The translations under genes and the position numbers were made by a program. DNA of 63,688 bases, the filler included, from Collodictyon triciliatum (lineage: Eukaryota): the NCBI GenBank assembly GCA_043381765.1. It is 13 parts of 13 records of this genome, joined end to end, with 100 filler letters (N's around TTAATTAATTAA, not from the genome) between each part and the next. Parts side by side here need not be neighbours in the genome. Positions count along the whole stretch, not along the records: positions 35,038 to 39,949 come from JBHJMP010005651.1; 12 more parts are not named here. The stretch is one strand, 5' to 3'. How positions within the stretch are numbered: the first letter of the stretch is position 1; the number at the start of each line of letters is the position of its first letter. The notes under the pieces were generated by a model that was not told the DNA's origin, searched no databases, and worked only from the letters and a program-made list of their open reading frames with translations. Below, piece by piece: positions 1 to 63,688 of the stretch.

Positions 1-3000
1 ACACAGTATGCTATCCCCAGGCTTCTATTCCCCTCCGACATTGCCGAAGGAAATATTGATGAGCAGAGTGTCATGACATACGTCTCCTACTTTCGAAATG
101 CTGCCGTATAAAAAGCTTTCATGATTTCTCCTATTTGAGATATTTTTCTCCCATGAATTAGCCGCCACATCCTTTTCTACTTACATGTTGATCGATAGCA
201 CTTCTTATCGTTCGCACTAATGATTAAATCACCTATTTGCACTGATTAGCCGCAGGTGTTGGATAGTTCATCTGAGGCTGAGATGGCCTCTAGGTTACCA
301 TAAGCCCTTCTTTTTTTTTTTTTTTTAGATAAACAATACAATTAATGGTTCTATAAATTTCCCATGAAAGACGCCCATTCGCCACATATTTTATGTAGAA
401 CCATTTATATATTCTTTCTCAAAAGGCGCCAAAGCCGCAGCGTATCCGCTACATCACTGCCCCCTCCAGCAACAGAAACAGGCGAAGACGAATTGACCAA
501 ACTACGCCGGGAGTACGACAGTTACAAGGCGGATGCCGCCGCAGCCTTGGAGTTGCAGAAGGATTCAACACACAAGAAGCAACTTGAAATGTGAGTCTTC
601 AAGCCATCTGCTTTTCTTCTTTTTTTTTTTTAATAAAAATTATAATATTATACGGATTCTTTAAAATCCTGAGATTATCACATGATGTTAAAATGTAATC
701 TACTGTCAGCGATGAGCTGCAGCGCAAATGGGCTGACAAAGAGCGCGATTATCAGAACAAGCTGGGAGAGAATCAAGCGAAATACTCTAAACTCGAGCTC
801 GAGCTCGATGGCCTACGCCAGGAGCTGCAAATTTCCCGAGCCTCAATTGTTGATGCTGGTCAATTGCAATCAGAAATCGACTCTTTACGACGACAAAACA
901 GCGGCCTGGAGTCTAAAGTATCTGGTGCAGAGGAGGAGAAAAAACAATTTAAGGTACAACTGTCAAAACTCGAGGCTGAAAAAGCACAAAATGTCAAAGA
1001 CCTCGAAGATCTTAGACAGAAGCTTGACCAAGGTAATCGAGAGTGGAAGAGCAAGTATGATGCTCTCTCTATCGAGTTGGACCAGCAGTCATCTCAATCA
1101 AAGGAGTATGCTCGTAAGTTAAGTGAATCTCAAAGCTTGGCAGACAACATCAGCCAGTTACAAATCCAGAACGAAAAATTAGACAGGAAAAACAAAATGC
1201 TAGAGTCTGACACCGACCAAATTAAGGTTCGATATAATGTATTGGACGAAGAGATGAAAGAGGCTTTGTCCAAGATCGAATCTTTGAGTAAGGAGCGCGA
1301 TGAGTCAGTGTCGAGCTGGAGTGGAAAGTATGATATCCAATCCGCTGAGCTTCGCGACTCCAGGGCCAGCAACGACGAGCTCTCCGCCAAGCTGAAAGAG
1401 GCTTTGTCCAAGTTCGAATCTTTGAGTAAAGAGCACAAGGAGTCAGTGTCGAGCTGGGGTGGAAAGTATGATACCCAATCTGCTGAGCTTCGCGACTCCA
1501 GGGCCAGCAACGACGAGCTCTCCGCCAAGCTGAAAGAGGCTTTGTCCAAGATCGAATCTTTAAGTAAGGAGCGCGATGAGTCAGTGTCAAGCTGGAGTGG
1601 AAAGTATGATACCCAATCTGCTGAGCTTCGTGATTCCAAGGTAACAATCGAGCGTCTCACAAGCAACCTCAATGAACTGAGAAGTGCATCAGCATCCTCT
1701 GGGGACCAACTGCAAGAAGCCGTTTCTTCATGGACCGACAAATATAACACTCAATCCGCTGAGCTTCGTGACTCCAGGGCCAGCAACGACGAGCTCTCCA
1801 CCAAGCTGAAAGAGGCTTTGTCCAAGATCGAATCTTTAAGTAAGGAGCGCGATGAGTCAGTGTCGAGCTGGAGTGGAAAGTATGATACCCAATCCGCTGA
1901 GCTTCGCGACTCCAGGGCCAGCAACGACGAATTCTCCGCCAAGCTGAAAGAGGCTTTGTCCAAGATCGAATCTTTAAGCAAGGAGCGCGATGAGTCAGTG
2001 TCAAGCTGGAGTGCGAAGTATGATACCCAATCTGCTGAGCTTCGCGACTCCAGGGCCAGCAACGACGAGCTCTCCACCAAGCTGAAAGAGGCTTTGTCCA
2101 AGTCCGAATCTTTGAGTAAGGAGCGCGATGAGTCAGTGTCAAGCTGGAGTGGAAAGTATGATACCCAATCTGCTGAGCTTCGTGACTCCAGGGTCAGCAA
2201 CGACGAGCTCTCCGCCAAGCTGAAAGAGGCTTTGTCCAAGATCGAATCTTTGAGTAAAGAGCACAAGGAGTCAGTGTCGAGCTGGAGTGCGAAGTATGAT
2301 ACCCAATCCGCTGAGCTTCGTGACTCCAAGGTAACAATCGAGCGTCTCACAAGCAACCTCAATGAACTGAGAAGTGCATCAGCATCCTCTGGGGACCAAC
2401 TGCATGAAGCCGTTTCTTCATGGACCGACAAATATAACACTCAATCCGCTGAGCTTCGCGACTCCAGGGCCAGCAACGACGAGCTCTCCACCAAGCTGAA
2501 AGAGGCTTTGTCCAAGTTCGAATTCTTGAGTAAGGGGCACGATGAGTCAGTGTCAAGCTGGAGTGGAAAGTATGATACCCAATCCGCTGAGCTTCGTGAC
2601 TCCAAGCATAGCAACGACGAGCTCTCAGCCAAGCTGAAGGAGGCTTTGGAGAGGATACAGTCTTTGGAGGATGAGCTCCAGGAAACAAGATCAACTTGGA
2701 CACAGAAATACAATATCCTAACCGACGATTTTAATTTATTAAAGTCCCAAAATGCAGAACTAACTTCTAATTTGGATTCATGCCATTCTGGCCGAAAATC
2801 TGTCGAGGACGAGCTGGAGCAAGTTACCAGAACTTGGACTCTGAAATACGATACACTGTCAGTCGAGTTCACCTCTGCAACTCTTCGAATCACCAAGCTC
2901 ACTAGCGAGCTAGATGACTCGCTTGCATCTGCAAAGGCATTGGAGCAACAACTGAGCCAGGAGAAGTGCGACTGGGCCCAAAAATATGAGTCACTGTCAA

Positions 3001-4786
3001 ATGAGCTGGCTGCTTCTAAGGCCCAAATAACAGAGCTGAACCACATCTTGCATCTATTGCGCGCTGAATCCAATTCGACCAAGGAATATCAAAATGAAAA
3101 CGTAGAATGGAGGCTAAGATATGATGCAGCAGCAGCTGAACTTATCCAATGTAAGGCCCAAAATACCAAGTTGGGGGCAGAGTTGAATGAATTCAGGCAA
3201 AAGTCTATGACTCTCGAGTCGCAGTTGCAGCAGAGCACTCTCGAATGGACTCTCAAATACGAAGTTGCCTCTAGCGAGCTCACCCAATCGAAGTCCCAGA
3301 GTAATCAGCTCTCGTCTGATTTGAGCCAGGTAAAATCTATGCACAAATCATTAGAGGAAGACAAATCCACTTTGGAGTCTAAGATTACATCGGCTTATGC
3401 TGAAGTATCGCAAATTAAGGTGTTGAATGCATCCCAAGAAGAAACTATTCGAAACCTTCGAGCACAAGTCTCATCCCTAGAGCTCCAAAAGAAAGCTCTG
3501 GACGAAGCAACGTCCGGAACCGAGTCCTTGCAAACAGAGCTCCAGAAATTGCGTATGGAGCTTTCCCAAGAGCAAGCGTTACGAAAGTCCTTGGAGGCAT
3601 TCAAAAACTTTGTGGTGCAAAACATCGCCATTCTTAAAGAGGATTCATCATCTGATGACTCCGAGGCAATCACCAGACTCACGGAGAAAATCGTAGAGTT
3701 AACTGAATTGGTCAACAACGAAAAACTGCAGATTACCAAGGTGCAAGAGAGAATCTCACAATACAGCCAAGATCTGTCACACTATCAAGGGTCTCTGGCT
3801 CCAAGGGAGCAAGAAGAGAAGCGGGCGTTGGAAATTCTAGTCCAGCAGTGCGATATGGAGCTTCGCTATCGATACCGAATTCTGGCCCTCGCTTCCTCTG
3901 ATTTGTGGTTGGCCAAGATGGAGAAGTTTGTCCTCGAATCCACCTCCAGCTTTACTGCAGAGAATCTGGAGATACGCTTGAAACTCTTCCGACTACAGCT
4001 TGAAGAGGTTACCTATACACTTTCAAACACTCGCCATAACCTCGCCCAACTTCACGTTGAGTATGCTGAGAAGTTGAAAGAAAATGAAGGTATTCTTATG
4101 TTGATGAGAGGAACGTCAATGTTAGTCTGCGAGAATGGAGGAAAAGGTGTGTGCACGTGCGGAAACTCTTGTCTTGTCTTGTTTTGTTTTGTCTTGTTTT
4201 GTTTTGTTTTGTTTTGTTTTGTTTTGTTTTGTTTTGTTTTGTTTTGTTTTGTTTTCCTTTCTTTTCTTTTCTTTTCTTTATGTGTTTTCTTGTTCTCTTT
4301 TTTATTTTTATATCCCAACTACCATCTCGTTTGGGTGCTACTCTGACATTCTGATTACAGGAGCGCCTCAGAAACGCCAGGTGTTCTTACACGTCTTCCA
4401 AGAACCAACCATTTTCTGGAGTCAGGATGACATATCGCAAAGAGACGGGGGAGTTTTCCAATCCTCTGAGTACCACCAAGGTGAATTTTCATGATTGAAT
4501 TGAAAATGATAGCCTTTGATGAGTACCATAACCTTGAGAAATATGTCATAGTACACTGTATAAGCTAATACTTTGCATGGTAACCGTTAAAAAGGAATCA
4601 TTGCCGACTTCCATGTTGGTGACAGTGGTACGGTTCTTGAGGGGCAGGACGTAAGTGGCAACTTCGAGTCGCTCTCTTTCACCGTCATCACATCATCCCA
4701 AACTCTCCATTTAATCGCTCCCGACGCCGAGACATACCACTTCTGGATCTTCGTTTTGGGCCGTGTTATCGAGAACTTACAAAAGG
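1..4786 (+). CDS. Calponin-homology (CH) domain + long coiled-coil + C-terminal PH-domain protein, partial at both ends
   Basis: Exons 1-105, 256-293, 426-590, 710-4146, 4361-4480 and 4595-4786 are GT-AG and frame-consistent. Exon 1 encodes IPRLLFPSDIAEGNIDEQSVMTYVSYF, the end of a CH2 domain. About 1100 aa of heptad-rich sequence follow. The last exons encode LMRGTSMLV...QKRQVFL..PTIFW...SFTVITSSQTLHLIAPDAETYHFWIFVL, a PH-like signature. Confidence 0.8.
1258..2650 (+). repeat. Coding tandem repeat, 138-bp (46-aa) unit, about 10 copies, two unit types
   Basis: The motif GCTGAGCTTCG recurs at 1344, 1482, 1620, 1758, 1896, 2034, 2172, 2310, 2448 and 2586, an exact 138-nt spacing. A variant unit occurs at 1620-1757 and 2310-2447. 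Confidence 0.95.
4170..4255. repeat. Intronic (GTTTT)n microsatellite
   Basis: Directly visible; it explains the spurious VLFCF tail of ORF 864..4346. Confidence 0.95.
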
Positions 4787-4838
4787 GTAAGAGAAATTGT
4801 AGTTTGATTTTTTTGTTCTTTTTTTTGTTCTTTTTGTT

Positions 4839-4919
<81 letters not shown>

Positions 4920-5019
4920 NNNNNNNNNNNNNNNNNNNNNNNNNNNNNNNNNNNNNNNNNNNNTTAATTAATTAANNNNNNNNNNNNNNNNNNNNNNNNN
5001 NNNNNNNNNNNNNNNNNNN
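4920..5019. other. Artificial contig-joining spacer N44-TTAATTAATTAA-N44, first of 12
   Basis: Identical 100-nt spacers occur at 4920, 9911, 14875, 19893, 24910, 29924, 34938, 39950, 44960, 49969, 54979 and 60072. The core has stop codons in all six frames. Intervening contigs are all about 4.86-4.99 kb. Confidence 0.97.
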
Positions 5020-5266
5020 GTAAGCGCAATTGGATGGACTCTTCCCAAAGTTTGTTCGCTTTCAAGAAGGAGGCGAGCGCATCTGTTAGCCTGCGGGCCT
5101 TGTTCTTGTTGTAAACGACTTGCTCGACCCCATGCAAAAATACTGTCCGATCAGACAGACTTGCAGGCGGCTTCCTTGCACGGGTCTTCCTGGACTTACG
5201 TGCAACTCGGGGTTTTTCCGCGCCAGTGTTGGAACCAGAAGAGCTGGCTGCAACTTGCAAAGCCTT
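5020..5266 (-). CDS. Possible exon of a hypothetical protein, truncated at the contig edge
   Basis: The acceptor ttatacag is followed by an open frame, KALQVAASSSGSNTGAEKPRVARKSRK...SDRTVFLHGVEQVV..., running to the contig end. GC content is higher than in the flanks. No family was recognised. Confidence 0.3.
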
Positions 5267-8200
5267 CTGTATAAGAGGGTTGGTAGGTTTCTGTGAGCTT
5301 CAGAACAACTCAAAGGTTCGCGTGTGAATAATTCGAATAAAAGCTTTAGTCACAGTGTTAATTCACAATATGATGCAGGCGTGAAAAGACAAAAGAAATA
5401 CACGAATATGAAAGGAAAAAGCACAAAATCAGCCAAACCCCTTAAATGACTAAAGCAAAGGACAGCATGATGCAGCATGAACGTCACTACAACTTGTCGG
5501 CTTGACCTCAAGACACTTGGACGGATGGCTGTATTGCCCCAGTCAAAGAGCTTGGATGGTTGTAACCGGCTGAAAAACAAAACGCGAGCAACATTCGCAG
5601 TTCGAAGAAAGAACAAGCATGGTGTAAGTGCTGCAGAATGGCAGAAAACAAGAGTAGGTCACTAATTCTTTACGCGTTCATTCAGAAACCACTATAGTGA
5701 TAATAATACAATAATTGTACCCATTTCTGAGGATAATAATGTGTTTTGTGGTCAATTGACCAAGTAAATGATTTTATTTTATATTTTCCGGTTATGTAAA
5801 CAAATAAAAGAGCTTTTTGTCCTCACTTTTTCTTTTTTCTGAAATAATTGATATTGTAATATAATTGCTGTGGATTTTTTGCTGTTCGCCAACGCTCGTT
5901 CGTTGGGCGTATACTTGATTGATGTGTATATTTTATTCGGATAGGAGCCATTTTTTCTTTCTTTTCTTTCATTATTTATAGTTATAAAAGGGAGATAAGG
6001 TTTTTTTTTTTTTGAAACACAGCGACTTTTGTGAAAGGCACGATGTTGAAGTGAACACAAGCAAAATGAGATGACCAAGCCCCTAGGATAAAAATGAGTT
6101 GAGCTAGCCCAGTTGATTTACAGAGCGAAACACTCGAGCTCACTCTCGCAAAACACAACGAGGAACACATTTCACACACAGAAATACGCGAGAGATTGTC
6201 ACCTGCTGGGAGTTCGAAGTTTGTTGTCACGGATATTGAATATTAAATAGAAGTTTGCATTTTGGCAGGCAGGAGAGCGTCCAGAACCAAGAGCGTTGTC
6301 GCTGCATGGCACAAAATTCAGTTTATGTCGGAAAGTAGGAGAAAACTTTACTCATGTTCATATTTTATTTAAAAAAGTCTCAAGCAGTATTTGACATCAG
6401 AGAGATAAATGCATATCACGTATAGACAATAATTTGATGACTATTGGACAAACTTTTCTGCTCGCCTCTTCATCACCTGGTCCCCTTGTAATAAAAGGCA
6501 ATCTGATAAATGACGTTGTTGGACTCATTGTTTATTTATGTTCTGCAACTCCCAACCAACAAGCGCCAGACGGTGTGGTTTCTCACAGCTCCAAGGGTGA
6601 TCTGCACAGACTAACCAGGGTGGTCAAGATATACGACTTGGAGGTTTTGATTATCTTGTGAACCACTGGAAGCTCTCGCTCACTTTTTTTTTTTTGTATC
6701 TGCTCTGTCGATTTAAATGAGCAAATGATAAAATTTGCCTGCTCTCCATTAATTAATGAGTGCTTTGAAAAAAAATAAATTAGTTTGGTGTTTGATGAGT
6801 TAAGTGATGATGTGTAATTTTTTTCTTTTAGACTTTTTTCTTTTCTTTTGGCACTTCCAAGCACAAACCAGACATGAATACAATTTTTTGTTTTCCCCAT
6901 CTGTAGCAAATCTCTACTTTTTCAGAGTGTTCTTTGAGAAGCGATATAAATACGCTAGACTCATTTGGGTTGAAATTTATTTATTTCTAGAGTGGCATCT
7001 ATTTCTTATTTTTATACATGAGGATATCTTCGTTCAAACTTGTTTGTCCATTGCGCAGTATTACTTGAAAACATATCTTTTTTTATTTTTGCTTCCATTC
7101 CACTTGAATACCCTTATACCTAACGACCCTTGAGTAGTTTCATACTCTTTTACAGTTATTTTAATTTTAAATGAAACGAACCCTTCATTTCCAATTGGCT
7201 TTTTTTTTTATAAGTATGTCAGTATCACTATATGGTAAGATATTTAAAAAAAAAAAAGAGGTGCTTTTTCCTGCCTCCAACACGGAATCACCGGCGCATG
7301 TTTCCAGATTTTCTATCAGTATCCATCCAGATGGTCAGGTTCGGCTCATGGTGCTGGGTTTCATGAAAAAACTTGATTATGAAATATAAATTAACAGCTG
7401 GGTCTCAATTGTATGACAATTCGCACCGTAAGGTAAGTTTAGTATAAGCCCATTGTGATGTAAATCTATCACAGGTTGTTGTTTTCATGTATATTTCACT
7501 GTTATTTATTAAGTGTGTCTAATCGCGTTGATACTGAAAATCGCAGCAAATTTGTTGCAGTTATCTGGTGATTGTGTAAGTCAAAACTCTTTCAACATAA
7601 AGACGGCTGAAAAGCACCATAGATTGATAATATAATCTTTGAACAGTTTGCCCAATATTTTTTCAAGTTCAGTTTTTTGTATTCCTAACAATTACACCAT
7701 TAATAAATATCGCATACTTGAATTTTTTTTTTAAAAAAATGATTTTGTATGCTCTCTGTTTGATTATTTGTTACAGCTTTACATATCCCATGACTCACAC
7801 ATGCTTATATTCTTGGTTGAACACCATATCATGTAATGTTTTTTGTTCAGATTTTCCCATAGACTATTCGCACATCCGAATACAGGTGAGTGAATTTAAT
7901 ATATGTGCTTATTTTCAAAATATTTCCGTACCTAAACTAGTAAATGAGGGAACTTCTATATTTTCATGCTTTTTTATTTTGGGGTGAGAACTTTCTTGAT
8001 GTCTCATACTTACCCACTTCCTCATGGCCTTGTTTGCATCAGCCTGCATCGCCATACTGCTTCTATTGTGTGAATTTTTTGAGATTTGATTAAATTGAAA
8101 GACAGGTATTTTGTTATCGATATTATTAGGGTGCAATTCTAGCTGTCTGTGTGTCTTGGATGCTATATTTCTCAATACCAGGCATGGGTATACTTTTGCT

Positions 8201-10010
8201 AGATATTTAATTTAGTTATATACTTTAGAATCTCTTATCTTCCCAATCATATGGATGGCTGTTCTTCTATCGTCGATTCAAACTTATCCAAATAAAAATA
8301 GGACACAGCTAGACTATGAGATTTTATATCAAATCTCAGCCAGTATATTCACATTATTCATTCATTCATCGATTGAGCCTATGATGTTCGCATTATTATA
8401 GTGTATCTTTCATGTATGATGTATAATCTTTTTCTCAGGGTCATCTCCATGCTACCATCCACTTCGTGACAGTAGGTTCGATGCGGCAATTTATTTATTT
8501 CACGTAGTTGTCCCACATAAAACAGTAAGGAGTTGGGCAGCCAGGTTGCCTCATAACAGGATATCTTGTTTGAAGTCAACTTATTTAATTTATATTTCCT
8601 CGTCAGTTGATTTCTAATCATCACATTTTGTACAATAGCCAGTTCCGTACGAGTGGGCGATGAAATAATTTATCAATAACATATATTAAATCGCATTTTT
8701 AGATTAAAATGATGTTTCAAACTCATTATTTTCAATCAAAATATCCACATCTACTTGCTACAGCGCATGCTACGACGCAGGTTGCTTTTATGCCGCAAAG
8801 GAAAAATGCGTGCGTCTCATAATTTTTTTCTTATGTTCTGTCACTCAATTATTAGAGAAAATCATACGCACCAGAATAGAAAATATGATGAATAGAGTCT
8901 GCCTGGACTTGATTCATAATATTTAAATATCTCACTCATAGGGTTGACAACTTTGTTTTGTCTAGGTCTGGAATTTGGTTGGCAATGCTCTCTCTTGAAT
9001 CATTTGAATTCCGGTGTGATTAGTTTCGACAACCAGAAAGATGAACAACAACACCAAATATTATATAGATAACAGTTCTGTATCTTTTGCTACAAAAGTT
9101 CTAATGGCAAATTATTCAACTTTTTAGCAGTATATTACATAACATTAGAAATATTCTTCCAAACCAATATTAATCCACGTTGGATGCACTACAAACAACA
9201 TACTTGAGAATATCTTAAGTAACTTTCCATAATCTTTATTGCATTATGACCCGGTATGACTACAGAGATTGAGAATATGTCGGGTTTATTTCATGATTTT
9301 ATTTTTTATAAGCATAAATGAAAAAAATACAATTCCAAACATAATAATAATGGAGAGGCAATTATGGGTTTTACTACTCATTTTGGGTTGCTGGGAAGTC
9401 GAAAGCGGCTTTGAACTATCTCACGCGTTTATCTATCGGCAATTACAAAAAAATTTCTTCGAATCTACACAGGCGACCAAAATTAATTGTGACCTGATGC
9501 TCTCACTGATTATTACAATAAATACCGCACAGAAATATGATTTTGTGCAAAAATGATGCCACGGTTGTATTCTAATAGAAAATGATATGGTAAGTAAATT
9601 TACCTCGGGTATTTAGAAGAGAACAGCTTCATCTTGCTTTCCACCGATAACAACGAACCCGCGGCGGCTGGTGGACAATCAGAAAAAGGATTGGTTGAAA
9701 AAAAGCAAGAGTTTGGTGATTGAAAGGCGGAAAAATACTATTCCAAATGGAACCGCTATCCATGTTGCGTTCATTGCCAAGGCTCATCTTGGTATATCCC
9801 TTTTTCCCTCCTTTTCTCCCTTATGCGAACTACATAGAGTCCAGTGTTTTGCATCATACTCCTGGTTCAAATTCAGGTTTTTCCGCCACCATTTCCAATC
9901 CATTTTATTANNNNNNNNNNNNNNNNNNNNNNNNNNNNNNNNNNNNNNNNNNNNTTAATTAATTAANNNNNNNNNNNNNNNNNNNNNNNNNNNNNNNNNN
10001 NNNNNNNNNN

Positions 10011-10106
10011 ACATACATACATACATACATACATACATACATACATACATACATACATACATACATACATACATACATACATACATACATACATACATAC
10101 ATACAT
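10011..10106. repeat. (ACAT)n microsatellite at contig edge
   Basis: Directly visible. Confidence 0.95.
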
Positions 10107-10380
10107 AAGTATTGGTGAAAGGGCAGAGAACTCTGCAAATGTTTGCAGTGCTCCAGAGAATTCGATGGATGGCTTAAGTGGTATTTGGATTGCTCTGATA
10201 TACCCGATAAGTGTGCATCCCAGAAAGCACATGAAAGCGGCAAAGGCAATGAATGTGATAGTGATGCATTTTAACACACAAAAACAAGTGGATGGAATAG
10301 ATAGAATAAAGGGAGACGACGTCGGATAAGCTAATCTGAAGTTGATACTTTTATTGCTCTAGAAGACCTTTCAAACATGC

Positions 10381-12399
10381 CTATATATCATCTCTTTGGA
10401 TGATTGACAGCAGAGTGGATTGGTATTGCTGTATTTGTTTTTTTGGTGTTACTGGGGATAGCATCCAGTAGATAACATTCCCCAAGGGCCTTGCATACAC
10501 ACCTTCTGCCCTTAAAGCATTGATGACAGAGCGAGCTCTATCAGATCCATATCCTTTATCAGCCGAGGAAAGTTCGACTGCAAGAATCGTCCCCAATGAG
10601 ACAACCCGACTGACTTTGGAATGGCGTGATAGGTTGACGGCAAAGTCCTCGTCCCATGAAGCAAATGAATCGTCAGACATGCTTTCGTAGCGACCTAGTG
10701 TCGTCAGGGCGGTTTGGCACCCCATAGCATGCGCTGTGTATGAATGGCCATGAAGGAGAGCATCTAGACGATTTGCTCCGTTGAAGGACTCGTATATCTT
10801 CTCCGATGCTAAGGTTACGGCCATGGGAGCTGCTCCACCAGTCAAAAGCTTCCCGTAGCAGCCGATGTCTGGTGTGATTCCAAGAACCTCACTTGTAGAC
10901 ATGTATCCTAGTCTTTTGCACCCGACGAATATCTCATCGAAGATAACAGGGATGTCCAAGCGGCGGCTCTGCTCAACAATGGCACGTTGGAAAAGCGGGT
11001 CAATCCACACCATGCCCCCAGCTCCATGAATAATTGGCTCCAAGATTGTCGCCCCAATCACTCTCTTGGCCTGTTCCCTCACGATGAAAGCAGACACATA
11101 ATTTGAGTATGCAGCGAACAGTCCGGTGCCTCTGCGCTTGTCTACGTCCATCACTTCCTCCTTTCTGTCATACCTGTCTCCAGGAACTTCGAGCCACGAC
11201 GGAACTTGTATTTGGTATTTACCCTCTTTTAATGAGACTGTCGGTGGCTCCATCCAGGCACCTTTGGGCTCGTACCAGATTTCCTTTAGGTTATACGGGC
11301 TGGGGCTTACAGCATCCATGGCGCCGATAGTATCGCCGTGGTAGCCATCTTGTATTCCGATAACGCCCATTCTAATGTACCATGGTCATATCCCAAGGAA
11401 GTGGAATTAGAGTTAGTGATATGTGTATACGAAGGATTAGTGTACGTATAATATTCTATATTACAGAAGCTAGAGGTCGGTTGCAAAATAAAAATATGGT
11501 ATTTATCATCCGACTCAAGCACTTACATCGGAGCTTTTCCTTCTGCATTTCGATTGATGGACTTCCATCGGTACCGAAAGGCCATTTTCAGCGCTATTTC
11601 GTTGGCACTGGACCCGTTATCACTGTAGAAAACCCGGTTTGCCCACCTATGTTGATTTCAACTCAACATTAGTGGCTGTGTGGACTGTGTGGTAAACCAG
11701 TGGCACATGCATATGGAAAAGCACAATCTCGAAATTGACTCTAGGCCAAACTTCAGATATTTTGGTACATACTTATTTGATGGTAGGTGTAAAAGAAATG
11801 CTATTTGTCCTCATAATTAAAGCAGAATCCCGTATACCCTTTGCCGATCGTCTTTACAGCAAGTTCAGCCAACTCAACAGCGAGGACATGGGCATTCTCA
11901 GGGAACATGACGTGGCCATATCTACCGGCTGCATATGCAGCAGACCTGAAGTGCAACCAGAACAAAATATATAAGTAAATATGTATAGCCGATTGCAGTT
12001 ACTAGTCACGTGCGATGTGTGAAAAAGAAAGGGTAGAGGATGCGCCAAACCTTGCCAGATCAACATTTCCGTGTCCTAACCCTTGCGTCCACCAGCTGCC
12101 ACAAGCGTCAACCATGTTTCGACCTGTGATGGTGTCGATATATGAATTTGGCTATGGCTATGGCTATTACTATGACTATGACTATGACTATGACTATGAC
12201 TATGACTATGACTATGACTATGACTATGACTATGACTATGACTATGACTATGACTATGACTATGACTATGACTATGACTATGACTATGACTATGACTATG
12301 ACTATGACTATGACTATGACTATGACTATGACTATGACTATGACTATGACTATGACTATGACTATGACTATGACTATGACTATGACTATGACTATGACT

Positions 12400-12462
<63 letters not shown>

Positions 12463-14115
12463 GGCTATGACTATGAGTATGAGTATGAGTATGATGATGA
12501 TTGATGATGATTGATGACTTTTTTTTCTTTCTTCGATTCAAGTGAAACTATAATTGATAACTTGATATAAAGTCATCACTAGAGAGCAGAGCATACAGGT
12601 AAGGAGTGTGAGATNNNNNNNNNNNNNNNNNNNNNNNNNNNNNNNNNNNNNNNNNNNNNNNNNNNNNNNNNNNNNNNNNNNNNNNNNNNNNNNNNNNNNN
12701 NNNNNNNNNNNNNNNNNNNNNNNNNNNNNNNNNNNNNNNNNNNNNNNNNNNNNNNNNNNNNNNNNNNNNNNNNNNNNNNNNNNNNNNNNNNNNNNNNNNN
12801 NNNNNNNNNNNNNNNNNNNNNNNNNNNNNNNNNNNNNNNNNNNNNNNNNNNNNNNNNNNNNNNNNNNNNNNNNNNNNNNNNNNNNNNNNNNNNNNNNNNN
12901 NNNNNNNNNNNNNNNNNNNNNNNNNNNNNNNNNNNNNNNNNNNNNNNNNNNNNNNNNNNNNNNNNNNNNNNNNNNNNNNNNNNNNNNNNNNNNNNNNNNN
13001 NNNNNNNNNNNNNNNNNNNNNNNNNNNNNNNNNNNNNNNNNNNNNNNNNNNNNNNNNNNNNNNNNNNNNNNNNNNNNNNNNNNNNNNNNNNNNNNNNNNN
13101 NNNNNNNNNNNNNNNNNNNNNNNNNNNNNNNNNNNNNNNNNNNNNNNNNNNNNNNNNNNNNNNNNNNNNNNNTTTTTTTTATAAAAAAAGTCAGATATTA
13201 GCGAACATAAGGTGGATGCAATGATTGGTCGGATTGATACTTAAACAGGTCACTGAGAATCCCCTTCTGTCATATGTGAAGGTTTTGTATGTAATACTGG
13301 TTCTACCTCGTGCTGCTTGTTAAGAGCTCGTATAACTTCATCAAATTGTTTCTTGTTATCTTCAAACCTTGGGAACGGATTTTTTTCCAATCATTAGTGA
13401 AAGATTAAGTTGGGCACAATGTTGTGATCTGTGTTGGGTTATTATATGCATCAGGTTATTTTGAATGACCGGATATCATTAGATAGTACCCAAATCCTTA
13501 CCACTGGTATAAGACGGTTTGTTCACCAGGGACACTTTCAGGAAGAAGCTGGGAGAAGGTGAATACTGGGACGGTGCGGCTCTGACGAGTGTGTGGATTG
13601 ACGACAGCATTCATCTTAAAATAGTGAACAAGAGCGTCCTGGTTCTTGTATTCCCCATCCAGTGTTAGAATGCAAGCGACATCATATCCGCGCATGACAA
13701 GAGCCTCATATGCCGTAAGTGTGACCGAGATTCCTCCGAGCTTCGGATCTGCCACAAGAACAACTGGATATCTCATTGGTCTGTACAGATCAGCCTGGAA
13801 TGAGAGCGTTGGGGACGGCGATAGTATTCCACCTGCTGTCTCTACCAAGGCCACAGCAGCACTCTCATCATCCTTCCGGTCTCTAAAGTATGCGGAGACA
13901 GTTTCCTGCAAGGACGCTTGAATCTGTGAATCCGGGACGATTCGGTTTTCCTCAGCAGCCGAGAGATGAGGCGACGCTGCCCTTCTCCACGAGTAAAGGC
14001 ACTTTGCAGTTAATCTCTCGTCTGCCTTGCAAAAGCGATGCACAAACTCGGCGTCACCAACGAGCTGGTCCTTGGCCATGTCGAAACCTGTTTGCACTGG
14101 CTTCACGTATAGAAT
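10381..14115 (-). CDS. BIO3-BIO1: Bifunctional dethiobiotin synthetase / 7,8-diaminopelargonic acid aminotransferase, 5'-partial with an internal N gap
   Basis: BioD motifs: YVKPVQTG, LVETAGGILSP, VLVADPKLGGISVTLTAYEAL. BioA motifs: DACGSWWTQGLGHG, YAAGRYGHVMFPE, VFYSDNGSSANEIALKMAF, GYHGDTIGAMD, LEPIIHGAGGM, PVIFDEIF, PDIGCYGKLLTGG, LLHGHSYTAH, ARPLGNVIY. Introns are GT-AG and the stop TAG is at 10381. The N-terminal GKT P-loop exon is not on the contig. Confidence 0.95.
12169..12460. repeat. Intronic compound microsatellite, (GACTAT)n then (GAT)n
   Basis: Directly visible; it produces the spurious DY/TM repeat ORFs. Confidence 0.95.
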
Positions 14116-14738
14116 CTACCAGAGGTTGGTTCCAAGGTCGATGGTATGATTGTTGTTTTGTTTTGTTTGTTTTTTGGTTAGGATGGTGCGAATAAACAGT
14201 TGTAGACATGCTTATATTATGGATGGATTCGCAGATACAAAGAATTGGTATATATGCAGAGCGTGCACATATGTATTTACACACAGAGGTATTACAATGT
14301 ATATACTTGGAAGATAGATATAAACATGAATGCATACAACGGATGTATAGATAACTTGTAAGGATGTGTGATTTTGAAGGACACACAAGTGGCATAGTAA
14401 GAAAGAAAAAAACAGGTATACAGATAGACAAGAAATTAGTTACAGAATAGACAGAATTTAATAAGGAAACATATCAAAACACGTATGATATGTTGGGGGT
14501 TGGGATTATGCTGACGAAGAGACGAAAGCTAGAGATGAGCAAAGGCGAGGTAATGGCATGAAGAAAAACTACACATTTTATATGCGGAGAAATAATGGAC
14601 ACATAAGATTTGTATTCTTCAGACTTTCTGTTGTTGTTGTCATAAAATGAAAAAGATGGGTTGATTTTCGAGTTAACCGCAATATTTGCGAGCCAACACT
14701 AACGGAAGCTACTATTTTTCGTATTAATATAAATTTAT

Positions 14739-14874
<136 letters not shown>

Positions 14875-14974
14875 NNNNNNNNNNNNNNNNNNNNNNNNNN
14901 NNNNNNNNNNNNNNNNNNTTAATTAATTAANNNNNNNNNNNNNNNNNNNNNNNNNNNNNNNNNNNNNNNNNNNN

Positions 14975-15080
<106 letters not shown>

Positions 15081-15164
15081 GCAACGTTGATGTACTAAAA
15101 TGAAATTAAAAAACATTCAAGTATCTGTAGTGATAGATAGAAATTTGGGCCAGGCGGAACCTAC

Positions 15165-15794
15165 TTTGCTCCCACCTCTGGAATTCCAACAAAGAGGAAA
15201 CTGGAATCAAAGACTCTGGTAATTCAGTTAGATATTGCTTCATGAGCATTGTAACATCATGAGGGTCCTGGATCGAAGCGACATCCACAGATTCACCTAA
15301 ATAATCAGGACTTAGCACATAGCTACGGGGAAGGGCTTATCTGCATACAAGTGATCGACTTATATTTAACCTAAAACATACCTGAGTTGACTGCGTTTAC
15401 GTAGTCAGCCACACGCTCTTCGTTTCCCGAAACAAGAAAGAGGTCCTGAACATCCATCGCTATGAAACAAATTAATCAGCGTTTGGCTCTGTAGACTAAT
15501 AATAATAATAATAATTTCAAAACAAAACAAGAACATAAAAGTTAGAGAAGGGACCGATAGGCCTCGACACTCGAAAGAGAATGGTTCAGACAAAATGAAG
15601 GTGGAGAGAGGGTTAGTGTAAGGTTCAGCTTCTTGCATAACGAGTAAGGATTATGGGAATCAATCAGCACCTTCGTTGACGATGTAGCTGACACAATCCT
15701 GGACTATCTTTGGAATACTGAGGCGAGATCCAGCGAGTATTTGCCTCTCCATCACAACGTCCAGCGATTCACCAAAGACAAGAATATCCGCCAT
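15165..15794 (-). CDS. RhoGAP-domain protein, 3'-partial, arginine finger substituted
   Basis: Spliced exons give MADILVFGESLDVVMERQ...IPKIVQDCVSYIVNE-AMDVQDLFLVSGNEERV...-DPHDVTMLMKQYLTELPESLIP. This matches the RhoGAP motifs FG.SL, IP.IV..C, LFRxSG and LKxxxRELPEPL. Confidence 0.85.
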
Positions 15795-15871
15795 GCTCCC
15801 TTCACTCTGGTGTTGTGTGGAAAGAAACCAGGGGTATATGAAGGTGTGTCGGACGTGGACAGATTGAAAAG

Positions 15872-16325
15872 CTTTTTTCTTTTCTTTTTCTTTTTTCTTT
15901 TTCTTTTTTCTTTTTTCTTTTTTCTTTTTCTTTTTCTTTTTCTTTTTTCTTTTTCTTTTTCTTTTTCTTTTTTCTTTTTTCTTTTTTCTTTTTTCTTTTT
16001 TCTTTTTTTTTTTTTTTTGTAAACCTTTCTGCTTATCTTTTCTTTTTCTTTTCTTTTCTTTTTCTTTTCTTTTCTTTTTTCTTTTCTTTTTTCTTTTTTC
16101 TTTTTTCTTTTTTCTTTTTTCTTTTTTCTTTTTTCTTTTTTCTTTTTTCTTTTTTCTTTTTCTTTTTTCTCTTTCTTTTTTCTTTTTCTTTTTTCTTTTT
16201 CTTTTATTTTCTTTTTTCTTTTTTCTTTTATTTTCTTTTTTCAATTTTCTTTTTTTTGTCTTTATTTCTCTTATCTTTTTCTCTTGTCTTTTTCTCTTAT
16301 CTTTTTCTATTATCTTTTTCATTTA
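15872..16325. repeat. Long (TTTTTC)n-like polypyrimidine low-complexity tract
   Basis: Directly visible; it gives rise to the Lys-rich pseudo-ORF 15660..16322. Confidence 0.9.
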
Positions 16326-16430
16326 AATTGTTTTTTCCCTTTTGGTTTTTGAAAATAATAGCTCGCAATTGCAAAGTTTTGCTGAGAAGTAATCACATTC
16401 TGGGAATAAAACTTTTTTATAATAGTACAC

Positions 16431-18414
16431 TGCCTTAAGCCAGAGCAAAACATGTCGTAAATATGTGCGAATGTATTCTGCACAAGTTTCCCATCGTTTC
16501 CATCTGCAAGCAAATGGCCCGTCGCTGAAATGTGTGATAAATGCGAAAATATCGACCGAAAGACCACCAAAACACACGAATATATCGAAGTTGAGAATAT
16601 CTTATGGAGTTATCAAGGAGAACGACTTGATCGAGGAGGTAGAAAGGAAAATCAACGCGATGGCTGAAATCAAGTCAAATGTCGAGAGCGAAATGAAAAA
16701 GGTTTATTCATGAAGTGCTCAAGCTATATATGTTTCTTTTCTTTTTTTCTGTTCATTTCCTCAAATATTCAATTCCTTAGATTGATGCTGAGGAGCGAGA
16801 CCAAAATGCAAAGATCGACAATTTGTACGATGATAATGTGCAGAAAGCAGCACAGCTGAAGGAGAAGCTGAAAGAAACTGTTATCATGCCTGTTATCATC
16901 GTTATTGTCCGATATTGACAATCTTAATTGTTTTTTTGTTGTGTGATTGTTTCCATAATTCTCTAAACATGGAAAATGATGATGCTAACCACGATAATTA
17001 ATTCAGGCTATTCTAGCCTTGCAGCCAGCGAGTAGCAAAATTAAGTACATACAGCATCGGATGGCGGCATCCGAGAACATTCTATGGCACTCCATAACCA
17101 CGCTCAGAAAGCCCAAGGAGATATACGAGCGCGACAGATTCGTGACCAAGCTTTTCAAGAGCGCCATATTTGCTCACACAGCTTTGCAGATAGACATCGA
17201 AGAAGTCGGCAATGTGGATGTGGAAAGCCGCAAGCAAGCATCGAGATTGGCGGCAACGTTGTGATAGGAGAAGGCTGGGTGCATGTGCTGAAGGAAATCC
17301 ACGCAAAGTGTGAGTCGGCCTTGGAGGAGCTGCGAAGAGAAAACACCGAGTGGCAGAGACTCATGAACGAGACAGACAAGCACATGAAAGAGTTGGAGCA
17401 TGAGGTACAAACGCATCGCGTAATGAAGGAACATATTGCAAAGATGGAGCAAAAGAAGATGAAATCAGAAGAGGAAATGAAGAGAATGGGCATGGACTTG
17501 TATCAGAAGCCGTGGAAATACAACATCAAAGACCATGTGTTTCAGAAGAAGGTCGGGTCAAATAGAAGTGAAGTCCTACAGTTTTCTAATCCATGGGGAA
17601 TCGCAGCTCATCCAAAGACAAAGCAAATATTCGTTGTTGATTGCAGTAACCATCACGCTCAAGTACTGAATGAATGTTTGAGCTTTTCCTGTAGGTTTGG
17701 CACGAATGGCTCAGGCCCAAGCCAATCCAGCAATCCAATCGGAATCACCATTTCGCATGATGGATGCATCGCTGTTTGTGACCGTTCCAGTCATCGTGTG
17801 CAAATCTTTGATGATAACTTCAAGATGATTGAGACAATCCAATCGGGTCGCAAAAGAAGCACACAAAGCACAGAATCCAGTGAGTTTGGCGGATTCTACA
17901 ATCCATTTAATGCATGTTTTGACAGAGAAGGCAATCTTTATGTTACAAACTATGGCAAGAATCAATTAGACAAGTTCAACCGTGTGTTTGAGTACGAACG
18001 CTCGTTTGCGAGAGCATCCTCTGGCGATTAAGGAATCGCATCCCCGGAGGGCATTTGTGTGACTGCAAAGAGCGAAGTGTGTGATTGGACACGGCGGAGA
18101 CAAAGTTAATATTTATTATGTGATGGGGAGATTTCTGCGCACTGTCAGAATCAATAATGTGCCGGGTCATGTTTCGATTGCAGAAGGTCCAAACAACACA
18201 ATTGTGGCGAGTGAACGTGGAAATAATCACATCCGCGTTTATGACACGACAAAAGACAATGTCGTTGTTCACACGGTTGGCACATCGTCGCAATCTTCAT
18301 CAAATGATGGACAGTTTCATAGTCCGATGAGATTCTTCTTTGATCCGGATCAGAAACTCTATGTTTGCGAGTATGCAAAATCATTGCATACAAGTGTTTG
18401 GAAAAAGTGAATGA
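16431..18414 (+). pseudogene. Disrupted B-box / coiled-coil / NHL-repeat (TRIM-NHL-like) gene
   Basis: It contains a B-box-like CDKC...THEYIEV segment, coiled-coil exons and NHL repeats (QFSNPWGIA..IFVVDCSNHHAQV, NPIGITI..VCDRSSHRVQIF, QFHSPMRFFF..LYVCEY). An in-frame TAA at 18029-18031 is followed by GIASPEGICV. Frameshifts occur near 16610, 17230, 18075 and 18378. Confidence 0.7.
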
Positions 18415-19252
18415 GAATGCGTTTGGAGAGAACGACACAGAAAAATCCTAAAAGGAGGATGAAAAGGTAGAATTAGAAAATTCTGATTGAATAAAAACTA
18501 AACAGATTATCGCAGTTATTTGTGTGTATTTATGAAAATGCCGAATAGTAAAAATGGATGTCAATATTTAATTTGGTTTTATTTGATAATATCATTTTGC
18601 AATAAATCCTAGCATGATTACGCGCAATAACTCGGCATCATTCATCTTCCTTCATAATCAATCTCGCTTCGAGAAATTGATTCTTCATCAACCATTCAAA
18701 CATGATAAACTGCGATAAAGTAATGCGGCCCACAAAACACCTCTTGAAAAACGAGGACTGTGTTGTAAACCTTCGAGAAAAGTCATAACCAGTTCTATGC
18801 TTCGTTAATCTCTGGGGAAAAAAAAGCAGCCAACCGCGGAATGTGATGGAAGTCCGAAGCTACTGTCGAAAGGATGTGATTTTTTTATCGGTGAATCCTG
18901 ATTCCAACCTCGGACTTTTGTATCAACAGAGGAAAAGGGGAAGAAATGAAGCTGTTTTTATAAAGACTGCGCCTTCCTACTCGCTCTATAATTATATTCA
19001 TTTGTTAGACATGGCATCAGAAAGCTGCATATTTATTGAACAGCAAATTTTGGACAGAGCTTCGAAATGTATTATATCCCTGTAAAAGGCGTATTCTTTC
19101 CTATCAAATGCAAGCGAATGAAACCCTTCTGCAGAATCATGAGTAATAAAGTCCTCTTTTCTTTTTTTTCTTTTTTTTTGAGGAAGAAAAAGACTCCTTT
19201 TTGTTTGGGATTGGCAAAATAAACTTTCTTGCAGATATCCAAAAGATTCTGA

Positions 19253-19684
19253 CATCCAGACTTTTCCTTCCAATACAAAACAACTTACATCGAACAAGAA
19301 ACTTGTTCCCACCAATATCTGGTGACGGAAATCCCCTTTGGTTTTGCACAAAAGCCACACGGATGCAACAAGCCTCAACTCGACGACAAGAACGTGGTCT
19401 ACGAGCTCTACCGGACGCGACCGATGAAGCGAGCAGCGGGGCTGCAGGAGAAGAGACTCTACCCGGCCGGCTGCGTGGTGCGCCTGGTGGGCGAGTACAC
19501 TGAGACACTGACGCACGCCACACGCCTGCGCTTGTTGGAGCAGCTGTGCGAAGTCCACCACACCCGCGAGTGCGCCACGGAGGGCGTTGAGCTGCTGGCA
19601 TCCGACCTGTCGAGAGGCCTGGGCCTTGCGTACCCCCGCAGGGAAACGGCCGAGCGCTTTGCCCCACAACAAAGGCGAAGCTAA
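19253..19684 (+). CDS. GC-rich open reading frame fragment, function unknown
   Basis: The open frame ends in TAA at 19684 and has strongly GC3-biased codons from about 19340. It includes RLYPAGCVVRL, a weak resemblance to the LYPPG motif at the C-terminus of class-3 lipases. Confidence 0.35.
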   Translation, partial: HPDFSFQYKTTYIEQETCSHQYLVTEIPFGFAQKPHGCNKPQLDDKNVVYELYRTRPMKRAAGLQEKRLYPAGCVVRLVGEYTETLTHATRLRLLEQLCEVHHTRECATEGVELLASDLSRGLGLAYPRRETAERFAPQQRRS

Positions 19685-20616
19685 ATCACAGCTCGCGCCG
19701 ATTCCAGAGTCAGCGCACACACCAACCCAGGCAAACCCCCCGCCAACCCCAAAGACTCTACAAGAGGCTCCCCATCCACTGCGGACAAAGACCCAAACGT
19801 GCCCTCCAACTCGGCAGGCACGCTCACAGGCAAAGCCGCACCCAACGCCGCCCCACAGCGGACACAAACAAAGCCCGTCGCCACCCAAGCGANNNNNNNN
19901 NNNNNNNNNNNNNNNNNNNNNNNNNNNNNNNNNNNNTTAATTAATTAANNNNNNNNNNNNNNNNNNNNNNNNNNNNNNNNNNNNNNNNNNNNCCCCCAAT
20001 CAATACCCCCCCTCCCTTTTTTTTTTTTTCTCATACTCGTGGGACATTATCACGCGTTCCCAAAAGAAATCCATGCGTCTCTTATCAAGCCTCAAGGACC
20101 TCTCTTTTCCCTTTTTTCTTTATTTTTATCCCTGTTTTTTCTTTTCTATCTCCCACACATCCCCACCTACTTTGGAACTACTTGCCTGATGGCTGAATGA
20201 AAGATTGTTGAGACGGGCTCAGCAGCTAAGACTTTTAGAATAAAAAAAATGTTATTACATATTATGTTGACATAATTTGTGGGCAATACCCCTTGTTTTG
20301 TGTGATTTTTCTTTCGACAGATCAACCCGCCTGTCAAATGAAGGGAAACTCCACAGAAAATTTGAACATCGAGTAAACGGATTCTTCCATATTGGAATTT
20401 CATAGTTAATCGAAATTTGTAAATTATATTCTAATTTAAGATATATTCATTGAACTATTTCCATCTTTGAGGTTAGATTAGAAGCCTTTTTTGGCATTCT
20501 TGCTCGTGTGCTCGTCGCTGCGGTGCAAGACGCTGGGTCGGAAGAATGGATGTCAGTAAGCTGTCAAAATCGTTGCAGATCCTTGGGTGTTTTTGCTTTT
20601 ATGAGAGGTTATGGGA

Positions 20617-23600
20617 CTAGTCAAGAGGCCTGTAGAGATGTCCACTTGTCGCATTTTCGGTGTGGTGGTGGTAGAATCCAGGGATGGGCTAATATGTGTC
20701 GAGTAGAAGTTGTCATATGAAACTTTGGGATTCACCAAATGATTACATTTATGAGCCAATTGACAGATTTTTTTTTTTAAAAAAAAACTTATAAAATTCC
20801 ATGGCATTAGAAAACCAATGGAGAGAAAAAATAAAACACATGTATAAAAGGGACCACCCCTTCGTACAAAACAAAACCAAACAAAAAATAAGAAAGGGAG
20901 GGATATACGAAACGAGACTTATTCAGAGAGGCAAAATTGTGTCGTCGTGATTATCAAGGGGGTTCTTCTTTTACAAGGGGAAACTGACCTGTCCATACAT
21001 AGCAGACATTCGTTGGGGATAGATAATGCTTTGTGGGATAGTAGAGTGATAACCATGACCCCAGCTCTGGTCAAGATTTAAATATAAGTAAATAAATATA
21101 ACAAAAGCAGGATGTCCTTTCAAATCGTCAAATTCTCTATCTTGATGTATTTCCGAAAAAAACACACACACAAATGATTCGCCAAAATCCTCTAGGAACC
21201 TTATTAGACCGCAATATGCTACCTGGTTGGTTGAGTGGCTCAGAACCACAGCAGGGCCAGTGCTAGTCTCCTTTAAACTGGACGACCTTGTCAGCGTACG
21301 AGCCACTTCCGGTTTTGCACTGGACTGAGCAAAGAACTAAGATGTATTTGAAGTGATGGTATGAGGTGACTGGCTAAACAGTGACCACAGATACACATCC
21401 AAACAAGTCTACTCGGTACTTACTCCAGGATGAGCATACGGATATGCTGGAGGGAGGACTGAAGTATGTACTGCAGTTGCCCCCATAAGATGAGATATAA
21501 TTGGTTGCTGTGGATGTTGATATATCGGTTGCTGGAGAGGAGGTTGTTGGAGAGGTTGTTGGAGAGGAAGTTGCTGAAGGGGAGGTTGCTGGAGAGGAGG
21601 TTGTTGGAGAGGAAGTTGCTGAAGGGGAGGTTGCTGAAGAGGCTGTTTCACAAAGGAGACAACTGGTGACGGATTAGCATCCAGATCTTGAATTTTCCTG
21701 TAAAGCATAATGTATATTGTGTCAAAAAGGTGACTTATTGCAGATAGAGCAGAAAGTGGGAGCTTATATCAAATCTTAGCGAGCAATAGTATTGAATGAG
21801 AACTTCATACAGTATGATCCATTTCGTTATGGTAAACAATATAATTTTACTCATGCGTCTTTGGTAACATTTCTCGAACTTTGAGAATTTGCTCATTGAT
21901 AAGAGCTTTACTTCGTCTATATGCACTTATTTCTTGTTGGATATCCTAGCAGTGTCGGGTAAGTGATGAAAAAAATATTTTAAAAAGAATTACCAACCAT
22001 ATCTCTATTCAATCTTGTTCACGCATTCAAATGGGGAGATGACTATATCGTATTTCACCATTGAACGCTGTTCTAACTCTTGTGCCTTTTTTTTATACTC
22101 GATGATTTGCTTCCGAGTTGGTGGTGCGCCTCCTGTTTGTTCCCATGACCTATAGCATAATTTGTATCATGAAAAGAATCAACTATATTGCCTGGGGTGA
22201 AAATCGAAGGGGAAATATAGCCATTTATTTTTATTACAAAGGTACTTTTATTTTCAACTTGATACATGCTCTTACGTGCTAGAGTCGACAAAACCGTCTA
22301 GTTTACCAAAGGAACTGGAAGCTGCAGAAATATCCGAGGAAGAACTTTCTAACTGGACATCAATAAGAGCAAGCTGTTCATCTATGTCATCCTTTTGTTT
22401 CTACAAGAAAATATTAAATTGGAAATGGAATAAAATCTAATTAAATATAGAAATCGTTGGTAGGACAACTGAATGAAGAAATATTGAAAAGTAGTTTACA
22501 GCAAATATTAGGCTTTTTTTTTTAAAAAAAAATGTTTTCCAAATATCATTTTTCTTACAGAAGTTAGTAATATATTAATAATTAACAATAATTAATAAAG
22601 GTAACCAGTAATTTATCGATCTCCTCCTTTTTGGTAGTGTAGTCCCTCTCCAAACTCTCCAAGCGCTTTTCAAGGTTAACCTTTTATCCAGTTATTGAGC
22701 AGAATAAAAAATCGGTCAGAAAAATTGATCTGCGCAATGACCAACACAATGTACTTTCATATCAACTTCCGACTTCAAAATGAATATCAATAATCAGAAA
22801 AACCTTTAATGCGGCATATTTTTGTTTTTCTTTCTTCTTTTCCGCATACAGCACCCTTAAATGTGTCCAATCCCAGGGATTTGTTTGTTTCAATGATTGG
22901 TCTGGCAATTTATTCATTCCCTATGATTGTGAATGATGTCAAAGAGAAGTCGACAAAGCTGCTCAGAGAATCGCGCTAAGACCAATTGGTAAATATGTGC
23001 TCTATGTAAATGATCAATTCCAGAAATAGGGTCTTAATAGGTTGCTGGGTAAGTATGAAGACCTCGAATGCGCCTGCTTTGCCAGGATTAATTCCCACCA
23101 ATGTTGTGTCCTCCCTCTGAAATTCTTGCCATATTCTGTCAGAGTAATTTTTTTTCGTTAATACAAGAAAAAATTGAAGTGGAGACTCACCAAATGTAAG
23201 GCTATGTTCTTGTTCTTTAGACAGTCATATGTCATGGACGATTAAATCATATTCATTAGTGGAGTTTCTAGTTGGATTGAGTGTAAACATACCTTTCTCG
23301 GTAATGAGAATGATATTGAGTTATGGTTGCGTTCATCGAGAGTGATGATTTAAGGTCCTCGACGAGGGGTGATGGCCGTAGGATTTCTTGAAGCCTGACC
23401 TGGTGTTCCCTCGTTTTATCGATGGACTCTGATTGCTTTGACTCCAAGAAAGCCACCTGAAGTCAGAAAATGCCATGGAATGCGTTATCCATAAAACATG
23501 TGTTTCTTTCTTTTTTGGCTTTATCTAAGAAAAATGATAAAACCCAGGTAGATAACACGAGATTCGGCGTGTGATGGTATCAGGTGAATATGAAACAAAT

Positions 23601-24505
23601 ATACATTAAAGCCAGTCCAAGGGATTCGCAAATTTTTGTGAGACACAAAAGAGCAATATACATTATTCACGGTTAATGTATTAGATTCAAATGTTATGTA
23701 GACCCCTCCATGAAAATACCTTGGCTGATACACGCTGTAGATGCACAGAGACAACGTACAATAGATTGTAAAGCGAAGACCTTTCCACGTTTTTCCACTC
23801 ATCATCTGTTCCAAGAGCGTGCTCGTCGGGCGTTCTAGGATGGCCAATCGCCGAATAATACAATATTTACAACTCAGATGTCTGATTCATATATCTTCTG
23901 TACGAGTGATGCAAACAATAGGATCTGGAAATGTGCGTAGAGAATGGGAAGAGAAGTGATGAGAATCATGACAGTATATGATACCGTTGCAGACGAAGTT
24001 CCATTTGCCTATAAATTAAATCTTTCAGATGTGTTTGAAGTAAATGCTCTGAAGTAGCAAGCTCATCCACCAAAGCAGTGGCCAGTTCGTTAACTCTATG
24101 ATGAGTTGCATATGAGCGATGGTGGGTACTTGAGAAAGTTGCATAGAATTATTAGTTCAATTATTCGTTTGTTATTATTTCCATGATCATGATTATGATT
24201 ATTATAATTATATTTTACGAAGGGCACCCAAGAAAAAACAACTGCCGCAAACTTTCAAACTTACAAGACTTGATCCTCGTGCTGCATTTTGGTATAATGG
24301 CGATTGGAAACCTTCACAAGTTCTGCAAGCGGCGAGGAGGCTGCGATCTGTTGTCTGTTCGAACGTGCTCAGAGTTAGCTGCTTGCTCATCGTTCAAAAG
24401 GCGATCGCCATTTCCGCCGTGGAGTTACTGTTTGAATTTTTGAGTGAATTTTTGTTTAAATTTTGTTGGAGATATGGAATGTTCGTCTATTCGGTCGAAA
24501 TCCAT
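20617..24505 (-). CDS. Hypothetical multi-exon coiled-coil protein with a Pro/Gln-rich C-terminal region
   Basis: GT-AG exons from about 23450 to the stop TAG at 20617 are frame-consistent, e.g. VNLEKRLESLERDYTTKKEEIDKLL, DIQQEISAYRRSKALINEQILKV and (QQPPL)n. The 5' exons and start codon are uncertain. Confidence 0.6.
21527..21645 (-). repeat. Coding 15-bp minisatellite encoding (QQPPL/QQLPL)n
   Basis: About 8 units are directly visible. Confidence 0.85.
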
Positions 24506-24649
24506 TCTGGGAATGAGGCAAAGCAACCCCGCTTTTTGTTTTTGTTCCTCGGCAACGATTCTCGCACAAGCTGTCACCTTCCCTCCCCTTGGCTTGGAGG
24601 CGCCAAAAGCAAATAACCTTATGCCTGGTGAGCGAGACAAACAGAGAAA

Positions 24650-24909
24650 GAAAAAAAGAGAAATAGAAACAAGAAAAACAAAAAAAAAAGCCCAAAAAAA
24701 GAAACAAAATAGAAAAAGAAAGAAAGAAAAAAAAGAAAAATAGAAACAAGAAAAACAAAAAAAAAGCCCAAAAAAAGAACAAAATAGAAAAAGACAAAAG
24801 GAACAAAATAGAAAAAAGAAACAAAAAGAAACAAAAAGAAACAAAAAGAAACAAAAAGAAACAAAAAGAAACAAAAAGAAACAAAAAGAAACAAAAAGAA
24901 ACAAAAAGA
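24650..24909. repeat. A-rich (AAAAAGAAAC)n repeat at contig edge
   Basis: Directly visible. Confidence 0.9.
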
Positions 24910-25267
24910 NNNNNNNNNNNNNNNNNNNNNNNNNNNNNNNNNNNNNNNNNNNNTTAATTAATTAANNNNNNNNNNNNNNNNNNNNNNNNNNNNNNNNNNN
25001 NNNNNNNNNTTCTCTTTCTCTTTCTCTTTCTCTTTCTCTTTCTCTTTCTCTTTCTCTTTCTCTTTCTCTTTCTCTTTCTCTTTCTCTTTCTCTTTCTCTC
25101 TTTTTTTTATCCCTTTAGTTTCGAGAGAAACTTCTTTGAGGCTCACATCGTATCGCGTGGCAATACATATCAAATGGCATTGTTGCTCTTGGTTGATTTG
25201 CTAAGGGATAAGAATAATCATAATAACACTAATACTAATACTAATTAATCTCTTAGAGGCCTGACAA

Positions 25268-27009
<1,742 letters not shown>

Positions 27010-27667
27010 TTCGATACGGGTTTACATGTTGGTTTCTCCTGTTGATTCCCCAAAAAAGATTTTCTGTGTCGTTCGTTTATATATAATCTTTTATCTTTGG
27101 GGATGATTGGCGCTGCGAGTGCACCTTTATCTTGTCGCCTGCATCTCGCTTACTTGGCCCCTCGCCTTCATCTTTTGTGAGGCCAACTAGATGAATACCA
27201 CCAAAATATAAACAGCCATTGTTTTCGTTAATAACAATAATAATAATAATAACAGCACTCATTTTTGTGCTTTTTGTAATTCTCGGCTGCGTGTGCTTGT
27301 GAATAGTTATGCATTCAAACGGGATTACATATTTATTTTATGCAATATGGGAAAGTGATGGTAAAATGAACTCTTTGATTACAATTTTTGTAGTGTAAAA
27401 ACAGATTAATAAATCATATAATATCATCCATTTCATCTTCTGCGAGAAAATAAATTAAAGTGACATTGGTTTGGTCTTAACGCAAAGACTAGAGTATATT
27501 CGAACAGAGAAATGGATGCCATAAATTGGCTTTGCATCGGTGGCGAGAATTACTCATCATTGTGGTGCACAAAGAACGCTTAGTTTGTGTACTTTATTTC
27601 ACTTCGCCCGATTTCTTCGTCATCGGTCACACCTTCAAAAGTTTTCCTCGTTCATCCCGGCCTACAT

Positions 27668-29714
27668 TTAAGGCGATCTTGCTCCGGTCCTTTCCTCCTT
27701 TGCATGTGAAAAGACTCCATCATCCTGTTCTCCGTCGTAGAGCTATGAAAATGCAAAAGGGTTATGTTAGAAAAAAGAGTGGACAAGAAACCATATGGAT
27801 TGATATTATATAGAAAAGTATGATTTGATTCAGATTTACGTAAAAGTACCATAATTGTTAAGAAAAACGAAAGAATCAGAACTGATTCAAAATAAAAATG
27901 GTGTAAATAATGGATTTAAATACCCATCCTTTCTTTTTCATATCTTCTAGTTTTTCGGCAACATATGAATATGCTTCCTCGACAGAGTCTGTGAAAAATA
28001 CTCGTTTGACATCAGCCTCCGATATCTAGATTGAAAGAAAGCGAGGTTATCTTTGACCTATCTTTGTCATGTTGTCAGTCAGTATATTTGAAATGGAATA
28101 ATAAAGGCCCAGGTTGTATGTTTAAGTATGCAACTTTTAAAGTGGATTTGATATAGGTATGACAGAATAAAAGAGCCACGCATACCATTCCAGCATCTAA
28201 CATGGCATCGAAATTGATGACCTTCTTCCAATAGCTGGCACCAAACAACACAATCGGGAACGGCTTTTTGATTTTTCCAGTCTGGATGAGAGTCAATGCC
28301 TATTTGTTTTTAATAAGTCTCAAATTGACCCAGTGCAACATTTTTTTCCCAAAAAATTAAAATAAAAATAAGGAGCAGCACCAGTATGATGCTTGTTCAA
28401 GGGAGGAGATGAATACACTATTGACGATGAATTCCAACCTGAAAAGAATGATTTTGTTTACATTTATTTCATAATATACCTCAAAGAGCTCGTCCAAAGT
28501 TCCAAAGCCACCAGGGGTAATGATAAGAGCACGACAATGGTAGAGAAGGTAATACTTTCTTGTAAAAAAGTAGTGGAACTGGAAAGAAAGCTCTGGATCG
28601 ACATACTTGTTGCAACCAGTTTCTTTTCATATGATCGATGATTGATTGAGTTTTACTTTTACTTCGTCTTACACAAAATTGAGGGCATTTATTAATTATT
28701 GGAGAAAGAAAGAAGTAATAGGTACCGAATGGAAGGCTAATGGACAGTCCGACGCTATTGACTTTGGCGTCATGAGCACCACGGTTGGCAGCCTCCATCA
28801 TACCGGGTCCGCCTTTTACATCGCGCAATCAATTTCTTTTTTTAAAAAAAACTATCATGGTGGCAAAGTGATAATATTGTTAATAAAAGAAATACAATAC
28901 GCACCACCAGTGCAAATGGCCATGGACGTGATTTTTTCTCTCAGAATCCATTCAGATAGTCTCTTGGAAAGCTCTTGGGTCTGTGCATACAATGAGATTA
29001 CATAAACATTGGTGAGGGAACCTTTGTGTTTCTTTTCGTACTACAAACGCAACATGATATATTTCTGTTATACGTTTATTGGACTTTCGGGTCTTTTCTA
29101 GTCTTCTGTTTATTAAATTTTGACTACCATATCATAATAATGTGCCAGGGATAATCCTCGCTTGGCTTTTAACGCATTTTGCTGGAGTTCTTCGTTTTCT
29201 GGGTCCTAGGAGATGTAGAGAAAATGCATTTTGGACGAATTTTGATAGGTATATGACGATTTGATTGCTATTTGCATATGATACCGTCAAGTGAGTTACA
29301 AATTCAGCCTTGAAAAATTCAAGAGAATCTAATGTGGAGGAGCAAAGGTGTTGAAACAAAAGTAAAAGGATTATTAAAAAAAATTATATACTTCAGCGAG
29401 TTTAGATTGGGCTTCCTCATTGATTTTTTGGGCTACGCTGAGGGGTCGAGTTCTGGCCGAACCGAAAAATACAATTGTGTTCGATATCTAGGCAATTGAG
29501 GTGACAAAATCATACATAGGGGGTTTTATTAATAAAAAAAAAAAATAGTTCTAGACACGAAACACTCCAAAAAATAATGCAGACATTGTGGATTTAAATA
29601 TTTAAGTATGCATACGTTTTCATGGCCCAGTCTTTGGCGAGTTTCCTCGTATTCGCACAGAATGCGAATCGGACGAGCAGAAGAGGAGAACAAAAAATCA
29701 CGATTTACATAAGC
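27668..29714 (-). CDS. LOG-family (Lonely Guy / 'lysine decarboxylase-like', TIGR00730-type) nucleotide monophosphate phosphoribohydrolase, 5'-partial
   Basis: Spliced motifs: AYVNRDFL...ARPIRILCEY, TIVFFGSAR, ICTG|GGPGMMEAANRGA, GLSISLPF|E, FHYFFTRK, PGGFGTLDELFE|ALTLIQTGK, PIVLFGASYW, FFTDSVEEA. Stop TAA at 27668. Confidence 0.92.
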
Positions 29715-30449
29715 CTGTGAAAAAGAAAGGTACGTTATTGTATAATTTTTTAACAGCTTCACGTACATGTTGACAACTAAATAATAATTTTGGTATAAAA
29801 ATGTTTGTGATAGTCTCATATAAGAGCAAATGATCTTGAAGTATTCATTTATTATTCCGTCAAAATATGGATAATTACAAACAAACAAGCATTATTCGTC
29901 CCTATATTATATTTCAAACGTTTNNNNNNNNNNNNNNNNNNNNNNNNNNNNNNNNNNNNNNNNNNNNTTAATTAATTAANNNNNNNNNNNNNNNNNNNNN
30001 NNNNNNNNNNNNNNNNNNNNNNNCAAAAAAACAAAAAAACAAAAAAACAAAAAAACAAAAAAACAAAAAAAAAAAAAAAAACAAAAAAAAACAAAAAAAC
30101 AAAAAAACAAAAAAACAAAAAAAACAAAAAACAAAAAAACCAAAAACCCCAGGGCATCTGGATTGTGAGTAGATACGAACCAAGTCGATTATGGAAGCCG
30201 ATAAACAATTTGTCCATGCAATTACCATTGTCCAGCGACAAAGTTGCCTGCAGCGGTAGATAACTAAATATTAATGCCATGAGTTTTGCTATGGAAGCAC
30301 ATAAACCTTTGCGAGCATCGCCCACCACTTGGATGCGCAATCGATTTCTGAAACTTAAAATAGCTTGTCACTAAAAGTTCTCACAAAGCCCGAAACACTT
30401 TTCGTTTCAAACTGAATGCCTTTTCTCACGGATTTGAGTTCACAGATAG

Positions 30450-33400
30450 ATGCTTTCGAGATTCACATGGAAGGTGCCAAATGCTGTCGCAAAGAATGAT
30501 GACAGAAAAGTAAAGGCGTCTGCTGAAGTACAGCACAAAGCACAAGGGAGCATATCTCGGCCAAAAGATAGCAACCCAAAAAGTACAGCAGTCAAGAGTG
30601 AAGACAACTCCAGGTTCACTGTTTCAGTAAATGTGCATATCAATCCAAAATCTATGCTCAACAACAAAGCTCAAAATCAGAAGAACAGCGGCCAGTTTGA
30701 CGATACTCTTGCAAACGCAAGGTTTATACATTTTTATTTATCCATTCGGCATCCCTATTCATTTGGAGAGAACCTTATTGTTTGGTGATAAATCATACCG
30801 ACAGGAAATATCTGAGAGAAATTCAAATAGCAGAAATCTCACCAAAAATAATTGATTTTATTCAGGTATGTATTTCTGAATCACATCATGTTTTATCTTT
30901 CCATATAAAAAATTGTATTTCCACAAACTAAATCACTTCTGTAGACTTTATTGAAAGAAAATATTAAAGAGACAAACCTGAAGTTGCTGCTCCAGGATGG
31001 TGTTGTTTTATGCAGGTTAAATTAAAAATGACTCAAAACAATGAATTATTTGCCAAGTTAAACTTTTTTTAAGGTGCGCCGAAATACTGCGATCTTCAAC
31101 AAAGCCGATGAAGTACAAGAGAAACACGAAAAATAAATTTGAAAAGATGGACAATTTAAAAACGTTTTTCTCTGCATGTGAAGAAATGAAAATACCAAGA
31201 TGCTTCGATTCGAAGTAATATTTGATTCCTATAAAAAGTGCTCAATGATATAACCTAATCGGAACTTTGTTGATGAAATAATAAAAGGTGTTTATGGGAG
31301 GACTGTGACTTTTTTCCTGTGATTATATGCCTACAGAATTTGGGAAAGGTTAGACACTTACATTTTAACACATTAACGATTCCATCAAGTATACTTGCAA
31401 ATAGTAGGCAAGTAAATACCTAATAAATAAAAAGCTCGCAGTTAAGCTAGGAAAAGTTGAGCAGAAAAGTTGGATGACTGAAGTCCCTCGACACCACTTC
31501 AATCCAGACGCTGTCTTGAACGTAACTAAGGACCAATCGATTCAAAAATCTGTTAGAGAAAACGGACAGGAAACCTTCCAAAGACGGGTCGGGATGTCGA
31601 TATAAAATCATTATTTGTACTCTATTCTGACATTTAGGTTATAGTTAGATGAAAACAAACAAAAAAGCGTGCCACCAGCAGCAACTCCACGAAAGAATGA
31701 ACCCAAAATTCACGAAAAATCAGGCTTTTACACGCTCAGATCAAGAAGCAACAAAATAATGCGTAAGATCATTTCAGCTCCACTATTGGAGGATTCTGAT
31801 TGCTGATTCGTGTAGCAAGTCCAAACCAGCTAGGGCCATCGGAAAATATGTCGATGAAAATCCTCCATGTCAGTTATAGGCATAATTGTATCGCTCGATA
31901 TGTCGTGATTAATAACATCATTACAACCACAGAATGTCTTAGAGCCAAAAGAGATTAAGAAGGACGTCACCGAGACCCAACAAAAATCACATATAATCCC
32001 AGATGACCCAAAAGATATCCAAAATAACAAAATGAGAACGTTAGTATAAAAAGTATATATTGAAATAAGGAAGTGTATTTCTCTATATATACAAGGACGA
32101 CAAAAGTTTTGAAACATCCACATTTAATAGTGATGGCTCAGTGCCTGATTCTAGGGAATGCATGGAAAGTACAGTAGACAAGAATTATATTTGGACGAAA
32201 TGAATAATTTCATAGCAATTTATTGAGTTATCTATATGTATGTGAACTGGATATATGTAAATTCAAAACGTCGAGTACTTTATCATAATTGAAAATGATT
32301 AGAACTTGCATTAGAAGTCCATGTGAGGAATCAAACAATGGAAGAACAGGTTTCTTTGTGTATTTGATAAAAATTATTTTCTTGATTATAAATTGTGTTT
32401 TAGGTCTTTGGTGTGACATATGTATTAGAACTTAATTTTGCGTTATTCTTTATCAAAATACTAATTAGGAGGAAAAAGGAGACCAGACGGGAATTAATAA
32501 ACTGAAACATTTGGAGAAAGTAAAAAGATTCAATTATTTTCCACGTAATCAATATAACAATCTTCATTTTCATAGGAAAAATCAGAAAAAAGGAAAGGCC
32601 ACGTTTTGATGGAATTGATAGATACAGAAAAGAATTATGTCAGGGATTTGGGTATACTCGTTCAAGTAAGTTTTTTTTAAGAGACCACCAACACCCAACA
32701 AAAAATTATAGGCATTCAATTGTCTAGGAATACATCGTGGCATTTCGGAAATCAGATGTACTTTTAAAACCGGTCATTACAGAGGGATTTTCATACATCG
32801 AGGCGATATTCCAACTGAATAAGCTAATAATAAGGTATTACGAAAAAAAAAATCACATTGTAAAAATACAGAAATCTTATACAGATATTAGAGAAATTTG
32901 TGAAGAAAAACTTGGAGTGGGACGTGTATTTATGCAGTATGCACCAGCCCTAAAGGTTTTTTTTTTAAATTTGTTAAATATTAATAATGGCATCACAATT
33001 TTTATTAAATGGAAAACCTTCTCTACAGATATACAGCTCTTATTGTGGGATTTACGACCAAATGGCCGAAGCAATTCAAAATCAATCAATTATAAATTCA
33101 AACTTCAGGAAAATCATAGAGGTACTCGGTTCAAATCAAGAATCGCTTTGATAAAACAAATAAAGATTAATCATGCATAGGATGTGCAAAATAAAGATGT
33201 TAGTCGCGGTCTGGATGTATTCTCTTTTTTAATTAAGCCAGTTCAAAGAATCTGCAAGTATCCTCTCCTTTTAAAGGTATCTTCCATGCTTTGTGAATAA
33301 AAGTGAAGAAATTCATGAACAATTTTATCAAAGGAACTCTTGAAAGAGACAGATGAGACTTCGCGTGAATATACTGAATTGAGTCAGGCTTACGGATTTA

Positions 33401-34789
33401 CATTGGAGAATGCCAATGGTAAAGTGCTCAATGGATATTTTTTGTCATTTTTTTCTGAATATGATTCTTTGTTTAATTTTATGCAGACGTCAATGAAAGA
33501 GTGAAATGCATAAAGAACAACGAAAGATTTGTTGCTATTTGCTCATCTTTGGAGGGTTACAAGGTAAAATGTTTTCTCGCTAATTTATAAGTTCGCTCGA
33601 ATATATAAAAAAAAACATATAAGGGTTCACTCTTCGAACCATCGAGAAAATACATGTGGGAATGCGACGTCAAAAGTGTTGATAAGCAAGGGAACATGAA
33701 AGAACGGGTAATAGCTATTCATTTTGTTGAGGCGATTCAAGCTGATCTCCAAATATACTAAACAATATCGTGTGCAAAACTTAGAAATGCATAATTCTGA
33801 ATGATATGATACTGTTCACAAAGGAACTGAAGAGCGGCGCATACAAGGTAAAACAAGAACCTACGCATTATAGTGTCAGGAAATCATACCATTATTTTTT
33901 TTTTTGAGAAAACTACGAAGCCTTATATGAATTTGAAGTCATCAGTAACGCGCTAATTTTTTTTTTCATACAGTGGAAGGAGTCAATCATGATCACACAC
34001 GAACATTTCGCCAGGGAATTAAAGGACATACAAGGTGTGAATAAACCACCGCTGGATGATTTGGATATCAGTCTACATTGACGAATACGAAAATGTTACC
34101 TCAGACAGCTTATTAATCATTCACCTTTCCTCAAAGGGGAGTCTGCAGTCGAAATAGCTCAAAATTCAACAGCTTCAGTCTACTCTAAGAGTCAAAGAAG
34201 GTTACTCTTGTAAAAAACAAACAAAAAACAACAACAAAAAAAAGGATTCATCATATTCAAAAATATGAAATGAAACGAAATGAAAATGCAGGGGTCTGGT
34301 TGTGCTTTCGTCAAGGGAAATACAACAGAGATTGATCACGGAGTAGAGTTTTAAACAAGCATTTTTATATCAAATAAATCGCATATTAAGCAATTACACT
34401 CTTTCGGATCTGCATGTTCTTTACTGAATTATTTTTTCTAACTCCCGGCCATGAATGACTTCGAATATGATAGGATTAATGCTGCCGCTAAGAGACAATT
34501 CGACATAAAAATTCAGCGCGAAATACAAGAAGGTGACCCGCCCATCGAAACTTTGACATACACAATATTATGTGATAAGAAGGAAGAATAAAAAAGAAGA
34601 AATGAAAGAAAAAGATATGCAAAAGAAAATAAAAGAAAAAGATGTATGACAATCTCACTACAGGAATACTTATGTAATTACAGCCAGACTGGTTTTTTTT
34701 TTCTAAAACGCCATAAACATCTGCTTCAGAGGCCGATCCTACGCGTCTCAAGAAATGGAAGCAAGTTTCTCGTGCTCGGATGGACAGCA
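30450..34789 (+). CDS. RhoGEF with CH, DH and PH domains, probably 3'-partial
   Basis: CH: LLQDGVVLCR...KFEKMDNLKTFFSACEEMKI. DH: VLMELIDTEKNYVRDL, LDVFSFLIKPVQRICKYPLLLK|ELLKET, NDVNE. PH: SRKYMWE...ERKCIILNDMILF. There are more than 20 short exons, and the last few are tentative. Confidence 0.88.
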
Positions 34790-34837
34790 GTAAGTGTATT
34801 AAAGAAATACCACTTCAACATGTTTTTCATGGTCTTT

Positions 34838-34937
34838 TCTTCTTCTTCTTCTTCTTCTTCTTCTTCTTCTTCTTCTTCTTCTTCTTCTTCTTCTTCTTCT
34901 TCTTCTTCTTCTTCTTCTTCTTCTTCTTCTTCTTCTT
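34838..34937. repeat. (TTC)n microsatellite at contig edge
   Basis: Directly visible. Confidence 0.95.
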
Positions 34938-35037
34938 NNNNNNNNNNNNNNNNNNNNNNNNNNNNNNNNNNNNNNNNNNNNTTAATTAATTAANNNNNNN
35001 NNNNNNNNNNNNNNNNNNNNNNNNNNNNNNNNNNNNN

Positions 35038-35288
35038 AAAAAAAGATAAAAAAAGATAAAAAAAGATAAAAAAGATAAAAAAGATAAAAAAAGATAAAAA
35101 AAAGATAAAAAAAGATAAAAAAAGATAAAAAAAGAAAAAAAAAGAAAAAAAAAGATAAAAAAGATAAAAAAGATAAAAAAAGATAAAAAAAGATAAAAAA
35201 AGATAAAAAAGATAAAAAAAGATAAAAAAAGATAAAAAAAGATAAAAAAGATAAAAAAAGATAAAAAAAGATAAAAAAAGATAAAAAA
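35038..35288. repeat. (A6-7GAT)n repeat at contig edge
   Basis: Directly visible. Confidence 0.9.
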
Positions 35289-35449
35289 GCACGCAAGAAA
35301 CGACGAGATCAGAGCGAAGTTCACCAGTATTGCTCTTTAGCCCCTTTCTTTTTTCTTAAAAAACTTCATGTCTCTAGCCAACCAAACAGCAAAACCAGGA
35401 AGAGAGCGAAAACAGAGCCAGAGTCAAGAACCCTTTCCTCGTACCGTCC

Positions 35450-38400
35450 ATGGCGCGAAGCAGGGCTGACCCAAACGAATTGACGGCACTGGTAACAGAC
35501 TTTCAGCCCAAAGTGTTCCAAGGCTATATATTTTCAAGGAATCTTCCCGCATGGAACCAGCTCACGTTGCTTAGTCTCAGCGACAAAGGACTCCCACAAG
35601 TACCAGAGAGTGTTATGACACTCACCGGACTCATCAACCTAATTATCAGCAAAAACATGGTTTGGTTACATACAAATATAATTTCATTATTATTATTATT
35701 ATTATTATTTTGTCAACAGGTTCATCATCGTCTTGCTTTTGCTATGGCTTGAATTAGATATGTATCATTGGTGAATGAAACATGTATAACCGAATGAAAA
35801 AACTGAACCTTTAGTTCCAATCCTTACAAGACTTCAGAGGATTTAGTAAGCTTGCACACTTAGACATTTCGGATAATGAGGTTCTCATTTAATTTGCTCC
35901 CTTTTCAATGCTAGCCTCTTAAATGGCCAAATAATCTCAACTCTCGATTCTCGTACATGTTTATGCAATATAGGGGTTTACAAGCTTTTTTTTTTATATA
36001 AAAACAACCATATGCTATCTAGTTTAGAGAATTCCCACCAAGTATCAGTAGCTTAACAAAGCTAAGTGCCCTCCTTGTACACGGGAATCCCGTGAGTTAT
36101 TACTTTGACAATATCACATGATATAAACTCTAAAGTATATGGCTAACTCTACCTCTTGGCGAAAAGATTGAAGAGATACCCCCATGGATATCCACATTAA
36201 TCTTTTTGGAAGCACTTCAAATTGAAAGCAAAGGGACAGTCAGTATCAAGAGAGCTGGAGAAGAATTAAGGAGGATGAAATGCTACAATAACATAAAGAA
36301 GAGCCCAGACATGATAAAGAGCTATTCAGATAGTCTCAAGTCCTTAAAAATTATGATATCTTTCCAAAACGAAAACATTGGAAACCTCTCCAGCGTTATA
36401 ACCAAATTAAAAGAATACGACTTCGTCGACCTTTCAAAAAACATGGTTTGATGACAATTATCCTTTTTCACAAATTTATGGTTTATTACTCGGAATTATT
36501 TATCCTGATATTTTTTTTTGCAATGCATTCTTCCTTAACTAGGTTCGAATTTTCTAACATAAAATTAATAGATCATAGACATACCAACAGACTTTGGTGC
36601 CCTATCAAGGCTATATGGTGTTAACCTTTCTCATAACAAGGTCTCTCTAATTTACTGCAGCCTTCATTTCATTTAGAATATCTCTAACACCCATGCGTAA
36701 TACAGCTCAGAGCTATTCCGGATAGCCTCAGCGTACTGCAAAATCTAGAGGAATTGAACCTTGGATCCAATGAGGTGACAATTTATGTCTTTTTGAAATT
36801 CCAACAAGTGCATATTTTTTTTCGATCATATAGCCATCCCAATTAGTTACTATTCTTTTAGAGGCTTCTAAAACAAAACTAGTAAATGATGATTAATATC
36901 CATATTGCAATATTTTTCGATGATTCTAGCTTGTGGATGTACCTGTATGTCTTCAAGGGCTGATAAATTTGACCAAATTATGCATACATGACAATAGGGT
37001 AACCCACTTTCCTATTCTGTTTTTGATGAATACAGGTAAATGAAGTTCCAAAATACACATCCCACGATGACTTTTTTTTCTGTAGGTGTTGGACATACCA
37101 CCATGGATAACGCAATTATCCAAGCTGATCAATTTTCAAATAGAACAAGACGGGAAAATATACATAGAACGCGGTCCCATAGGAATCAGGAGCATGCTCT
37201 TTTATGACAACTCATTTAAAATGAATGGAATGACAATGACAATCAGAGATTCTGTGAAAGGAATAAAACATTCTGTCATCAAATCAAATATGGAAATAGA
37301 GGACATAACTCCTGCGATGATTCAAGAATTCAAGAACTACTTAGACATCAATCTTTCTACTAACAAGGTTTGCATATTAATAGCTCATTTTTGGAATCAA
37401 TATGATGGCTTAATAATATACAATTTTTCTGGAAATAACCGATTCTTTTTTTTAAAATTATTTATCGAATAAACGAAAATGAAAGCACCATTTTTATCGC
37501 ACCCTCGAAACAGATCATCTCCCTCACACCAAACTTTGGAGAACTCACTGAGCTGGTTGAAGTAAATTTTAGTGATAATAAGGTAATTATTATTGATGTT
37601 ATGAAGAGTGCGCCCAAATACCACAATTAGAATAATTTGTGTTTTTTTTTTAACTTCTTGTTTCTTAGATTATCGACATTCCGGACAATTTCACTAAACT
37701 CATAAAGCTCCAACATATTTATCTGAGAAAAAATGAGGTATCGACGAGTAGATAATCACTTGTATCTCTTGAGTTTGCTATGATAGGTTTTATTTCGATA
37801 TTTGCTCAATTACATATATATATAAAAACTAAAACAACCCCTTATGTCTCTGTACATCCAAGATGTCAACTGTTCCAAGCCAGCTGAGTACCCTGACGAA
37901 TATAATGAGACTTGATATATCCTTGAATAAAGCATGAATTTATTAGTATCTCATTAGCGATGTATTTTTATTATTTTATAACATTGGTTTAAGCGTCTTT
38001 CTCTAGGGCTGCAATATTCAAAATACATATTATCTGGAAACATGTTCATTAATATTCATACCTTTATCTGTGGAATAGATCGAAGACATCCCTGTGTGGA
38101 TAACTCGTCTCGTCTACCTTACCGAATTTCAGATCGAGCACAAAGGTATCATTAGTGTAAAGCGGTCTCCACGGGGAATCACAGCTCTGCCATGCTGGAC
38201 AAACCACAATAAGCTTGATGGGATGACGAAGTCCATTTCAGAGTCACTCAGGGGATTAGAATATTCCTTAATATTAAGCAGCAGAAATATTACAGAATTA
38301 ACATCAACTATAATCGAACATATAAAGGAATATGACAGCATCAATTTTTCCAAAAACAAGGTTTTCTTTTATGCCATTTTACATGTGATGCACTGGTCCT

Positions 38401-39862
38401 CAATTGTTCAAATTTAATATCAGTTGTATATAGATTATATTCACAGAAAAATAATAATCAAAGAGACTTCCTCTGCATTTTTCCAAGCATTTGGAAAACC
38501 TTCTATTTTTTGAGTATATGATACGTGTTACACAGCTAACTGAGAGATATAGAAAGCAACATAATGCTTATGTTTACCATAGCTTACTAGATTTATTGAC
38601 GAAATTAAGTTTGTATCTCCGTTAAAAATAATCGACGTATCCCATAACATGGTGAGGTTTCCTCAGGATGGGTTCATTTTATTCGTGCCATATTTACAAT
38701 TTACTCTAATATTGCTGTACTACAGATATCAGAACTTCCTCTTGGACTATCATCCATAACTAGCTTGTCATTTATTGGACTTAGTAACAATAATGTGATT
38801 ATCATTATAATGAAATTATTTCGGGATTCCATCTTTATTCCCATCCTTTTTCATATAATCTCTATTTTTCAGTTCACATCTATTCCGGATTGCCTGGGCA
38901 ATTTGACGAATCTCCATGGACTCTTGATTCATAACAATGCGGTATCACATGAAAATTTATTTCACTTACTATCAGTTTTTTGTGACAGAGGCATATTGTA
39001 AGTATAAATCTCCTAATGACACGCTTTTAACCTAGCAGATTGAGGATATTCCAGTATGGATAACTCGGCTTGTCAAGCTCATCGACTTACAAATCGAGCA
39101 CGAAGGAGTCGTCAGCGTAAAGCGGTCTCCACGAGGAATCACAGCTCTTCCATGCTGGACAAACCATAATAAGCTTGATGGGATGAAGAAATCTATTTCT
39201 GAATCACTCAAAGGACTGGTGTACTCAATCATTCACTCCAACCGCAACATCACAACAATCGACTCATCCATGATTGAGGACTACAAGCAATATGAGAGCA
39301 TCGATATATCCAGCAACAAGGTCGTTACTGATTTGCATGGCTATTATAACGCTTCACAATAAACTACATCAGTTGATACATAATTTTTTTTTAAAGATTA
39401 TATGTATCTTACATTTAAGGACATTTATATATATATATTCACAACGGTCTACATATGCAGATATCTATACTGCCAGAGGATTTCAAAGAGCTCACGGTTC
39501 TCAAGCATCTTAACATCTCGCACAACCAGGTAGATTTGTACCTTTTATAGACGTGATAGTGATGTTTTTTTTTTCCGGTCACAGCATGCAAAATAACTTT
39601 TCTCCTATTAAGTACTTATTGATGCAAAACTGACAGGTTACCGGGCTACCTTCAGGAATATCTCTGCTAACAAACCTTTTCCAAATGGAACTGCATAATA
39701 ATATGGTATTAAACAATTCATTATTTCAACTACATTTTCATTTGCAGGAAAACATTCAAAAGAAACTCATTCTGTAAAAACTTTGTATCCTAGTTCACCT
39801 ATGTCCCATCATGCATGAGCTCACTGATAAATCTTCACAAGCTTTTGATACATAATAACACG
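35450..39862 (+). CDS. Modular leucine-rich-repeat protein, 19 exons seen, 3'-partial
   Basis: Exons: 35450-35659, 35815-35880, 36023-36091, 36167-36445, 36572-36640, 36706-36774, 36930-36998, 37086-37367, 37514-37582, 37669-37737, 37863-37931, 38079-38360, 38583-38651, 38726-38794, 38873-38941, 39039-39320, 39461-39529, 39637-39705, 39794-39862. All introns are phase 0. Each short exon encodes one LxxLPxxLxxLxxLxxLxLxxNx unit. Confidence 0.92.
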
Positions 39863-60821: not shown

Positions 60822-63586
60822 TCATCTTCTTTCAGTAGATACGCGAATTAAATCAGTTGAGTTATCTTCACTCGCTTCATCCTTGCGAGATGATGAAGGA
60901 CTCATGAGAAGTGTTTCTTGGTGCAAAAAATCGTGTATTATTCCTTCTTTCAATTTTGAATTTGAGAAAAATTTAAAATCCCCCTCGAAGCAAACGTTGC
61001 TATCCTCGAACTCGTCCATCCGCGTAAATAAACTGCACCTAGTATGGTTTGAACTATTTCCTGAAGACAGGGACGGTAACATGGTCACATTCGTAGCTTC
61101 TACCGAAGTACTGGAACAAACGGACTCTGACTTGGGTCCTAGATTTATAATAATTCTAAGTTTATAAAAGTCCTTTATACCAAAATCGATATTTTCACTG
61201 AATAAAGAGTGAGAATACTCTCTTTAGAATAGTTCTTTAAAATTATAATAATGCACTCACCCTCAACTGATACATCATCTTGTAGAGGCTGTGGTGTTGG
61301 GCGATCAAAAGAGCAGTCTTTGGTTTTCTTGAACGGACTGGATTGTGCATGCCTCCTTTTCTTCGTCCTTTTAGGTTCAATTTTGATAACAGGTTGGTCT
61401 TTGAGTTCAACCAAGAATGAGCAAAGTGTATGTCTGGCAAAGGGATGAACCATATCCCATGGTGTTGGCTTCTGCTCATACGTAACTATGGGACTTTCGT
61501 CGTCTGAGTTAACAAACCGAATGCATTCAATTAATTTGCTTTTATCAGGATCATTTGTTGATGACTCTATTTTTTCAGATATTATTGAGGGTGTTACAGG
61601 CTGTAAAAATGAGCAAAAATCAGGCTTTTGCTTAAACTTCTGGTTCATTTTGGTGCATTTTGTAGAAATGCTGGCAACATCTGCACTGATTCCGCAGATA
61701 GACTCTTTTAATAGGTCTTCAAAGGGTATGTCTTGGCCATCATCGTTTTTTATCGCTAGTTTTTGATATTTAATACAGAGATTAATATATCTCCACCTCA
61801 ACAAAAAAAAATTATCAAAAATTATCAAAAATAAAATAAAATAAATATATATGACCGATTCTCTGCATGAATAAAAAAACGTAATGTTTATCATGCATTT
61901 ATTTCATGAGACACCGATATGATTGCATAAAATTAGTAAATGAGTGACTTAAAGTATTCGTTTTATCTTCTCTTTTCTTTTTCTTTTTTTTTGAGATAGA
62001 AAGAGTGACCTTTTTGCTTATAAGAATCAATATCAATTCTACCTGGAAAGAAGGCCTCGATTTTTATCCGTTTTGTTTGGGATTCATCTTCGGCAGAGTG
62101 ATTTGTTCGAGGACATTTACTCGTGTTTCTCCATGAGCATGTCCAAGTACCGGTGCGCTGAACGATCTCTTTAAACTTAGGAATGTCTTTAGTCTTTGGA
62201 ATCTTACTCACACTCCAAAATGGCGGAAGCGTGAAAGAAGAAATCATTGTTTCTTCCAAGCATATTTCGATACGAAAATACAGAAATCCATTTCCATGAA
62301 ATGGGAATCTCTCCATATTGCAATCGTATACTTTGCAACTTGTCTGCTCCACCCCAAACTTTCCAATTTCAAAGATATCGCCTGAGCGCTTGGCAGCAAT
62401 TGTAGTCTAGTATGTCATTATGAAAAGAGGAGGTAAATATCGTGTTTATATTACGAACTGAATACGGACTTCTGTAAACAAAATAGCATCAATAAATCGG
62501 AAAAGTTATACTTACATATAATTCATCTTTTATTCTCAACCCATCGGCAACCCTCCTATCGGTATAGTCCAGAAGAGACACAGATACCCCCAAGGCTTTA
62601 GGTATTAAATGTGATGGCTCAATGCGAACATATATGTTCCACGGCTCCGTTTCATTGGTTACCAGGCATGGGAAGCTCGGGTAAGGCGGTAACCCAGGGT
62701 CGTGTATGATATTTGGATGAGGTGCGTGTGTTCGAACCACAGAAACATAGTACGCCAATCTGCAGCATAGTTGATTTATATTTTAATATGAATGACGTAA
62801 GTGAGGATCAAAAAAAAAAGCTTAAAAATATGAATGACGTAGGTCTGAATTATTATATTATATACCTAATATTGGACATAAGTCTGAAGGGAAAGTAAAA
62901 TGGCAACTGAGTTAACAAAGACAAAATGAGGTTTTGTTGAAGTCGATTTTGTTCTTACCGGTTCCCAGAGAAAAAGAGATAACCACAAGGATTTTTCTGA
63001 TGTCCAGAAAGAACTGCCCCTGAGGCTTCTCCCTCTACTTTATCAGAGCCTGCTTGGTCTTTTTGCATTTTCTGTGGTTTCTTTTATTTAGAAAAAATGC
63101 ATCGAAATATTGAAAGACTCCGTAGGTGAAGGGAATGAGGATTTTTTTTCCTTTATTCGATTAGGAAGGGAAATGAAGATGATATCAAACAATCGAGGAA
63201 TTCTCTGTTTTGTTACTTTGAGATAAAGAGAAAGAAGCAACGCTCTATCTGTGAGCAAAGATTGAGATAGTTGAATTATAAGGAGGGCCGGACCAATAAC
63301 TCAAACCTTCTCTGGTGCTTGTGCAGATTCCTTTGCTGGGAGATTGGGTGGGCTATGGAGCAATTCTTTCGTTGGCTTCGAAAAGACTGAAAGAATCTCT
63401 AGAATCCCTAATGAAAAAGTTTTAGACACGTTCCCTCTTTCTTTTTTTCTTGTTTTATTATTCTTTCTCATTCCTTTGTCTTTTTTTTTTTTTAAGGTTG
63501 CCATATCTTGTTTTCTTCATACCACCGTATTTGACTGGTTGGGTATGATCGGTATCAAAAGTTGAAGGAACGGCAAGAAAGGATAC
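60822..63586 (-). CDS. Hypothetical multi-exon protein, possibly an Ig-fold DNA-binding protein, 5'-partial
   Basis: Frame-consistent exons lie at about 63586-63525, 63398-63307, 63082-62959, 62759-62516, 62406-61990, 61795-61261 and 61140-60822. They encode a beta-rich region (IYVRIE, VSVSLLD, FGVEQTS, FLYFRIEI, PPFWSVSK) and basic NLS-like motifs (KRIK, KRTKKRR). Confidence 0.55.
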
Positions 63587-63600
63587 TATTGGCCTTTTTT

Positions 63601-63634
<34 letters not shown>

Positions 63635-63688
63635 TCTAATTAAAAATTTTTTCTTTAAATTTTTTATTTATTGAAAAAAAAAAAACAA

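What the first reader, a model, noticed from the sequence alone, without database searches (positions are those of the whole stretch)
35450..39862. LRR gene built from a repeating exon cassette: three single-LRR exons plus one exon carrying an unrecognised insert domain
Seen: all 18 introns are phase 0, and 13 exons are exactly 69 nt (one 23-aa LRR each), plus one of 66 nt. Every fourth exon is 279-282 nt (starts 36167, 37086, 38079, 39039). Each long exon opens like an LRR (IEDIPxWITxLxxLxxxQIE), continues into a conserved ~50-aa non-LRR segment (KG.+S+KR.PRGI..+..+.N..K.DGM.KSIS+SL+GL), and returns to LRR register (Y..I.LSxNK). The super-unit is about 163 aa. The short exon before each long exon usually ends LxxHxN, so the last exon seen predicts a fifth copy beyond the contig end. 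Known: one-LRR-per-exon symmetric exons underlie exon shuffling in LRR-ROCO/NB-ARC genes of the brown alga Ectocarpus, and island domains form ligand sites in plant LRR receptors. Inference: this may be a cytosolic (no signal peptide visible), shuffle- or skip-competent recognition protein with a periodically repeated island domain that I do not recognise. It is the best candidate for an undescribed system in this window.
Basis: partly seen in the sequence, partly recalled or inferred. Interest (0 to 1): 0.78.

Follow-up and report, generated by a model that had tools for sequence, protein, structure and literature searches.

The report
Expressed LRR gene with repeating exon cassette
This is a real, transcribed gene of an unidentified freshwater protist whose leucine-rich-repeat arm is built from a repeated four-exon block, and the supposed unknown insert is best read as two strongly altered leucine-rich repeats rather than a new domain.

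Summary
On the 4.9-kb piece 35038-39949 there is a 19-exon, all-phase-0 gene start: 13 exons of 69 nt, one of 66, and four of 279-282 nt at every fourth position. RNA contigs from three runs show 14 of the 18 predicted junctions, including a GC..AG intron.

The 94-aa long exon is a conserved module. A profile of it finds 49 proteins at E<=1e-3, and the strong hits are almost all Diphylleia rotans transcripts. There the module sits in LRR arms fused to Roc-COR, kinase, RING-NHL, NYN RNase or a SAM-like tail.

The module has the length and register of four LRRs. It aligns almost without gaps to four canonical repeats of solved LRR proteins. Units A and D are ordinary LRRs. B and C are not recognisable with the gene's own LRR profile. 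In AlphaFold models only unit B loses its concave strand.

So it is a lineage-specific irregular LRR turn recurring every seventh repeat, not an island domain. No exon skipping was seen. The C-terminal domain lies beyond the contig.

The parts
35370..35449 (+). 5' untranslated region; apparent mRNA 5' end near 35370
   Evidence: An X1 contig starts at 35370, preceded by 15 loose letters. An X9 contig starts at 35376, preceded by 20 other letters. The transcribed part holds no ATG upstream of 35450 (read).
35450..35659 (+). Exon 1 (210 nt, 70 aa): start codon, non-hydrophobic N-terminus, first two LRR-like turns
   Evidence: The junction 35659/35815 is seen in X1 and X9.
35815..35880 (+). Exon 2 (66 nt, 22 aa), one LRR
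   Evidence: Junctions seen in X1.
36023..36091 (+). Exon 3 (69 nt), one LRR, cassette position c (ends LLVHGNP)
   Evidence: Junctions seen in X1.
36167..36445 (+). Exon 4 (279 nt, 93 aa): first and most diverged copy of the 4-unit module
   Evidence: Junctions seen in X1 and X2. It is 33-43% identical to the other copies.
36572..36998 (+). Exons 5, 6, 7 (36572-36640, 36706-36774, 36930-36998; 69 nt each), cassette positions a, b, c
   Evidence: Junctions seen in X1.
37086..37367 (+). Exon 8 (282 nt, 94 aa): second module copy
   Evidence: Junctions seen in X1 and X2.
37514..37931 (+). Exons 9, 10, 11 (37514-37582, 37669-37737, 37863-37931; 69 nt each). Exon 11 is followed by a GC..AG intron
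   Evidence: The joint 37931/38079 with ends GC..AG is seen in X1.
38079..38360 (+). Exon 12 (282 nt, 94 aa): third module copy, used as query and folded alone
   Evidence: It is covered by the X1 spliced contig.
38583..38941 (+). Exons 13, 14, 15 (38583-38651, 38726-38794, 38873-38941; 69 nt each). These junctions rest on sequence prediction only
   Evidence: No junction for introns 12-15 is among the joints printed, and unspliced X1 contigs cover 38331-38526 and 38793-38900.
39039..39320 (+). Exon 16 (282 nt, 94 aa): fourth module copy, 73% aa and 75% nt identical to exon 12
   Evidence: The junction 39320/39461 is seen in X2 and X9.
39461..39862 (+). Exons 17, 18, 19 (39461-39529, 39637-39705, 39794-39862; 69 nt each). 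The reading frame stays open at the contig end
   Evidence: Junctions seen in X9, whose transcript then continues into an exon-16-like fifth long exon.

Best explanation
The region holds the first 766 codons of a transcribed, cytosolic protein. This part is one very long leucine-rich-repeat (LRR) arm of about 32 LRR-length units on the contig, with more beyond it.

The arm is built from a four-exon cassette: three 69-nt exons with one 23-aa LRR each, then one 282-nt exon holding four LRR-length units A-D. The cassette was duplicated in tandem as a unit, and the youngest copies lie at the 3' end.

The 'insert' is units B and C of the long exon. These are LRR-derived repeats that have drifted from the consensus. 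Unit B carries the conserved signature G-x7-P-x-G-I-x2-L-P-C-[WY]-x-N, which follows the 'QIE' strand of unit A. It is predicted to replace its concave beta-strand with short helical turns. The concave sheet of the solenoid would therefore be interrupted, and probably kinked, once every seven repeats.

The module is a hallmark of a multigene family otherwise seen almost only in the collodictyonid Diphylleia rotans. There the same kind of arm is fused to Roc-COR GTPase, protein kinase, RING-NHL, NYN RNase or SAM-like parts.

Most likely working: the arm is the partner-binding or autoregulatory part of a multidomain signalling protein. With five or more modules, it is most probably a Roc-COR (ROCO) type. 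The variable ordinary LRRs would make the binding surface, and the conserved irregular turn would act as structural punctuation that segments the arm.

Shown: gene structure, splicing, expression, family membership, LRR register. Inferred: the fold of unit B, the kink, the C-terminal domain, and the function.
For: Gene model and phases.

Splicing and expression: 14 of 18 junctions appear in RNA contigs of X1, X2 (a metatranscriptome) and X9, including the GC..AG intron. The contigs continue into further exon-16-like and exon-17-like exons.

Family: the profile of the four long exons finds 49 proteins at E<=1e-3 and 19 at E<=1e-10 among 1.84 billion representatives. Of the 30 representatives looked up, 20 are D. 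rotans transcripts from 18 Trinity genes.

Domain partners in relatives: Roc, COR-A, DUF4062, AAA_16, Pkinase, RING + NHL, NYN RNase.

LRR register:
- The module profile aligns over positions 2-97 to 93-95 residues of canonical LRRs in solved proteins. Whole-protein E-values are LIC10831 3.2e-13, SHOC2 3.8e-6 and RSU1 3.4e-5.
- It also aligns to ordinary LRR proteins P0037, P0042 and P0045.
- Units A and D match the gene's own 23-aa LRR profile (E 9.5e-5 and 1.8e-4, all 23 columns).
- Protein-language-model neighbours of the whole exon (0.93) and of residues 21-72 alone (0.84-0.88) are all LRR clusters.

Fold:
- The model of relative P0003 has pLDDT 82.5, with 10-residue block means of 91-97 across the module. 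Strands lie at 94-96, 139-141 and 163-165 and helices at 84-88, 131-136 and 152-158, in normal LRR spacing. Unit B shows only short elements (E107-109, H110-114, H116-119).
- The window exon folded alone gives the same pattern.
- Whole-model fits to LRR structures reach Z 16.5 but at rmsd 8.8 A. Pieces on either side fit at 2.4-3.9 A. This is consistent with a kink.

Cassette duplication: short exons at the same cassette position are 35.2% identical against 25.5% for other pairs, and 0 of 10,000 label shuffles reach that difference.

Conserved gene architecture: in D. rotans isoform pairs, 8 of 8 divergence points inside the LRR arm fall at the same intra-repeat position as the window's introns. 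Seven fall right after N+1, with V as the first read-through residue. Two of these sites lie directly before a module and one directly after.

ROCO guess: relatives with 4 or more module hits are P0001, P0019, P0061 (all with Roc) and P0056 (C-terminus not in the transcript). Those with kinase, RING-NHL, NYN or SAM-like tails have 1-2.
Against: - Units B and C are not recognised by the gene's own LRR profile (E 0.73 and 0.63).
- The module model alone found only 1 of 48,161 solved chains at Z>=2 (Z 2.5).
- Structural fits across the module leave about 35-55 residues unaligned: 123 aligned over model range 8..167, and 130 aligned over 80..264.
- For the exon folded alone, only one of five models was confident (80.0 against 63.3, 56.2, 55.8 and 50.3).
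- I could not see model coordinates, so the 'kink' is deduced from secondary structure and rmsd figures.
- No multi-module stretch was folded.
- The C-terminal domain is not on the contig, and two metagenome scans to extend it found nothing.
- No whole genome is held, so copy number in this organism is unknown.
- Identity to D. rotans proteins is only 22-43% in the rows printed, and no orthologue was identified.
Confidence: 0.66

Rival explanations
1. The middle ~47 residues of each long exon (units B and C) form a true island. This would be a conserved non-LRR excursion presenting a specific binding site, repeated five or more times along the arm. The protein would then be a multivalent receptor for one conserved ligand or partner.
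For: - B and C fail profile comparison with the gene's own LRRs.
- Unit B has no concave strand in either model.
- The module alone has no structural match (1 of 48,161 chains at Z>=2).
- Aligners skip 35-55 residues across it.
- Some unit-B positions are among the best conserved of the module in 18 copies: P31 89%, P38 89%, C39 94%. That is typical of a functional site.
Against: - The module keeps 4 x about 23.5 aa. It aligns almost gap-free to four canonical repeats in solved LRR proteins and in ordinary LRR proteins.
- Unit C keeps LRR helix/strand spacing in the models.
- Language-model neighbours of residues 21-72 alone are all LRR clusters. The scores are below 0.9, so this is a lead only.
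- Pfam LRR_14 weakly aligns through residues 1-69 of exon 4.
Confidence: 0.15
2. The symmetric phase-0 exons are used to generate receptor diversity by exon skipping or ongoing exon shuffling. This is what has been proposed for brown-algal LRR-ROCO genes, and it would make this a candidate variable immune-type receptor.
For: - Every exon is a multiple of 3 in phase 0, so any exon or cassette can be dropped or doubled in frame.
- Cassettes were duplicated as units, and the 3'-most copies are the most alike. Exon 12 against exon 16 is 75% nt identical. Further exon-16-like exons in RNA differ at 11 of 122 and 5 of 61 letters.
- D. rotans relatives have many Trinity isoforms per gene.
- The brown-algal precedent is read from PMC11378527 (abstract and section 11) and PMC3341825 (listing and two passages).
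Against: - The assembled RNA contigs join exons 1-12 and 16-19 in plain genomic order. Contigs cannot show rare isoforms, and 5 joints were not printed.
- In D. rotans, 8 of 8 isoform divergences inside LRR arms look like intron read-through at a donor site, not exon skipping.
- Within the contig the introns of different cassettes are no longer alike. The only self-match is exon 12 against exon 16, 83% over 174 nt. Most duplications are therefore old.
- Here the exons are 69 nt in phase 0. In brown algae they are 72 bp in phase 2. The design is therefore unlikely to be inherited from a common gene.
Confidence: 0.15
3. The arm is a purely structural or scaffolding LRR protein, for example cytoskeletal or flagellar, with no effector domain and no receptor role.
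For: - The closest-scoring relative, P0056, shows only LRRs in 665 aa.
- Solved matches include axonemal LRR proteins (9ijj_4X, 8glv_Eb).
- The conserved punctuating turn suggests architecture rather than recognition.
Against: - P0056 is an incomplete transcript.
- Of the relatives scanned with Pfam, 11 of 16 carry an effector domain behind the arm. P0003 adds a tail I read as SAM-like, which has no Pfam hit.
- All three multi-module relatives with a known C-terminus carry Roc.
Confidence: 0.1

Closest known systems
Uncharacterised LRR multidomain proteins of Diphylleia rotans (EukProt EP00002 transcripts such as P0001, P0061, P0019, P0008, P0020, P0022, P0003)
   Same: - They carry the same 94-aa module, with full-length matches at E down to 6.4e-28 for whole proteins.
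- The module recurs along the arm every 128-276 residues, mostly about 130-185.
- Introns lie at the same intra-repeat position, after N+1 in phase 0, and modules begin and end at exon borders.
   Different: - Identity to the window protein is only 22-43% in the rows printed, and no orthologue was identified.
- The number of ordinary LRRs between modules varies, whereas here it is always three.
- Their C-terminal domains are known. This gene's is not.
SHOC2 / RSU1 / Leptospira LIC-type 'typical' 23-24-residue LRR proteins (Pfam LRR_8, LRR_14)
   Same: - Repeat length and consensus are shared.
- They are the best structural matches to the relative's model: SHOC2 7sd1_C at Foldseek E 6.5e-12 and LIC10831 4u06 at Z 16.5.
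- They are among the best-listed sequence matches to the module profile.
   Different: - Those solenoids are regular. Here every seventh turn is predicted to lack its concave strand.
- Whole-model superposition is poor: TM 0.32-0.36 and rmsd 8-9 A.
Brown-algal LRR-ROCO genes with one LRR per exon (Ectocarpus, Saccharina)
   Same: One LRR per exon, with equal-length symmetric exons that allow in-frame duplication or loss. They have an LRR-Roc-COR architecture, which is also seen in this family's relatives (PMC11378527 abstract and section 11; PMC3341825 passages).
   Different: - Exons there are 72 bp in phase 2. Here they are 69 nt in phase 0.
- No periodic long exon or irregular turn is mentioned in the parts I read.
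- Alternative splicing of LRR exons is reported there and was not seen here.
Island domains of plant LRR receptor kinases (BRI1, PSKR1 type); features recalled, not tested by any search
   Same: A conserved non-consensus stretch interrupts a long LRR arm.
   Different: - Plant islands are extra, non-repeat insertions in extracellular receptors.
- Here the stretch keeps the four-repeat length and register.
- The protein has no signal peptide.
- The stretch recurs periodically.

Membership tests
Leucine-rich repeat superfamily (typical 23-24-aa class; Pfam LRR_8 / LRR_14) | Tandem repeats of 20-30 aa with the LxxLxLxxN(x)L core | tested here: met
   The 13 exons of 69 nt each give one 23-aa repeat ending ...L/I-x-[LIV]-x-x-N-x. 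Units A and D of the long exon match that profile at E 9.5e-5 and 1.8e-4.
Leucine-rich repeat superfamily (typical 23-24-aa class; Pfam LRR_8 / LRR_14) | Score above Pfam's gathering cut-off | tested here: inconclusive
   Single long exons score below the cut-offs: LRR_14 at 13.3 bits against 40, and LRR_8 at 16.8 bits against 27. The spliced protein could not be handed to the tool. Relatives pass easily, for example P0001 with LRR_14 at 206 bits.
Leucine-rich repeat superfamily (typical 23-24-aa class; Pfam LRR_8 / LRR_14) | Solenoid fold with a parallel concave beta-sheet | tested here: met
   This rests on predicted models only. Relative P0003 matches LRR structures at Z 16.5 and E 6.5e-12. 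One turn per module lacks the strand.
ROCO proteins (LRR-Roc-COR) | Roc GTPase followed by a COR domain | not testable with these tools
   The contig ends inside the LRR arm at 39949. No genome is held. Two metagenome scans found no extension. Among relatives, P0001, P0019, P0043 and P0199 have Roc plus COR, while P0005, P0061 and P0195 show Roc only.
Brown-algal type shuffling LRR exons | One LRR per exon, with equal-length exons all in the same phase | tested here: met
   There are 13 exons of 69 nt, and all introns are phase 0. Length and phase differ from the algal 72 bp in phase 2.
Brown-algal type shuffling LRR exons | Transcripts with different LRR exon combinations (alternative splicing) | tested here: inconclusive
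   RNA contigs show only the plain exon order. However, contigs drop rare forms and 5 joints were not printed.
LRR island domain (plant receptor-kinase type) | A non-repeat insertion that breaks the LRR register | tested here: not met
   The module is 93-94 aa, or 4 x about 23.5. It aligns with few gaps to 93-95 residues of canonical repeats. Units C and D resume normal spacing in the models.
LRR island domain (plant receptor-kinase type) | Extracellular arm behind a signal peptide | tested here: not met
   Exon 1 starts MARSRADPNELTALV... with no hydrophobic stretch. The RNA 5' end lies about 80 nt upstream, with no earlier ATG in the transcript.

The most novel reading that the evidence does not exclude
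The conserved turn P-x-G-I-x2-L-P-C-W-x-N is not mere punctuation. It would be a repeated docking site, so that the arm displays five or more identical sites spaced seven LRRs apart. The family would then be a lineage-specific innate-immune-like or prey-sensing receptor repertoire of a deep-branching predatory protist group. Its members share the same arm and carry Roc-COR plus DUF4062/STAND, kinase, RING-NHL or NYN RNase parts. The repertoire would still be expanding by tandem duplication of in-frame exon cassettes.
Probability: 0.15. Interest if true: 0.65.

Novelty: new variant of a known kind. Interest (0 to 1): 0.42.

Why it matters
It documents, with RNA support, a second and apparently independent case of LRR arms built from in-frame one-repeat exons. 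The known case is brown algae (72 bp, phase 2). This one is 69 nt in phase 0 and comes from a poorly sampled protist lineage.

It defines a previously unnamed, family-specific irregular LRR module that recurs periodically. The module marks a gene family that combines one kind of arm with many effector domains. No paper listed by my two searches held both 'leucine-rich repeat' and Diphylleia, and only one, on dynein, held it with Collodictyon.

If the periodic turn really breaks the concave sheet, it offers a natural example of how very long LRR solenoids are segmented. For the scan, it also shows that an 'unrecognised insert' in a repeat protein should first be tested for repeat register.

Tried and rejected
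- Own-genome search: no genome is held.
- Word-indexed homology search of exon 12 among longer proteins: 60 candidates, none at E<=1e-3.
- Other copies in the window: tblastn of the spliced product gave 29 HSPs, none outside 35038-39949. tblastn of the family proteins gave 168 HSPs, none outside.
- Metagenome scans to extend the contig or find genomic relatives:
  - The single-exon query gave 176 pattern matches, none confirmed.
  - An exact 28-nt pattern from exon 19 gave 0 matches.
- Module model alone against 48,161 solved chains: one chain at Z 2.5. A weak or missing match does not show a new fold.
- Half-module self-comparison (A+B against C+D): E 0.14, so no internal repeat signal.
- Earlier notes of this scan: nothing by place or by sequence.
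- Organism identity: the BioDA-like ORF 10381-11385(-) has a best hit of only 45% identity, so no close relative is in the collection.
- Runs X3-X7 (lake-water and subsurface metagenomes) hold 5-7% of the words. Only X4 was laid, and it gave three short DNA contigs. I draw no habitat claim from the others.
- I first read the strand spacing in the P0003 model as 13 + 32 residues, which suggested a hairpin plus a long excursion. I rejected this after comparing with the canonical repeats of the same model. E107-109 sits about three residues later than the single bridge residue (E81) seen after each normal strand, so it belongs to the ascending loop and is not a new concave strand.
- Differences between the window and X1/X9 in exons 1-12: 7 synonymous and 9 non-synonymous, with 6 of the 9 non-synonymous in exon 4. 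I used 16 of the 35 listed rows. I dropped 4 non-coding rows and 15 rows at 39068-39669, where paralogous contigs mix. This is too few for a selection test.


Full report
**1. What the window is**

The 63,688-base window is a chain of 13 pieces of about 4.9 kb, separated by N runs with a short linker. The finding lies on the piece 35038-39949. This piece starts with a (GATAAAAAA)n microsatellite (35038-35290) and ends inside the gene. No whole genome is held for the window. The other twelve pieces hold no further copy. tblastn of the spliced product gave 29 HSPs, all inside the piece. tblastn of the family proteins gave 168 HSPs, none outside.

**2. The observation**

- The ATG is at 35450 and there are 19 exons.
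- Thirteen exons are exactly 69 nt, one is 66 nt, and the first is 210 nt.
- Four long exons start at 36167, 37086, 38079 and 39039 (279, 282, 282 and 282 nt).
- All 18 introns are 65-222 nt and in phase 0.
- One detail differs: exon 11 is 37863-37931 and its intron starts with GC.

The model is confirmed by RNA. One run of uncertain type (X1), a freshwater metatranscriptome (X2) and a third run (X9) hold parts of the stretch.
- A 1464-nt X1 contig joins exons 1 to 12 at exactly the predicted borders, including the GC..AG intron.
- X2 shows introns 4, 8 and 16.
- X9 shows introns 1, 16, 17 and 18.
- That is 14 of 18 junctions among the 15 joints printed. Five more joints were not shown, and introns 12-15 remain predictions.
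- X1 also holds low-depth unspliced contigs (38331-38526 and 38793-38900). It therefore contains pre-mRNA or DNA as well.
- The 15 loose letters before 35370 in X1 look to me like the end of a template-switch oligo. This is recalled, not tested. If so, the mRNA 5' end lies about 80 nt before the ATG.

After exon 19 the X9 contig continues into a second exon-16-like start, with 5 other letters in 61. X1 and X2 contigs show an exon-17-like piece, 139 other letters, and then an exon-16-like piece, with 11 other letters in 122 (X1) and 3 in 30 (X2). So at least one more cassette follows the contig end, and probably more than one.

**3. The cassette was duplicated as a unit**

Short exons in the same position of the cassette are more alike than others: 35.2% against 25.5% aa identity. 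None of 10,000 label shuffles reached that difference. Position c keeps V-P-x-C...L-x-N-L...L-x-I-H-x-N in 4 of 5 copies.

Long exons 12 and 16 are 73% (aa) and 75% (nt) identical. The other pairs are 33-43% (aa). At DNA level the only self-match is exon 12 against exon 16, 83% over 174 nt, and introns are not alike. The duplications on the contig are therefore old, while the copies beyond the end are younger.

**4. Relatives**

Pfam sees only weak LRR signals in the long exons. A profile of the four copies, run against 1.84 billion representatives, gave 49 proteins at E<=1e-3, 19 at E<=1e-10 and none at E<=1e-30.

Of the 30 representatives I looked up, 20 are Diphylleia rotans transcripts from 18 Trinity genes. 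The rest are unnamed environmental fragments or ordinary LRR proteins of other organisms, such as a Chamaesiphon protein and a pseudoscorpion protein.

Identity of the window protein to the D. rotans proteins is 22-43% in the rows printed. A housekeeping-type ORF elsewhere in the window (BioDA, 10381-11385 minus strand) has a best hit of only 45%. The organism therefore has no close relative in the collection, and I leave it unnamed.

In D. rotans the module recurs along the arm. Starts are 118, 272, 457 in P0061; 101, 237, 375, 511 in P0019; 179, 323, 454, 584 in P0056; and 85, 264, 424, 700, 828 in P0001. A half-module (profile positions 1-47) also closes some arms.

The arms are fused to several kinds of partner (the SAM-like reading rests):
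- Roc and COR-A, with or without DUF4062 and AAA_16
- protein kinase
- RING plus NHL
- NYN RNase
- a tail I read as SAM-like from its sequence, which has no Pfam hit

Isoform pairs of the D. rotans transcripts reveal their intron positions. Of 19 pairs compared:
- 8 diverge inside the LRR arm, all at the border where the window has its introns. Seven diverge right after the residue following the repeat's Asn, with V (a GT read-through) as the first new residue. One diverges directly after the Asn.
- 1 diverges inside a module-like stretch, by a 49-aa in-frame insertion.
- 3 diverge outside the arm.
- 7 do not diverge.

Two of these sites lie directly before a module and one directly after. Module-sized exon borders and the phase-0 one-repeat design are thus shared by the family. 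Environmental ORF fragments read ...N-K-V... past the end of the module in the same way.

**5. What the 'insert' is**

I divide the 94 residues into units A (1-23), B (24-47), C (48-70) and D (71-94).

Evidence that all four are LRR-derived:
- The length is 4 x 23.5 residues.
- The module profile aligns over positions 2-97 to 93-95 residues of canonical repeats in solved proteins: LIC10831 139-233, SHOC2 93-185, RSU1 79-172. In all, 185 distinct sequences match at E<=1.
- It aligns the same way to ordinary LRR proteins P0037, P0042 and P0045. In these alignments the conserved P-x-G-I-x2-L of unit B lies on the usual P-x-x-I-x-x-L of an LRR.
- A and D match the gene's own 23-aa LRR profile at E 9.5e-5 and 1.8e-4.
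- Language-model neighbours of the whole exon, and of residues 21-72 alone, are all LRR clusters. Scores are 0.93 and 0.84-0.88, and the latter are leads only.

Evidence that the middle is not ordinary:
- B and C do not match the gene's own LRR profile (E 0.73 and 0.63), and A+B against C+D gives E 0.14.
- The module model alone matched only one of 48,161 solved chains at Z>=2.

Models:
- The D. rotans protein P0003 (351 aa, 17-row alignment) gave pLDDT 82.5. Ten-residue block means are 91-97 from residue 21 to 140, which covers most of the module (79-170).
- In P0003, canonical repeats show a helix five residues into each exon-unit and a strand at +15 to +17. Units A, C and D keep this spacing: H84-88/E94-96, H131-136/E139-141 and H152-158/E163-165. 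Unit B instead shows E107-109, H110-114 and H116-119, with no strand where one is due. The L-P-C-W stretch is helical.
- Window exon 12 folded alone shows the same pattern. Its best model has pLDDT 80.0, but the other four are at 50-63.
- Whole-model comparison with LRR structures gives high Z but poor superposition: 4u06 at Z 16.5 and rmsd 8.8 A over 225 residues, and Foldseek TM 0.32-0.36. Pieces fit well: 139-270 at 2.4 A, and 8-167 at 3.9 A with 123 aligned.

I read this as one aberrant turn that interrupts the concave sheet and probably kinks the solenoid. I could not inspect coordinates, so this step is inference.

Across 18 module copies the best-conserved part is A plus B. P5, L14, E20 and G23 are at 100%, P31 and P38 at 89%, and C39 at 94%.

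**6. How it most likely works**

The start of the protein has no hydrophobic segment, so the arm is cytosolic. I take it to be the partner-binding or autoregulatory arm of a multidomain signalling protein.

Relatives with four or more module hits carry Roc in 3 of 4 cases, and the fourth is an incomplete transcript. Relatives with a kinase, RING-NHL, NYN or SAM-like tail have one or two. A Roc-COR continuation is therefore my best guess for this gene, but it is only a guess.

The ordinary LRRs vary and would form the binding face. The conserved irregular turn recurs every seventh repeat and would segment an arm that is otherwise too long for a single horseshoe.

Exon skipping or shuffling as a working diversity mechanism remains possible, because every exon is in-frame. 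The RNA contigs show none of it. Contigs cannot show rare forms.

**7. Comparison with what is known**

One LRR per exon with in-frame exons is described for brown-algal ROCO genes. I read the abstract and section 11 of PMC11378527. For PMC3341825 I read the search listing and two passages. There the exons are 72 bp in phase 2. Here they are 69 nt in phase 0, so the design probably arose separately.

Plant-type island domains (recalled) differ in that they break the repeat register and are extracellular.

My two literature searches on Diphylleia, Collodictyon or CRuMs with genome, LRR or Roco terms listed no paper on such a family. No listed paper held both 'leucine-rich repeat' and Diphylleia, and one, on dynein, held it with Collodictyon.

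**8. Verdict**

The 'unrecognised insert domain' is a conserved, lineage-specific pair of altered LRRs, one of them truly non-canonical, inside a module of four repeats.

The gene is a new variant of a known kind: a cytosolic LRR arm of a probable ROCO-like multidomain family. It is of moderate interest, mainly for the independent origin of exon-per-repeat architecture and for the periodic irregular turn.

Noticed in passing
window 1-63688 (N runs listed): The window is not one contiguous stretch. It is 13 pieces of about 4.9 kb joined by 44-N spacers around a 12-base linker. Three further N gaps lie inside pieces (12615-13172, 46705-47145, 57177-57186).
   Followed up: yes
window 37932-38078: Intron 11 uses a GC donor (GC..AG). 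The junction is present in a spliced RNA contig of run X1.
   Followed up: yes
window 38795-38872: Intron 14 is 78 nt, in frame and free of stops, so retention would add 26 residues. An unspliced X1 contig covers 38793-38900.
   Followed up: partly
window 35370-35376: The RNA contigs of X1 and X9 begin within 6 bases of each other but carry different loose letters in front, 15 and 20 letters. X1's look like a cDNA-synthesis oligo (recalled). X9's could be an upstream exon or a spliced leader.
   Followed up: no
window 10381-11385 (-) and 13498-14115 (-): These ORFs belong to a fused dethiobiotin synthetase / DAPA aminotransferase (BioDA) gene. The aminotransferase part has a best hit of only 45% identity, to a chytrid protein.
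   Followed up: partly
window 699-4346 (+): A 1215-aa open frame encodes a coiled-coil-like protein with many near-identical repeats of roughly 60 aa (...SLSKERDESVSSWSGKYDTQSAELRDS...).
   Followed up: no
window 17045-18031 (+): An open frame with NHL-repeat-like segments lies behind a coiled-coil-like stretch. It has no tblastn match at E<=1e-5 to the RING-NHL relative P0020.
   Followed up: partly
window 35038-35290, 40050-40150, 54300-54980 and others: Long microsatellites and low-complexity runs sit at many piece ends: (GATAAAAAA)n, (GTGAAA)n, and T/C-rich runs.
   Followed up: no
D. rotans proteins P0052 vs P0001 (residue 601): One isoform carries a 49-aa in-frame insertion starting with V inside a module-like stretch. 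It is probably a retained phase-0 intron at a position where the window's long exons have none.
   Followed up: partly
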